Origin: a virus
DNA: 45,932 nucleotides
Strand: one strand, 5' to 3'
IMG/VR virus record: IMGVR_UViG_3300037511_000088
Coordinates: 1-45,932 of that record
Shown here: positions 1 through 45,932 of the stretch, one piece after another
Numbering within the stretch: the first letter of the stretch is position 1
Layout: the number at the start of each line of letters is the position of its first letter
Notes under the pieces: generated by a model
Seen by the model: only the letters and a program-made list of their open reading frames with translations
What the model was told of the DNA's origin: nothing
Databases searched by the model: none
Position numbers and translations under genes: made by a program

Positions 1-127
1 AAATTGGCCGCTTACAACAAGTTCCAGAGCTGGGTCGAAAACATGACCGAAGGCGCCAACCTCGGTACCGACGTTTTCAAGCTCGTGCTGACCAATTCCG
101 CTCCGATCGCGACCAACACCGTGCTCG
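1..127. repeat. Terminal overlap copy A, identical to 45806-45932. The genome closes on itself with a 45,805-bp unit.
   Basis: The first and last 127 nt of the window are the same string. The ORF at 4 has its RBS only in the end copy. Confidence 0.95.
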
Positions 128-420
128 CAAATATCACGCAGGTTGGTGGCGGAAACGGTTACACGACTGGCGGAAATACAATCACGACGACCAGTTCGGC
201 GCAGGCGGGTGGCGTGATGAAGCTCGTTCTCGCTGATCTTGTCATCACCGCAACAGGGGGTTCCATCGGGCCATTCAGGTATGTGGTTGTCGTGGACAGC
301 ACGCTATCCGGATCGCCGCTTGTGATGTGGGCCGATTATGGCTCGTCGATCACGCTGCTGGCGACCGAAACGCTGACGATCGATTTCGACCAGACGAACG
401 GATTCTTCACGGTAACCTGA
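4..420 (+). CDS. Hypothetical virion-module protein (138 aa). The gene crosses the circular junction.
   Basis: TTG start with AAGGAG RBS in the terminal copy. Thr/Gly-rich. Lies between the beta-helix gene and tail genes. No family recognised. Confidence 0.6.
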   Translation: MAAYNKFQSWVENMTEGANLGTDVFKLVLTNSAPIATNTVLANITQVGGGNGYTTGGNTITTTSSAQAGGVMKLVLADLVITATGGSIGPFRYVVVVDSTLSGSPLVMWADYGSSITLLATETLTIDFDQTNGFFTVT

Positions 421-755
421 TGACCGATTATACCCTTCCGATCGATTCAGGCGCATATTCGGTTGCAGGCCAGACCGTGGGATTTGTCGCGACGCGCAAG
501 TTGCCGATCACGACAGGCGCCTACGCCGTTTCAGGCAATGCCGTCACTCTAACGCGGGGCCGGACCCTGCCGATCACGACAGGCGCATATGCTCTTACCG
601 GCTCTGCAGTGTCGTTTCGTTCGTCACGCCTGTTTTCGATCGCCTCGGCAGCATATAATCTGAGCGGGTCGCCGATTGCCTTCAGAGTGAGGCGGCGAAC
701 CTATGCCATCCAGCGGCAGACGGTTTCCGGCGTGTATACGATCACGCCTGACTGA
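420..755 (+). CDS. Tail-module protein with four tandem 22-aa repeats (111 aa).
   Basis: ATG 420 shares one base with the upstream TGA. Units LPI[TD][TS]GAYxVxGxxV fall at 435-698 with a 66-bp period. Confidence 0.65.
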   Translation: MTDYTLPIDSGAYSVAGQTVGFVATRKLPITTGAYAVSGNAVTLTRGRTLPITTGAYALTGSAVSFRSSRLFSIASAAYNLSGSPIAFRVRRRTYAIQRQTVSGVYTITPD

Positions 756-2116
756 TGCTCCAGAACCCAGCCCTTTCATCCTATCGGCGCGAAGACCTTC
801 CGCGGCTTCGGCTGGTCAACCTGTTCGCAGAGCAGGTGGCGACGTCCCGCACGCAGACGGCGCTGCTTCCTCGCCCTGCATTGGAAACCTATCTGGATCT
901 AGGCCCCGGCCCGATCAGGGGTATGTACGGAAGCCCCGGCGCGCTTGAAGGCGCACTGTTCTCGGTCTCGGCAAGCCAGCTGTATCGAGGGGCCACTTCT
1001 CTCGGCTTGGTCGCCGGCATCGATCGCGTGTCAATGGCAGCATCCGCCACTCAGCTTCTGATCGCCAACGACACCGATTTGTATCTCACCGATGGCACAA
1101 CGCTCTCGACGGTCGCGTTTCCGGATGATGCCGGCGTGTCGTCGGTTGCGTATATCAATGGATACTTCCTCGCTTCGCGCGCCGACACTCAACGTTTTTA
1201 CTGGTCTGCCATTCTCGACGGCGCAGTATGGGACGGATTGGATTATGCGTCGGCAGAGCGCGGACCTGACAACATCGTCGCGATCTGGGTGGTGTCGGAC
1301 CAGATTTGGATATTTGGCGAGAACACAACCGAAATTTGGGTTCCCACTGGCGACTCCACGACGCCGTTCCAGCGGGTAGACGGGCGCCTGTTCGACAAGG
1401 GCTGCATGTCCCGGGATACGATCGCGCGCTTCGATAATTCGGTGCTTTGGGTGGGCAATGACGGTATCGTTTATCGTGGCGATACCAATCCCGTCCGCGT
1501 GTCGAACCATAGCGTGGAAGAAGCAATCGCGGCCAGTGAGCCAAGCGATCTAAGGGCCTTCGCCTTCCCTTGGGTCGGCCACATCTTCTACGCTCTCGCG
1601 ACCGCACGGGGAACGCATATATTTGACGCGGCGACGCAGCAATGGAGCGAATTCGCGTCTTACGGCCGGGACGTGTGGCGCGCCCATCTCGGGGTCTATC
1701 TCGGGGATACTGTCTACGCTGGCGACGACGAGCTGGGAAGAATCTGGCGGCTCGCCGATCAGGCTTTCACCGATGATGAGTTGATCGTCGAGGCCCGATG
1801 GACCACCGTGATCGCACAGCAGGGTTTTTGCGATAATCTCTTGGTGGATATGTCTGTCGGGGAGGAGCTTTCCCCGGCCGTCGAACCGATCGTTGAATGC
1901 CGGATTTCCCGGGATGGCGGCAACACATTCAGCGATTACCGGAGAGCGACAATCGGAAAAATGGGCCAGTATCGAAAGCGCGCCGTGTTTCGGCGGTTTG
2001 GCGTGATCGATACCGATGGCATGCTTTTCGAGTTCCGGCTGACTGATCCGACATTCCGCCGCGTGTCGTCCATCCGTATCAATGAGGGCATGAGCGGACG
2101 GGGCCGCCCCGGCTGA
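755..2116 (+). CDS. Tail hub/neck protein resembling P22 gp10-type 'packaged DNA stabilisation' proteins (453 aa).
   Basis: TGATG coupling to the upstream ORF. Repeated aromatic strand motifs (IWIFGENTTEIW, VLWVGNDGIVY, HIFYALA) as in the gp10 family. Sits just before a needle-like coiled-coil gene. Confidence 0.5.
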   Translation: MLQNPALSSYRREDLPRLRLVNLFAEQVATSRTQTALLPRPALETYLDLGPGPIRGMYGSPGALEGALFSVSASQLYRGATSLGLVAGIDRVSMAASATQLLIANDTDLYLTDGTTLSTVAFPDDAGVSSVAYINGYFLASRADTQRFYWSAILDGAVWDGLDYASAERGPDNIVAIWVVSDQIWIFGENTTEIWVPTGDSTTPFQRVDGRLFDKGCMSRDTIARFDNSVLWVGNDGIVYRGDTNPVRVSNHSVEEAIAASEPSDLRAFAFPWVGHIFYALATARGTHIFDAATQQWSEFASYGRDVWRAHLGVYLGDTVYAGDDELGRIWRLADQAFTDDELIVEARWTTVIAQQGFCDNLLVDMSVGEELSPAVEPIVECRISRDGGNTFSDYRRATIGKMGQYRKRAVFRRFGVIDTDGMLFEFRLTDPTFRRVSSIRINEGMSGRGRPG

Positions 2117-2736
2117 TGGCGCTTGCTCCGCTCAAACTTCCCAGACTCTCCACGACATTCCAGATTGTGGACGACGAAGGCTATGCGACTGTCTCGTTTC
2201 AGCTGTTCTGGGCGGAGGCGATGGAAGCGATTGAGAATGCCTATACCGACATTGGAGACGCGATCGAGGCGGCTGGAATTGCACTGGACGCCGCAGCCGC
2301 AGCGGACGCAGCAGCAGCAGCAGCGCAAGCCGCTGCCGACAATGCCCAAGGGGCTGCGGACAATGCAAGTCTCGCGAGCAGCCTTGCGAACAGCTACCCT
2401 TCTGGTGTCACGATCAACGCGACAGATGCGGGCGCCAATGTGACGGTCAGTATATCGTCTCATAGCCGTATCTATGCGACTGACCCGCCGACGACTGTGT
2501 CAGTAAACTCCGGGAACATTCCCGGCCTAAGCTACAGCACGAGATATTATATTTATTACGACGACCCTGCCAGGGCCGGCGGAGCGGTCTCGTATCAGGC
2601 GTCCATCGATATCGCCGATGTCGCCCAGATCAACGCGACACATTCGGTCGGGATCGTCGATACCCCTGCCGCTCTTGGTCCGCCTTTGCCCGGCGGCGCA
2701 GTCAATCCCCCCGGAGGAAGCTACGACTTCTTCTGA
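2116..2736 (+). CDS. Tail needle/fibre-like protein with an Ala-rich coiled coil (206 aa).
   Basis: TGATG coupling. The AIEAAGIALDAAAAADAAAAAAQAAADNAQGAADNASL segment is followed by a beta-rich C-terminal domain. This is the gp26 position in a P22-like order. Confidence 0.5.
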   Translation: MALAPLKLPRLSTTFQIVDDEGYATVSFQLFWAEAMEAIENAYTDIGDAIEAAGIALDAAAAADAAAAAAQAAADNAQGAADNASLASSLANSYPSGVTINATDAGANVTVSISSHSRIYATDPPTTVSVNSGNIPGLSYSTRYYIYYDDPARAGGAVSYQASIDIADVAQINATHSVGIVDTPAALGPPLPGGAVNPPGGSYDFF

Positions 2737-2775
2737 CGCTTGCCATCTGCCTAAAAATCAGGCAGTGTCGCGCGA

Positions 2776-2813
2776 GATCGTCCCTATCGGACAAACCGGA
2801 ACCGGGGACGATC
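2776..2813 (+). promoter_or_regulatory. Stem-loop (9-bp arms GATCGTCCC/GGGACGATC, 20-nt loop) covering the GGGGA Shine-Dalgarno of the hydroxylase gene.
   Basis: Perfect inverted repeat 2776-2784 / 2805-2813, ending 1 nt before TTG 2814. Confidence 0.4.
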
Positions 2814-3353
2814 TTGCGCAATTTTCTGAAAATCGCTGGCGGCTTGGATACGATGCCGATGCTCAATGCATTGGCCGTCAACCCGCAGCTGTGGAACGCG
2901 CATGATCTGCGCACGAAATACCCGCAAAGCCCACACCATCAGGCTGATGATATTCTGTTACTCTTCAACGAGTTGCCGGACAGTCCCGCCGATGTGATCG
3001 ACGACATCCAGACGCATCCGTTCGATGCCTGGTATCAGCTTCCTGTCCGCGACATGGTCCTGAACCTGATGCGCGCGGTCAACGGGCTTCAGCTTGGTCG
3101 TGTCATGATCACCCGCCTTGCTCCGGGTACTGCGATCGCGCCCCACGTTGACGAGGGCGCGCCCGCCACTTTCTACAGCCGATATCAGATCATGCTCCAG
3201 TGTCTGCCCGGCGTCCTGTTCCGCGCTGGCAATGAGACAGCGCAGATGACGACGGGCGACGTCTACCACTTCAACAACCGCGTCGAGCATGAAGTGATCA
3301 ACAACAGCGCTGACGATCGGATCGCGTTGGTCGTGGATATCCGCACATGTTGA
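2814..3353 (+). CDS. Aspartyl/asparaginyl beta-hydroxylase-family 2OG/Fe(II) cupin (179 aa).
   Basis: LAPGTAIAPHVDEG and NNRVEHEVINNSADDRIALVVDI fit the H-x-D...H layout of Asp/Asn hydroxylase-type cupins. TTG start; alternative ATG at 2853. Confidence 0.7.
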   Translation: MRNFLKIAGGLDTMPMLNALAVNPQLWNAHDLRTKYPQSPHHQADDILLLFNELPDSPADVIDDIQTHPFDAWYQLPVRDMVLNLMRAVNGLQLGRVMITRLAPGTAIAPHVDEGAPATFYSRYQIMLQCLPGVLFRAGNETAQMTTGDVYHFNNRVEHEVINNSADDRIALVVDIRTC

Positions 3354-3805
3354 CCGCACACGTCGAAAGCCTCACCGACCGGCTGGAGGAGTTGAAGCCC
3401 TTCTTCCCGATGCACTGGGAAGAGCTGGCGCTGAATCAGAAGCAGGTTCCGCTGGATCCTCAGTATGAGACCTATCTCCAGCGCGATGCGCTCGGAGAGA
3501 TCATGGCGATCGTCCTGCGCAAGAACGGGGATATCGTCGGGTATTTCGTCGGGTTCGTCGCGCCTGGGCTGCACTACCGGACATGCCTGACCCTGACGAT
3601 GGATATCTTCTACGTCCTTCCCGAGCACCGGGGGGATGGTGGCGGCTTCGTCCTGTTCAAGGCGGTCGAAGCAGAGGCGAAACGTCGAGGCGTGCAGCGC
3701 ATGTTCGTCGGATCCAAGATGCATAAGGACGCGTCATGGCTGTTCGAAAAGCTCGGATATGAGCCTGTTGAGGTCTACTACTCGCTCTGGATGGGAGAAG
3801 CCTGA
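3347..3805 (+). CDS. GNAT-family N-acetyltransferase (152 aa).
   Basis: LPEHRGDGGGFVLFKAVEAEAKRRG (acetyl-CoA R/Q-x-x-G-x-G/A motif) and a KLGYEPV tail. Overlaps the upstream gene by 7 nt and the downstream gene by 1 nt. Confidence 0.75.
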   Translation: MLTAHVESLTDRLEELKPFFPMHWEELALNQKQVPLDPQYETYLQRDALGEIMAIVLRKNGDIVGYFVGFVAPGLHYRTCLTLTMDIFYVLPEHRGDGGGFVLFKAVEAEAKRRGVQRMFVGSKMHKDASWLFEKLGYEPVEVYYSLWMGEA

Positions 3806-4470
3806 TGGTGGCTGCTGCAATCGCGGGAGCGGCTGTGATCGGCGGCGGTGCTTCTATCATATCGTCAAACAAGGCGAGCAAGACCGCGAAGAATGCGGCT
3901 GAAACGAACAATCAGCTTCAGCGCGATATCTATAATGAGAACAAGGCTGTTCTCGCCCCGTATGTCGGCGCCGGAAATACCGCCACACCAGCCATTCAGG
4001 CGCTGCTTGGGCTCACCGGTGATGCGACGACCCAGCGCGCAGCGTTCGATCGATTCCGCGAAGGGACGGGCTATGATTTCCGGCTGGGCGAAGGGCAGAA
4101 GGCGATCGACGCAACACTGAGCCGCAATGGACAACTGGACAGCGGCGCCGCGGTGAAAGCGGCACTGCGCTATAATCAGGGCTTCGCTTCAAACGAGTTC
4201 GGCAATTATTACGGCGCGCTTACCGGCCAGCAGCAGATCGGCCTTGGCGCTGCGTCGGCGCAGGCAGGCGTCGGTCAGAATTTCGCCAATGCGACCAGCG
4301 CCAACAACAACAACGCAGCGAACACGTCGGCGAATGCGGCCCTGTCGAATGCCGGTGCGATCAACTCTGTGCTTCAGTCAGGGCTGAGTGCCTACACCCT
4401 GTCTCAGGGGCTCAGCTCCTCTTATGGGGGCGGTGCCTACGGCATCAAGGGCAGCGAGGGGATTTACTGA
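3805..4470 (+). CDS. Internal virion/ejection protein (221 aa).
   Basis: N-terminal hydrophobic segment and Gly/Ala/Asn/Ser-rich body. First of three coupled genes at the P22 gp7/20/16 position. Confidence 0.5.
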   Translation: MVAAAIAGAAVIGGGASIISSNKASKTAKNAAETNNQLQRDIYNENKAVLAPYVGAGNTATPAIQALLGLTGDATTQRAAFDRFREGTGYDFRLGEGQKAIDATLSRNGQLDSGAAVKAALRYNQGFASNEFGNYYGALTGQQQIGLGAASAQAGVGQNFANATSANNNNAANTSANAALSNAGAINSVLQSGLSAYTLSQGLSSSYGGGAYGIKGSEGIY

Positions 4471-5675
4471 TGCCGGACTTCGCTCTCGCACAAGTTCCGA
4501 ATTTTGCGCAGGCCGCATTGTCTGGCTACGCCGCCGGCCGCCAGATCCGTGCCCAGCGTCGCACGGATGAAGCGCTAGACCTGTTCTCGCGCGATCCCGA
4601 TGCAGGCGCGGCGGCTGCGGAGCGGTTCGACCCCGACTTGGGCGGGAAGCTTCGCGGCATCGCCATGGCCCGTCAGAAGCAGGCTCTCCTTGGGGCCATG
4701 TTGAAAGGCGGCGGCGGTTCTGCGCCTCAGGCGCTTGGGTCGCCCACACCACAGACCGGTAGCATCCAGGAGGTGGCCATACCCCCGTCTGGCGAGCCGA
4801 TGCAGGCGGCGCCCCTGCCACAATCGCTCCCTCCCACGATCCGGCGCCCTGACGGTATCGAGATCAACACGGGCATGCTCAACCAGCTGTTTACGATCGA
4901 TCCCGAGCTTGGCATGAAAATGGCTGAGTTTGCGCAGAAGGCGGACAAGGCGCAGCTGGAGCAGGCAGCGGCCCATGGCGAGATCAAGGCTCAGGCCGCT
5001 GCATATCTGGAAGGCTTCCCGGAAGGGCCGGCGCGCCAGCAGGCATTCCAGCGCATTGCGCCGCAGCTTGTGGCAGCCGGGTTCAAGCCGGAGGATCTGG
5101 CTCAGGCTCGCCTCGACAATGAATCCCTGAAGGCGGACAAGGCTTTCGGCCTGTCGTTCAAGGACATCGTCGATCAGGCGCGTGATCGTTGGGTGCAGGT
5201 GGGCGAGCGCGGATCGTTCCGCGTGGATTCGCAGGGCAATCCTGTGGGGGAGGGTAATCCTTTCGCCACGCCGACTGCTCAACCTTCTCCCGGCGCTGCC
5301 GCCCCATTGACTGGAGCCGCCATTGAACAGACCGCGCTCAACGCCGTTCCTGGCGCGATCGTCACCAGTCGCCAGCGTTCCGCGGCGAAGAACAGGGCGG
5401 TGGGCGGTGTCGCGAACAGTTACCACCTGACCGATCAGGCTCGTGATTTCGTGCCACCTCCCGGCATGTCCATGGGAGTGCTGCACAGTAATCTTAAGGC
5501 CGCGTTCCCAGGCATGGACGTCATCAATGAGGGTGATCACGTTCATATCGAGCCGAGCAGTCGCGCCAAGGCGGCAACTGGCCCAGTACGTGTTTCGTCA
5601 AAAGCCGACGTTGATCGGCTGCCCAGTGGTTCGCTCTTTGTCGATCCGAACGGCGTCACCCGGAGGAAGCCATAA
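4470..5675 (+). CDS. Internal virion/ejection protein with a C-terminal M15-type zinc peptidase domain (401 aa).
   Basis: C-terminus ANSYHLTDQARDF...GDHVHIE gives the SxHxxxxAxD...HxH metal-ligand pattern of peptidase M15. TGATG coupling on both sides. Confidence 0.6.
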   Translation: MPDFALAQVPNFAQAALSGYAAGRQIRAQRRTDEALDLFSRDPDAGAAAAERFDPDLGGKLRGIAMARQKQALLGAMLKGGGGSAPQALGSPTPQTGSIQEVAIPPSGEPMQAAPLPQSLPPTIRRPDGIEINTGMLNQLFTIDPELGMKMAEFAQKADKAQLEQAAAHGEIKAQAAAYLEGFPEGPARQQAFQRIAPQLVAAGFKPEDLAQARLDNESLKADKAFGLSFKDIVDQARDRWVQVGERGSFRVDSQGNPVGEGNPFATPTAQPSPGAAAPLTGAAIEQTALNAVPGAIVTSRQRSAAKNRAVGGVANSYHLTDQARDFVPPPGMSMGVLHSNLKAAFPGMDVINEGDHVHIEPSSRAKAATGPVRVSSKADVDRLPSGSLFVDPNGVTRRKP

Positions 5676-8368
5676 TGGCCCAATGGTGGGAGTCCTATCC
5701 AGTCGCAGAGCCGACATCCCCGCCTCCTGCGCGGACAGGTTTCATCCCCGGCGTGCCGAAACCTGGTCAGGATGTCGAACTTGAGCGCGATCGTGTGGCG
5801 CTGGAGCGCGACCGCAATGCGCTGACCAATGATCAGATAAAGGCGGAGCGAGATCGCATCGCCCTGGCAACCGAAAAGAGCAAGCAAGCTGCTACCGGCG
5901 GTGTCGATACGACCGAAGGCGAAAAGACCGCCGCCGCGTTGACCACACGCATTCAGGCGGCGCGCAACGATATCGGACGAGCCCTGAAGGACTATCCCGA
6001 TGCGCAGTCGCCAGAGTGGGACGAAGCGATCGCCAGCGGCATCTTTGGCGCTGAAGGCGAAGCGGCCAACTTTCTGCGTTCGACTGGCCGCCAGCGCGTA
6101 TTCAATGCAGAACTGGATGCGCTGGACGCCGCGCTTACGCTTGGAACGGGTGCAGCGTACACGCGCGAGCAGCTGATCAATTATCGCTCATCGATGTTCC
6201 CGCGGATTTCCGACGACCCGGAGACAATCGCAGACAAGCGCCGTCGCCTCCTGACCATCATCCAGTCTGGTCGTGCAAAGGCAGGTGCCGCTGCGCCGAA
6301 GATTGACCAGGCTCTCGCTGCTGTCGACGCGCTTTATGCGCCGATCGCAATCCCGAAGGATCCGGAAACGGACGAGGAGCTTCGCGCGCGCAATGTGAGC
6401 GAAGAGGGGCTGTCCGCGCTGGTAAACCCCAAGGATTCGCCTGGCTTGCCTGTCGATGTGCACGGCTATGATCGACTGCCAGGTGAGTCGGACTCCGATT
6501 ATGTCGCTCGCACTGAGCGCCTTGACGCAGAATATGAAAAGAACCGTGGCTCGACCGTGGCTGGTCCGTCCGAAGAAGCGCGCGGCGGCATCCTTCCCGC
6601 GGCGGCTGGTGGTGTGGCCGATGTCCTGACGATGGGCCTGTCGGACGAGCTCGCAGCTGGTGCCAATACCTTGATCTCTGGCGGCACGATGGCCGACAAT
6701 ATGCGCGAGCAAAGGGACATCACCGCTTATGATGAGCGGAATTACCCCAAGTCGCGTTTCGTAGGGCAGTTGGTGGGTGGCTTGGCGCTGCCCGGGGGCA
6801 ATGTCAGAAGCTTGGGCGGCATGACCGCTCTTGGCGCTGGGTACGGCGCTTCCTACGGTTTCGGTTCCAGCGATGGAAGTTTTGGCGACCGAGCAACGGG
6901 GGCGGCCCTTGGCGGCCTGCTTGGTGCGGGCACAGCAGGAGCAATCGGAGCCCTCACACGGGCGCCTATACGTGGCACTCGGCCGCCCGGCGGCAACGAT
7001 CCAACTGCGCTGATTGCGGCGGCGGGGCGGCAGGGCGTTGAACTTCTTCCTGCCGACGTGGGCGGCGCGCTGACAGGGAGGCTGACCGGGGGGCTGAAGC
7101 AAACGATATTCGGTTCGGGCCCAGTTCTGCGAGGCGCGCAGCGCGTTTCCGATCAGGTAGAGGGGCGAATTGGTCAAATCGCCGCGATTGAAGGTGCGCC
7201 CGTCCGACAGGAAGTTCTTGGCGAGACGGCACGGGATGCAGCAAACGAATTCATCGATACATCCGGACGCGTCGGCAGTGAATTGTACCGGGAGGCCCGC
7301 GAGGGCTCGGCGGATAGCCTGCTTCAGGGCCGCAGTGCATTTCAAAATCTGAATGCCCAAATCCGGGAACTGGGCGAAACCCGGGCAACAAGCGCTCCGG
7401 TGATCAATGGCCTTGAGCGTCTGCGCGCTGACATTGCGGACGATGGAGGGCTGCGCTCACTTTCCGTCGAAGCAATGCGTCGCCTGCGCACCAATGTCCG
7501 CCACGAAGCGCAGGTCGAAGGATTACGTGGTACCGACTATCAAAGGCGTGCCAATCAGGTCCTTGATGCGCTCTCCGAGGACATTGCATCGCAACTCCCA
7601 GAGGAGGCCGCAGCCGCCTTCCGCCGAGCTGATCAGCAATGGCGCGACCGGCTTGAGGTGATCGACGAGGTCATGTCAGAGGTTATCGGCCAGGATGGTG
7701 ATCGCTCAGCCGAAAAAGTAGCACAGCGCCTCACGAACATGTCACGAGGAGATAGCCGCAATTTCGGGCGCTTCCTCGACAGTGTTGGTGACCGAGAGGC
7801 TGGTGTTATCCGCGCATCGCTGATCGATGAACTTGGAAGGGCCGCCCCGGGCCAGCAGAATGCTGCTGGCAACGCGTTTTCGCTCGAAACCTTCCTTACC
7901 AACTGGAACAAGCTGCCGGAGCGCAGCCGGGAACTGTTGTTCCGCGGTGAAAGTCGCGAGCACATGCAGGATCTTGCCCTCATTGCGGAGCGCGCCCGTG
8001 CATCGCGCTCCTTTACCAACACGTCGAGCACAGCGGGCGCCACCAATGTCAATCAGGCAATTCAGAATGTCTCAGCGATTGGCGCTTATTCAACACTCTT
8101 CGGTAGCGCAGTTGCGGAAAACCTGACGGGCCGGCTGCTGGCATCACCTGCTTTTGCCCGTTGGCTGGCTCGCCCGGCGAGAGATCCGGGGGTCGCACGT
8201 CGCCGCCTGGCGAATATCGCGTCTCGTAGCCCCGAGTTGGCGCCGGACATCTCGATCATTCTGCAGGCTATTTCTCGGGCGGCAAACGACAATGCTGGAA
8301 CAATCACACGAGCCGCAGCCTCAGGCGACGGGGCCGATGCCAACCGCAATCAGCAGGATAATCGCTGA
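5675..8368 (+). CDS. Large internal virion/DNA-ejection protein (897 aa).
   Basis: Size, Ala/Gly-rich low-complexity segments, coiled-coil regions, and position before the tailspike. Confidence 0.55.
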   Translation: MAQWWESYPVAEPTSPPPARTGFIPGVPKPGQDVELERDRVALERDRNALTNDQIKAERDRIALATEKSKQAATGGVDTTEGEKTAAALTTRIQAARNDIGRALKDYPDAQSPEWDEAIASGIFGAEGEAANFLRSTGRQRVFNAELDALDAALTLGTGAAYTREQLINYRSSMFPRISDDPETIADKRRRLLTIIQSGRAKAGAAAPKIDQALAAVDALYAPIAIPKDPETDEELRARNVSEEGLSALVNPKDSPGLPVDVHGYDRLPGESDSDYVARTERLDAEYEKNRGSTVAGPSEEARGGILPAAAGGVADVLTMGLSDELAAGANTLISGGTMADNMREQRDITAYDERNYPKSRFVGQLVGGLALPGGNVRSLGGMTALGAGYGASYGFGSSDGSFGDRATGAALGGLLGAGTAGAIGALTRAPIRGTRPPGGNDPTALIAAAGRQGVELLPADVGGALTGRLTGGLKQTIFGSGPVLRGAQRVSDQVEGRIGQIAAIEGAPVRQEVLGETARDAANEFIDTSGRVGSELYREAREGSADSLLQGRSAFQNLNAQIRELGETRATSAPVINGLERLRADIADDGGLRSLSVEAMRRLRTNVRHEAQVEGLRGTDYQRRANQVLDALSEDIASQLPEEAAAAFRRADQQWRDRLEVIDEVMSEVIGQDGDRSAEKVAQRLTNMSRGDSRNFGRFLDSVGDREAGVIRASLIDELGRAAPGQQNAAGNAFSLETFLTNWNKLPERSRELLFRGESREHMQDLALIAERARASRSFTNTSSTAGATNVNQAIQNVSAIGAYSTLFGSAVAENLTGRLLASPAFARWLARPARDPGVARRRLANIASRSPELAPDISIILQAISRAANDNAGTITRAAASGDGADANRNQQDNR

Positions 8369-8467
8369 AATGGAGCGACGCCTCCACCGCGCTTTCGGCA
8401 CCAAGCCGACGATCGTGCCGACCAATAGCACTGCCTCCCAATTCTTCATGGCGAGGGGCCATAGCAC

Positions 8468-10297
8468 ATGAGTTACCTTCCCACCATATTCGGCCCCGCA
8501 TTTGGCCCAACGGGCCGGATCGCTGCCGGCGCAAAACTGTTCTTCTATCTGACGGGCACAAGCACCCTCAGCACGGTCTACGCCGATGCGAGCCTGACCA
8601 CGCCGCTATCGAACCCGGTCGTGGCGGATGTCGTTGGTCGGTTTCCCGACATTTTCATTGACGATTCAATCGTTTATCGCATCCGCATGGAGACGGCTCA
8701 GGGCGAGCTTATCGACGAGGTTGATCCTTATGCGTCGAGCGGCGGTGCGCCCAGCCCCAGCTTCGGCGACCTCCTGTGTACATTCGATTTCATCCCGGAA
8801 TCCGAGCACGCCGCGATTGTCAACGGCACGTCGACCTATGACTGTACCGCAGATCTCAACGCCTTCACTTCAGCCCTGGCTTCAAAGAAGGGTGTGGGCC
8901 TGATCAACGGCGGGACCTACTATCTTGCGACGTGGGAGCACACCCAGAGCGGATATCAGCTGCTGTGTGCGCCCGGTGTCGTGTTCAAGCAAAAGCCAGG
9001 ACTGACAGGTGACTCTGAAGATCACCCGATTATCTATTTCCATGGCGCTACCGATATCACCTTCGGCGACGCCAAGTTCATTGGCAACATTGCGACCGAT
9101 GTTGGGGAGTGGAGCCATGCGGTCGCGCTGATCGGGGCAAAAAGGATCACGATCGGCCGTCTCTACGCGACAAATCTCCGGGGGGATGTCGTTTACCAGA
9201 ATGGTCGAATTGGTGCCGAGTGCTACGGAAACTTCGTTCAGGCGATCTCGGGAACGAACGTATATCGAAACCTGCTTTCGGTCGTCGGCGGCCCTATGGT
9301 CGTCGGCTCCGTTATCCACGATGGCCCTGTCGGGTATCGCGATGTCGATCTGGAGCCGAATGCCGGCGGCACCTATCAGCCATCGTCCCTCAGTCTCAGC
9401 TATTTCTATGGCGGGACCATTCAGTGCGCGAGCGGCGACCCCGACCTGATCAACGACAATCTGTCGGTCGATACGGCGATCTTCGATCTGACAATGGCCG
9501 CGCAAGCGACCACTCCGCCGTTCTATGCGGCGCCGGGTGCGGGTTCGTGGGCTATCCAGGTCCAGGCCATTCACAATGTGACTATCGGCCAGATGGAAGT
9601 CAGGAATTATGACTATCCTCCGATCCTGCTTGCCGACAAATGGGATCACGTGCGGATCGACAATCTGACGTTCGATAATATCGGGCAGACGGAAGCGATC
9701 TTCAAATGTGTCGTGCTGCAATATGGCACGGCCGGCGATGGCCTGATCGAGATCGGGAAGGCGACCGGCACGCTCAATTCCAAGAACAAGCTCTTTATCC
9801 GCGCTCAGACGGGCACGCTGAATTTCAGCCTGGGCAGCGGAGATATCACGGGCGGCATTTTCGGGGCGCAGCTGAGGGGGAATATCAACCAGCTGAACAT
9901 CGACGCCGGGAATGCAACGCTCGCTGCGGACGGAGCGATCTTCAATCTGTTCCAGGGCACGATCAGCAACATGACCGTCACCAATTCGGTGGATTCAACG
10001 CTGTTCCGGCAGTCGCCAGGGGTCGTCCTTGCCAACTGCTCAGCGACGGTCGCCTCTCTGCAAAATGCGGGTGATAGCCCGTATATTATCGCGCTGAATT
10101 CTGCCCTCAATGGCACCCCAGCGGACGGAGTGAATTTTGCGACGGCGGGGGTTCTTCGGGTCGAGGGAGTCCGCGTCGTAACCAATCAGCAGCCTGCGGT
10201 TCCGGCCGCTACCGGTGGAGCTACGATCGACACACAGGCTCGTGACGCGGTCAATGCGATCAATAATGCACTCAAAATCCATGGATTGCTGGCGTAA
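8468..10297 (+). CDS. Tailspike/depolymerase with a right-handed beta-helix (609 aa).
   Basis: N-terminal head-binding-like segment. Repeated G/N/I/V-rich coils of about 22-25 aa. The C-terminal DAVNAINNALKIHGLLA motif is common at fibre ends. Confidence 0.65.
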   Translation: MSYLPTIFGPAFGPTGRIAAGAKLFFYLTGTSTLSTVYADASLTTPLSNPVVADVVGRFPDIFIDDSIVYRIRMETAQGELIDEVDPYASSGGAPSPSFGDLLCTFDFIPESEHAAIVNGTSTYDCTADLNAFTSALASKKGVGLINGGTYYLATWEHTQSGYQLLCAPGVVFKQKPGLTGDSEDHPIIYFHGATDITFGDAKFIGNIATDVGEWSHAVALIGAKRITIGRLYATNLRGDVVYQNGRIGAECYGNFVQAISGTNVYRNLLSVVGGPMVVGSVIHDGPVGYRDVDLEPNAGGTYQPSSLSLSYFYGGTIQCASGDPDLINDNLSVDTAIFDLTMAAQATTPPFYAAPGAGSWAIQVQAIHNVTIGQMEVRNYDYPPILLADKWDHVRIDNLTFDNIGQTEAIFKCVVLQYGTAGDGLIEIGKATGTLNSKNKLFIRAQTGTLNFSLGSGDITGGIFGAQLRGNINQLNIDAGNATLAADGAIFNLFQGTISNMTVTNSVDSTLFRQSPGVVLANCSATVASLQNAGDSPYIIALNSALNGTPADGVNFATAGVLRVEGVRVVTNQQPAVPAATGGATIDTQARDAVNAINNALKIHGLLA

Positions 10298-10308
10298 GGA
10301 TCAAGAAA

Positions 10309-10398
10309 ATGTCTGACGGAACACCCCCGCCTCCGAAGCCCAAAGACAAGAAGGCGACTGAAAACAAGACAAAGCCGCGTCCGGCCAAGCCAAAATGA
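10309..10398 (+). CDS. Possible 29-aa Lys/Pro-rich peptide, below the ORF-track cutoff.
   Basis: AAGGA lies 8 nt upstream of ATG 10309. The stop overlaps the next start (ATGA at 10395-10398). Confidence 0.3.
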   Translation: MSDGTPPPPKPKDKKATENKTKPRPAKPK

Positions 10399-10865
10399 GC
10401 CACGCAGTCGTCTATCTGGCAGCATTGTTCGTTGTCTCCATGATGTCGTTCATCACGGGAGAAAAGGCGATGCTCAGGACCGTTGCGGCGTTGTTCGGCG
10501 CATGGGTGCTCAACTGGGGATATGTGACCTTGACGGGGTCATACACCCCTTGGGCGTGGTTCACGGCAGTTGATGCTATTGCGGCTGCGGTTATCCTGAT
10601 CCGGCCGGCTGGTAAGATCCAAGGGCTGATCGGCGTCTGCTTCCTCGTCCAGATCGCGCAGCACATCGGATACGGCGTAAATTACGTCGAGAACGGATAT
10701 AGTTGGGACGCTGCTATGTTGCATTGGCAAATGCAATATGGCATTGGTTTCATTAAGCTTTTCCTTGTCGGGGGCTGGGCTGCATGGAATGGAAAAGCTG
10801 CTTATTCTCGCCTGCTTCGTCGTAATCGCGGCGTTCCTCATCCCACGCATCGCGCGAGCCTTTAG
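10395..10865 (+). CDS. Multi-pass membrane protein at the head of the lysis cassette (156 aa; holin candidate).
   Basis: Four hydrophobic spans and a basic C-terminus. Confidence 0.5.
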   Translation: MSHAVVYLAALFVVSMMSFITGEKAMLRTVAALFGAWVLNWGYVTLTGSYTPWAWFTAVDAIAAAVILIRPAGKIQGLIGVCFLVQIAQHIGYGVNYVENGYSWDAAMLHWQMQYGIGFIKLFLVGGWAAWNGKAAYSRLLRRNRGVPHPTHRASL

Positions 10866-11086
10866 TGGTGACCGGGGGGCGGAGACCAAACGAGACGAGT
10901 AGCTGGTTGGCACCGGGAACGGTAATGCAGGTTCTCGCCTTCGGGGCCCTGACATTGTCGAGTTATTGGCAATATCGAGAGAGTGACGGGAAGCAAATTT
11001 CCTCACTGGAAAGCCGCGTGGCGATCCTCGAATCCCGCACAGGCGACCTCTGGACCGACTGGATCAAGCAGAGGGGGCGCCAATGA
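10865..11086 (+). CDS. Small single-TM + coiled-coil protein (73 aa).
   Basis: GTG start sharing one base with the upstream TAG. Has a VMQVLAFGALTLSSYW span, then the LESRVAILESRTGDL heptads. Confidence 0.45.
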   Translation: MVTGGRRPNETSSWLAPGTVMQVLAFGALTLSSYWQYRESDGKQISSLESRVAILESRTGDLWTDWIKQRGRQ

Positions 11087-11340
11087 TCGAGGACCCCCAG
11101 TCCAATCCAGATCGTTTCCGGTCGATCGTCTACGGCGTCGCGGCAACAGCCACCTTCAGCTTTCTCGGCTGGGTGGGGCTGTCCGTCAATGGCATGTCGG
11201 ATCGGCTGACCACCATTGAAGTGACCATTCGCGAGAACAGGGCGGAACGGGAAACCCAGATCGCGGACCTTCGGGAACGGGTCGGGCGCCTTGAGGAAGA
11301 ACGCAACACGCGCATGTGGCGTGGAGGGGAAAAGGAATGA
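11083..11340 (+). CDS. Small single-TM + coiled-coil protein (85 aa; i-spanin or holin-accessory candidate).
   Basis: ATGA coupling. TM span VAATATFSFLGWVGLSV, then the IADLRERVGRLEEE coil. Confidence 0.5.
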   Translation: MIEDPQSNPDRFRSIVYGVAATATFSFLGWVGLSVNGMSDRLTTIEVTIRENRAERETQIADLRERVGRLEEERNTRMWRGGEKE

Positions 11341-11735
11341 CGATAACGCTTGGCACGCGCTCGCTGGAGCGGCTCGACGGCGCGCATCCCGATCTTCGCA
11401 AGATCGCGGTTCGGGCTGCGGCGATATCTGATCTCGACTTCACCGTCTTGGAAGTCTTGCGCACCAAGGAGCGGCAGAAGCAGCTGCTGGCGCAGGGCGC
11501 GACCAAGACGATGAATTCCCGCCACCTGCCCAGCGCAGACGGCAAATCACGGGCAATGGACCTTGCCCCCCTGATTGACGGCAAGGTGTCGTGGGATTGG
11601 CCGCTTTATCATCGGCTCGCCAAGATCATAAAGCAGGCAGCCGCTGACGTCGGTGTCCCAATCGAATGGGGAGGCGACTGGCGGACGTTCAAGGACGGCC
11701 CGCACTGGCAGTTGCCTTGGAAGTCGTACCCATGA
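11337..11735 (+). CDS. Endolysin, peptidase M15 (L-alanyl-D-glutamate peptidase type; 132 aa).
   Basis: RTKERQKQL, NSRHLPSADGKSRAMDLAP and DGPHWQL match the M15 H-x6-D...H zinc motifs. ATGA overlap with the upstream ORF. Confidence 0.8.
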   Translation: MTITLGTRSLERLDGAHPDLRKIAVRAAAISDLDFTVLEVLRTKERQKQLLAQGATKTMNSRHLPSADGKSRAMDLAPLIDGKVSWDWPLYHRLAKIIKQAAADVGVPIEWGGDWRTFKDGPHWQLPWKSYP

Positions 11736-11965
11736 ACGAGCGCCACACGCTGATCGCCTTCTGCTCGATCCTCATTGCGATCTGCTATCTGGCAACCATC
11801 GCTTCGATACTGGCCTTCCAGCAGCGCTATGCCGAGGCATTGGGCTTCGGAGGCATCACCACGGGGCTTGTCGGCGTGCTCGGTACGTTCCGCCCTAAGC
11901 AGCCCGCCGGCAACGTCGAGCGTGCAGAGACAGTCAACCAGCTCACCCAGGAGACAAAGCCATGA
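11732..11965 (+). CDS. Two-TM small membrane protein (77 aa; holin or spanin-component candidate).
   Basis: ATGA overlaps on both sides. Two hydrophobic spans. Confidence 0.5.
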   Translation: MNERHTLIAFCSILIAICYLATIASILAFQQRYAEALGFGGITTGLVGVLGTFRPKQPAGNVERAETVNQLTQETKP

Positions 11966-12174
11966 GGTATGCCATCATCCTTGCCGCCCTTCCGCTGTCC
12001 GCCTGCGCCACGACTGGCAGTCTCGGCCAGTCCGCATGCGGGAACCGCGCTGCGATCGAGGCGGGTCTTGATATCGCGCTGGCCAATATGATGCTGATCG
12101 AGAACCCGGTTATGCGTGAGGCTGCGATTTCGTCGATCAATATCAGCCGGGCAGCACTGGCTCGCTGTATCTGA
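11962..12174 (+). CDS. Lipoprotein, o-spanin candidate (70 aa).
   Basis: Signal peptide with lipobox LPLSAC. Last gene of the lysis cassette. Confidence 0.6.
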   Translation: MRYAIILAALPLSACATTGSLGQSACGNRAAIEAGLDIALANMMLIENPVMREAAISSINISRAALARCI

Positions 12175-12212
12175 TCACCACTCCCCCCGAATAATCGCCA
12201 CAGCCAGAAAGG

Positions 12213-12413
12213 CTAGGCAGGCGGGTTGATCTCCGCGAAGTGTGTGGGCGTCTGGTTTGGTATCGGTTCCCAGCCCTCGCCGACCCACTGGCCATCGACC
12301 ATGATCGCAACATACACGTTTGGATCTCCGGTCGTGCCGACAAGAACCTTGTCACGCCCTTGATTGCCTATAGTGCGGCAATAATCGATCGGCAGCCAGG
12401 CGATATTTCCCAT
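12213..12413 (-). CDS. DUF551-like small protein (66 aa).
   Basis: WLPIDY...VLVG...GWEPIPNQTPTHFAEINPP resembles the DUF551 pattern. ATG 12413 lies 1 nt after the upstream stop. Confidence 0.5.
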   Translation of the reverse strand: MGNIAWLPIDYCRTIGNQGRDKVLVGTTGDPNVYVAIMVDGQWVGEGWEPIPNQTPTHFAEINPPA

Positions 12414-12414
12414 G

Positions 12415-12681
12415 TCATCCACCTTCTTTCGGTTCGTCCTCATACCTCCCATATCCGCCGATCTGAACATGCTTCCAATGGGCACGAGCCTTGGGGCTTC
12501 TCGCTCCACACTGGCAGACGCACCGCTGCGTGAAGTCGAAGAGCGCTTCGTCGAGGCCGCGATTGGCCTTCTCCGCGATGAGATCGGGTGTCAGGTCAAC
12601 GACGCGTCCGCAATTCCAGCAGGTGAGCCGCAGCAGTTCGGCGTAGGCAGCGTAATATCCGAGGGTTCCGCGTTTGGGCAC
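12415..12681 (-). CDS. Cys-rich hypothetical protein (88 aa).
   Basis: GTG start. CWNCGR...CVCQCG motifs. High GC3. Confidence 0.45.
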   Translation of the reverse strand: MPKRGTLGYYAAYAELLRLTCWNCGRVVDLTPDLIAEKANRGLDEALFDFTQRCVCQCGARSPKARAHWKHVQIGGYGRYEDEPKEGG

Positions 12682-12720
12682 CCGGCAAGCAGATCATGCC
12701 GGGAACGATTCGGGAAGGGG

Positions 12721-12888
12721 TCAATGAAGGATAGCGGCGATTGCAATGCCGTTGACGATGGCGAGCATTACGACCCAGACGATCGCAAAATCATCCTTTG
12801 TGGCTGGCTCGCGCATCTTCTGCTTGAAACGGTTCCAGCGGCCCTTTGCGAGCGGCTCAGACCAGCCTCTGCCATATCCATCAAACAT
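12721..12888 (-). CDS. Small tail-anchored membrane protein (55 aa), below the ORF-track cutoff.
   Basis: GAGAGGA RBS 7 nt upstream of ATG 12888. C-terminal span FAIVWVVMLAIVNGIAIAAIL. Confidence 0.4.
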   Translation of the reverse strand: MFDGYGRGWSEPLAKGRWNRFKQKMREPATKDDFAIVWVVMLAIVNGIAIAAILH

Positions 12889-13134
12889 CCCCCGATCCTC
12901 TCACAATCCCCCAGAACATCCTAGTCATTGATTGACGGATTCGGGGGATTCTGGCATGTAAATAGGGTGATGCGGCGGCACTGATTGAAGTGCAGATCAC
13001 TTGGCTTTGTCGAAGGCACTGTGCGAGCAATCGCAATCACCGATGTGGCTCTGGACCAAGGTGGCGCAACCGCAAGGGAACCGTTCGGGAGGCCTCGCCA
13101 GCTCTCCTAGTTGAGCAATCAACCCGCATCACGA

Positions 13135-13527
13135 TCACCCATCCCCAAGGGCTGAGCGGGCGCTATCGTGGCGGGAATCCCCGCAACGCTCGACCCGATA
13201 TCGGAATTCCGATTTCGCTAAATCCACGCGATAGGCAAAGCACGGACTTTCGCGCTTGCTGGGGACATCGGTCATCGCGCTCCAGCAGCCCGCAACGCCA
13301 TCCGGATCGGTCACATAGTCGTCGCCCTCGTAGAGCGGAGCGCCGCACCCCTCGCAGGCCAGATCGGCATCGAAGCGCGCGAGATCGGCCCTCAACCTCT
13401 CCACCTCACCCCGTAGGCGGGTGATCTCTGCGGAGGCTTCGGTGCAGATCACGTGATGAACGCCGTCGCCCCATTCGTTCGTCGGGCGATAGCTGTTCAG
13501 CCTCTCAACCAGTCCATCGATATCCAT
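13135..13527 (-). CDS. Hypothetical early protein with a coiled coil and Cys pairs (130 aa).
   Basis: Start coupled to the upstream stop. EITRLRGEVERLRADLARF coil. The true 3' end is uncertain. Confidence 0.5.
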   Translation of the reverse strand: MDIDGLVERLNSYRPTNEWGDGVHHVICTEASAEITRLRGEVERLRADLARFDADLACEGCGAPLYEGDDYVTDPDGVAGCWSAMTDVPSKRESPCFAYRVDLAKSEFRYRVERCGDSRHDSARSALGDG

Positions 13528-13712
13528 TATGAGACAGCCTTTCGCATGGCGAACGCGGTGCCAGCATAGAAGAGCGCCAGCCCGAATATCGCACCTCGAT
13601 AGAGCGCGTCCCAGACGTTGGGATCAATCTGCCAATTGATAAATGCGGCCCCGACATAGAGAATGAACCACGCGCCGATGAGGTCTTTGATGAAGTTTCG
13701 AAGATCATCCAT
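13527..13712 (-). CDS. Two-TM small membrane protein (61 aa).
   Basis: ATG 13712 shares one base with the upstream TGA. Two hydrophobic spans. Confidence 0.5.
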   Translation of the reverse strand: MDDLRNFIKDLIGAWFILYVGAAFINWQIDPNVWDALYRGAIFGLALFYAGTAFAMRKAVS

Positions 13713-14227
13713 CACGACGGCTCCTTTCTGATTGCGGCTGCGAGGGGAGGGGCGGGGAGAGGCTGCCAGTGGGTGGGCTCGCCGATAATCTGCTTTGACC
13801 ACTCGCCTTGGTGCTGTCGCATGGGGGCATTGCATGGCCAGTCCCACTGCCCGATCTGCGCGCAATCCAAATGCTCGCCTTCACAGATCGTCTCGACATA
13901 TTGGATGTCGCTTTCCGTAATCCGGGTGCTTGTCCACAGCAGGATCCGCGTCCCATCCTTCGGCGCCGTCTCGATCGGCTGCCACTGCTCATCGACAGCA
14001 TCCCCGGTGGGGAGAGTGAGGGCATTGATCAGCGCTACAATATCGTGAGCATCTTGATCGGTCAGGTTCTGCGCGATGATCGCAGCGCATGACGGGTCTT
14101 CATCGCGCACGATCATCGCGGAGCAATTTTCATCGCCACACAGCACTTCGTTGAAAGCTTCGACCCGCAGCGGGGGCTTTAGCCGCACAAGCGCCTCCCG
14201 CGCTCTGGCGATCCTATCCTCGGTCAT
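13712..14227 (-). CDS. DUF551 domain protein (171 aa).
   Basis: WQPIETAPKDGTRILLW...THWQPLPAPP signature. ATGA coupling at 14224-14227. Confidence 0.6.
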   Translation of the reverse strand: MTEDRIARAREALVRLKPPLRVEAFNEVLCGDENCSAMIVRDEDPSCAAIIAQNLTDQDAHDIVALINALTLPTGDAVDEQWQPIETAPKDGTRILLWTSTRITESDIQYVETICEGEHLDCAQIGQWDWPCNAPMRQHQGEWSKQIIGEPTHWQPLPAPPLAAAIRKEPS

Positions 14228-14523
14228 GTGCGTTCCTTTAGGGCTTCGTCGATGTATGCATTGATCACGTCGCGAACGCCGGGACCGGGACCAAGGCGGG
14301 CAATGCCAGCGGCTTTCTTGGCGTCGTCGATCTTTGCCCATATCGCGGCGATCATCTCAGGAGTCGGGTCTCGGAGGGCTTCGAGAACGGCGCGGGCGTC
14401 ATGAATATGTTCATCAGCGCTCCCGCTGCACTGGCCGCGAAGCGCGCACGTCGTGGCACATTCTGGATCACGGCCGCCCTTCGAAAGACACAGCGCCCTC
14501 GCGCACCTATCCAGCATGGTCAT
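14224..14523 (-). CDS. Hypothetical protein (99 aa).
   Basis: ATGA coupling on both sides. High GC3. Confidence 0.55.
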   Translation of the reverse strand: MTMLDRCARALCLSKGGRDPECATTCALRGQCSGSADEHIHDARAVLEALRDPTPEMIAAIWAKIDDAKKAAGIARLGPGPGVRDVINAYIDEALKERT

Positions 14524-14810
14524 CGCTCGGTTCCCTTCTCCATCTGCTTGATCAGGCGATGACGACGAACATGCTCAGGGCGATAGATCTTCCCGTCCTG
14601 ACCGTGCCAGGATAGATGACCTTGCTCGTGCCAACCCATCGGCCAATCGATCGGCGAGGACTTGCCTGCCAGGAAATCAGCGATGTGCACCGGGTGCGCG
14701 GCGAGGAAGCTGACGATGCTGCCAGCCGTCTCCATGCCGCCAACACCAGCCGCGGCGGCCCATGCATCAGCGACCGCCTCTATGTGCTTGATGACCTGTT
14801 CCGGGGTCAT
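14520..14810 (-). CDS. Hypothetical protein (96 aa).
   Basis: ATGA coupling on both sides. Confidence 0.55.
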   Translation of the reverse strand: MTPEQVIKHIEAVADAWAAAAGVGGMETAGSIVSFLAAHPVHIADFLAGKSSPIDWPMGWHEQGHLSWHGQDGKIYRPEHVRRHRLIKQMEKGTER

Positions 14811-15610
14811 CGCTCGGTTCCTTGGAGGGTGGCGATTCCTTCCTCAGCGATCTGGAAGCACTCGACCCAGCCGTTGTTCAGGTGACAGACGTCGTCATGG
14901 CTGTAGTTGCTCGGGTTGATTTCCCGGCCGTCCTGATCAAGGATCTGCTGGAATAGCTGCCGGCACTTCTCCAGCGCCTCGACCATCCCGCGCGTGCTGT
15001 CGAGTGCGGCGAGATACCCTTGTTCGAACCCCCAGACGCAATGGTCTCGGGGCTTGACCAACTCTCCGGTCCCGTCGCTGTTGGCAGGTATGCGCCACGC
15101 TTCCGCAGCTTCCCGAGCCCGCTCTGTCCGATCCGGGGCGAGGCGGGTGGTGAGGGCCTGACGAAGAGCCATCGCATCCCACCATGCGTTGTGCTGAACG
15201 GCGCCGGCCAAATCGGTCGGATAACAGTCGACGTTGTGGACTTCGAACGACATCGCCGGGTAGTCTGCCGAAGCCCAGCCACCGTCGCTTCCAGTGGACA
15301 GCGCACGGCAGAAACGACCGATATCCACGGGGCTATCAGCAATAATCGTGGGCCGCTCCGTTTCGCCAATGAAGGCCCGGATGAGGTCGCCCACCTCGTT
15401 CAGGTAGACCTTGGCGGCTTTCGGTGCGCGGTGGCAATCCATGAGCGGTATGACATTGCGGATGACCCACAAATCCATGGCCGCCACATCGACCTGGATA
15501 TGGATGCTGTCGCCATCTTCGCGGACCATCGCTATGCTCAGCAGCGGTCCGTCGTGTCCATCGAACTCGCAGTCAATATAGAAGCGCGTCGTGGAGATAT
15601 CAGACATCAT
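14807..15610 (-). CDS. DEDDh-type 3'-5' exonuclease domain protein with a C-terminal extension (267 aa).
   Basis: FYIDCEFDGHDGPLLSIAMV (Exo I), IIADSPVDIG, and HNAWWDAMAL (H-x4-D). Confidence 0.65.
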   Translation of the reverse strand: MMSDISTTRFYIDCEFDGHDGPLLSIAMVREDGDSIHIQVDVAAMDLWVIRNVIPLMDCHRAPKAAKVYLNEVGDLIRAFIGETERPTIIADSPVDIGRFCRALSTGSDGGWASADYPAMSFEVHNVDCYPTDLAGAVQHNAWWDAMALRQALTTRLAPDRTERAREAAEAWRIPANSDGTGELVKPRDHCVWGFEQGYLAALDSTRGMVEALEKCRQLFQQILDQDGREINPSNYSHDDVCHLNNGWVECFQIAEEGIATLQGTER

Positions 15611-15707
15611 CCGATCCTTTCGAAGTCCAGAACGCGGGGCTGCCGTGACAGTCGTCGCACCGGCAGTTGAGAAGATCGCGCAGGCACACTAAGCACCAAT
15701 CAACCAT
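15600..15707 (-). CDS. Possible Cys-rich 35-aa peptide.
   Basis: The ATG 15707 ORF is MVDWCLVCLRDLLNCRCDDCHG... It ends in the shared KGSDDV junction cassette. Confidence 0.3.
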   Translation of the reverse strand: MVDWCLVCLRDLLNCRCDDCHGSPAFWTSKGSDDV

Positions 15708-15894
15708 CTGAGCGCTCCTTGCTTGGCGATGGAAAGCAGATGATGCCCGCGTCGAGCGCGTCGTTGATCGCGAATACGATATCGGGGAGCAGTATCTGCG
15801 GCGGCACTTTGAATTGAGCGGCATTTTTCGCCGCGCCTTCGGCCGCCTTCTGCGCGATATCGATTACACGCTGGTCGTATCCTTTAGACATCAT
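15700..15894 (-). CDS. Hypothetical protein (64 aa).
   Basis: Starts (MMS...) inside the conserved 20-nt junction cassette, which carries an AAAGGA RBS. Confidence 0.5.
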   Translation of the reverse strand: MMSKGYDQRVIDIAQKAAEGAAKNAAQFKVPPQILLPDIVFAINDALDAGIICFPSPSKERSDG

Positions 15895-16264
15895 CCGATC
15901 CTTTCAGGTGATGGGCCCTACCGTCTGCAAGGCCGCGCTCGTATCCGGCTTCTTCGGCTGCCATGATCTGCGCATTGTGACGGGTGGCCTGGGCGTAATA
16001 GGCTCGCGCTGCCTCGGTGGATTCGTTGCCGATCGCCTGCCATGCGTCGGCGGCGTCCATTTCGGCCTTTCTGAGCGCCATCACCAAGCCGCGTTCTGCG
16101 CCATGCTTGATCTGACATGCCGGGTCACAGCTCGGATCAAATCCGAAGTGATCGCGGGCCGTTCCAAAGGTGGTGAAGGTTTCGCCGCAATGGAAGCATG
16201 TCCAGCCGTGAGCAGGCTTGGTGTATGTCTCCATCACAGGATCTGACTGCGTGGGGGTGTTCAT
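15884..16264 (-). CDS. Hypothetical protein with a CxxC...H motif (126 aa).
   Basis: ATGA coupling at 16261-16264. WTCFHCGETF...DHFG motif. Confidence 0.55.
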   Translation of the reverse strand: MNTPTQSDPVMETYTKPAHGWTCFHCGETFTTFGTARDHFGFDPSCDPACQIKHGAERGLVMALRKAEMDAADAWQAIGNESTEAARAYYAQATRHNAQIMAAEEAGYERGLADGRAHHLKGSDDV

Positions 16265-16449
16265 TGGGGATCTCCCGTAAGCGCTGCACGGCCCAGATCG
16301 GTGATCACCCAGCGTCGTGGGTTCATCTCGATCTTCACTAAGCCACCGCGGCGCAGTTTTTGGCGGATCCTGTCTTCTGGCCGGTCGGCATGCTTAAGCC
16401 GCCGTCCGTCGTGCACGCGCTCAAGGAAATCTCGTTCAGCTTCCGTCAT
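16261..16449 (-). CDS. Small winged-helix-like protein (62 aa).
   Basis: ATGA coupling at 16446-16449. Sequence IRQKLRRGGLVKIEMNPRRWVITDLGRAAL. Confidence 0.5.
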   Translation of the reverse strand: MTEAERDFLERVHDGRRLKHADRPEDRIRQKLRRGGLVKIEMNPRRWVITDLGRAALTGDPQ

Positions 16450-17087
16450 TCCGTCTCTCCCTGAATGATGGCGCGAACAGCGAGGGTCTGCTCGGCCCAG
16501 AGTGTTCCGCGCTTGATTTTCCGAACGGCCATCTCGCTGACACCAAATTCCCGAGCGAGGCCGCGCATCCGCTCTCCAGCGAGAGCGCGGCGGCATATTT
16601 CGACTGCTTGAAAGGCTTTGAGTTTGGACGTCTTAACGGCCTCACCCGCGATCAGGGTTCCGTGGCGGCGACGATCTTGACTGTTTTCAGATCTGGTCTT
16701 CCACGACAGATTGCATGCACGAACGTCGTTTCTGATCCCATTTTCGTGCGCGGCCTCCATTCCAGGAGGGGGCTCTCCATGGAAAACGCGGCAGACGAGC
16801 CGGTGAACCTCCAACGTACGCGCAGAGCCGCCCTTGTTTAGGCAGACGAACGGGTATCCCTTTCGGCTCAGCTGCTGGGCCAGGATCCCGCCGGGGACAC
16901 GAACCGTCTGCCGATAGCCCTTGGTTTGGCGCTCGAAGACTCTGGGTATCGACTTAACGCGGCCCTCACTACTTACGCGATAATGCCCTTCATAGCCTGG
17001 CACATCTCGCCACTCCTCGCTCAGCCCGGCAGCGATCTTCTCTGCGTCGGTCATGCAGACCTCTCCCGCACTATGCTGAGCGGTCAT
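16446..17087 (-). CDS. HNH homing-type endonuclease with NUMOD4-like, HNH_3-like and C-terminal HTH regions (213 aa).
   Basis: WRDVPGYEGHYRVSSEGRVKS; HRLVCRVFHG...AHENGIRNDVRACNLSWKTRSENSQD; ATGA coupling at 17084-17087. Confidence 0.75.
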   Translation of the reverse strand: MTAQHSAGEVCMTDAEKIAAGLSEEWRDVPGYEGHYRVSSEGRVKSIPRVFERQTKGYRQTVRVPGGILAQQLSRKGYPFVCLNKGGSARTLEVHRLVCRVFHGEPPPGMEAAHENGIRNDVRACNLSWKTRSENSQDRRRHGTLIAGEAVKTSKLKAFQAVEICRRALAGERMRGLAREFGVSEMAVRKIKRGTLWAEQTLAVRAIIQGETE

Positions 17088-17605
17088 GATTGCACCGACC
17101 GAGTTAGGGGCCGCATCCAACGGCGCTTTTTCTGAGCGTTGACGGCCGGCTTGCGGCGGCGCGACGGGCGGTCCCATTCCTCGGCCCGCGTCTCGCCCAT
17201 GTCTATAAATCCAGCAGCTCGCAGGGAGGCGCCGCTTTCGCCGGGCAGCGTGTACGTCCACGCCTCGCGATATCCGAGCGCGCGAGCTGCGCGGCACAGG
17301 CTGCCGTATATCATCGTGCAGGCTGGAGCGGCGTGATTGCCGACTGGAGCCAAGCCCGACACCACAGCGACGCGGCTGATCACGATGCGACCAGTGCCCT
17401 GCCAGACCCGCGCCGGGTTGCCAGCGATACCGACGCCGACCTGTTGGCCGCCACGATTGACCGCGACTGCGAACAGGCCGCCCTGCACGTTCGGCAGGTG
17501 CCGATGCGTATCACGCACCCACTGCTGAGCTGCTTTGACGCTGCACGGCTCAAGCATGAAGCTGCCCGTCGCGCTCTCTACGCGATCTGCGAGTGATAGG
17601 GTCAT
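17084..17605 (-). CDS. XF1762-family-like (GNAT-fold-like) protein (173 aa).
   Basis: WVRDTHRHLP...GVGIAGNPARV...ISRVAV...LGYREAWTYTLPGESGASLRAAGF pattern, as recalled for this prophage family. Not verified by search. Confidence 0.5.
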   Translation of the reverse strand: MTLSLADRVESATGSFMLEPCSVKAAQQWVRDTHRHLPNVQGGLFAVAVNRGGQQVGVGIAGNPARVWQGTGRIVISRVAVVSGLAPVGNHAAPACTMIYGSLCRAARALGYREAWTYTLPGESGASLRAAGFIDMGETRAEEWDRPSRRRKPAVNAQKKRRWMRPLTRSVQS

Positions 17606-17997
17606 GGCTGGACCGTCCGGGTGAGGCGAGCAAAAATGCCTTCCGCGCTACGTTCAGCGTCGATCTGCTGAGCGTCGGGCAATCGCCGCGCAATGGCCGT
17701 TACAAGCCCCTCGCCGGTCACGAGATCGCCCGCCAGTTCCGTGTGGTCGAGGTCCGCGCAGGCATCCTCAAGCCGCGCCTTCAAATTCAAAGCGCAATTG
17801 CCGATCAGGAACCACGCTTTGATGACCCATGTGTGGCCGTGAAGCCGCCCGTCTTCCCCGCGATGCGCTGAGCAGATATGCGTGGATACGCCAGTCAGGA
17901 CCATGCTTGCGCTCCAGCCGGTCAGCATATCGGTTTCGTCCGGTCCATTGAGCAGTTCGCTCGCCAACGACAGGGTCTTCGGCGTCAATCCAGTCAT
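17602..17997 (-). CDS. QueD / 6-pyruvoyl-tetrahydropterin synthase-like protein (131 aa from ATG 17997; alternative starts 17928 and 17904).
   Basis: SAHR...DGRLHGHTWVIKAWF...ADLDHTEL aligns by eye with E. coli QueD AAHRL...CGRLHGHSF...RLDHHYLN. GC3 favours this frame from 17997. Confidence 0.6.
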   Translation of the reverse strand: MTGLTPKTLSLASELLNGPDETDMLTGWSASMVLTGVSTHICSAHRGEDGRLHGHTWVIKAWFLIGNCALNLKARLEDACADLDHTELAGDLVTGEGLVTAIARRLPDAQQIDAERSAEGIFARLTRTVQP

Positions 17998-18620
17998 AGC
18001 GGTGCCCGTTCTGCGCGAGGCTGGTGCTGTCCGCCCCGATGAACGGGTAGTCGAACGCCACCTTGATCCCGCGCAGCATGTGCAGCGGGTGCCAGTGATT
18101 CCCCATGAGTTGGGCAACCTCGTCCATCTTCCGGCGGTATGCATCGCATCCAACCGGCTCCCGCTTCGGATCGCCGATCCAGCCTAGACAGACCCGATCG
18201 TAGCGCTCGCACAGCCTGCCTAGCCGCTCTATCGGGCCGTCCATGTGCCAGACTGGCGCGCCCCTGGATCGCCCATAGGGCCAGTCGTTCAGAAGCCCGT
18301 CGTTGAGCTGGGACGGAGCAGAGGGAATATCGGGGATGATCGCCCACCGCCCCGGCTGCCACAGCATCGGATCGAGCCACCTGTGATAGTCCGACCATTC
18401 CAGCTTCGCCGCGTCCTCTGGAGCAGCACCGGCCCGAAGCGCCGCCATCCAAATTGAGAAGCCGCCCGGATCGAAACATCAGGTACGGGCAAGCAGCCAG
18501 CACCCTCCGTAGCTGATCGGGGCGAAAGAATGAGACGCAGGCAGCGCGGCCCGGCATCACTGCATCAAACGCAGCGTTCGGCGTCATCGGCGTGCCGTGA
18601 TAGATCACAGCCTCACCCAT
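17994..18620 (-). pseudogene. DpdA / tRNA-guanine-transglycosylase-like gene split over reading frames. Either a pseudogene or recoded.
   Basis: The N-terminal 49 codons (ATG 18620, GGAGGTG RBS) run in one frame up to ATG-TTT-CGA at 18479-18471. The protein-like sequence then continues in the +1 frame from 18478 to about 18000, with no stop there. Confidence 0.55.
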
Positions 18621-18993
18621 TTCCCACCTCCGTAAAGGTTGGAGAGGGGGAGGCTTTGGCGATTGCGGCGCGGGCATGCCTGATGACGTCGGGGTAAAGG
18701 GCGTCGTCGGCCAACTTTCGGCGATAGACCGCGTTATCGAATAGCCCGAGGAAGTTTTGAACAGCTTCCAGAAGCTCAGGAGCGGCGGCGATCAGGCGGG
18801 CGTTGGCCTCCGTTTCCCTCGCGACCTTCCGGCCCGCTCCTTCGAAGACAATGGATTCGGCATTCGGTCCCACAATCGACCAATCGTCAGATGGAGACAG
18901 GGCCTGATCCGGACCAGAGGTGTGGCGCACAATCTTCCATGGACCCGGCGTATGCCCATCAACACGGATTCCGGGTATTGTCTGGTTAACCAT
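18613..18993 (-). CDS. Ea22-like early protein (126 aa).
   Basis: GGAGGG RBS before ATG 18993. Carries the HTPGPWKIV...TEANARLIAAAPELLEAV signature. Confidence 0.6.
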   Translation of the reverse strand: MVNQTIPGIRVDGHTPGPWKIVRHTSGPDQALSPSDDWSIVGPNAESIVFEGAGRKVARETEANARLIAAAPELLEAVQNFLGLFDNAVYRRKLADDALYPDVIRHARAAIAKASPSPTFTEVGNG

Positions 18994-19777
18994 TAAGCCC
19001 TCCAACGGTTTGGGTGGGGGACTTGGCGATCAGTGCCCGCCCGATCAGTTCGGGGATCTGCGGAACTACGGCGTTTCCGAGGCTGTGCAGTCGGTCCACC
19101 CAATCGGCAGGCCGGTCATCCATTCCCCGAAGCAGGGGTTGAGGAAAACGATCATCTCCACCAAAGGCAGAATACGCGACGTCGAACAGATCCGCCGAGC
19201 CACCCGGCCACCCTTGTCCAGTCGCGCCAGCACGGACGCTCTCGAACAGTCCTTCCATTCGCTGGCCGGCAGGGTAGGCAGCAATCCACGCCCGTTTGCG
19301 GGCCTGAGGGGCGCCGACCGCGAAGGCTGGCACAGTATCCCATTCCGCATCGTACCGGCGTGCGGCAAGGCACCGGAGTACGACGTCAAGTCCGTCCCCG
19401 GTGAGGCGATCGACGTTTTCGATGACGACCGCTTCCGGTTCGAGTTCGCCGATGAGGCGATCATATTCGAACCATAGCCCGCTCTGATCTCCGTCGAGCC
19501 CGCTGTCTCCACCGTGGACAGATGCGGCGATGCTGACATTCTGGCAGGGGAAGCCGCCCCAGATGGCGTCCACAGCAATTCCATCGGCAGCGAGCCGTTC
19601 AGCGGTAAGGCTGCGCACGTCGTCATAGCAGGGGACCTCGGGCCAGTGCTTGGCCAGCACGCGCCGGCAGAAGGGGTCGATCTCGCAGAACGCCACGGTG
19701 CGGAAGCCGCCCGAACGCTCCATGCCGAGATCGAACGCTCCGATGCCGGAGAAAAGGGAGAGGCCGCGCTTCATCAC
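18986..19777 (-). CDS. DNA (cytosine-5)-methyltransferase (about 262 aa).
   Basis: Motif I LFSGIGAFDLG, motif IV GGFPCQ, VVIENV, and motif X LGNAVVPQI. ATG at 19774 (GTG at 19777). Confidence 0.85.
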   Translation of the reverse strand: MMKRGLSLFSGIGAFDLGMERSGGFRTVAFCEIDPFCRRVLAKHWPEVPCYDDVRSLTAERLAADGIAVDAIWGGFPCQNVSIAASVHGGDSGLDGDQSGLWFEYDRLIGELEPEAVVIENVDRLTGDGLDVVLRCLAARRYDAEWDTVPAFAVGAPQARKRAWIAAYPAGQRMEGLFESVRAGATGQGWPGGSADLFDVAYSAFGGDDRFPQPLLRGMDDRPADWVDRLHSLGNAVVPQIPELIGRALIAKSPTQTVGGLNG

Positions 19778-19917
19778 GCCGCAGCCGCAATGCTGTAGGC
19801 CGCATTCAGCGAATGGCAGACGCGAGGATCGCGGGTCACGCCGTAGACGAAATACTCGCCGTCAAGCAGCCAGATTTCGCAGCGCGCGTCACGGTGGATC
19901 AGTTCGGCATCGGCCAT
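19774..19917 (-). CDS. Small protein (47 aa), the first ORF downstream of attP.
   Basis: GGAGG RBS 6 nt upstream of ATG 19917. Its stop overlaps the MTase start. Confidence 0.5.
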   Translation of the reverse strand: MADAELIHRDARCEIWLLDGEYFVYGVTRDPRVCHSLNAAYSIAAAA

Positions 19918-19920
19918 TTT

Positions 19921-20108
19921 CCGCCTCCAGAATGTTTTCACACGATCCCGGAATGGACGGCTTTCAGGGCCTATGTTTTCCGAGAACGAAGCGGGAAGAC
20001 CGGCTTCGTTCCGACACTCTGCGATAACACCAATATAAATGCAAGCCCTTTTGTAAGCTGGCCTCACAAAAATGTTTGCACATGCTTTGAATATTCCCGC
20101 TTCGTTCC
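19921..20108. other. Putative attP region (non-coding, locally AT-rich, repeat-dense) abutting the integrase stop codon.
   Basis: A 12-nt motif appears three times: 19984-19995 inverted, 20000-20012 and 20096-20108 direct. ATGTTT[TG]C occurs three times. AT-rich core at 20031-20095. Confidence 0.45.
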
Positions 20109-21116
20109 TCATGCCGATTTCTCCCACTTGAGGATGGCGGCGCCGGCCATTTTCTTGTTGTCCCGACGCTTGGCGTAGTGCTCCACGACACGCAGCGACT
20201 GGCCGGAGATCGATGAGGTTTCGCCAGTCGAGCAGCCCGCTTCCAAGAGAGCGTTCACAGCATTCTTGCGCAGACCATGCGGTTCGACCTTGAAGCCGAG
20301 CTTGGCGGCGAAATCCTGAAGGTGCGTGCGAACCGTCTGCGTCTTCGCTGGGCGCCCCTTGCTGTCGAACAGGATCGTCATGGCCGTGCGCGGGGTGCCA
20401 TCCAGAATGGCCTTCAGTCCGGTGTGCAGCGGGATCGACAGCAACTTGCCCGTCTTTTGCTGCGTGACGTTCAGGTGGCCGTCCTCGATATCGCTCCACC
20501 GGATCCGGCAAACGTCACCGATGCGCTGGGCGGTGTAGAGCAACAGTGCGACGGGCAACTGGACCTTGTCGTCCTTCAGCGCCGCATCCAGTAGCTCTTG
20601 CGGCCATGGCTCGTACTCTCGCTTGCCCGCGTACATTTCAATGCCGGCAGTCGGGTTGATCGAGATCATCTCGCGCTTGATCGCGTAGGCGAAGATGTTG
20701 CGCGCGACGAGGAGCATCATGTTCGCGGCCTGTGGCGTGCCTGCGGCATTATCCATCATCAGCTGAATGTCTTTGCGCTTGATGTCGTCGATCACCGCAT
20801 CGGCGCCGATCAGGTCGACCAGCTTCTCGATGTAAAAACTGTATGTGCGCTGGGTGCCGTCCGAGCGATCTGCGAACTTCGGGCTGTTCTCGTACAGGCG
20901 GGCAACGTCTCCAAGGTTCGGAAGGGTGGCGATGCCGTCCCGCTTCGACCTGGCGCCGAGCTGCGCCGCATAGGCATGCCCCCAGCTCATCTTGTCCTTC
21001 TTGTCGGGCAGGCGGACATATTTGCGCTTTCCGCGCACGTCCTTACCCGTGTCGAAGTAGTAATAATCGTTGCCGCGAGCGCGGACATGTTTCACATATT
21101 GGGGCTGCTTAGCCAT
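20109..21116 (-). CDS. int: Tyrosine recombinase (phage integrase; 335 aa from ATG 21116).
   Basis: C-terminal catalytic region HGLRKNAVNALLEAG...VVEHYAKRRD (H-x-x-R...Y). The arm-binding-like N-terminus overlaps xis by 8 nt. Confidence 0.85.
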   Translation of the reverse strand: MAKQPQYVKHVRARGNDYYYFDTGKDVRGKRKYVRLPDKKDKMSWGHAYAAQLGARSKRDGIATLPNLGDVARLYENSPKFADRSDGTQRTYSFYIEKLVDLIGADAVIDDIKRKDIQLMMDNAAGTPQAANMMLLVARNIFAYAIKREMISINPTAGIEMYAGKREYEPWPQELLDAALKDDKVQLPVALLLYTAQRIGDVCRIRWSDIEDGHLNVTQQKTGKLLSIPLHTGLKAILDGTPRTAMTILFDSKGRPAKTQTVRTHLQDFAAKLGFKVEPHGLRKNAVNALLEAGCSTGETSSISGQSLRVVEHYAKRRDNKKMAGAAILKWEKSA

Positions 21117-21351
21117 TGCCGTAGAGCTTCGATTTCGAGCGCCAGTCGGGGATGCTATCACCGGACAGGCGGTCAAGCCACTGATCCAGGGTGATGCGGC
21201 TCCAGCGCTCTTCTGCGCCGACCCTGAGCGGCAACGGCAAGCGGCCGGCGGTGACTTCCCGCTCCAGCTCGTCCGACTTCATGTCGAGATATGCTGCAGC
21301 CGTCGCGCGCTTCATGAGGCGGGGCCAATCGGGAAGCGATACCCTGCTCAT
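21109..21351 (-). CDS. xis: Excisionase / AlpA-type HTH protein (80 aa).
   Basis: LMKRATAAAYLDMKSDELEREVTAGRLPLPLRVG...RWSRITLDQWLD pattern. Lies directly upstream of int. Confidence 0.65.
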   Translation of the reverse strand: MSRVSLPDWPRLMKRATAAAYLDMKSDELEREVTAGRLPLPLRVGAEERWSRITLDQWLDRLSGDSIPDWRSKSKLYGNG

Positions 21352-21581
21352 TGCTCTCCCCCTGTGGGTGTATCAGGGGTGATAGAAGGGGCGAATTTCT
21401 CCGCGAGCGTTTCAAGGTTGATGGCGATGTCCGAGGCCATGCTGTTGATATGCTGCAATGCCCCGTAGCGGTCGCCGTGCTCGCTTGCGCATCCGGCAGA
21501 GATCGCCATGATGCCCTCCGCCTGCTCGTGGCACCACGCGATTGCGCCCTGGATTTCTTCGGCGGCGGTTATTTCGTCCAT
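21348..21581 (-). CDS. Hypothetical protein (77 aa).
   Basis: ATGA coupling at 21348-21351. Confidence 0.5.
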   Translation of the reverse strand: MDEITAAEEIQGAIAWCHEQAEGIMAISAGCASEHGDRYGALQHINSMASDIAINLETLAEKFAPSITPDTPTGGEQ

Positions 21582-21712
21582 GACTGCCCACCTTCGCGTC
21601 GAAGCGGAAAAACTGGCCGACCATCCTTGTCGTATCGCTGGCTCCGAAGAAAAGCTTCGGACGCGCGATAGTCCCTGTCGAGACGGGCGAATGCCTTTGC
21701 TGGGGTGGTCAT
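21569..21712 (-). CDS. Possible small protein (47 aa).
   Basis: ATGA coupling at 21709-21712. No family recognised. Confidence 0.35.
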   Translation of the reverse strand: MTTPAKAFARLDRDYRASEAFLRSQRYDKDGRPVFPLRREGGQSWTK

Positions 21713-22242
21713 TTGTATCGACCTTCCGCAGAATCCTGTGCGCTCTTCACGTGGAAGAGATTGCCCAGCATCTTGTCGACTTCGCCGCGCAGATGGGCGC
21801 GAACGCCGTCTTTCAGCCACGCCGCCGACTGGATCAGGTAGCGCTCGGTCTGCTTGTTGAAGTCGTCGCCCAGCACCTTTGCCATGGTGAACTCGGCGCG
21901 GGTCAGCTTGGCATACGAGGACGGCTTGCCTTTTTCGTCCACGGTCTCGGACCAGAAGCCGGCCATCAGGCGCTCCAGTTCCTTGGTGATCGTGGTCGTC
22001 TGGCCGTCGCGCTCGCCCCAGGCTGTGGTTTTCTGATATTCGCGGTGGAAGACGTTCTCCAGCGCCGCGTCCAGTTCCTTCTGAATGCGGGGCTCGACGC
22101 TTTTCAAAAACAGGGCGTCGATCTTCTTGCTGATCCGCTTCTCGACCTCGGCAAAAAGCTGGTCGTCGGTGCGCGTGAATTCCTCGACGATGCGCTCCAC
22201 GACAGCGGCCATGATCTGGTCGTTGTTGATCTCAATACCCAT
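21709..22242 (-). CDS. Hypothetical protein (177 aa).
   Basis: AAGGGAAT RBS. Ordinary amino-acid composition and high GC3. Confidence 0.6.
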   Translation of the reverse strand: MGIEINNDQIMAAVVERIVEEFTRTDDQLFAEVEKRISKKIDALFLKSVEPRIQKELDAALENVFHREYQKTTAWGERDGQTTTITKELERLMAGFWSETVDEKGKPSSYAKLTRAEFTMAKVLGDDFNKQTERYLIQSAAWLKDGVRAHLRGEVDKMLGNLFHVKSAQDSAEGRYK

Positions 22243-22257
22243 GGTCTATTCCCTTCA

Positions 22258-22776
22258 TCATCGAACTGTACTGGCGACATTGCTGCCGCCAGCTCCCTGA
22301 GAAATTGGTGAGGTGTTTTCCGCATCGGCTGCGCCGACTGGGCTCTTGCCTTCGGCTGAGCCGCTACGCGTCTCATCGCTTCGCGCTGCGATCCCTTGCG
22401 GTTCGCTCCACTCGATGCCGTGTCGTGCGCCGTATTCGTACATCGCCTCGATCACGTCGCTGAACTCGATCTTGCTCAGCCGCGAGGACTTGAACCCGAG
22501 AGGCACGAAGCCTTCACCGTCGATCCCAGGCTCGAATCGGCACTTGAAGCCGGCCGCCGACATAAAGAGGGCTTTCCAATCGTCGGTGCTCAGAACGCGG
22601 CCCTCCGGCTTGGCGCGAGCGACATCGGACAGCATTGCCCAAAGTTTGGAATTCTGTTCGGTTGTGCGGCGCGGGGCGGATATCTGAACGACGGCACCGA
22701 AAGGCGCCAAGTCGATCAGACGACGCGCCACTGCGCGCGCTGCACCGTCAAACAGCCGAACGATTTGCCCTTTCAC
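22258..22776 (-). CDS. ninB: NinB/Orf-family recombination mediator (172 aa).
   Basis: RRTTEQNSKLWAMLSDVA...DDWKALFM...LGFKSSRLSKIEFSDVIEAMYEYGARHGIEW. GGGAGG RBS before GTG 22776. Confidence 0.7.
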   Translation of the reverse strand: MKGQIVRLFDGAARAVARRLIDLAPFGAVVQISAPRRTTEQNSKLWAMLSDVARAKPEGRVLSTDDWKALFMSAAGFKCRFEPGIDGEGFVPLGFKSSRLSKIEFSDVIEAMYEYGARHGIEWSEPQGIAARSDETRSGSAEGKSPVGAADAENTSPISQGAGGSNVASTVR

Positions 22777-23134
22777 AGGTGGCCTCCCATTCCCGATCCG
22801 CCCATTCGAGCAAATCGAATCCGTGCAGATTGTTGAAAGCCGCATGGCCGATAGCGTGAACCGCCTGCGGCCCGTCCTGATGGCACCACCGACACAGCGG
22901 CGTTACCCGGCGATGCGTACGGGTAATCCGTTGGAAGCCGTCCGAGATCACATGATGGATATTGGCCGGCGCGCCGCACACCAAGCAAGGCATGGCCGCG
23001 ATACGATCCATGTGCCGCTTCTCGGCAGCCGTTGGCGCCGACCCGGCCCGTCGCTTGATGCGTTGGTGCTGGGTGCGCTCCGGCGCCTTGCGGCGTGGCG
23101 TATCGCGTTTGCGCTTGAGGGGTGTGCGGCGCAC
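22748..23134 (-). CDS. HNH-type nuclease, Ref/DUF968-like (128 aa).
   Basis: Basic N-terminus. MPCLVCG...NIHHV...TPLCRWCH...VHAIGHAAF zinc/HNH-like layout. Confidence 0.55.
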   Translation of the reverse strand: MRRTPLKRKRDTPRRKAPERTQHQRIKRRAGSAPTAAEKRHMDRIAAMPCLVCGAPANIHHVISDGFQRITRTHRRVTPLCRWCHQDGPQAVHAIGHAAFNNLHGFDLLEWADREWEATCERANRSAV

Positions 23135-23145
23135 TCATCATGGCC

Positions 23146-23766
23146 TCAGAACGGAACGTCGTCGTCGAGATCGGAATAGGCGGGCTGGTTACCGCCGCGA
23201 TCGTCGGGAAGATCGTCCTCGCGCTTCTGGCCCTTGATTGCCTCTTGGAGCCAGGGGCGCAGTTTGTCCCACGTATCGCGGTTGTCCGCGTCGTAGATCA
23301 GCGTGCCACCCTCCAGCTCAGGCGCGGGAACGCCAGCCGGAAGCTTCGCCACCGCACCGATATTGGCATAGACGCCGCCGCCGTCCTTCGGCGCGTGGGT
23401 GACGGTGATCAGGCAGGGCTTGCCGAGAATGGTCGTCACATCGAAGCGCTTCAGCTCCTCCGGCGTGAACGCCTTGCCGCGCCATGACTGGAGGATCTTG
23501 CGAAGCCCGGCCTTCTCGTGAAGCGACAGGGTGAACTTGGAGCCGATGGCCATCGGGCCTTCGTGCTGCACACCGTCCTTCTCGTATTTCAGGCGCAACG
23601 AAGGGATCTGCCAACGCAGATAGATCTTCGGTTGGACCTTCTGCTGCCCGTTATAATTGCTCTCCTGCATTCCCAAGTCGACGAACATGTCGCAGACCGC
23701 GAGATGGGAGCCTTCAGGGACGGGATCGAAATCCTTCCCGCCAGTGTCAGATGCATATGTTGCCAC
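23146..23766 (-). CDS. Single-stranded-DNA-binding-like protein (DUF669 / T7 gp2.5 type) with an acidic tail (206 aa).
   Basis: The C-terminus ...SDLDDDVPF mimics the SSB DDDIPF tail. Lies in the recombination gene neighbourhood. Confidence 0.6.
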   Translation of the reverse strand: MATYASDTGGKDFDPVPEGSHLAVCDMFVDLGMQESNYNGQQKVQPKIYLRWQIPSLRLKYEKDGVQHEGPMAIGSKFTLSLHEKAGLRKILQSWRGKAFTPEELKRFDVTTILGKPCLITVTHAPKDGGGVYANIGAVAKLPAGVPAPELEGGTLIYDADNRDTWDKLRPWLQEAIKGQKREDDLPDDRGGNQPAYSDLDDDVPF

Positions 23767-23778
23767 GGTTCATTCCTT

Positions 23779-24456
23779 TCACACGCGCTTTTCGCTGCTG
23801 ATCGTTAGTCCCGGGATGATCTTGAGGCCGGTCGCCTCCCGGGTGGCGAGCGTCTGGAGAAGTTCGAGATAATCGGCTTGGCGGTAGACCCATGCCCACT
23901 TGCCGAAGGCGAGCGGGTCGGTGATGACCGCGGAATAATATGAGCGAAGGGTCACACCCGATGTTGGCACCTTCGCGTTGCTGGCGCGCTTCGCTGCCTT
24001 CGCCGCGTCCTTCGCCTGTTGCTCCAGATCGGCGCGGACAATCTGCCCCTCCAGATCATCCGGGGCGGTCGTCGTATGCGCAGCGCGCAACTTGGCGGCG
24101 GCTTCGTCGGCCTCGCGCTGTGCGGCCTCTGCAAGCGCCTTCTGCTCTTCTTCAAGCTTCACGCGCCAAGGGGTGAGCGCAGACCGGGCCGTCGATGCCG
24201 CGAGATCGCACTTGTCGAGCAGCGGCTTCCAGACCTTCTGGACCGCCTTGCTGGCTTCATCGTGCGGGCGCTTCTCGGTATCGCGCTGGGTGTCCGCTGC
24301 TTTGCGAGCGTCGCGGATCATCTCCAGCAGTTTACCCACCTCGTCGGCTTGGCCCTGCGTTTCGATCGGCTTTCCATCCAGCCATTGCTTGGCCTGATCG
24401 AACAGGTCGTCTATGTTCATGCCGTGGGTTTCGACGGGCGGCGCGTTCGGGATCAT
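23779..24456 (-). CDS. Coiled-coil hypothetical protein (225 aa).
   Basis: Long Ala/Glu/Lys-rich helical centre. Lies upstream of the SSB-like gene. Confidence 0.55.
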   Translation of the reverse strand: MIPNAPPVETHGMNIDDLFDQAKQWLDGKPIETQGQADEVGKLLEMIRDARKAADTQRDTEKRPHDEASKAVQKVWKPLLDKCDLAASTARSALTPWRVKLEEEQKALAEAAQREADEAAAKLRAAHTTTAPDDLEGQIVRADLEQQAKDAAKAAKRASNAKVPTSGVTLRSYYSAVITDPLAFGKWAWVYRQADYLELLQTLATREATGLKIIPGLTISSEKRV

Positions 24457-24773
24457 GCCGCCTCTCGCTCGCGCTTGGCCAGCTTGTCAGCCACCGCCTC
24501 GGCAGCGCTCCGCCCCGTGCCGACTTCGCAAATGCGATCAGCCGGGCAGATGAAATAGGTCGGCGGAAGCCAGCCCAGACGATCTGCATATTCCTGCTCG
24601 CGGACGACATGGCCCTGGTGGAGGAATTCGCGGACGATCAGCGGGTTTGGGATTTCTCCGTCCAGAACCCTGCGCAGATCAGGCGAGAGGATGCGCTCTC
24701 TGCGGCTCTCCCCCGAAGCGGATATGGCATCTGCCAGAGCCAGATCGGCCGCAAGCTCTGCCATACGGCTCAC
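24453..24773 (-). CDS. Hypothetical protein (106 aa).
   Basis: 4-nt overlaps with both neighbours. Confidence 0.5.
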   Translation of the reverse strand: MSRMAELAADLALADAISASGESRRERILSPDLRRVLDGEIPNPLIVREFLHQGHVVREQEYADRLGWLPPTYFICPADRICEVGTGRSAAEAVADKLAKREREAA

Positions 24774-25156
24774 AACCCACCCCCAACTGACTGAACAGTT
24801 TCCATCGTCACCTTGCGAGAGACGGCGGCAGCAGCTTTTGCGGTGAGACGGGCTTGTTCTGCTTCGGCAGCAAGGCGCTTGATACGGCGGGTGCGGTTGC
24901 CAGCGGCGATGCGGGCGGAACGCTTGGCGTGCTCCGCAGCGAGATCATTGCGGGCGATGTTGCGCTCCGCACGGAGAACGCGGATTTCGGTTGCGTAAGT
25001 CTCGACGCAGGCCTGTTCCGCAGTCAGTTGCCGCCGAAGATCAGCGCGATCCTTGTTGATCCGCTTGATCGTCCAGTCCTGCCATGGACGGGCAATCGCA
25101 AAGCCGATCCCTCCGCCCACTATCAGACTGCCAGCAGTCGCAATGAGTTCTATCAT
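24770..25156 (-). CDS. N-terminal TM + coiled-coil protein (128 aa).
   Basis: LIATAGSLIVGGGIGFAIA span, then a long charged helix. Confidence 0.5.
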   Translation of the reverse strand: MIELIATAGSLIVGGGIGFAIARPWQDWTIKRINKDRADLRRQLTAEQACVETYATEIRVLRAERNIARNDLAAEHAKRSARIAAGNRTRRIKRLAAEAEQARLTAKAAAAVSRKVTMETVQSVGGGL

Positions 25157-25167
25157 GTCGAAACTCC

Positions 25168-25713
25168 TCAGAAAGGCAGGTCGTCAGAGAGGGCACCCGC
25201 ATCAGCCTGCAGTTCGTCGCGCAGCTCCATCCACAGCTTGCCCAGCATGTTCTGGCCGTTGCGGTTCGGGCCCCAGCCCCAGAAGTCGTCGCGCCAGCTA
25301 TTCTCGACGAGTTCGCGATCTCCGGTGGCGAGCAATTTTCGGCGCACATATTCGTGCTGAGTAGCCTTTGCGCGGATGACCTTTCGCATCTCGTCGACCT
25401 TGACGTCGCCCCAGTCTGGTCGCTGAAACTGCTTGCTCTCCTGAGCAATTCGAAACGCGGCGTGTGCGGATCGCGCGGTTTTCACCAGTTCAGCGAGCTG
25501 GCTTGCCACCTCCCAACGCCACTCAGGCACTTCATGATGAGCGACAAGGTGATGCGCGCGCTGGAACCGTAGCCAATGATACGCATGCTCAGAGGTATCG
25601 AAATCAACGTTGTAGGACCAATTGATCCTGAACGATGAGAAGTTCGACAGCACGTAGAAGTCGTGCTCGTAGAAAAATACCTGGGCAGGCGTGTCCATTC
25701 CGTTGATATCCAT
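25168..25713 (-). CDS. NADAR (YbiA-like/DUF1768) domain protein (181 aa).
   Basis: FFYEHDFYVLSNFSSF...TSEHAYHW...WGDVKVDEMRKVIRAKATQH...LLATGDRELVENSWRDDFWGWG...GQNMLGKLWMELR. Confidence 0.75.
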   Translation of the reverse strand: MDINGMDTPAQVFFYEHDFYVLSNFSSFRINWSYNVDFDTSEHAYHWLRFQRAHHLVAHHEVPEWRWEVASQLAELVKTARSAHAAFRIAQESKQFQRPDWGDVKVDEMRKVIRAKATQHEYVRRKLLATGDRELVENSWRDDFWGWGPNRNGQNMLGKLWMELRDELQADAGALSDDLPF

Positions 25714-25716
25714 GGG

Positions 25717-25917
25717 TCAATCTCCCTTGGTTGAATTGAGAATTGCGGCAAACCTGTCGCGCGCCAGTTCAAACTCGGGCTTCACGGGGAAGCCGATGTT
25801 CGCGGCCATGTCGTCCCAAGCGCTGCTCAGGAGCGAGAGGCGTGCCATTTCACCGGTCGGCGGCTGCGGTTCATGCGGCCAGCGAAGATGCGCGATGGAG
25901 CACTCCTCCTGCATCAC
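25717..25917 (-). CDS. Hypothetical protein (66 aa).
   Basis: ATGA coupling at 25914-25917. Confidence 0.5.
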   Translation of the reverse strand: MMQEECSIAHLRWPHEPQPPTGEMARLSLLSSAWDDMAANIGFPVKPEFELARDRFAAILNSTKGD

Positions 25918-26144
25918 CCGACCTCCGCATCAGCAATATCCTGATACCTGTCGCTCAGGGCTTGGAGGGCGCGGGACACTAAAAGCGCCTGACAGTATTG
26001 GGCATTGCGGTCGCCAATCACTGCGTCGATGTCGCCCAGTGCACTGATGTCGATCGCGACAAGCTTTTCGGAGGCGACACGAAACGCCTTCGCAGCGGTT
26101 TCAAGGTCAGCAGCTATCTGCCAAGGTTTGTCGCGCTGGGTCAT
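25914..26144 (-). CDS. Hypothetical protein (76 aa).
   Basis: ATGA coupling at 26141-26144. Confidence 0.5.
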   Translation of the reverse strand: MTQRDKPWQIAADLETAAKAFRVASEKLVAIDISALGDIDAVIGDRNAQYCQALLVSRALQALSDRYQDIADAEVG

Positions 26145-26359
26145 GACTGGCGATCTTTCCGAACGATGCGCCATTCGAGATTGAGCGCATTGAGGATGGA
26201 AGTGCCGGGAAGGCGCTTACCGTTCAGAAATTCGCTGACGTGGCTCTTGTTGACGCCGTGATGCTTCGACCAGCCGGGAATGCCCGTAGAGCCGACGCGC
26301 TTGGTCTTGAACTTGCTGGCGCGCTTCATGAGCAATGCGCGGATCTGATCAAGGGTCAC
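26141..26359 (-). CDS. Small HTH-like DNA-binding protein (72 aa).
   Basis: GTGA coupling at 26356-26359. WSKHHGVNKSHVSEFLNGKRLP helix-turn-helix-like segment. Confidence 0.5.
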   Translation of the reverse strand: MTLDQIRALLMKRASKFKTKRVGSTGIPGWSKHHGVNKSHVSEFLNGKRLPGTSILNALNLEWRIVRKDRQS

Positions 26360-26754
26360 GCGCCGGGCTCCCGCGACGTTGGACCGAGAAAGTCTTGGAC
26401 AGCAGCAACCCAAGCATTGGCCTGCTCGTGCGCCGTGTAGATCATGCCCGATGCCATATAATTGATGGCACCCCTCTCAGTCTGGAAGGTGCGGCCCCAA
26501 TCAAGCCATTCGGGATGCGCGTCCGAGCGGTGGAACATGTGCCAGCCATCGCTCTGGCGCTCGATGCGGTACAGCGTTCCGGCATAAAGGCAGTCCTTGC
26601 GGGTCAGCGTGCCGTCAGCGTTGCGCACGATTTTGAATTCAATGGTCTCCTGCGCCTGATCGAAGCCCGTAAGGGGCGAGACCGGAACGGGCTCGACGGG
26701 AACCGCGAGAGCAGGTTGCGCGCGCAGCGCGTCGCTCAAGTCATTGTTTTTCAT
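26356..26754 (-). CDS. Hypothetical protein (132 aa).
   Basis: ATGA coupling at 26751-26754. Confidence 0.55.
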   Translation of the reverse strand: MKNNDLSDALRAQPALAVPVEPVPVSPLTGFDQAQETIEFKIVRNADGTLTRKDCLYAGTLYRIERQSDGWHMFHRSDAHPEWLDWGRTFQTERGAINYMASGMIYTAHEQANAWVAAVQDFLGPTSREPGA

Positions 26755-27020
26755 GCCGCTTCATCCATCGAATGAGCGGCGATCATCGCATCGAGACGCG
26801 CGTGATGTTCCTCGGTCTGCTCGCTGGGCTGAACACCGAAGTGAACCCAGATCGCACCGCAGCGGGTCGCAGCATCTTTCGTGCGGAACTTCGCCGTCGC
26901 ATCCGAAGACGCGCCGATCGTTACCCAGTGGCCATCACCAGTCAGGAACAGCGACCATTCCAATCCGCCGGGAATGTAGCTCCTGACGTGCTTGACTTCG
27001 GCTGTGCGGCGGGTGGGCAC
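26751..27020 (-). CDS. Hypothetical protein (89 aa from GTG 27020).
   Basis: The ORF continues upstream but overlaps the RMF-like gene. GTG lies 1 nt after that gene's stop. Confidence 0.4.
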   Translation of the reverse strand: MPTRRTAEVKHVRSYIPGGLEWSLFLTGDGHWVTIGASSDATAKFRTKDAATRCGAIWVHFGVQPSEQTEEHHARLDAMIAAHSMDEAA

Positions 27021-27021
27021 G

Positions 27022-27237
27022 TCAATTCCCCGTCTTGCGGGAGTTGAGAAGGCCGTCGCGGCGGCAGGCTTCCCAGCCCATGCCCCACGCCTTGCGCTTC
27101 TTCGCGGCATACGCCGGATATGGGTTTTCGGACTTCAGGAGGCCGCATTCCCCGTCCTTGTAACCTTCGTTCCATGCAGCGGTGCTGGGGGCGATGCGGA
27201 CTGGATTTTCGTTCGTGATGGGCTTGGCGGGTGCCAT
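27022..27237 (-). CDS. Ribosome-modulation-factor (RMF)-like small protein, first gene of the early-left operon (71 aa; alternative ATG at 27249).
   Basis: AWNEGYKDGECGLLKSENPYPAYAAKKRKAWGMGWEA matches E. coli RMF QRGYQAGIAGRSKEMCPYQTLNQRSQWLGGWREA. GGAGGA lies 4 nt before ATG 27237. Confidence 0.55.
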   Translation of the reverse strand: MAPAKPITNENPVRIAPSTAAWNEGYKDGECGLLKSENPYPAYAAKKRKAWGMGWEACRRDGLLNSRKTGN

Positions 27238-27278
27238 TTCGTCCTCCATCGGGCCGGGTCGGCTCCGTTGATGGAGGA

Positions 27279-27295
27279 GTTGTAACAGTTACAAC
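27279..27295. promoter_or_regulatory. Operator OL1: GTTGTA-ACAGT-TACAAC.
   Basis: Perfect 6-bp inverted half-sites with a 5-bp spacer, identical to the half-sites at 28130-28146. Confidence 0.65.
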
Positions 27296-27306
27296 CTCAG
27301 ATGCAA
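27279..27306 (-). promoter_or_regulatory. Early-left promoter (PL-like): -35 TTGCAT (27306-27301), 16-nt spacer, -10 TACAAC (27284-27279).
   Basis: Same architecture as the cro promoter. The -10 hexamer is the operator half-site. The SD and first gene follow about 25 nt downstream. Confidence 0.5.
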
Positions 27307-27313
27307 GCGGAAT

Positions 27314-27330
27314 GTTGTACAAAAAACAAC
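27314..27330. promoter_or_regulatory. Operator OL2 (imperfect): GTTGTA-CAAAA-AACAAC.
   Basis: 11 of 12 half-site matches, 35 bp centre-to-centre from OL1. Confidence 0.45.
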
Positions 27331-27340
27331 GATCGTGGAT

Positions 27341-27643
27341 TTAATCGGCGTTTTGGGAGCGTTTTTGGCGCTTTTCTGCGCGCTCTTTGCGCCACCTATC
27401 GCCCTCTTCAAGCATGAAGTAGGCGATCACGCAGGAGGTGCCCAGCAAGGCTTGGGCGAAAAATAGCTCTCTCAGTTCCAGATCGTAAACTAGGACCACG
27501 AGAAGGGGGACCAGCAACGGGCCGCAGCCTGGATAACCCGTGAGCTTGAAGGCGCTCCACAGCAGCCAGGCTGCGGAGCCCGTTATCCCGGCCGCCAAAA
27601 GTATTGTCAGCGCTCCTGACAGCATGCTGATCAGTATGTTCAT
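27341..27643 (-). CDS. Three-TM membrane protein downstream of the repressor gene (100 aa; candidate lysogeny-expressed exclusion factor).
   Basis: Three hydrophobic spans and a basic tail. Rare codons for this genome (ATA x3, CTA x2, TTG x3). No obvious SD. Confidence 0.5.
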   Translation of the reverse strand: MNILISMLSGALTILLAAGITGSAAWLLWSAFKLTGYPGCGPLLVPLLVVLVYDLELRELFFAQALLGTSCVIAYFMLEEGDRWRKERAEKRQKRSQNAD

Positions 27644-27740
27644 AGGTAGAGCAACCAGATAGCCAAGGCTGCCACAAGCCCTGATATGGCCGTAAACAGC
27701 GAGCAGCCTCCATTTTCTTGGGGGCGCGGCGTCCCGTCAC

Positions 27741-28061
27741 TCAAGCGCGCTTGTCCTCAAGAAGGGTTTCGGCGATCCTCTCGATCTGGCGCCGCACCTC
27801 AGGATTCGCCCTACGTAGGGTTGTCCAGATAGGGGTTGGTTCGTTTGGGCCCCGGGTTAACAATACGGCGACCTCGGTGTCGAGCGCGTCCGCGATGGCC
27901 TCGATCATCTCCTGATTGTACTGGAGAATGCCGCGCTCGACCTTTGATAAATTGCCCTTGTCCATGGGAACTTTGGCAGCGAGATCGTCCAAAGACATGC
28001 CCTTGGCCTCGCGGTGCTGGCGAATGAATGTGGGCTGGAAACGCTGAGTCTGTTTGACCAT
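27741..28061 (-). CDS. CI-like repressor, XRE-family HTH (106 aa from ATG 28061).
   Basis: FIRQHREAKGMSLDDLAAKVPMDKGNLSKVERG HTH. Divergent from the cro-like gene across the operator region. Confidence 0.75.
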   Translation of the reverse strand: MVKQTQRFQPTFIRQHREAKGMSLDDLAAKVPMDKGNLSKVERGILQYNQEMIEAIADALDTEVAVLLTRGPNEPTPIWTTLRRANPEVRRQIERIAETLLEDKRA

Positions 28062-28117
28062 GGCGTATAATCGCGCACTCGTAAGGCCTGAGCGAGCCGC
28101 GAGCGTACAACCCTCGC

Positions 28118-28147
28118 TTGACGACAATGGTTGTATCATTTACAACC
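28118..28147 (+). promoter_or_regulatory. Early-right promoter (PR-like) with operator OR. -35 TTGACG (28118-28123), 17-nt spacer, -10 TACAAC (28141-28146). Operator GGTTGTA-TCATT-TACAACC (28129-28147).
   Basis: Hexamers and palindrome read directly from the sequence. ATG 28154 lies 7 nt after the -10. Confidence 0.55.
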
Positions 28148-28153
28148 TCGCAG

Positions 28154-28366
28154 ATGGACCCAAAAGCTGCTCTCCGACAGTATCTCGCGGACAACGGGAT
28201 CAAGCCGGCAGAATTTGCCAGGCAGATCGAATACGACCGTGGGAACTTTCACAATCTGCTCAAGCCGGACACGTTTTGGCCGTCTCTTGAGCTGGCATTG
28301 CGGATAGACCGCGCAACAGCTGGCAAAATCCCCATGAGCGCGTGGGCAGAGGCAAAAGCAGCGTGA
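28154..28366 (+). CDS. Cro-like HTH protein (70 aa), probably translated from a leaderless mRNA.
   Basis: LRQYLADNGIKPAEFARQIEYDRGNFHNLL HTH. The longer TTG 28118 start coincides with the -35 hexamer. Confidence 0.65.
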   Translation: MDPKAALRQYLADNGIKPAEFARQIEYDRGNFHNLLKPDTFWPSLELALRIDRATAGKIPMSAWAEAKAA

Positions 28367-28371
28367 CCTGC

Positions 28372-28587
28372 TTAATGGGCCACGCGGTCACACCCTCGAC
28401 AGAACCCAGAGACTGGTCGACGCGACGCAGTCCATTGTTCGAACGTCCTCTGAGCTTCCTCGATCGCGGCGGCAAAGGCCAGCATTGGCATCTTGAGCGC
28501 GATACAATCTCCATCGCTCGTGACGCGAATGATCGCATGTCCGCCTTCAATGATGAAGCTTGGCACTCCGTCCAAATCGTACCGCAC
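28372..28587 (-). CDS. Possible small protein convergent with cro (71 aa from GTG 28587; ORF extends to 28632).
   Basis: GGGGAGAGG lies 3 nt before the GTG. Composition is more protein-like than the + strand frames here. GC3 is only moderate. Confidence 0.35.
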   Translation of the reverse strand: MRYDLDGVPSFIIEGGHAIIRVTSDGDCIALKMPMLAFAAAIEEAQRTFEQWTASRRPVSGFCRGCDRVAH

Positions 28588-28688
28588 AGGCCTCTCCCCA
28601 CTGCTGCGACTCGTCGCGCGACCGAACAGCATACGGGCCGGTATTTCGGAATGGCAAATTCAAGTGCACCCATATCGGAGGTATCGGC

Positions 28689-28898
28689 ATGAACGCCGCC
28701 TGCGCCTTCTGCGGTCATCCCGTGGACAGCCCGGCTTTCCGCCGTTGCACCTTCGCAATCTGCAATCACAGCCCGGCCTTTACGGCTGAGGCAGCAATCT
28801 CGACCGGGTTGACCCCATTCCCTGGTCGAGAGGGGGAGGCCATCGCCTCGCAAAGTCGTCTGGTCTCCCCCGACCTTTCAGAAGGACACGGCGGATGA
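28689..28898 (+). CDS. Cys/His-rich small protein (69 aa).
   Basis: GGAGG lies 7 nt before ATG 28689. Very high GC3. ATGA overlap with the next gene. Confidence 0.55.
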   Translation: MNAACAFCGHPVDSPAFRRCTFAICNHSPAFTAEAAISTGLTPFPGREGEAIASQSRLVSPDLSEGHGG

Positions 28899-29248
28899 GC
28901 GAGCCAATTTGTCCATGCTGTGGATATGACTTCGATCAAGATGAGCCGATCGAACGCGGCATCTTCAAAATGTTCCCTTACGGCAACCCAACCGTGCGAG
29001 GCGTGTCGGTCAAAATGACCGAGCAAGAGCGCGCTTTGCTGTGGTCTGTTCTCAAAGCGAATGGCCGCGTCGTGTCTCGCGATGTGATCTACTCGCGCCT
29101 CGATCTCGACGTAGATCCGAAGATCATCGACGTGGTGATGTGCCGCGTGCGTCGAAAACTGCGTGTTCACGGCATTGACACCATCCGCACCGAATGGGGG
29201 CGCGGCTATCGCTGGGAATGGCCGGCAGCTCTCGCAATGGCCGCATAG
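28895..29248 (+). CDS. Transcriptional regulator with an N-terminal CPCC zinc ribbon and an OmpR/PhoB-type winged helix (117 aa).
   Basis: MTEQERALLWSVLKANGRVVSRDVIYSRL...IIDVVMCRVRRKL...IRTEWGRGYRW. Confidence 0.7.
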   Translation: MSEPICPCCGYDFDQDEPIERGIFKMFPYGNPTVRGVSVKMTEQERALLWSVLKANGRVVSRDVIYSRLDLDVDPKIIDVVMCRVRRKLRVHGIDTIRTEWGRGYRWEWPAALAMAA

Positions 29249-29473
29249 ATGACCGCTCTCATCATCGCCATCGCTGGCTGCATCATCTTCGCAGCATTCA
29301 TTGTCGGTCTCGTCGGCTGGCTCTGGGGCGATCTCCACTCGCCATCTGAAGACGAGCCTTTCGATGATCCTCGCAATTTCGGCGAGGCGCCTTGCGTCAC
29401 TCACAGCGACAACGGGGACTTCATGGGCTGGGTTCATGGCGAGCCCGACACAACCAACATCATCAATCTCTAG
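29249..29473 (+). CDS. Single-TM small protein (74 aa).
   Basis: LIIAIAGCIIFAAFIVGLVGWLW span, acidic tail. Confidence 0.55.
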   Translation: MTALIIAIAGCIIFAAFIVGLVGWLWGDLHSPSEDEPFDDPRNFGEAPCVTHSDNGDFMGWVHGEPDTTNIINL

Positions 29474-29488
29474 GGAAGGAACTGAACC

Positions 29489-29827
29489 ATGGCTGGATTC
29501 ACGGACGATTATGGCAACGCCGCGCAGGCTGTCCTTGGCCGCTCTGCTGGGGGTCTCGCTGCCGGTCTGAACCGCCCCACTCCCGCTCTCGAAGAAGCTA
29601 CCAAGCGCTTGCATGAGATTGCAGCGCGCCTCGCGGAAACCAGCAATGGGCTCCGCCACGAGATGGACCGCATCAACGGACCGCGCCCCGAAACCGGCAT
29701 GAAGGATCCCGGATCCTCCACCAGTGACAGCTTCAGTGCCGTGAGCGGCCTCATGGACGTGATCTCTATAGTGGCCCGCGTCGCAGGGGAGCTTCAGTCG
29801 GAAGCTGAGCGCGCACAATCGATCTGA
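29489..29827 (+). CDS. Hypothetical protein (112 aa).
   Basis: GGAAGGA RBS region. Helical, coiled-coil-like. Confidence 0.55.
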   Translation: MAGFTDDYGNAAQAVLGRSAGGLAAGLNRPTPALEEATKRLHEIAARLAETSNGLRHEMDRINGPRPETGMKDPGSSTSDSFSAVSGLMDVISIVARVAGELQSEAERAQSI

Positions 29828-29856
29828 TCCATCCGTTTTCATGCCGGGGTCAATAA

Positions 29857-30309
29857 ATGACGCAGCGCACAACGAACGAGCGGGAAACCGCCATTTTTTC
29901 CGCTTCATCGGTTTTGGATGAAATTGCCGCCGCTTTGACATCTATCCGCCGCGAAGACGGATTGACGTTCGCGGACATGGCTGCCGTCCTTGGCAAGAGC
30001 GAGGATCAGGCCGCGAAATACTGTGCCGGCAGTGCTGAGATGGGCGTAATCGCTTATGCGCGCGCGCAGCGGGAATGGAACGGCCGGTTCGCTGGCGGCC
30101 TCTATCGCTTGTGCCATGACAGCCGCCCGTCGAAAGATCAGGATCGCTCAAGGCAGAGCAAGGTGCTTGCCGCCGCCCTCGCGCTTTCGATCGCGCTTGA
30201 GGACGATGGCGAGATCACTCCGGCGGAAGTGAAGGCCAACCGTGGCACCCTGGAAGCGGCGCGCGATGCAATCGACGAGCTGCTGCGCAAGCGGCTTCGG
30301 AGCGCCTGA
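29857..30309 (+). CDS. HTH regulatory protein (150 aa; CII-like position).
   Basis: GLTFADMAAVLGKSEDQAAKYCAG HTH-like segment. Confidence 0.5.
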   Translation: MTQRTTNERETAIFSASSVLDEIAAALTSIRREDGLTFADMAAVLGKSEDQAAKYCAGSAEMGVIAYARAQREWNGRFAGGLYRLCHDSRPSKDQDRSRQSKVLAAALALSIALEDDGEITPAEVKANRGTLEAARDAIDELLRKRLRSA

Positions 30310-30310
30310 G

Positions 30311-30688
30311 ATGCAAAGCGAACTGCAATCTCGTCAATGTATCGGCCTAGGAGAAAGGCCATTCATCTTCCGTCGAATTGACGTGGACGGTGACGAGTAT
30401 TTCATGGCCGCACCGCTCCGGGTGGTCGCGATGCCCCGCCGGCTGCCTCCGATCGAACCGCCGAAGCCTAAAGAAGCACCGGCGATCGTCAGAGCCCCAG
30501 AGATGCATTGGGTTGACCGCTACATTGACCAAACAATGGCGGTCCGGTCATTTCTCAACGCCCAAGGCTATTGCGTCCGGACCGTCGAGGACCGTGGGGT
30601 CATTGGATATCAGCTCTCAGGCGTCCCAGGGCTTCTGAACAATTCGCAGCTTGTCGATCTGGCAACCAAGCATGGTTGGAAGCCATGA
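30311..30688 (+). CDS. Hypothetical protein (125 aa).
   Basis: ATG lies 1 nt after the upstream stop. Confidence 0.55.
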   Translation: MQSELQSRQCIGLGERPFIFRRIDVDGDEYFMAAPLRVVAMPRRLPPIEPPKPKEAPAIVRAPEMHWVDRYIDQTMAVRSFLNAQGYCVRTVEDRGVIGYQLSGVPGLLNNSQLVDLATKHGWKP

Positions 30689-30834
30689 CAGAGACGCTGA
30701 TCCTCACCCCACAGATGGCAGCGGCTGCCTTCGATCATGAACTCAGCCAGCGCTTGGCGGCTCGCAAGCTTTTGCGTCCTCAGCGGCAGGCGTCGGCGAT
30801 GCGCGGTGTTCGTAATCGGGGGTTGCGCACATGA
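30685..30834 (+). CDS. Possible small protein (49 aa).
   Basis: ATGA coupling on both sides. Confidence 0.4.
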   Translation: MTETLILTPQMAAAAFDHELSQRLAARKLLRPQRQASAMRGVRNRGLRT

Positions 30835-31166
30835 TCGAGCTTCCCTTTCCGCCTTCCTCTCTGTCGGGTCACAATAAAGGCCATTGGCGCAGCAAATCCG
30901 CGGTCGTCGCCCAGCACCGCGCATGGGCGAAGCACGCAACCCTGGCAGCTAATCTGCGCGCGCCGGATCAGGGCGATATCCGCGTGATCGCGACATTCTA
31001 CCCGCCGAACCGCCGAGGCGATCGGGTCAACTTCCCGAACCGCATGAAGCCCTACTTCGACGGCATCGCCGACGCGCTGAAGGTCAACGATAGTCGGTTC
31101 GTGCCGTCCTATCTTTTCGGTGAACCCGTAGCCGGCGGCAAGGTTGTCATCGTGGTGGGGCCATGA
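30831..31166 (+). CDS. rusA: RusA-family Holliday-junction resolvase (111 aa).
   Basis: LPFPPSSLSGHNKGHW...FYPPNRRGDRVNFPNRMKPYFDGIADAL...DSRFV. Confidence 0.8.
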   Translation: MIELPFPPSSLSGHNKGHWRSKSAVVAQHRAWAKHATLAANLRAPDQGDIRVIATFYPPNRRGDRVNFPNRMKPYFDGIADALKVNDSRFVPSYLFGEPVAGGKVVIVVGP

Positions 31167-31366
31167 GCGAGGCGCGCTCCATCGGAGAAATCCTCGCGCC
31201 GATCATCCAGCGCTGTGCAGATTTCGATTTGCTGCATCTTTTGCTTCGCTCCCAGAACAGCCCGGAAGAGAGAAAGAACATCATCATTCAGTTTCGTGCC
31301 TGGGGCTCGATCAGTGACGAGGAAACGGAAATGCTGATCCAAGCATACATGCTGGAGACCGCATAA
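31163..31366 (+). CDS. Hypothetical protein (67 aa).
   Basis: ATGA coupling. GC is lower than in its neighbours. Confidence 0.5.
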   Translation: MSEARSIGEILAPIIQRCADFDLLHLLLRSQNSPEERKNIIIQFRAWGSISDEETEMLIQAYMLETA

Positions 31367-32073
31367 TGAGCCGGTGGTTTCGACATTATGCGGGTATGGC
31401 GCGAGACGACAAGCTTGTCCGCGCCTCACTCAAATCAAAGCAGTCCATTGAGCGCGTCCTATGGGTGTGGTGCGCCATTCTGGAAAGCGCAGCGGAGATT
31501 GACGATGGCGGCCGATACGAAATTGATCACGCTGAGATGGCACGGTTTCTCCGGTGCTCTGAGGGGAAGCTGGCTGCTATTGAAGATGCTCTTCGTGATC
31601 TGGGTCGGTTGCACGAAAGCACTGTGGCGAAATGGAACGGTCGTCAATTTCAGTCTGACCGATCAGCCGAACGGACCAAGCGTTACCGTGACGGTCTCAA
31701 AGGAAAAAATTGCGCTGGAGACAAAACGTCACGTGACGACAATGTGACGTCACAAGAACGTCACTGTGACGCACCAGAGACAGAGACAGAGACAGAGACA
31801 GAGACAGAAGAAGTTCCGATAGATAAATCTATCGGGGCCCTGCCCGATTCCGATTCTGTGTTTTGGGCGAACTCGAAGGCGTATCTGGCTGACGTCAGCA
31901 AAAACCCAGGTGCCTTGATCGGCATGTGGGTTCAGAAACACGGCAAGCTGGAAACGGCGGATGCTCTGACCCGCGCACAGCTTGACCGGCCGGTTGAGAA
32001 AATTCCGTTCATTCAGGGCTGTTTCAGGCATTCAAAGCGGCAATCGGCAGAGGAGTTCGCCTCGCCATGTTGA
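31366..32073 (+). CDS. Replication initiator/organiser-like protein containing the ori-like repeat array (235 aa).
   Basis: Lies directly upstream of the primase-helicase and is coupled to it. The central linker (ETETETETE) is encoded by DNA repeats. Confidence 0.55.
   Translation: MSRWFRHYAGMARDDKLVRASLKSKQSIERVLWVWCAILESAAEIDDGGRYEIDHAEMARFLRCSEGKLAAIEDALRDLGRLHESTVAKWNGRQFQSDRSAERTKRYRDGLKGKNCAGDKTSRDDNVTSQERHCDAPETETETETETEEVPIDKSIGALPDSDSVFWANSKAYLADVSKNPGALIGMWVQKHGKLETADALTRAQLDRPVEKIPFIQGCFRHSKRQSAEEFASPC
31727..31835. repeat. Origin-like array: palindromes CGTCACGTGACG (31727-31738), TGTGACGTCACA (31743-31754) and CGTCAC-T-GTGACG (31759-31771); (AGAGAC)x5 (31776-31805); CCGATAGAT-AA-ATCTATCGG (31816-31835).
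   Basis: Read directly from the sequence. The GTGACG/CGTCAC palindromes are spaced 16 bp apart. Confidence 0.6.
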
Positions 32074-32228
32074 TCGACTGGCGTCCGAAAAAGCCCGGCA
32101 AGCAGCTATGCCCGCAGTGCTCGCACACCCGAAAAAACAAGAGGGAAACGTGCTTGAGCGTGACGGAGAGCGACGGGGAATTGGTCTGGTTTTGCCACAA
32201 CGGCTGCGGTTTCAAGGGAGCGACACAT
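32067..32228 (+). CDS. Primase zinc-ribbon segment (about 54 codons), in a different frame from the TOPRIM-helicase body.
   Basis: ATG 32067 overlaps the upstream stop (ATGTTGA). CPQCSH...FCHNGCGFKG is a CxxC...CxxxC zinc ribbon. The frame then reads through non-protein-like sequence to 32591. Confidence 0.45.
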
Positions 32229-33651
32229 GATTCACGACCGGCACAGGACTTGGCTGGACGCGCGCGGCATCGACCCGGCGCTGGCGGAGAAGTTCGGGCT
32301 GGAGACCGTGCAGCGAGAAGGCGGCTTCTGGTTGTCGGTTCCCTATCTCGAGAAGGGAGAGGCGCTGAACCACAAGTACCGGCAAACGAGTACCAAGGAT
32401 CACCGGATGGATACCGGCGCTCCGCTCTTGCTGTGGAACGCCGATGCGCTGTCGCACCCGGACGTGCTGAACGGCTCGCCCGTGATCATCACGGAGGGCG
32501 AGTGGGATGCGTTGGCGGCGATGACGGCCGGGCTGAAACACGTCGTATCAGTGCCCAACGGCGCACCCCAGGACACCACGCCAGAGCCTGAGAACGCCAA
32601 GCGCTACGAGTTCGTCTGGCGCCACATCGATGCAATCGACAAGGTCAAGCAATTCATCATCGCGACCGATGGTGACCGGGCAGGGCGCATTCTGGCGGCC
32701 GATCTGGTTTCGTTGCTCGGCGCGGAGCGCTGCCGGTTCGTTCAATATCCCGAGAAATGCAAGGACCTGAATGATGTCGCGCTGGCATATGGCCATGCCG
32801 CGGTCGTTGAGATCATCCATGCATCGAAGCCCTATCCGATCAAGGGCCTCTACACGATGGACGATTTCCCCGAGAAAGCGGAGGTCGTTTCATTTCCTGT
32901 CGGCATCGATCCAATCAACGACATGATCCGCATAGTGCCAGGCACCCTGACCGTGTTCACCGGTTATGCGAATATGGGCAAAACCACGGTGATGAATGGC
33001 GTGATTGCCAACGCGCTTTCGCATAACGTGCCGACCTGCGTCGCATCGTTTGAGACGGACGTGAAGCCGATCCTGAGAGACGGATTGCGGGCAGCGATCA
33101 TGAAATGCAGCGCGAGCGATTTGCGGACCCGCGACACCAGCGCAGCGGATGAGCTGATCCGCGACAATCTCACCATCATCACCCAGGCCGTCGATGAAGA
33201 CGACGAAATGGATATCGCAGCGTTCCTCGAATATTGCCGGATATCGGTCGTCCGCGACGGGACGAAGCTGATCGTTCTGGATCCTTGGAACGAGGTCGAG
33301 CACAAGCGTCGGCGCGACGAGAGCGAGACGGAATACATTTCGCGCGCCCTTCGCATGGTGAAGAAGTTCGCCAAGCAATACGACGTGGCATTCTGGATCG
33401 TCGCCCACCCGACAAAGCCGATGGACGGCCGGATGCGCGTTCCCGGTCTCTACGAGATCAGTGGATCGGCAAATTGGGCGAACAAAGCCGATTATGGTCT
33501 GACCTACCACCGACCGAAGCCTGACGTGAACGAGGCAGAATTGCGCGTGACGAAGGTTCGTATGGGCCTGCCAGGCAAGAAGGGCAGCGTCACGGTCACC
33601 TATGATTTTCGGTCGAGCGAGTTTCGCAAGGTTGAAGGGTTCGGAGGCTGA
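32227..33651 (+). CDS. Bifunctional TOPRIM primase / DnaB-RecA-type helicase (T7 gp4-like; 474 aa).
   Basis: TOPRIM ITEGEWDALA and IATDGDRAG. Walker A GYANMGKTT, Walker B LIVLDPWNE. AAGGGAG RBS 6 nt before the ATG. Confidence 0.85.
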   Translation: MIHDRHRTWLDARGIDPALAEKFGLETVQREGGFWLSVPYLEKGEALNHKYRQTSTKDHRMDTGAPLLLWNADALSHPDVLNGSPVIITEGEWDALAAMTAGLKHVVSVPNGAPQDTTPEPENAKRYEFVWRHIDAIDKVKQFIIATDGDRAGRILAADLVSLLGAERCRFVQYPEKCKDLNDVALAYGHAAVVEIIHASKPYPIKGLYTMDDFPEKAEVVSFPVGIDPINDMIRIVPGTLTVFTGYANMGKTTVMNGVIANALSHNVPTCVASFETDVKPILRDGLRAAIMKCSASDLRTRDTSAADELIRDNLTIITQAVDEDDEMDIAAFLEYCRISVVRDGTKLIVLDPWNEVEHKRRRDESETEYISRALRMVKKFAKQYDVAFWIVAHPTKPMDGRMRVPGLYEISGSANWANKADYGLTYHRPKPDVNEAELRVTKVRMGLPGKKGSVTVTYDFRSSEFRKVEGFGG

Positions 33652-33652
33652 A

Positions 33653-33763
33653 ATGGCGCGCAGAGCCGACATGGCAGTCCTCTTCATCCTCGCGCTCATG
33701 ATCCTTGCAATGTGGATCATGGACCGATCCGGCATTCTCGATGCAATCGACGGGATTGGATAG
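33653..33763 (+). CDS. Possible 36-aa single-TM peptide.
   Basis: GGAGG lies 5 nt before ATG 33653. MAVLFILALMILAMWIM span. Its stop abuts the next ATG. Confidence 0.4.
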   Translation: MARRADMAVLFILALMILAMWIMDRSGILDAIDGIG

Positions 33764-33985
33764 ATGGGCGCAAACCCCCGCCAAGGCCGCCGCAAGGTTC
33801 AGGTTCTTGATTATGTCCATCGCACGGTCGCGTCAGAGGGGCAGCCCCCAAGCTACGGCATGATCTGCCAGGAATTGGGGATCGGAACGCGGACGGAGGT
33901 TTGTAGGTACGTCAGGCAGCTTGAGAAAGAAGGGCACTTGGCACGCGTCGGCAGAGGAAAAGTCAGGCGGATACGATTGGCGTAA
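33764..33985 (+). CDS. LexA-N-terminal-like winged-helix DNA-binding protein with no peptidase domain (73 aa).
   Basis: VLDYVHRTVASEGQPPSYGMICQELGIGTRTEVCRYVRQLEKEGHLARVGRGKVRRIRL. Confidence 0.6.
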   Translation: MGANPRQGRRKVQVLDYVHRTVASEGQPPSYGMICQELGIGTRTEVCRYVRQLEKEGHLARVGRGKVRRIRLA

Positions 33986-33986
33986 T

Positions 33987-34005
33987 CTGCCCACTTACGG
34001 GCGCG
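33987..34005 (+). repeat. 19-nt motif CTGCCCACTTACGGGCGCG, copy 1 (1 nt after a TAA stop).
   Basis: Identical to 36668-36686. Can form a GCCC/GGGC hairpin with an ACTTAC loop. Confidence 0.8.
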
Positions 34006-34045
34006 TCCCAATGCGCTATTTTCAACGCTCGAAAGGATTTCGCCC

Positions 34046-34174
34046 ATGACCACGATCGACGGCAAGCGCACCAAGCCCATCCCCGCCGCAGCAATGGCGA
34101 AGGCCAACGCTGGCATGAACCTGCACAAGGCACTGGCCAGCACGCCCAAGCCCAAATCGCAGGTGAAGGTGTGA
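34046..34174 (+). CDS. Possible 42-aa basic peptide, first ORF of the late operon.
   Basis: AAAGGA lies 8 nt before ATG 34046. GTGA overlap with the next gene. Confidence 0.4.
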   Translation: MTTIDGKRTKPIPAAAMAKANAGMNLHKALASTPKPKSQVKV

Positions 34175-34356
34175 GCCTTATCACGCTCATCATCGTCCTT
34201 GTTGTCGTCGGCGTCGTTCTCTGGTTGATCAACACGTACATTCCGATGGAAGCCGGCATCAAGCGCCTGCTGAACATCGCGGTGATCATCGTCACGGTCA
34301 TTTGGCTGCTGAAGGCGACTGGTCTGTTCTCCGCGCTCAGCAGCGTTACGGTGTGA
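34171..34356 (+). CDS. Two-TM small membrane protein (61 aa).
   Basis: Spans LITLIIVLVVVGVVLWLI and IAVIIVTVIWLL. Confidence 0.55.
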   Translation: MSLITLIIVLVVVGVVLWLINTYIPMEAGIKRLLNIAVIIVTVIWLLKATGLFSALSSVTV

Positions 34357-34357
34357 T

Positions 34358-34813
34358 GTGCCTGCGGGACGGCCGACAGCATACAAGGCGGAGTACGCCA
34401 AGCAGGCGGAAAAGCTGACGGCTCTCGGCGCAACCGATCAGGAAATCGCCGATTTCTTCGAGGTTGATGTCCGCACTATCTATCGTTGGAAGCATGACCA
34501 CGACAAATTTTGTCAGGCCCTAAAGGTTGGCAAGGATGTGGCCGACGAGCGTGTTGAGCGCAGCCTGTACCAGAAGGCGATAGGCTACGAGCAGGACGAG
34601 GTGAAGATATTCATGCCCGCCGGTGCTGCCGATCCGGTCTATGCGCCGTTCCGAGCGAAGATCGCACCCGACACAACGGCGGCGATCTTCTGGCTGAAGA
34701 ACCGCCGGACAGCCACATGGCGCGAAAAGGTCGAGACCGAGCACAGCGGGACTGTGAACGTCACGCGAGTGGAACTGATCGGTGGCGACAGCCCAAGTAA
34801 AACTCCCGCCTAA
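34358..34813 (+). CDS. terS: Terminase small subunit (151 aa).
   Basis: GRPTAYKAEYAKQAEKLTALGATDQEIADFFEVDVRTIYRWKHDHDKFCQALKVGKDVADERVERSLYQKAIGY. Confidence 0.75.
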   Translation: MPAGRPTAYKAEYAKQAEKLTALGATDQEIADFFEVDVRTIYRWKHDHDKFCQALKVGKDVADERVERSLYQKAIGYEQDEVKIFMPAGAADPVYAPFRAKIAPDTTAAIFWLKNRRTATWREKVETEHSGTVNVTRVELIGGDSPSKTPA

Positions 34814-36098
34814 GCTCATCCCCGTCTTCACGGGCGAGGCGCGCTATCGTGGGGCATGGGGCGGCAGAGGCAGCGGCAAGACGCAATCCTTCGCCAAGAT
34901 GACAGCAGTCCGCGGTTACATGTGGTCGGTATCTGGTGAGCGAGGCGTGATCGTCTGCGGTCGTGAGTTCATGAACAGCCTGGATGAAAGCTCCATGGCT
35001 GAGATCAAGGCGGCGATCCGGTCCGAGCCCTGGCTTGAAGCGCATTACGACATCGGCGAAAAGTTCATCCGGACCAAGGACGGGCGGATCGAATACAAGT
35101 TCACCGGTCTTGATCGCAACATCGACAGCATCAAGTCGAAGGCGCGGATCAAGCTGCTGTGGATCGACGAGGCCGAGCCGGTAAGCGAGAGCGCCTGGCA
35201 GACGGCGATCCCATCGGTTCGCGAGCACGATTCCGAAATCTGGGTGACGTGGAACCCGAAATACAAGCACAGTGCTACGCACAAGCGCTTCAGGCTCAAC
35301 CCGCCTGACGATAGCAAGATCGTCGAGCTGAACTATCGCGACAATCCATGGTTTCCACTCGTTCTGGAGAAGGAGCGGATCGAGGATCTGGTCAAACGGC
35401 CGGAGAGTTACCCGCACATCTGGGAAGGCGACTTCGTCTCGATCGTCGAGGGCGCCTATTACGCGCAGTCCCTGTCGCTGGCCCGATCGCAGAACCGGAT
35501 CTGCCCGCTGGCCGTGGACCCGCTCATGGAGATATGGGCGTTCTTCGATATCGGCACGCGCGATCACACGGCAATCTGGGTGTGCCAGTTCGTCGGCGAC
35601 CGCATCAACTGCCTGGATTATTACGAGGCGTCAGGGCAGCCCCTCGCTACGCATCTGCAATGGCTGCGCGACAATGGTTATGGCAAGGCGATCTGCGTTC
35701 TTCCGCACGACGGTAGCAACGTCGATCACTTCAGCGCCATGCGCTATATCGATCACGTTCAGGAAGCGGGCTTTCGTGCAGACGTGATCCGCAACCAGGG
35801 CAAGGATGCCGCGATGAAGCGCGTGGAGGCAGCGCGCAGGCTGTTCCCGTCCGTCCGCATCGATCCGGAGCATTGCAGCCCCGGCATAGACGCGCTGGCG
35901 GCCTATCACGAGAAGCGCGATGATAAACGGGACATCGGACTTGGCCCTGAGCATGATTGGGCGAGCCATGGAGCGGATGCGTTCGGGCTGATGGCCGTTG
36001 CAAAGCCGCTACTCGTGGACAATCTCGGTCGCGGCATGGAAGATGATCATGACGATCGCCGGCAGCACGCGGGGCGGTCTGAGGCGACGGGGTATTAG
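34782..36098 (+). CDS. terL: Terminase large subunit (438 aa).
   Basis: Walker A GGRGSGKT, Walker B LLWIDEA. C-terminal nuclease-like region FFDIGTRDHTAIWV...DHDWASHGADAF. Confidence 0.85.
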   Translation: MATAQVKLPPKLIPVFTGEARYRGAWGGRGSGKTQSFAKMTAVRGYMWSVSGERGVIVCGREFMNSLDESSMAEIKAAIRSEPWLEAHYDIGEKFIRTKDGRIEYKFTGLDRNIDSIKSKARIKLLWIDEAEPVSESAWQTAIPSVREHDSEIWVTWNPKYKHSATHKRFRLNPPDDSKIVELNYRDNPWFPLVLEKERIEDLVKRPESYPHIWEGDFVSIVEGAYYAQSLSLARSQNRICPLAVDPLMEIWAFFDIGTRDHTAIWVCQFVGDRINCLDYYEASGQPLATHLQWLRDNGYGKAICVLPHDGSNVDHFSAMRYIDHVQEAGFRADVIRNQGKDAAMKRVEAARRLFPSVRIDPEHCSPGIDALAAYHEKRDDKRDIGLGPEHDWASHGADAFGLMAVAKPLLVDNLGRGMEDDHDDRRQHAGRSEATGY

Positions 36099-36200
36099 CT
36101 CGAAAGCTTGCAAAAATGCCGGATTTGTGAGAGATTAAGTGGGTCAGAACGGTGCGCCAACACCGCCTGACCCTGACCGATCACGCAAAGGAACTGCGCA

Positions 36201-36665
36201 ATGGCTGATACCCTCAATCCCATTATTTCACCCGAAATTGAAGCCCGTTTCTGGCGCCGCTGCGATAAGTGCGGGCCGGACGATTGCTGGGAGTGGAGCG
36301 GCTTCTTGGATGAAGGGGGCTACGGGTCATTCACTATGCGCGTCGATGGCGCGCAGAAGATGTTTCGCGCTCACCACATATCCATGATCATTGACGGCAA
36401 GCCCCGCGTTGCTGGTCTTCAGGCGCTGCATGGGTGTGGCAATCCGGCCTGTGTGAACCCCGCCCATCTTCGTTGGGGTACGGTGCTGGAGAATGTCGAA
36501 GACGCAATCGCGCACGGCAAGGTCAAGCGGTCTCTGAATGAAGAACAGGTGCGCGCAATCCGCGTATCATCTGAGAGCGACCGCATATTGGCGGAGCGTC
36601 ACGCCGTCTCATCTTCGATAATCAACGCAGTGCGCGCCGGCAGGACCTATCGCTGGGTCGAATAA
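36201..36665 (+). CDS. HNH endonuclease between terL and the portal gene (154 aa).
   Basis: CWEWSGFLDEGGYGSF...AHHISM...LHGCGNPACVNPAHLRWGTVLENVED, plus a C-terminal HTH-like tail. Confidence 0.75.
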   Translation: MADTLNPIISPEIEARFWRRCDKCGPDDCWEWSGFLDEGGYGSFTMRVDGAQKMFRAHHISMIIDGKPRVAGLQALHGCGNPACVNPAHLRWGTVLENVEDAIAHGKVKRSLNEEQVRAIRVSSESDRILAERHAVSSSIINAVRAGRTYRWVE

Positions 36666-36667
36666 AA

Positions 36668-36686
36668 CTGCCCACTTACGGGCGCG
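36668..36686 (+). repeat. 19-nt motif CTGCCCACTTACGGGCGCG, copy 2 (2 nt after a TAA stop).
   Basis: Identical to 33987-34005. Confidence 0.8.
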
Positions 36687-36783
36687 AATTATCTGCTTAA
36701 ATTGCCTTCCCGAGACCAATCGGGAGACCGCGCATGCGCATGACCATTTCTGACATCGCGGCTCCTCTCAAGGCCAAGTGCTG

Positions 36784-36981
36784 ATGGCGTTCGAACCTGA
36801 ACTTCAGGATCGGATCGATGCTGTGCGGGCCAAGCTGGGAGGAGGTGATCAAATATCTGACGTTGGCCAGCTTGCCACACTGAAGCGCAAGCTGGCCACC
36901 CGAGACGGGCGAGGGGGCTTTAGCGCGAACGCTGCCGATCTGAAGGCGCGTATCGCAGAGTTGGAAGGACAGGACGCATGA
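36784..36981 (+). CDS. Small coiled-coil protein (65 aa).
   Basis: ATG 36784. ATGA coupling to the next gene. Confidence 0.45.
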   Translation: MAFEPELQDRIDAVRAKLGGGDQISDVGQLATLKRKLATRDGRGGFSANAADLKARIAELEGQDA

Positions 36982-37313
36982 CCACGACCGCAGACCTTGA
37001 AGCCCGCGTTGCTTCGCTGGAAGAGCGTTATGGCGAACTCGAAGGTGCATTGACCAGCGGCGACCCATTGGGCGCTGCACAACGCATCGTCGGTGCTCGC
37101 AAGGCGAAGCTGGCAGAGGTGCAGAACCCCGCGAAGCTGACCAATGCGAAGATCCAGGAGATTTCGGGCGACGACGGATCGAATGATCCCGAGAACAGCG
37201 CGAACAAGGACGTAGCAGAGGGCCTAAGGGAGCAGCGCGCCGCAGCGAAGAAGTCCGGCAAGGGCGATACGGCGTCGCCAAAGGACAATCCCGGCCCGGG
37301 CGGCGCGCGCTGA
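36978..37313 (+). CDS. Hypothetical head-module protein (111 aa).
   Basis: Coiled-coil N-terminus and a charged, disordered tail. Confidence 0.5.
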   Translation: MTTTADLEARVASLEERYGELEGALTSGDPLGAAQRIVGARKAKLAEVQNPAKLTNAKIQEISGDDGSNDPENSANKDVAEGLREQRAAAKKSGKGDTASPKDNPGPGGAR

Positions 37314-37314
37314 T

Positions 37315-37611
37315 ATGAGCAACGGGCTCTCCATAATTGAGCCTGCACGTGTAGCGGGCGGATTGGGCGGGAAGCTGCTCGATTCCGCCCGCTACTTCGT
37401 GGACAGCGACAAGGACATCGTCGCCTATGCCATCACCGGCATGTACGCGGACGGTTGCCCATTCGTCATGACGCGCTGCGATTGGCCGGAGACGATGCCG
37501 CTCAACCGTCATCTCTTCATTGGCATGTCCGCGGAGCTGATCCGCGATTCCATGATCACCGAACGCACCGCTTGCGAAGTGGTCAATCGTTCGAACGGGT
37601 ATGACGATTGA
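37315..37611 (+). CDS. Hypothetical protein (98 aa).
   Basis: ATGA coupling to the portal gene. Confidence 0.5.
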   Translation: MSNGLSIIEPARVAGGLGGKLLDSARYFVDSDKDIVAYAITGMYADGCPFVMTRCDWPETMPLNRHLFIGMSAELIRDSMITERTACEVVNRSNGYDD

Positions 37612-39734
37612 TGGCCAGCGCATTCCAAGACGACATAATCAATGACGCTGAACCGATCGTCGATCAGGACGAATTGCTCGCGGCTGAGGCAGAAAAGGCG
37701 CGTCGTGACCAAGCCTTGGCGCTCCTCGCTGAGATTGCCTCGCACAACGGTGACCTATCCCAATTCCTCGACGAGCAGGCACTGACCACGCTCGGGCATG
37801 ACGTCGTTCGCGATTACGAACTGGATTGCCAGGCGCGATCTGATTGGGCAACTGTCGTCAAGAAGGCGCTCGAAAACGCGGCGCAAGAGACGAAGGAAGC
37901 CAAGAACTACCCGTTCGAGAAGGCTTCGAACGTTCGTTATCCGATCCTGACCATCGCAGCGACCGAGTTCAATGCGCGCGCCTATCCGGCGATCGTGAAG
38001 GGCGACGAGACGATACAGGTCAAGGTCGTCGGTTCGGACAAGGGCCGTCCGCAGATGATGCAGACGCCACAAGGCCCCATGCCTGTGCCGCAGATGCAGC
38101 CGAACCCCGAGACTGGCGAGCCTGTGCCGGTGATGGGGCCCGATGGTCAGCCGATGCCGGTCTGGGAAGTCCCACCCGGCGCAAAGGCATCTCGAGCCCA
38201 GCGTGTGAAGGATTATCTCAACGTCGTCCTGAACTATCGCATGACGGATTGGGAAGCTGACACGGACTCGATGCTGTATCAGCTCGCGATCGTCGGCTGT
38301 GGATTTCGCAAATGCTGGTGGGAGACCCGCAAGAGCAAGCCATGCTCAGCTTATGTGCCGGCGCTCCGCCTGATTGCGCCGATGGATGCGAAGAGCGTCG
38401 AGACCACGCCGCGTCTGACCGAGGAAATCCCCGATGAATTCCCGTATCAGATCCGCCAGAAGATGGCTTCTGGGGAGTATCGCAGGGTCGAACTGACGCC
38501 GCTGACGGAAGATGATGAGGCGGCCCGCATGCTGCTTGAGCAGCACCGGCTCTATGATCTCGACGGCGATGGCTTCGACGAACCGTACATCATCACGGTT
38601 GACAAGGAGACGAGCGAGGTTCTGCGCGTCGTGGCCGCGTTTGGCCCTGACGATGTGCGGATCTCCGAAGACGGGCTTGTCGAAGAGATCGAGAAATCGA
38701 CCTTCTACATCAAATACGACTTCCTCCCGCACCCCAGCGGCAAGTTCTACGGCATCGGCCTAGGCCACTTGCTCGCAGAGCTTGGTGAGGTGATCAACAC
38801 CACGATCAATCAGATGATCGACGCTGGCCATGCCCAGATCGCAGGCGGCGGCTTCATCGCGTCCGGTCTGAGATTGCAGGGCAGCGGGCAGAGCAACACG
38901 CTTCGCTGGCGCCCCGGCGAATACAAGGTGGTGACGGCCGGTGGCGGGTCTTTGCGAGAGAGCATTTACGAGCGCACGTTCCCCAATCCATCGCCGATCA
39001 TGTTCAACCTGCTGGATCTCATTCTCGGTGCAGCGAAGGACGTTGCCGCGATCAAGGACGTGACCAGCGGCGATGCGTCCAATCAGGGGCAGGTCGGCAC
39101 CACACTCGCACTGATCGAGCAGGGATTGCAGGTGTTCACTGCGATCTACAAGCGCGTCTATCGGGCTCTCAGGGCAGAATTCCAGCTGCTTTACGAAAAT
39201 CTGGGGGCGTACGGCTCGGAGGTGAACGCCAAGGATTATATCGACGTTCTTGACGACCCCCGCGCTGATTTCCAGGCCGATTTCAACCTGTCCGACATGG
39301 ACATCCGCCCTGTTTCGGACCCGGGATCTGTCACGCGCCTCCAGAAGATGGCGAAGGCGCAATTCCTCATGCAGACGGGGCAGAATAACCCGAACGTGGA
39401 CCAGCGCGAGCTGATCTTGCGGGTCTATGAAGCTGCGGACGTCGAGGACATCGAGAAGCTGGTGCCGCCGGCCAATCCTAACGCTCCGCCACCGCCTGAA
39501 GTACTGAAGATCGATAGCGAGACGAAGCGCAACCTTGCGCAGGCGGCGCTCTACGAAGCTCAGATTCCCGGCAAGCAGGCCGAGGTACAGAAGATTGCTG
39601 CGGACGCCGGCAAGCTGGCGGCGCAGGCAACACAGATCGGGGTCGATACTGGCCTCAAACTTGGAGAGGCAGATGCCGATGGCGTCGATAACACGGGACG
39701 AGTTCACGCAGTGGCGGGAGCACCCGATAACTGA
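37608..39734 (+). CDS. Portal protein (708 aa).
   Basis: Size and position after terL. NYPFEKASNVRYPILTIAATEFNARAYPAIV and a long helical C-terminal barrel-like tail. Confidence 0.75.
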   Translation: MMASAFQDDIINDAEPIVDQDELLAAEAEKARRDQALALLAEIASHNGDLSQFLDEQALTTLGHDVVRDYELDCQARSDWATVVKKALENAAQETKEAKNYPFEKASNVRYPILTIAATEFNARAYPAIVKGDETIQVKVVGSDKGRPQMMQTPQGPMPVPQMQPNPETGEPVPVMGPDGQPMPVWEVPPGAKASRAQRVKDYLNVVLNYRMTDWEADTDSMLYQLAIVGCGFRKCWWETRKSKPCSAYVPALRLIAPMDAKSVETTPRLTEEIPDEFPYQIRQKMASGEYRRVELTPLTEDDEAARMLLEQHRLYDLDGDGFDEPYIITVDKETSEVLRVVAAFGPDDVRISEDGLVEEIEKSTFYIKYDFLPHPSGKFYGIGLGHLLAELGEVINTTINQMIDAGHAQIAGGGFIASGLRLQGSGQSNTLRWRPGEYKVVTAGGGSLRESIYERTFPNPSPIMFNLLDLILGAAKDVAAIKDVTSGDASNQGQVGTTLALIEQGLQVFTAIYKRVYRALRAEFQLLYENLGAYGSEVNAKDYIDVLDDPRADFQADFNLSDMDIRPVSDPGSVTRLQKMAKAQFLMQTGQNNPNVDQRELILRVYEAADVEDIEKLVPPANPNAPPPPEVLKIDSETKRNLAQAALYEAQIPGKQAEVQKIAADAGKLAAQATQIGVDTGLKLGEADADGVDNTGRVHAVAGAPDN

Positions 39735-39930
39735 ATGGGTGTTCGCTGCGATCGATGACGCAGCCGCTGCCCAACGAGACGCATGGATCGAAAAGTCATG
39801 GGAAGGCGGACAGGCCGATCCCCGCGAGCTGATCGAACTGAGAACGAGGGCTGACGCATATCGGGGGCTGATCGAAACCCCTTACGAGCGTTGGGCCGAA
39901 CTGAACGGCGTAGAGCCGGTAGAAGGGTGA
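39673..39930 (+). CDS. Small head-module protein (85 aa).
   Basis: GGAGAGG RBS. Overlaps the portal 3' end by 62 nt. Confidence 0.45.
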   Translation: MPMASITRDEFTQWREHPITEWVFAAIDDAAAAQRDAWIEKSWEGGQADPRELIELRTRADAYRGLIETPYERWAELNGVEPVEG

Positions 39931-39934
39931 GCAT

Positions 39935-40312
39935 ATGCTGACATCGACCACTGAAGCACGCATTCCCGCTTTGAGCGAGTGCGATCCAGGCATCCGGGCA
40001 ACGGGCTTCTCCGTCGTCATCGCGGTTCCGGACAATGAGACCGTCACCAAGGGCGGGATTATCATCCCTGATACCATTTCCGAGCGCGACAAGCTCTCGA
40101 CGACGCGGGGGCGTCTGGTCAGCAAATCCCCTGTCGCGTTCGACTATGCCGCATGGCCCGAGGGCACATCCCCGCCAGACGTCGGCAATCTCGTCCACTT
40201 CGCGAAGTTCGCCGGCATCGTCATCAAGGGACGAGACGGGCGCGAGTACAGAGTATGCGTCGATAAAGATGTGTGGGCCATCGCTGACGAGGAGAATTCC
40301 CATGCCGCTTGA
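39935..40312 (+). CDS. GroES/Cpn10-like co-chaperonin-fold protein (125 aa).
   Basis: VVIAVPDNETVTKGGIIIPDTISERDK...GRLVSKS...VGNLVHFAKFAGIVIKG...YRVCVDKDVWAI follows the GroES beta-barrel pattern. Confidence 0.55.
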   Translation: MLTSTTEARIPALSECDPGIRATGFSVVIAVPDNETVTKGGIIIPDTISERDKLSTTRGRLVSKSPVAFDYAAWPEGTSPPDVGNLVHFAKFAGIVIKGRDGREYRVCVDKDVWAIADEENSHAA

Positions 40313-41117
40313 AGGCCAAGAGGTTCACACCGCAGCCGACGCAGCCGTTGACGGCGCGATCATCGACATCCAACAGGCAGACGCCGACGCGCGCGCCAAT
40401 CCCGAACCCTATGAGCCGACGCCGTTCGACGATCTGGCGAAGGAAATGGGCTGGATCCCACCCGATCAGTACAAAGGCGACGCTGCCAATTTCCGCGGCG
40501 CCGAGGACTATATCAAGCATGGCGTCCAGTCGACGAAGGCGCTCAAGCGCGATCTGAAAGCGGTAAAAGAGACCGCCGATCGGTTGGCGAAGACATCCGC
40601 GACCATCACGGAACGCGCGCTGGAGAAGCAGCGTACCGAACTGGAGGCGGCGCACCGGAAGGCAGTCGAGGATGGCGATTATGCCGCGACAGTGAGGGCA
40701 GAGCGGGAGATCCGAACGCTTGATGCTCAGGCGGCCGACATATCGCCGGAAACGACCTTCGCGGCAGCAAACCCATGGTACGGGAAGGATGATGAGGCGA
40801 CCGCCTATGCTGTGTCGGTCTCGCAGCGTCTGGCGGCGCAAGGCAAAGGTGTTGATGAGCAGCTGGAAGCCGCAGCGACCGCCGTTCGCAAACGCTTCCC
40901 TGAATTGTTCGACGATCAGCCTGCTCCGCGCAAGCTTCCGCCGCCTGTCAATGCTCCCGGGTCTCGATCGAACCCGACCGGAAAGGCCGCGCCCACTTTT
41001 TCGCAACTGCCGGCCGCCGCTCAGACAGCCTACGCCGCCTATGCAAAATCGATGAAGGCGCAGTTCGGCCAGGACTACACCAAAGAGGAATATCTGGCCG
41101 ATTATCTCAGCCAGTAA
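40302..41117 (+). CDS. Scaffolding protein candidate (271 aa).
   Basis: GAGGAG RBS. Highly helical and Ala/Glu/Lys-rich. Lies between the portal and capsid genes. Confidence 0.55.
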   Translation: MPLEGQEVHTAADAAVDGAIIDIQQADADARANPEPYEPTPFDDLAKEMGWIPPDQYKGDAANFRGAEDYIKHGVQSTKALKRDLKAVKETADRLAKTSATITERALEKQRTELEAAHRKAVEDGDYAATVRAEREIRTLDAQAADISPETTFAAANPWYGKDDEATAYAVSVSQRLAAQGKGVDEQLEAAATAVRKRFPELFDDQPAPRKLPPPVNAPGSRSNPTGKAAPTFSQLPAAAQTAYAAYAKSMKAQFGQDYTKEEYLADYLSQ

Positions 41118-41163
41118 TACCGCTTGCACTGCCTAAATTTTAGGCATATTAAGGAGAACGAGT

Positions 41164-41649
41164 ATGCCGAGAGGCATTCCCAACCGCCTCAATGCCGAGG
41201 CGCAGACTGACCAGCCATTGGTCGCACCTGTCTCGGCTCGCGCGGAAGAAACGCGCAGAGAGCGCCGCCGTCGTGATGACGGTGATCTCGACAGATCGGC
41301 GAGGCTCAAGCTCGCTATCCCCAAAGAAATTCAGGAGCGGGCGGAGCGTGAGGGCAAGACCCTTCGCTGGATCAAGGATGATCCGGGCCGTTTGCTTCAG
41401 GCTCAGGCCGACGATTGGGATCGCGTGGACGGGATAGAGCCAGTCTCTGCCTCTCGCGCCGAGGAATCCAAACTCGTGCTGCACGCCAAATACAAGGATT
41501 GGTACGACAGCGACCAGACCGACAAGGCCCGCTTGCTCGATGAGCGCGAAAAGGCCGTCGCGAAAGGCGCCAAGGCCCACTCCGAAGACAGCCTGCCTGA
41601 TGACGTGCGTTACGCCGCCAAGGGCAATCGGATTTCACGAGGGGCCTGA
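41164..41649 (+). CDS. Charged head-module protein (161 aa).
   Basis: GGAGAA RBS. Arg/Glu/Asp-rich. Confidence 0.5.
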   Translation: MPRGIPNRLNAEAQTDQPLVAPVSARAEETRRERRRRDDGDLDRSARLKLAIPKEIQERAEREGKTLRWIKDDPGRLLQAQADDWDRVDGIEPVSASRAEESKLVLHAKYKDWYDSDQTDKARLLDEREKAVAKGAKAHSEDSLPDDVRYAAKGNRISRGA

Positions 41650-41655
41650 TCTGAA

Positions 41656-41675
41656 AGCCCCTTACGAGGGGTTTT
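41656..41675 (+). terminator. Hairpin (AGCCCCT-TACG-AGGGGTT) plus a short T run. A weak attenuator that also buries the SD of the next gene.
   Basis: 7-bp stem including one G-T pair, UACG loop, TTTT. ATG 41679 follows 4 nt later. Confidence 0.3.
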
Positions 41676-41678
41676 CAC

Positions 41679-42263
41679 ATGGCAAACTCGAATGCCGCGA
41701 CCGGCCTTTGGCCCAAGCGCTACCGCAACGGCTCCCCCTGGATGGGGGCATGCCGCCGTTACTACCATCCCGCGACCGATTCCACGGCGCTGTTCATCGG
41801 CGATCCCGTCATCATCGCGGGCTCGGCTGACGGCGACGGCACTCCGACCGCGACCCGTGCGACTGCCGCCAGTGCTGGCCGCATCACGGGCGTCGTCGTG
41901 GGCTTCGATCCCAATCCGACGATCAACGCAGCCGGCTACGGCGCTGCCTCCACCGCGTTTTACGTGCTGGTCGCGGACGATCCTGCACTGCTGTTCGAGA
42001 TCCAGGAAGATAGCGTCGGCGGGGCTCTGGCCGCGACGAGCGTTGGCCTGAACGCGGATCTGATCGCCGCCAGCGGATCGGCTGCAACGAAGCAGTCCGG
42101 CTTCATGCTCGACAGCTCGACCGCAGCGACCACGGCAACGCTCCAGCTTCGGATCATCCAGCTCGAACAGCGTGCCGACAACGTCATCGGGGACAATGCC
42201 AAATGGCTCGTGGCCATCAACCTGCCCACCGAAACCGGCGCTGCCGGCTCGACCGGCGTTTAA
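41679..42263 (+). CDS. Head protein (194 aa; decoration/auxiliary capsid candidate).
   Basis: Lies directly upstream of the major capsid gene. Beta-rich, Ala/Thr/Gly-rich. Confidence 0.45.
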   Translation: MANSNAATGLWPKRYRNGSPWMGACRRYYHPATDSTALFIGDPVIIAGSADGDGTPTATRATAASAGRITGVVVGFDPNPTINAAGYGAASTAFYVLVADDPALLFEIQEDSVGGALAATSVGLNADLIAASGSAATKQSGFMLDSSTAATTATLQLRIIQLEQRADNVIGDNAKWLVAINLPTETGAAGSTGV

Positions 42264-42277
42264 GGGGGAACTGAACA

Positions 42278-43186
42278 ATGGCCGCAGGTATCATCACCCG
42301 CTCCGCCCATCCGGAAGCCCTCTGGCCCGGCGTCAAAAAGTGGTTCGGACTTTCTTACGACAAGGTCCCCGCGACCTGGCCGAAGATGTTCGAGCGCATG
42401 GACTCGAACAAGTATCAGGAGCGCATCGTCGAAGGCACCACCTTCGGCCTGGCTCCGGTCAAGACCGAGGGTGCGCCGATCGAGTACGATTCGGACCAGC
42501 AGGGCTACACCGCCTACTTCACTCACGTGGTCTATGGCCTTGGCTATATCGTCACGGAAGAGGAGCTGGAGGACAATCTCTATGACGAGGTGTCGCGCGT
42601 TCGTGCGGCCAACCTCGCATGGTCCATGCGCACCACGGCGGAGTTCGTTCACGCGAACGTCCTCAACCGCGGCTTCGACACCAACTATCCGATCGGCGAC
42701 GGCGCAGCCCTGTTCTCGGCTGCGCACCCGACGCTTTCGGGCAACCAGTCGAACCTCCTGACCGCCGCCGATTTCTCGGAGACGGCGATGGAGGACGCGA
42801 CCAAGGCCGTCTGGCGTGTGAAGAACAATCGGGGCTTCCCGATCAACGCGGGCGTCAAGCGCGTGGTGGTCAGCCCTGAGGACGCTTTCAACGTCACGCG
42901 CGTCCTGAACTCGGTTCTTCGTCCTGGCACGCCGAACAACGATATCAACGCACTCAACGCGATGGGCATTGTCCCTGATGTCGTGGTCTCCAAGTACCTG
43001 ACGGACACCGACGCATGGTTCGTGCAGACGGACGTTCCCAACGGCCTGATCTCGCTGTGGCGCCGCGATGTCGCCCTGTCGAAGGACAGCGATTTCGACA
43101 CGGACAACGCCAAAGCGAAGGCGACGATGCGCTTCAGTGCCGGTGCAGGCGACTGGCGCGGCATCTTCGGCTCGGCCGGCGGTTGA
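42278..43186 (+). CDS. Major capsid protein, HK97-fold family (302 aa).
   Basis: Size and position. Segments KMFERMDSNKYQERIVE...GLGYIVTEEELEDNLY...ALFSAAHP...NALNAMGIVPDVVVSKYLTDTDAWFVQ are typical of about 300-aa coat proteins. Confidence 0.75.
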   Translation: MAAGIITRSAHPEALWPGVKKWFGLSYDKVPATWPKMFERMDSNKYQERIVEGTTFGLAPVKTEGAPIEYDSDQQGYTAYFTHVVYGLGYIVTEEELEDNLYDEVSRVRAANLAWSMRTTAEFVHANVLNRGFDTNYPIGDGAALFSAAHPTLSGNQSNLLTAADFSETAMEDATKAVWRVKNNRGFPINAGVKRVVVSPEDAFNVTRVLNSVLRPGTPNNDINALNAMGIVPDVVVSKYLTDTDAWFVQTDVPNGLISLWRRDVALSKDSDFDTDNAKAKATMRFSAGAGDWRGIFGSAGG

Positions 43187-43231
43187 TGACGGGGGAGGGG
43201 GCTTCGGTCCCCTCTCTTGCCTGGAGGAACG

Positions 43232-43489
43232 ATGCAGATCGAGCAAGTTCCCGTCCTGTGGGTGCCCGGTGGAAGCTGGGGCCTTTGCCAAAGGTGCGGC
43301 TTCAAGAAGCGCCTGAACGCCCTTTCGCTTGAGTGGTCTGGACTACGGGTCTGCTGCGATTGCTGGGATCCGCGACCGGAGCAGCTGAGCCCACCGGATA
43401 TCTACCCGGAAGGCGTGCCCCGGCCCGATGCATCGCCGGACACGCCCAATGTCTTCGTCAACCAGAATTTGGGGCCTGAGGATTTATAG
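43232..43489 (+). CDS. Zinc-ribbon small virion protein (85 aa).
   Basis: GGAGGA RBS. CQRCGF...LRVCCDCWD motif. Confidence 0.55.
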   Translation: MQIEQVPVLWVPGGSWGLCQRCGFKKRLNALSLEWSGLRVCCDCWDPRPEQLSPPDIYPEGVPRPDASPDTPNVFVNQNLGPEDL

Positions 43490-44187
43490 TGGCGACGTCC
43501 GGCATCATTTCTGGAGAGATCACGGCCCGTGAGGTGATGCAACATGCTGCTGAGGATCTAGGCGTCCTTGGCGCAGGTGAGGAACTGAGCGCGGAAGAAT
43601 TCTCATCGATGCTCTCGCGCCTGAACTGGCTGCTGAAGAGCTGGCAGAGCCAGGGCGCCAACCTCTGGCGTGTCGAAACCGGCGAAATCACCATCCCGAC
43701 AGGATCAGTGTCTGGTGCGCTTGATCCAAATGTCATCGACGTGATTGCGGCGCGGGTCATCACGGGCAACTCGCCGAACGTGATCGAGCTTCAGATGCAG
43801 CCGATCGAGCAGGGCGAATATGCCCAGCTGCCGAACAAGTCGCAGCCGGGGCGCCCGACCATGTTCTTCCTGAGCAAGCAGCGCAGTCAGGTCGATCTCT
43901 ACGTCTGGCCCGTTCCGTATCAGGATATGGACTTCAAGATCGATTACGCGCGCGTGATTGAGGACGTGACCGATCCCAACGAGACGTTGGATGTCCCCCA
44001 GCAGTGGGCAGAGACGGTCTGGACGAACCTCGCGGTGAAGTGCGCGACACTGTTCGGGGCAACCCGCCTTGATCCCAACGCAGTCGCACAGGTGAAAGAG
44101 CGCGCCGCCATTCTTGAGCAGCAGCTTCTCGACATGGATCGACCGGCATCGGTCTTCATGGGCAACGTTTATGGGAGATATTTCTAA
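43489..44187 (+). CDS. Head-to-tail adaptor candidate (P22 gp4 position; 232 aa).
   Basis: Position after the capsid gene. Motifs LNWLLKSWQSQGANLW...YVWPVP. Confidence 0.5.
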   Translation: MATSGIISGEITAREVMQHAAEDLGVLGAGEELSAEEFSSMLSRLNWLLKSWQSQGANLWRVETGEITIPTGSVSGALDPNVIDVIAARVITGNSPNVIELQMQPIEQGEYAQLPNKSQPGRPTMFFLSKQRSQVDLYVWPVPYQDMDFKIDYARVIEDVTDPNETLDVPQQWAETVWTNLAVKCATLFGATRLDPNAVAQVKERAAILEQQLLDMDRPASVFMGNVYGRYF

Positions 44188-44438
44188 TGGGCGGCAGATC
44201 AAGCAATCCAGCCAGTTTCTGGGGTGGCGTAGCAATCACGCCGAGTGACACCGTGGACATTCCCGGCGGCCAGATCCGCGGCTTCTACGTGGGCGTTGCC
44301 GGAAACGTGGCCGTTGTGGGGCCTGACGGCTCTGTCGTGACCTATCCCAGCCTCGCTGTGGGCGTCGCTCATCCGATCCAGGCAGTCCGCATCAACGCGA
44401 CGAACACCACGGCAACGGGGATAATCGGCGGCCGATGA
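44187..44438 (+). CDS. Small virion protein (83 aa).
   Basis: Coupled on both sides. ITPSDTVDIPGG...FYVGVAGNVAVV...INATNTTATGIIG. Confidence 0.5.
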   Translation: MGGRSSNPASFWGGVAITPSDTVDIPGGQIRGFYVGVAGNVAVVGPDGSVVTYPSLAVGVAHPIQAVRINATNTTATGIIGGR

Positions 44439-45769
44439 TTGGTATCGGGGTCAATCTTTTCTCCAGCGAAAGGGAGGGTGGGGCCGGCATTCAGCAGGTT
44501 CCGCCGCCAAGCGGCTTCGACTGGACCCCGCCGATCAATATCTATCGTGAAGGCACTACCTATTCGACCGACTTCGTTGCAGCCGATTGGAAGATCGTGC
44601 CTACCGCGACGGTCTGGGTTTCGACCACTGGGAACAACGCGACGGGGACGGGATCGCAGGCGCAGCCCTGGCGTGAGGTCGACTATGCACTGACTCAGAT
44701 TGCACTGCTACCTGACACAGATGTTCAGCTGAACATTGTCACCGGGACTTACACCTTTGGTCAGGGCTTTGCGGGTCAGACCTGCAACAAGAATATCAAC
44801 TTCATCCCGCAGGGGGGCCGGGTCCAGAATTCGAATAAATTCCCGCTGGCGACAGGAGTATGGACGCTCGACGGCACTGGCACCTACAAAGCGACCCGAT
44901 CAACAATCGTCGCCGTGACGGACGCGCTACAGACTACGGTTTGGCCCGATGGCGCCGTTCTTCCGAAAGAACTTCCGTTGCAAGCCTCGCTGGCGGCCTG
45001 CCAGGCTCTTCCTGGGTCATGGTACACTGACAACGTTACCGTCTGGGTTCATCGGATTGATGGCTCCGTCCCCGATGGCTCTGCCACGGGCCCTGTCTCC
45101 TGCATCTTCAACACCGCCGGCATGACGATGGGCTTCGACGTCAAATGGTATGTCGAGAACGTCGACTTCATCGGCGCGACGAGCAATTGCGTCACCATCA
45201 ACGACGCTTCCATGTCGACGAATGCGCGGCTTCTCATGGTCGATTGCACGGGGACTTTGCAGAACCTCAACATCGGAAAAACGGTCGCGATCACTGGCGT
45301 CCCGCTGACCATCCTCAAGAACTTTCGCGTGTATGGTGGCAAGGGCGATGGCCTCAATTATCACATCGGCGCAACCAACGCGATTGATCCCAAAGCCATC
45401 GAGATCGACTGCCACGCCTATAACATGGGCACCGCAGCGTCGGATAACACGTACAATTGCACGACCAGCCACGAGAACGCGCGTGTCGTTCGGATCAACG
45501 GCCATTACTCCGGATCAATCGGCCCCGTCATGGCGGATGTCACGACTGCGCAGACATGGAATTTGGGCTGCGCATTCGGCGCATCCACTGCCGGTTCCGC
45601 CGATTCTCAGGATGCTTCGGCGCAGACCATGAACACCGCCAAAGCATGGCTGGACGGCTGCACGGTGAGCGGGTCGCACTATGATCTCTACGCCGGAAAC
45701 ACGTCGCAGATCCGCTATCGCAACATGACCGTGTCCGGCCTCACGTTCGGCAACGTAGGGACATACTGA
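44435..45769 (+). CDS. Second beta-helix (pectate-lyase-fold-like) tail protein (444 aa).
   Basis: Repeated coils with N/G/T/V registers (VENVDFIGATSNCVTIND, LLMVDCTGTLQN, GDGLNYHIG, ARVVRINGHYSG). Confidence 0.6.
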   Translation: MIGIGVNLFSSEREGGAGIQQVPPPSGFDWTPPINIYREGTTYSTDFVAADWKIVPTATVWVSTTGNNATGTGSQAQPWREVDYALTQIALLPDTDVQLNIVTGTYTFGQGFAGQTCNKNINFIPQGGRVQNSNKFPLATGVWTLDGTGTYKATRSTIVAVTDALQTTVWPDGAVLPKELPLQASLAACQALPGSWYTDNVTVWVHRIDGSVPDGSATGPVSCIFNTAGMTMGFDVKWYVENVDFIGATSNCVTINDASMSTNARLLMVDCTGTLQNLNIGKTVAITGVPLTILKNFRVYGGKGDGLNYHIGATNAIDPKAIEIDCHAYNMGTAASDNTYNCTTSHENARVVRINGHYSGSIGPVMADVTTAQTWNLGCAFGASTAGSADSQDASAQTMNTAKAWLDGCTVSGSHYDLYAGNTSQIRYRNMTVSGLTFGNVGTY

Positions 45770-45805
45770 TGATGAACCGCACTCCCGCGCGCGCAAAGGA
45801 GACCT

Positions 45806-45932
45806 AAATTGGCCGCTTACAACAAGTTCCAGAGCTGGGTCGAAAACATGACCGAAGGCGCCAACCTCGGTACCGACGTTTTCAAGCTCGTGCTGACCAA
45901 TTCCGCTCCGATCGCGACCAACACCGTGCTCG
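45806..45932. repeat. Terminal overlap copy B. It also carries the 5' end (TTG at 45809) of the gene annotated at 4-420.
   Basis: Identical to 1-127. AAGGAG at 45796-45801 lies 7 nt upstream of TTG 45809. Confidence 0.95.

Follow-up and report, generated by a model that had tools for sequence, protein, structure and literature searches.

A phage DpdA-like gene probably read by +1 ribosomal frameshifting and paired with a cysteine-less QueD-like gene

DpdA1, the 7-deazaguanine DNA transglycosylase of Escherichia phage CAjan and phage 9g, is a protein of 306 amino acids whose gene is accompanied by those for FolE, QueD, QueE and QueC. The 'singleton DpdA' group, with members in Salmonella phage 7-11 and P22-like phages such as BTP1, occurs without phage preQ0 synthesis genes. 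The function of these proteins was left open by the authors; 50 dADG per million nucleotides were recorded for phage 7-11, the sole analysed member of the subgroup to which the present locus is related, and no dADG for phage Orion (Hutinet 2019). A cysteine-less paralogue of QueD (6-carboxytetrahydropterin synthase), named DpdL, is also encoded beside a DpdA in phages. With respect to translation, UUU_Ynn has been documented in bacteria as prone to +1 shifting, and PA-X of influenza A uses UCC_UUU_CGU (PMC5009743).

The window analysed here is a stretch of 45,932 nucleotides, positions 1 to 45,932 of IMG/VR record IMGVR_UViG_3300037511_000088. A preliminary description had placed seven ORFs within it, and all were recovered on the minus strand at those positions (Table 1). 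Their proposed translational coupling holds for five junctions, which overlap by GTGA, ATGA or 8 nucleotides, but not for the HNH gene, which is preceded by a gap of 29 nucleotides; the operon runs on past this gene. No family match was obtained for the first ORF in Pfam, PHROG and NCBIfam profile searches, and no evidence was found for the 'Ea22-like' identity previously given to the third. The methyltransferase (Pfam DNA_methylase, 1.5e-32; phrog_363, 6.4e-64) displays the motifs FxGxG, PCQ, ENV, QxRxR and GNAV. The locus is best explained as an early operon next to the integrase of a temperate P22-like phage, in which mutually independent DNA-modification genes are combined as a mosaic (a C5-methyltransferase, a DpdA-type enzyme with its partner, and a Mom-like protein). 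Its conserved core would be a two-gene module, a DpdA-family DNA transglycosylase together with a zinc-binding T-fold protein that is small, QueD-like and devoid of the Cys. Taken as a whole, a frameshifted DpdA gene and its QueD-like partner within such a mosaic is considered a reasonably probable account. The observations of the preliminary description were partly confirmed and their interpretation partly supported.

Table 1. Features of the operon and its upstream neighbour, in window coordinates.
Feature	Position	Strand	Remarks
Tyrosine integrase	20109..21176	-	Start codon uncertain; PF00589 2.9e-15, phrog_1 6e-39; directly upstream of operon
orf47 (47 aa)	19774..19917	-	Stop overlaps methyltransferase GTG start (GTGA)
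Small C5-cytosine DNA methyltransferase (263 aa)	18986..19777	-	Pfam PF00145, phrog_363
phrog_1273 / PF27050 Phage_P22_Y8K6 protein	18613..18993	-	Profile matches; formerly 'Ea22-like'
DpdA-like gene, both segments	18620 to 17768	-	Frameshift-joined
DpdA-like segment 1, codons 1-49, 0 frame	18474..18620	-	MGEAVIYHGTP...CPYLMF; kept in all relatives
Putative +1 frameshift site AUG_UUU_CGA	18471..18479	-	Base C 18473 skipped
DpdA-like segment 2, codons 50-283, +1 frame	17768..18472	-	Stop 17770-17768
Unshifted 0-frame continuation	17994..18473	-	Stop-free; ends TGA 17996-17994
ATGA junction	17994..17997	-	0-frame stop overlaps ATG in frame with QueD-like ORF
QLRFEF, candidate sliding-clamp-binding motif	17783..17800	-	Near C-terminus of shifted product
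Cys-less QueD-like T-fold protein, conserved core	17602..17904	-	Alternative start ATG 17997
XF1762-family protein	17084..17605	-	Start overlaps QueD-like stop (ATGA)
NUMOD4 + HNH_3 endonuclease (202 aa)	16446..17054	-	Pfam, PHROG

The gene taken in the preliminary description for a single ORF lies in two frames; residues 1-49 of the DpdA-like protein are encoded in one frame, behind a GGAGG Shine-Dalgarno sequence, and residues 50-283 in the +1 frame, the join being ATG TTT C|GAT. Homology follows the first frame up to residue 49 and the +1 frame thereafter, with tblastn unbroken across the junction, and the reading frame of segment 2 is backed by its GC3 profile. The joined protein matches phrog_887 at 3.4e-28 in an unbroken alignment over residues 5-206, compared to 1.4e-18 for the +1 ORF alone. 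Invariant residues are present in both segments, and the predicted model places the slip position at the end of strand beta-3, directly before an invariant Asp. The shifted product is predicted to have a mass of approximately 31 kDa and to carry the trans-frame peptide VLAACPYLMFDPGGFSIWMAALR. Related loci of the same type were collected from metagenomes, MAGs and viral contigs; their amino-acid identity to the window is 50-78%, and all 44 have an identical junction, ATGTTTCGA, between variable flanking codons. The junction also occurs in contigs of a protein cluster containing RefSeq proteins of Sphingobium isolates. In-frame relatives carry ATG TAY/TTC GAY at this position. Two other UUU_Y +1 junctions were found in the same gene family, YPF|ASADST in 11 loci and APF|VMYD in L101. 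A +1-frame stop 9 nucleotides upstream confines the shift in the window to AUG-UUU. CGA is only moderately rare (10% of Arg codons), and neither a stimulatory RNA structure nor a well-placed Shine-Dalgarno sequence was found. Judged from these sequence comparisons, the enzyme is very probably produced by programmed +1 ribosomal frameshifting.

Two other origins of the split frame were weighed. A sequencing or assembly error, an idea to which the position in a short T run lends itself, is effectively refuted by a Logan assembly contig that is 100% identical over 5189 bases, possibly from the same sample, and by the junction itself, which was found again in dozens of samples and projects with no relation to each other, among them relatives of isolate genomes. 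Isolate prophages relevant here are those of Sphingobium yanoikuyae, S. abikonense and S. olei. Alternatively, the gene could be a pseudogene with a one-base insertion, part of a decaying island without any recoding; a single extra T relative to the ATG TTC GAC of in-frame relatives accounts for the disruption, and one relative (L099) does have a disruptive insertion. Frameshifted and in-frame genes also interleave in a rough tree, a pattern compatible with decay; either state seems viable. Against decay stand the identity of the junction in 44 loci with saturated synonymous sites, the invariant residues in both segments with reading frames intact for about 230 codons, the two further UUU_Y junctions at other codons, and the features that appear to have co-evolved with the shift, namely the open 0 frame, the ATGA junction and the tail motif; a pseudogene is thus very improbable. 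Programmed frameshifting would align the window with influenza A PA-X, Yersinia YopN-TyeA and ICEMlSym FseA, in which the P-site UUU likewise has a pyrimidine on its 3' side, the next codon is CGN, and no stop codon is required (PMC5009743). Unlike these cases, the host gene is one for a phage DNA-modification enzyme; without a shift as early as codon 49, no active product would be made; a long 0-frame spacer is maintained up to the start codon of the neighbouring gene; and members of one family show this solution at three different codons.

Read without the shift, the gene is stop-free for approximately 155-160 codons of unconserved sequence, up to a TGA that shares bases with the ATG of its downstream neighbour. 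In 43 of the 44 loci this frame stays open for 136 codons or more, and [AG]TGA is found at its end in 42 of them; the ATGA junction sits inside conserved H-R-Y-D codons, and the last 137 nucleotides of the DpdA-like gene overlap the QueD-like core. Synonymous shuffling gave P = 0.005 for this openness in the window and P <= 0.013 for each locus (about 0 where GC is near 50%), and stops appear within 1-30 codons in the corresponding frame of in-frame relatives. Since its open length exceeds chance by far in nearly every locus, the frame might encode a functional second protein, an unshifted product of 208 amino acids (49 of DpdA followed by 159 out-of-frame residues) from a dual-coding gene. 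No constraint at the amino-acid level was found on this product, however, and no extra synonymous-site constraint (excess identity 0.071 versus 0.055); third, synonymous codon positions in the enzyme frame double as first positions in the 0 frame, and their conservation is no higher than in relatives without the frameshift. Its Arg/Ala/Gly-rich sequence is that of out-of-frame text, and in L047 a stop follows two codons past the slip, so that an open spacer is not obligatory. Dual coding is improbable; that the open frame serves ribosome partition or coupling is an evenly balanced proposition. Nothing else at the locus is as unusual as the frameshift and the overlapping genes, both overlooked in the preliminary description; the design is common to dozens of related phages, often with the small cysteine-less QueD-like protein.

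Beyond the overlap, the shifted frame continues over the next gene and usually ends in QLGLW or QLGLF, which looks like a sliding-clamp-binding motif. The pattern Q[LFIVM]x[LFIM] occurs within the last 12 amino acids of 37 of 45 long-tail relatives, compared to 2.1% of control ORFs. Tethering of the shifted enzyme to the clamp is plausible, with the chances about equal either way.

The joined protein shares phrog_887 with the validated CAjan DpdA (8e-96), in agreement with the earlier DpdA-like call, and the Salmonella phage 7-11 protein is a direct homologue (37% identity, 9e-29); by homology, it is assigned to the singleton DpdA group. It differs from DpdA1 in its smaller core (about 230 amino acids), its need of a +1 frameshift, its clamp-motif-like C-terminal tail and the absence of accompanying FolE, QueD, QueE and QueC genes, and its activity is a prediction. 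As in the singleton group, phage preQ0 synthesis genes are missing; a Pfam search of ten mid-size ORFs found no FolE, QueE, QueC or YhhQ. Whereas the singleton match in P22-like phages adjoins genes annotated EaD (ea region), the window gene adjoins int, and in contrast to its frameshifted and partnered state, the singleton isolates listed have the gene in frame without a small QueD-like partner. The protein is predicted to fold as a (beta/alpha)8 barrel, and its structural matches include phage proteins named DpdA/TGT. Foldseek against the PDB gave generic TIM barrels only and no TGT, a profile search of PDB sequences returned nothing, and Pfam gave no TGT match. These absences, together with the short length, the lack of a CxCxxC zinc motif, a QueD-like protein without catalytic Cys, and the open function of the group, with its trace of dADG in phage 7-11 and none in Orion (Hutinet 2019), would fit a subgroup that has diverged from 7-deazaguanine insertion to exchange or excise another base or to serve in anti-defence, its T-fold protein binding a pterin or purine for some other purpose. 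Such divergence is nonetheless unlikely, if still to be reckoned with, given the PHROG family held in common with CAjan DpdA, the structural matches named DpdA/TGT, the YhhQ/DUF165 preQ0-transporter genes directly downstream in several relatives, and the membership of the partner in a queuosine-pathway T-fold family. That a 7-deazaguanine is the product of the window enzyme is proposed tentatively, at somewhat less than an even chance.

The conserved core of the QueD-like partner spans about 98-100 amino acids from ATG 17904, with GGAG 7 nucleotides upstream, and a form of 131 amino acids is possible from ATG 17997. Its AF2 model (pLDDT 95) has E. coli QueD as top PDB match (TM 0.8), which bears out the earlier QueD-like call; no PHROG family was found for it. 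The zinc-binding His triad, the Asp-His pair and an anchoring Glu are conserved in the family, as had been noted for the zinc ligands, and no conserved residue occupies the position of the missing catalytic Cys, so the CxxxHGH signature fails. It has the T-fold of QueD and occurs without FolE and QueE. It resembles DpdL in being a QueD paralogue that lacks the Cys and whose gene adjoins that of a DpdA, but it retains HGHTW where DpdL has LxxxHRHxF, and the family HMM fails to detect DpdL. A tblastn search with the partner matched only Caulobacter phage DMCA. Of the 42 viral loci in which the QueD-like gene was found, 40 also have the DpdA-like gene as its neighbour, which identifies the two as a conserved pair and, with a probability slightly below that of the frameshift, a functional one.

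In the mechanism proposed, the transglycosylase would be made only when the ribosome shifts +1 at AUG_UUU_CGA, the peptidyl-tRNA-Phe moving from UUU (wobble) to UUC (Watson-Crick) while CGA in the A site is still waiting to be decoded. Ribosomes that shift would finish the (beta/alpha)8 enzyme and, reading past the start codon of the neighbouring gene, extend it by a flexible tail with the clamp-binding-like motif. Those that do not shift would read the stop-free, otherwise unconstrained spacer, terminate on the TGA of ATGA, and could then restart on the downstream gene. With these two fates, the slip would apportion ribosomes between the enzyme and the gene that overlaps it, and it probably keeps the enzyme scarce. 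The enzyme may then swap guanine in newly replicated DNA for a 7-deazaguanine from host precursors, and the T-fold partner may bind or chemically alter the exchanged base.

The preliminary description had joined the methyltransferase, DpdA-like, QueD-like and XF1762-like genes into one pathway to a single hypermodified base, with the XF1762 protein decorating the inserted deazaguanine. The genes are indeed adjacent and translationally coupled in the window, and XF1762 adjoins the DpdA-like gene in metagenome loci L056 and L086, but these are the only two of 80 metagenome loci, and XF1762 occurs in none of the 42 viral loci that carry the QueD-like gene. The methyltransferase is adjacent to the pair in only a handful of viral and metagenome loci, and XF1762 is found in many phages outside the DpdA-like matches. 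Neither XF1762 nor the methyltransferase nor the HNH gene is conserved alongside the DpdA/QueD-like pair; a single pathway is hardly probable. The XF1762-family protein scores 114.6 bits (3.2e-33) against NCBIfam NF045478, for which the cut-off is 50 bits. Mom of phage Mu is responsible for N6-carbamoylmethylation of adenine. At 173 amino acids compared to the 241 of Mu Mom, the window protein has no significant pairwise BLASTP match to it, yet both fall in phrog_1384 (2.3e-19 and 7.8e-84, respectively). This shared family suggests that the window protein modifies adenine separately, not that it decorates a deazaguanine.

Three-frame translation of the DpdA-like gene, which the preliminary description had taken as one ORF, revealed that its product is encoded in two frames: MGEAVIYHGTP…CPYLMF in the 0 frame (the unshifted reading) and DPGGFSIW…ADSTSLAQNGHRYD… in the +1 frame (the enzyme frame). 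The DNA at the junction reads ATG TTT C|GAT in the window and ATG TTC/TAY GAY in in-frame relatives, and the joined sequence was found by tblastn to align without a break over the junction to in-frame proteins of Rhizobium phage RHph_N3_2, Pseudanabaena phage Pam5, Vibrio phages, and Salmonella phage 7-11. Among reference genomes, the closest relatives came from MAGs of Sphingopyxis, Aquabacterium, and Novosphingobium (50-67% identity), and all three have the split at the identical codon. When the set of loci was widened with viral and metagenome contigs, ATGTTTCGA(C/T) was present at the junction in 44 of 44 loci of this type, the adjacent codons being variable. The same slip site occurs in contigs of a protein cluster that also contains RefSeq proteins of Sphingobium isolates (WP_313337183.1, WP_370171337.1, and WP_380909450.1; 193-196 aa), which comprise the +1-frame ORF only and are annotated as hypothetical. 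The frameshifted genes are not monophyletic in a rough NJ tree, and their proportion to in-frame genes in this collection is biased, one of the metagenome search patterns (MFD…) matching in-frame genes only.

Recurrence of the junction in the 44 loci, near saturation of four-fold synonymous sites among the frameshifted genes, and an abundance of invariant residues in both segments flanking the junction excluded sequencing error as its origin. The same conservation makes a pseudogene very unlikely, as do two further observations. In an AF2 model of P0116 (an in-frame homologue 72% identical to, and distinct from, the window protein; pLDDT 95.3, eight beta/alpha units), the junction falls at the end of strand beta-3, directly 5' of an invariant Asp, and hence the N-terminal 49 residues belong to the barrel; in the window, a +1-frame stop lies 9 nt upstream of the slip, which limits the shift to AUG-UUU. 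Transcriptional slippage was rejected given that the run of three T residues is far too short, and an enzyme split into two polypeptides was rejected because the +1 segment has no conserved start codon and the N-terminal segment is followed by no stop. The junction instead has several features of a programmed +1 frameshift, viz. a P-site codon capable of re-pairing (UUU to UUC), conservation across divergent homologues, and protein-level constraint on both sides; it is from this conservation that we infer the mechanism itself. The shifted product is predicted to be ~31 kDa, with VLAACPYLMFDPGGFSIWMAALR as the trans-frame tryptic peptide. One gene with the usual slip site, that of locus L099 on a metagenome contig, is broken between …ARQYP and YPFVSVDST… by an insertion of ~330 nt, and a small mobile element, an intron, or decay might account for it.

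Members of the family that are in-frame at this first site may have a +1 shift at another codon. A second junction, Y-P-F|(A/T/I)-S, was identified in 11 loci (sites CCN_UUU_CGC, UUU_CAC, UUU_CAU, and UUU_UGC), and a third, A-P-F|V-M-Y-D, in a single locus, L101 (site CCC_UUU_UGU). Common to all three types is UUU followed by a pyrimidine. tRNA-Phe(GAA) reads UUU by wobble and UUC by Watson-Crick pairing. In bacteria, UUU_Ynn is documented as prone to +1 shifts, and the slip site of influenza PA-X is UCC_UUU_CGU (PMC5009743); the AUG_UUU_CGA of the DpdA-like gene shares with it the form UUU_CGN. Among 13 genes of the window, CGA accounts for 10% of Arg codons (7.1 per 1000) and TTT for 24% of Phe codons, and no second in-frame TTT_CGA was found. 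Neither a conserved downstream RNA structure nor a well-spaced Shine-Dalgarno stimulator was found when looked for at the slip site. A GGAGG-like element ~29 nt 5' of the UUU shows a conservation of 90% or more across 35 frameshifted loci, unlike in in-frame relatives; at this spacing, it is too distant for classical Shine-Dalgarno stimulation of +1 shifts. In a collection of papers searched in full text, no report of such phage +1 frameshifting was found, and nothing relevant was found on DpdA in combination with frameshifting.

Locations of the features discussed (L-numbers denote collected loci with DpdA-like genes)
Feature	Sequence	Coordinates	Strand
C5-methyltransferase	window	18986-19777	-
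DpdA-like gene, codons 1-49 (0 frame)	window	18474-18620	-
GGAGG-like element	window	18501-18510	-
DpdA-like gene, codons 50-283 (+1 frame)	window	17768-18472	-
QueD-like gene, 100-aa core (long form from ATG 17997)	window	17602-17904	-
GGAG preceding the QueD-like core	window	17904-17915	-
XF1762-family protein	window	17084-17605	-
NUMOD4-HNH endonuclease	window	16446-17054	-
RNase H-like/exonuclease-fold protein (phrog_2259)	window	14807-15610	-
DUF551 protein	window	13712-14341	-
NADAR-domain protein	window	25168-25713	-
DUF165/VUT gene	L001	5678-6205	
DUF165/VUT gene	L002	5932-6465	
Small protein other than QueD-like	L005	6612-6896	
Small protein other than QueD-like	L006	6618-6863	
Small protein other than QueD-like	L007	5253-5672	
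Small protein other than QueD-like	L101	~2755-2960	
In-frame DpdA-like gene with long tail	L070	238-871	
Interrupted DpdA-like gene	L099 (JAESGF010000002.1)	~3060-3400	

Past the slip, 43 of 44 loci have a 0 frame of no fewer than 136 stop-free codons, 153-167 being typical. Shuffling of synonymous codons in the enzyme frame left the 0 frame open in no more than 1.3% of the trials for any locus, and in ~0% at a GC content near 50%; in-frame relatives have a stop in the equivalent frame after 1-30 codons. The terminator of the 0 frame is TGA in 43 of the 44 loci, and in 42 it lies in an [AG]TGA overlap, mostly T-ATGA within the conserved H-R-Y-D codons. The ATG of this ATGA opens the downstream ORF, which encodes an N-terminally extended QueD-like protein in 19 loci or more and another small protein in the rest. 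Where it is not QueD-like, a family of the form …QH.GH.AH..LD.LVT..LSSLGYSEGM… follows the ATGA, for which PHROG provided no match. An amino-acid constraint on the 0-frame product was tested for and found to be absent: third positions of the enzyme frame, which coincide with 0-frame first positions, had an excess identity of 0.071 compared to 0.055 in non-frameshifted relatives. With third positions no more conserved than in these relatives, the 0 frame is selected for openness only and not for sequence. It is not obligatory, given the early 0-frame stop in locus L047. Unshifted ribosomes would thereby be carried to the next start codon, permitting termination-reinitiation or conferring protection from polarity.

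The +1 frame runs 58-78 codons beyond the ATGA and, in the window and several relatives, overlaps the core of the QueD-like gene by ~140-150 nt. In the window, the GGAG acting as Shine-Dalgarno sequence for the start of this core is made up of Leu-Glu codons within YADRLE, a conserved motif of the DpdA-like protein. The tail encoded beyond the ATGA is weakly conserved apart from its end, which reads QLGLW, QLGLL, QLGLF, QLSLAL, or QQSLPL (QLRFEFEGAA in the window). Of 45 long-tail variants, 37 have the pattern Q[LFIVM]x[LFIM] within their final 12 residues; the pattern is there in 5 of 43 variants with a short tail and in 2.1% of 4073 ORFs used as controls. This end fits the bacterial beta-clamp-binding motif (QL[SD]LF, QLxLxL), making it a candidate for such a motif. 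DpdA modification is viewed as post-replicative (PMC10516641), with which a clamp-binding tail, as proposed from its sequence, would fit; nothing relevant was found in the literature on DpdA and the clamp. The DpdA-like gene of locus L070 is in-frame (ATG TTC GAC) and yet has a long tail with QQLHLF, and thus the link between the frameshift and the motif-bearing tail is strong and not absolute.

With regard to the identity of the enzyme, the frame-corrected window protein matched phrog_887 (3.4e-28 over residues 5-206), the same family as the DpdA of phage CAjan (8.2e-96), deletion of which leads to the loss of dPreQ0 (PMC6884629). The family also includes a homologous protein of Salmonella phage 7-11, the type example of the "singleton DpdA" group, to which the window protein likewise belongs. 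DNA of phage 7-11, the closest relative with such an analysis, was reported to contain just 50 dADG per million nucleotides, and the function of singleton DpdAs was left open (Hutinet et al., 2019; PMC6884629). The modeled homologue P0116 forms a (beta/alpha)8 barrel resembling models of phage DpdA, and structural matches in BFVD were phage proteins named queuine tRNA-ribosyltransferase (E 1e-6 to 1e-4, TM 0.54-0.68). Against this, no Pfam match to TGT (PF01702) was obtained at E<0.1, a sequence-profile search of PDB with the DpdA-like alignment returned nothing at E<=10, and Foldseek matches in PDB were limited to generic TIM barrels (E>=8e-3), with TGT absent among them; the DpdA3 of phage phiST was likewise undetected by the DpdA-like HMM. 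The earlier placement in the TGT/DpdA families therefore holds with respect to the PHROG family shared with the validated CAjan enzyme, and not with respect to Pfam TGT or to sequence or fold matches in PDB. Weighing the phrog_887, BFVD, and phage 7-11 evidence against the missing TGT matches and the open function of the singletons, membership of the DpdA family in a broad sense is supported, and we infer DNA base-exchange activity for the window protein. Genes of the DUF165/VUT type (YhhQ-type preQ0 transporter) are situated directly 3' of in-frame DpdA-like genes in RHph_N3_2, Pam5, and some coliphages, which also speaks for DpdA membership.

A word-seeded search with the QueD-like protein returned no homologues, and an exhaustive search was needed to find them; these are proteins of ~98 aa, which align with the long ORF over its residues 32-125. 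Profile searching extended the family to 458 members, some with Pfam PF01242, for which the window protein scored 19.1, below the cut-off of 22.4; no PHROG family matched it. The AF2 model of the protein (pLDDT 95.4) had as its top Foldseek matches in PDB 3qna, 4ntn, and 4ntk (TM 0.8, E 6e-7), structures of E. coli QueD, and a T-fold with a zinc-binding His triad is thus predicted by the model. Residues H14, H22, G23, H24, H54, R85, and E88 are invariant (for H14, H22, and H24, among 92 sequences) and D53 is nearly so. The preliminary description, which had called the protein QueD-like with Asp in place of the catalytic Cys, was accurate in both respects. QueD has the catalytic Cys signature CxxxHGH, which the window protein fails with its Asp; E, D, R, T, S, or G occupy this column in the family and a conserved Cys never does, and hence the QueD-like protein is not a CPH4 synthase. 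Retention of the Glu anchor and the zinc site, considered with what is known of T-fold proteins, suggests that it may bind a 2-amino-4-oxo-pyrimidine heterocycle and act on its side group. Identity with DpdL, a published Cys-less QueD paralogue and predicted CDG decarboxylase, was considered and rejected: its signature is LxxxHRHxF, compared to DGRLHGHTW in the window, and phiST gp040 (DpdL) was missed by the family HMM at E<=10. DpdL also co-occurs with DpdA3, FolE, QueD, and QueE, whereas no match to FolE or QueE was obtained among the window ORFs tested. The expectation of conserved synteny was realized for this pair, in that the DpdA-like gene directly adjoins the QueD-like gene in 40 of the 42 viral loci with the latter, which either precedes an in-frame DpdA-like gene or follows a frameshifted one. 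Caulobacter phage DMCA is the only cultured phage in the collection with a QueD-like protein, and a literature search on it returned nothing relevant.

One overall reading, which we put forward tentatively and as somewhat doubtful, is that this family of phage base-exchange enzymes has repeatedly acquired obligatory +1 shifts at UUU_Y, at three codons, as a switch that partitions ribosomes. Shifted ribosomes would produce a clamp-tethered enzyme overprinting the next gene, unshifted ribosomes would traverse a spacer kept free of stops and then reinitiate on that gene, and the frequent downstream partner, a Cys-less zinc T-fold protein, would turn an intermediate of the host queuosine pathway into a derivative of 7-deazaguanine uncatalogued in DNA. 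The DpdA-like family appears to present a widespread and undescribed case of programmed +1 frameshifting in bacteriophages, with convergent evolution at three of its codons. A stop-free spacer frame ending on the start codon of the next gene is unusual, and with it the way in which phages adjust the relative expression of overlapping genes becomes testable. Frameshifted DpdA-like genes are called by annotation pipelines as N-truncated hypothetical proteins; the family is consequently mis-annotated in a systematic manner and DpdA-type genes are under-counted in prophages. With its conserved partner protein and its tail, a candidate for clamp binding, the locus provides the singleton DpdA group with handles on what these enzymes insert, and when relative to replication, and phage DMCA, which is cultured and carries the pair, offers a tractable model.

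The gene content of the window (portal, head-closure protein Hc3, gp7-like ejection protein, NinB, primase/helicase, integrase, and excisionase-like protein) is that of a P22-like temperate phage comprising the whole 45.9-kb contig. A Logan assembly contig is 100% identical to it over 5.2 kb, and a nucleotide similarity search against known phages yielded short methyltransferase matches only. Searches of the window found no Rfam family, and hence no preQ1 riboswitch, and no tRNA genes. The island genes all lie 3' of the integrase, on the minus strand. Translational coupling, as proposed for all seven, is consistent with start/stop overlaps (GTGA, ATGA, or 8 nt) at each junction except that 5' of the HNH gene, where there is a gap of 29 nt. 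Matches in Pfam, PHROGs, and NCBIfam corroborated the C5-methyltransferase (PF00145, 1.5e-32; motifs I, IV (PCQ), VI (ENV), VIII, and X readable in its translation) and NUMOD4-HNH assignments and confirmed that of the XF1762-family protein (NF045478, 114.6 bits against a cut-off of 50), while the label "Ea22-like" found no backing, the only matches of that gene being to families of unknown function. The XF1762-family protein also matched phrog_1384 (2.3e-19), a family it shares with Mu Mom (7.8e-84), but their pairwise BLASTP comparison was not significant; a literature search on XF1762 returned nothing relevant.

The postulated association of XF1762 with the DpdA-like, QueD-like, and methyltransferase genes was not supported, XF1762 being present in none of 42 viral loci with QueD-like genes and, among 80 metagenome loci, an adjacent gene in 2; many temperate phages that are unrelated carry homologues of it. 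The methyltransferase and HNH genes are likewise only occasional neighbors in viral and metagenome loci. The island, previously regarded as one pathway, is instead a mosaic of separate DNA-modification functions. Its operon continues past the HNH gene with genes for an RNase H-like/exonuclease-fold protein and a DUF551 protein, and the right-hand boundary set there is therefore arbitrary. Elsewhere, the window encodes a NADAR-domain protein (PF08719, 8e-27); the NADAR family is linked to the reversal of ADP-ribosylation, and thus it may represent another counter-defense gene.

Follow-up and report, generated by a model that had tools for sequence, protein, structure and literature searches.

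A probable programmed +1 frameshift in a DpdA-like gene of a viral genome and its relatives

Known frameshifts and the present locus

To our knowledge, few programmed +1 frameshifts have been described in bacteria and bacterial viruses, and prfB, the gene of release factor 2 (RF2), is the standard example, with a shift at CUU UGA C where the stop codon in the A site senses the RF2 level. The site considered here, ATG TTT CGA (18471-18479, minus strand) in a DpdA-like gene, resembles prfB in that the P-site tRNA would slip by +1 to an equal or better pairing (from CUU to UUU in prfB and from UUU to UUC at the present site), and also in the deep conservation of a short site, in an upstream GGAGG-type element and in a full-length product that would arise only by shifting. 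It differs from prfB in that the A site holds the sense codon CGA instead of a stop codon, with frame 0 remaining open for about 155 codons, and in that GGAGG is 27-29 nt away from the site, a much larger distance than the 3 nt at which the Shine-Dalgarno sequence of prfB stimulates the shift. One relative (L064), which reads TTT CGA TAA, comes nearer to the prfB layout than the others.

In E. coli, UUU-pyrimidine sites reportedly gave +1 shifts in reporter studies from the Curran laboratory, and these sites as well as CUU AGG C of yeast Ty1 follow the logic proposed here, namely P-site re-pairing, helped by a slow 0-frame codon in the A site; CGA, which may play this part at the present site, is decoded via inosine:A wobble. 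However, the sites studied in E. coli were engineered or are places of low-level error, and Ty1 is a eukaryotic retrotransposon, whereas the present site is natural and conserved in a prokaryotic virus family, in which a second shift site (site 2, see below) needs no slow A-site codon. Among phages, Listeria phage PSA uses +1 frameshifts in capsid and tail genes, and such programmed shifts, like those of tail chaperones, determine how much of each of two products arises from a single start, as is proposed here. Those are structural genes giving two functional proteins with a common N-terminus, whereas the present gene encodes an enzyme whose unshifted product has no conserved sequence, only an absence of stops. 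For the tail-chaperone shifts (G/GT, -1), efficiencies of about 6-7% have been measured (PMC3711429). The DpdA papers make no mention of a frameshift and a literature search on frameshifting in connection with DpdA or deazaguanine found nothing relevant, so that the recoding signal, almost certainly a deliberate one judging from its conservation, appears not to have been described before for the DpdA-like family.

A DpdA-like gene spread over two frames

The window (the whole stretch of DNA analysed, 45,932 nt) carries the gene on the minus strand. Frame 0 begins at ATG 18620-18618, reads MGEAVIYHGTPMTP...ACPYLMF and reaches the junction with ATG (18479-77), TTT (18476-74) and CGA (18473-71). 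The start codon and the Shine-Dalgarno sequence GGAGGTG (18625-18631, minus strand, 4 nt upstream of the ATG) are both present as the earlier note had described them, and the ATG overlaps the end of an upstream ORF (18613-19005, ATGGGTGA), which is the arrangement expected for translational coupling. Codons 1-49 form segment 1 (18474-18620, minus strand), which aligns with the N-termini of intact homologues. Segment 2 lies in the +1 frame, which opens at TGA-TGT-TTC-GAT and reads (F)DPGGFSIWMAALRAG...; it comprises 234 codons (17768-18472, minus strand) from Asp50, whose codon GAT (18472-70) is the first after the shift, to TGA 17770-17768, and it had rightly been noted that the frame has no stop before 17768. 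The JGI gene call P0001 covers 226 aa of this frame from an internal ATG at 18448.

At the 3' end, two proposals of the earlier note had to be given up. A second, compensating shift had been considered there, but the DpdA frame runs on through the homologous C-terminus (..NGHRYDW..YADRLERK), where the homologous core stops at Lys238 (17908-06), and continues to 17768 with a 45-aa tail that overlaps the QueD-like gene. GC3 had been said to switch to the QueD-like frame at 17997, but between 18440 and about 17950 the +1 frame has a GC3 of 0.7-0.9, this frame being dominant until about 17950-17900, and GC3 favours the QueD-like frame from about 17950 onward.

That the two pieces are one gene, as proposed earlier, is borne out by three lines of evidence. 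First, the PHROG 887 profile ('queuine tRNA-ribosyltransferase') matches residues 5-206 of the joined protein, across the junction, at 3e-28. Second, 388 homologues were found, the intact ones being 232-237 aa long and spanning the junction in the alignment as ..PF(V/I)MYDNGAFSYWM... Third, AlphaFold2 models the joined protein as one alternating beta/alpha barrel (pLDDT 92.3, pTM 0.88), with barrel strands 1-3 coming from segment 1. Moreover, dN/dS among loci shifted at this position (site-1 loci) is 0.14 for segment 1 (frame 0, 44 codons) and 0.22 for the 14 codons following the site (+1 frame), at a dS of about 1.4-1.6; on these estimates purifying selection acts on segment 1 in frame 0 and on segment 2 in the +1 frame.

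The joined protein is predicted, from homology and the structural model, to be a small enzyme with a TIM barrel that belongs to the TGT/DpdA superfamily, which includes transglycosylases that place 7-deazaguanine bases in phage DNA. Asp50 is invariant in 59 intact homologues as well as in the alignments of segment 2, together with the DxGxFS motif there, and Gly52, Phe54 and Ser55 are nearly so in the intact homologues; we take the D-x-G-G-F/Y motif at this position, which follows strand 3, to be the catalytic-Asp motif 'TDSGGFQ' of TGT. The earlier assignment to the DpdA/TGT enzymes found its profile match in PHROG 887 but none in Pfam (including PF01702) or NCBIfam, scans of the joined protein giving no match at E<=1, and PDB sequences searched with the family profile gave no match either. 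Foldseek retrieved predicted phage 'queuine tRNA-ribosyltransferase' models (E 1e-8 to 1e-5, TM 0.5-0.78), while against the PDB it retrieved generic TIM barrels only (TM about 0.4), with no TGT or DpdA entry among the 50 matches listed. Because the Pfam, NCBIfam and PDB searches thus returned nothing or generic barrels, the DpdA label is based on PHROG 887, on BFVD and on the homology to phage 7-11.

By tblastn, the window protein shares 30-37% identity (E down to 7e-29) with sequences of phages 7-11, BTP1, SEN1, SE131 and PEAT2, which are listed as DpdA-encoding in the Supplementary Data of Hutinet et al. (2019, PMC6884629); in Salmonella phage 7-11, dADG is present in the DNA at a low level (Hutinet et al. 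2019, PMC6884629). These 'singleton' DpdA proteins are homologous to the window protein, but they are read in one frame, each giving a single tblastn piece, whereas the window gene is split. Neighbours tied to preQ0 metabolism are the QueD-like gene in the window and VUT/YhhQ-type transporters next to homologues in Pam5 and Phleasolo, a gene context that is supportive of the predicted insertion of a preQ0-type base into DNA.

Conservation of the shift site and of the open unshifted frame

A scan of genome contigs with the single protein as query gave just three loci. Among 81 related loci collected by tblastn, about 28 are intact, about 40 carry a shift at residue 49/50 (site 1) and about 12 at residue 193 (site 2), and the direction is +1 in every shifted locus. 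The frame structure is shared by about 40 independent relatives. Every site-1 locus reads ATG TTT C|GAY, whereas intact relatives have ATG TAC/TAT/TTC GAY at this position, i.e., one T fewer. ATG-TTT-CGA, which the earlier note had singled out as a +1 site, is invariant: ATGTTTCGA is identical in 35 site-1 loci (34 distinct sequences), although most neighbouring third-codon positions vary (three or four bases) and synonymous sites are saturated (dS about 1.6). These loci are spread over several deep clades of the family tree. Site 2 is CCN TTT C|NNN and follows DYPF, and two further loci shift at positions of their own, CCC TTT C|TAT (L056) and CCC TTT T|GTC (L049). At all four shift positions of the family the codon is TTT, with C as the next base except at one position, where it is T, and UUU_C permits +1 re-pairing as tRNA-Phe (anticodon GAA) matches UUC by Watson-Crick pairs.

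The same frame structure was found in independent assemblies (JGI, ENA, Logan, NCBI), and the isolate genome of Sphingobium yanoikuyae (GCA_003951335.1) has the same site-1 structure, the equivalent stretch lying on QRAL01000008.1. Two JGI contigs of 45,932 and 45,875 nt have an identical 226-aa call, and RefSeq contains N-truncated 'hypothetical proteins' for S. yanoikuyae, S. abikonense and S. olei. The in-frame form without the extra T would read ATGTTCGAT at the junction, and the predicted tryptic junction peptide of the +1 product is VLAACPYLMFDPGGFSIWMAALR.

Conservation extends to a GGAGG element (GGAGGG in the window; 18504-18508, minus strand), which precedes TTT by 27 nt in the window and by 29 nt in relatives. 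GGAGG at -34 is present in 35 of 35 site-1 loci versus 3 of 36 other loci, and the third-codon positions -34, -31 and -22 are an invariant G, in contrast to other third positions, which show all four bases. The element is kept though the encoded residues differ (L-R-R in the window, L/V-E-A in relatives). At site 2, GGGG(G) is often found 24-27 nt upstream, but not always (it is absent in L032), and GGAGG lies 17 nt upstream of the shift in L056 and 20 nt upstream in L049; as the spacing of upstream G-rich elements is not constant, we accept none of them but the site-1 GGAGG as a genuine element.

Beyond the site, frame 0 of the window continues for 159 stop-free codons to TGA 17996-94 (17994-18473, minus strand). 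This had been described as a degeneration after 18473, which holds insofar as the translation is Arg/Gly-rich, but the openness of the frame is under strong selection in the relatives. Frame 0 is open for 135-281 codons after the site in site-1 relatives, compared with 0-81 codons in intact relatives, and in site-1 loci only, T at the third position before AA, AG or GA codons is reduced to 2.6%, versus 25.3% elsewhere (Fisher p=1.5e-56). Selection has kept the unshifted frame free of stops for about 155 codons; L064, which has an immediate frame-0 stop, lacks this stop avoidance. We rejected the frame-0 product as a real protein, as it has no Pfam match and its first codon positions vary freely, openness alone being conserved.

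The frame-0 stop overlaps the ATG of the third frame as ATGA (17994-17997, minus strand; ATG 17997-95 over TGA 17996-94), which had been pointed out before and turns out to be a conserved feature. It sits within the DpdA codons TAT GAC (Tyr-Asp) and is found at the same position in 24 of 34 site-1 loci, with GTGA or TTGA in five more, and the Tyr codon at this place is TAT or CAT in 21 of 27 site-1 loci versus 7 of 19 others. From this ATG, the third frame encodes a QueD/PTPS-like ORF of 131 aa (17602-17997, minus strand), which is also supported by GC3. It matches Pfam PTPS with E=4.7e-4, just below the cut-off, and TIGR03367 (QueD) weakly, while its orthologue in L057 passes the Pfam PTPS cut-off with 26.5 bits. 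An alternative, more conventional start is ATG 17904-02 (100 aa, MVLTGVSTH...), with GGAG (17915-12) 7 nt upstream.

Proposed mechanism and alternative explanations

We consider it likely, on the comparative evidence, that the full-length DpdA-like product needs a programmed +1 ribosomal frameshift in which tRNA-Phe slips from UUU to UUC. Ribosomes would begin at ATG 18620 and read 49 codons; in some of them, the peptidyl-tRNA-Phe (anticodon GAA) in the P site on UUU (18476-74) would slip by +1 to UUC (18475-73), exchanging a G:U wobble for a G:C pair, and decoding would resume at GAU (Asp50 of the D-x-G-G-F-S motif) to give a 283-aa enzyme. Non-slipping ribosomes would read CGA and stay in frame 0, which would end at the TGA of the ATGA, where it overlaps an ATG in the frame of the downstream QueD-like gene. 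Such a layout would keep the mRNA covered by ribosomes and the downstream genes coupled, while a minority of ribosomes make DpdA.

That the shift is made by the ribosome, and that tRNA-Phe is the slipping tRNA, we infer. The data show that one base must be skipped at TTTC and leave the route to be argued, and phase variation is known for some DNA-modification genes (Antonov et al. 2013, PMC3711429). The same picture would result if RNA polymerase slipped and dropped one U, if a special tRNA read UUUC as a quadruplet or if the DNA switched phase between TT and TTT. We regard these routes as unlikely, as a run of three T is far below the known slippage tracts of RNA or DNA polymerase of at least 7-9 bases (PMC3711429) and the window is devoid of a tRNA gene, which also led us to reject a frameshift-suppressor tRNA encoded nearby. 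In addition, a phase switch predicts TT/TTT polymorphism, but near-identical copies all have TTT (L003 and L004; L083-85), and the selection on an open frame 0 indicates that a single template is translated in both frames.

A split or truncated gene without any shift appears very unlikely. Its product would start from the internal Met58 or Met61 (MAALRAG.../MRAG...), the 49-codon ORF being a separate peptide or a relic, and indeed this N-truncated protein is precisely what gene callers and RefSeq give, and Met58 is conserved, intact homologues included. However, residues D50-W57 (DxGxFSxW with the invariant Asp) lie between the site and Met58 and are conserved in the +1 frame of all site-1 loci. 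In 11 of 34 site-1 loci, the window among them, no more than two codons of the +1 frame are open upstream of Asp50 (TGA TGT TTC GAY), and they contain no start codon, so that DxGxFSxW cannot arise there by initiation. The low dN/dS of segment 1 in frame 0 and its contribution of strands 1-3 to a single modelled barrel speak against a relic as well, which should drift instead of keeping an exact 9-mer, and no split model works for sites 2 and 3, located in the middle or at the end of the barrel. Finally, the earlier note had raised an assembly indel or a decaying pseudogene, and one surplus base in a metagenome contig is what most often produces an apparent frameshift. A contig-specific sequencing or assembly indel or a recent pseudogene is in practice refuted by the same extra T, which recurs in about 40 divergent loci that come from a variety of samples, assemblers and isolate genomes, by the identical downstream call on the two JGI contigs and by the purifying selection on both halves.

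Returning to the ribosomal shift, we considered what might promote it. The earlier note had assumed, without a tally, that CGA is rare; a tally over 16 confident window ORFs gives 19 CGA among 274 Arg codons (7%) and 13 TTT among 136 Phe codons, so the rarity stands, even if CGA is not the rarest Arg codon, but a role as general driver does not. CGA is forced by the C together with the Asp codon GAY, the 0-frame A-site codon at site 2 varies (CAT, CGT, CGC, CAC, CCA) and includes the common codon CGC, and UUU_C is the common element. UUU_C also occurs in frame at seven other places among the window genes, so the tetramer alone is not highly shifty and an extra stimulator or a low efficiency must be assumed. 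No Shine-Dalgarno-like sequence of the prfB type adjoins the shift site at about 3 nt upstream, and a search of Rfam over the site, in which an RNA stimulator and a preQ1 riboswitch were considered, gave no match at E<=10. RNAalifold yielded a weak GAGGCG/UGUUUC pairing (-4.5 kcal/mol) without covariation, which we did not accept as an RNA stimulator.

The site-1 codons after the shift, GAY and then CAY/AAY, are read by queuosine-modified tRNAs, and the precursor preQ0 is the substrate of DpdA. As a general rule, a link to queuosine codons was rejected: it fits site 1 and L056 (TAT) but fails at site 2 (ATC, GTC, GCC, ACC, CAA), for which reason it is kept as speculation only. Going further, one may tentatively picture a two-output device, although we hold this fuller scheme to be rather doubtful, in which most ribosomes would follow frame 0 to the ATGA and restart on the preQ0-pathway gene while a set minority would shift to DpdA, so that the site would be more than a leaky remedy for an indel. 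Here the distant GGAGG would stimulate the shift over a long range in a novel way, the state of the tRNA might influence how often the shift occurs, and the emergence of TTT_C at three or four positions would mean that the family specifically needs frameshift-limited expression.

If the programmed frameshift is true, it would add a whole family of +1 shifts, which has dozens of members in prophages of sphingomonads and others and shows unusual traits, namely a sense A-site codon, a far-upstream GGAGG, a TTT_C recurring at several gene positions and a statistical signature of the open frame. As such genes appear in RefSeq and IMG as hypothetical proteins that lack the N-terminus, they would be undercounted when DpdA and 7-deazaguanine DNA modification are surveyed. 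Furthermore, a cassette of about 60 nt would offer a simple system to study +1 frameshifting, and a testable tie between anti-restriction DNA modification and translational control is raised.

The tail of the window protein carries QLRFEF near its C-terminus (17783-17800, minus strand), where the tails of relatives end in QLGLL, QLGLW, QFGLW, QLSLDF, QLPFVF or QLGLF. In our view this sequence resembles the QL[SD]LF/QLGLF motif of beta-clamp binders, and it may be a degenerate sliding-clamp-binding motif.

Frame structure and its conservation

All features of the DpdA-like locus lie on the minus strand of the window. The first segment starts at ATG 18620, downstream of a GGAGGTG and overlapping the upstream ORF's stop, and reads MGEAVIYHGTPMTPNAAFDAVMPGRAACVSFFRPDQLRRVLAACPYLMF in frame 0 up to the shift site, ATG 18479-77, TTT 18476-74, CGA 18473-71. 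Beyond it, frame 0 continues for 159 further Arg/Gly/Ala-rich codons to TGA 17996-94, while the +1 frame, closed upstream by a TGA two codons ahead of the shift site, runs for 234 codons to TGA 17770-68 and reads (C)FDPGGFSIWMAALRAG... The JGI gene call P0001 (226 aa) is limited to the portion that starts at an internal ATG, 18448. A third-frame ORF of 131 aa extends from ATG 17997 to 17602. Re-reading of the window confirmed the coordinates and sequences of the earlier note.

That note had proposed one gene joined via a +1 shift at TTT-CGA, and three lines of evidence spanning the junction now bear this out. The joined protein matched PHROG 887 ('queuine tRNA-ribosyltransferase') over residues 5-206 (E=3e-28), so that both segments fall within a single family match across junction 49/50. 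A search of 5.8 billion proteins returned 388 relatives, of which the best intact ones (232-237 aa, single frame) align end to end with the joined sequence, reading ..PF(V/I)MYDNGAFSYWM.. at the junction where the joined protein has ..PYLMF-DPGGFSIWM.. (hyphens mark the frame change throughout). AlphaFold2, given the joined sequence and 58 intact homologues, predicted one (beta/alpha) barrel (pLDDT 92.3, pTM 0.88), in which strands 1-3 are supplied by the first segment.

The central result is the conservation of the frame change. About 24 of the 120 best database proteins are N-truncated calls starting MAALRAG or MRAG, as in the window, and the DNA of three of them (JGI, Logan and ENA assemblies) showed the window's layout in every case, with ~49 codons in frame 0, ATG TTT CGA, and then D(H/P)G(G/A)FS in frame +1. 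Next, 73 IMG/VR and 3 GTDB loci were collected; in tblastn with the joined protein as query, ~28 loci are intact in a single frame (ATG TAC/TAT/TTC GAY) and ~40 share the window's frame structure, with a +1 shift at residue 49/50 (site 1) at an invariant ATG TTT C-GAY, exactly one T more than in intact loci. Further +1 shifts within the same gene family are independent: ~12 loci (L032, L035/36, L043, L046/78, L048, L062, L065/70/72, L077) shift at residue 193, after DYPF (site 2, CCN TTT C-NNN; next frame-0 codon CAT, CGT, CGC, CAC or CCA), one (L056) near residue 78 (CCC TTT C-TAT) and one (L049) near residue 46 (CCC TTT T-GTC). Some ten database proteins (P0076, 87, 88, 94, 95, 107, 109, 110, 114, 120) are gene calls that read through a shift site of the second type (..DYPFRQRGQH..).

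In a neighbour-joining tree of the common core, site-1 loci are spread over several deep clades, and the intact Sphingomonas-type group forms one shallow clade adjoining the window. Site 1 was also found in the isolate genome Sphingobium yanoikuyae GCA_003951335.1, and the window's downstream call is present on two JGI contigs. RefSeq holds truncated 183-196-aa 'hypothetical proteins' of S. yanoikuyae (WP_313337183.1, WP_314717452.1, WP_375187772.1, WP_125998167.1), S. abikonense (WP_370171337.1) and S. olei (WP_380909450.1), which lack the first ~57-60 residues, the frameshift being absent from the annotation.

Selection and the case for programmed frameshifting

Both halves of the gene are under purifying selection. 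Across 30 site-1 loci, dN/dS is 0.14 (dS 1.57) for the 44 frame-0 codons ahead of the site and 0.22 for the 14 gap-free +1 codons past it, and three or four bases occur at most of the third-codon positions nearby. Moreover, 11 of 34 listed site-1 loci, the window among them, have a +1 frame that is open just two codons before Asp50 and contains no start codon, so the conserved DxGxFSxW cannot be made by initiation there. Together these observations exclude a simple split gene and rule out the alternatives raised in the earlier note, assembly error or a decaying pseudogene. We consider programmed +1 ribosomal frameshifting at the DpdA-like gene likely.

The element common to the shift sites is UUU followed by C (by T in L049). 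tRNA-Phe (anticodon GAA) reads UUU by G:U wobble and UUC by a G:C pair, and a +1 slip of this tRNA in the P site from UUU to UUC would be favoured by the gain of the G:C pair. The earlier note had assumed that CGA is rare, which holds in part, as CGA accounts for 19 of 274 Arg codons in the window (TTT for 13 of 136 Phe codons), but it is no general driver. A hungry codon fails as a general explanation, because the C and the Asp codon together leave no choice but CGA, and site 2 functions with common codons. UUU_C occurs in frame at seven other places in the window; in confident ORFs (among them 26356-26754, 32227-33651, 34782-36098 and 37611-39734) 7 of 13 in-frame TTT codons are followed by C. 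The tetramer is thus unavoided in ordinary genes of this phage and cannot be strongly shifty alone, which leaves either a low shift efficiency or a context effect.

A conserved element, GGAGG, lies upstream of site 1. It is present in 35/35 site-1 loci, starting 34 nt ahead of TTT (18508-04 in the window, minus strand, 32 nt ahead of TTT), compared with only 3/36 other loci at -34 or -35, and third positions -34, -31 and -22 are always G, also in loci that encode other residues there. The spacing in prfB is far shorter. RNAalifold gave weak pairing of the GGAGG region with the slip site, without covariation.

The unshifted frame is itself kept open. Past site 1 it runs for 135-281 codons (mode 154-160) in 33/35 loci, including some with GC3 of just 0.45-0.5, whereas the open stretch of the equivalent frame is 0-81 codons for nearly every intact locus; in L056 it is likewise open past its own site (157 codons). 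In site-1 loci, synonymous third-position T, which would create a frame-0 stop ahead of AA-, AG- or GA-initial codons, occurs there at 2.6% versus 25.3% elsewhere (Fisher p=1.5e-56), compared with 22.5% versus 22.2% in other loci. Most exceptions stem from L064 (IMGVR_UViG_3300050144_000083), the only site-1 locus with an immediate frame-0 stop (ATG TTT CGA TAA), where avoidance is lost (T at 13/26 stop-prone positions) and the layout is nearer to prfB than in other site-1 loci. The frame-0 peptide is not conserved in sequence among site-1 loci and no family match was found for it. Frame 0 usually ends at a TGA within TAT GAC (Tyr-Asp, near residue 205), forming ATGA with the ATG of a third-frame ORF that enters the downstream gene; the Tyr codon is TAT/CAT in 21/27 site-1 loci versus 7/19 others. 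Non-shifting ribosomes may keep translating frame 0, shielding the message from polarity and feeding the next gene, while a minority would shift and make DpdA.

Programmed +1 frameshifting as such is established. Novel here are its occurrence in this gene family, a sense-codon UUU_C site that recurs at several positions, a GGAGG far upstream, and selection for an open unshifted frame. A full-text literature search on DpdA or deazaguanine and frameshifting found nothing relevant, and a DpdA frameshift is absent from the main papers on DpdA, from the GeneTack survey and from the 2016 recoding review.

Protein identity, 3' end and neighbourhood

The joined protein had no match in Pfam, NCBIfam or PDB sequences, and Foldseek of the model against PDB gave generic TIM barrels only, among the matches listed. 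Against predicted viral structures, the model matched many phage 'queuine tRNA-ribosyltransferases' (E 1e-8 to 1e-5). In tblastn, hits at 30-37% identity came from Pectobacterium phage PEAT2 and from Salmonella phages 7-11, SE131, SEN1 and BTP1, which Hutinet et al. 2019 (PMC6884629) list, like PEAT2, as 'singleton DpdA' phages; phage 7-11 DNA carries low-level dADG. The distant intact homologues in Pseudanabaena phage Pam5 (L081, 4932-5465) and Escherichia phage Phleasolo (H67) adjoin VUT (YhhQ-type) transporter genes. VUT genes belong to the YhhQ-like preQ0/preQ1 transporter family, and their presence supports a link to 7-deazaguanine metabolism. Given these structural matches, phage homologies and neighbours, homology places the window protein distantly within the phage DpdA lineage, with a predicted activity.

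A second, compensating frame change at the 3' end, with GC3 switching to the QueD-like frame at 17997, had also been suggested, and neither holds: in homologues the DpdA core runs on to ...NGHRYDW...YADRLERK (17906), well past 17997, and GC3 favours the +1 frame up to ~17950-17900. Beyond the core, the +1 frame adds 45 codons to 17768, overlapping the QueD-like gene (weak Pfam PTPS match, 4.7e-4; the L057 orthologue is above the Pfam threshold). The conventional start of this gene is probably ATG 17904, which a GGAG precedes by 7 nt; translation might also begin at ATG 17997 via ATGA.

Site-1 relatives commonly have a long +1-frame tail, the protein ending at residue 252-284. In many DpdA-like proteins of the frameshifted clades (L005-7, L026, L030, L040, L050, L053, L054, L057-61, L063, L066, L069, L073) a variable linker leads to QLGLL, QLGLW, QFGLW, QLSLDF, QLPFVF or QLGLF, and the window's tail ends ...RQLRFEFEGAA, with QLRFEF at 17783-17800 (minus strand). 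To us these ends resemble a beta sliding-clamp-binding motif, and such putative motifs suggest that the enzyme may be tethered to the replisome. The tail overlaps the downstream gene in another frame, and that gene (SSLGYSEG / NYLSIFDH) could explain part of the motif conservation; L057-60 retain QLGLW without such overlap.

In many loci (L005, L006, L007, L026, L030, L040, L050, L054, L066, L069, L073) a conserved small protein, ...ISPxEFxxxCxxIVxxHSGHxAHxxLDxLVTExLSSLGYSEGMAIFLAHV..., without a Pfam match, replaces the QueD-like gene directly 3' of or overlapping the DpdA end. In the window, a 173-aa ORF (17084-17605, minus strand), also without a Pfam match, lies directly 3' of the QueD-like gene and overlaps its stop by 4 nt (17602-17605). 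The surroundings resemble the early region of a temperate phage, encoding a C-5 cytosine DNA methylase (Pfam 1.5e-32), a NUMOD4+HNH endonuclease, a P22 Y8K6-like protein and a phage integrase; with the methylase near the DpdA-like gene, the element would carry two DNA-modification functions side by side. The ORFs concerned within the window, at 18986-19777, 16446-17297 and 18613-19005, are all on the minus strand, and the integrase lies further upstream in the JGI calls.
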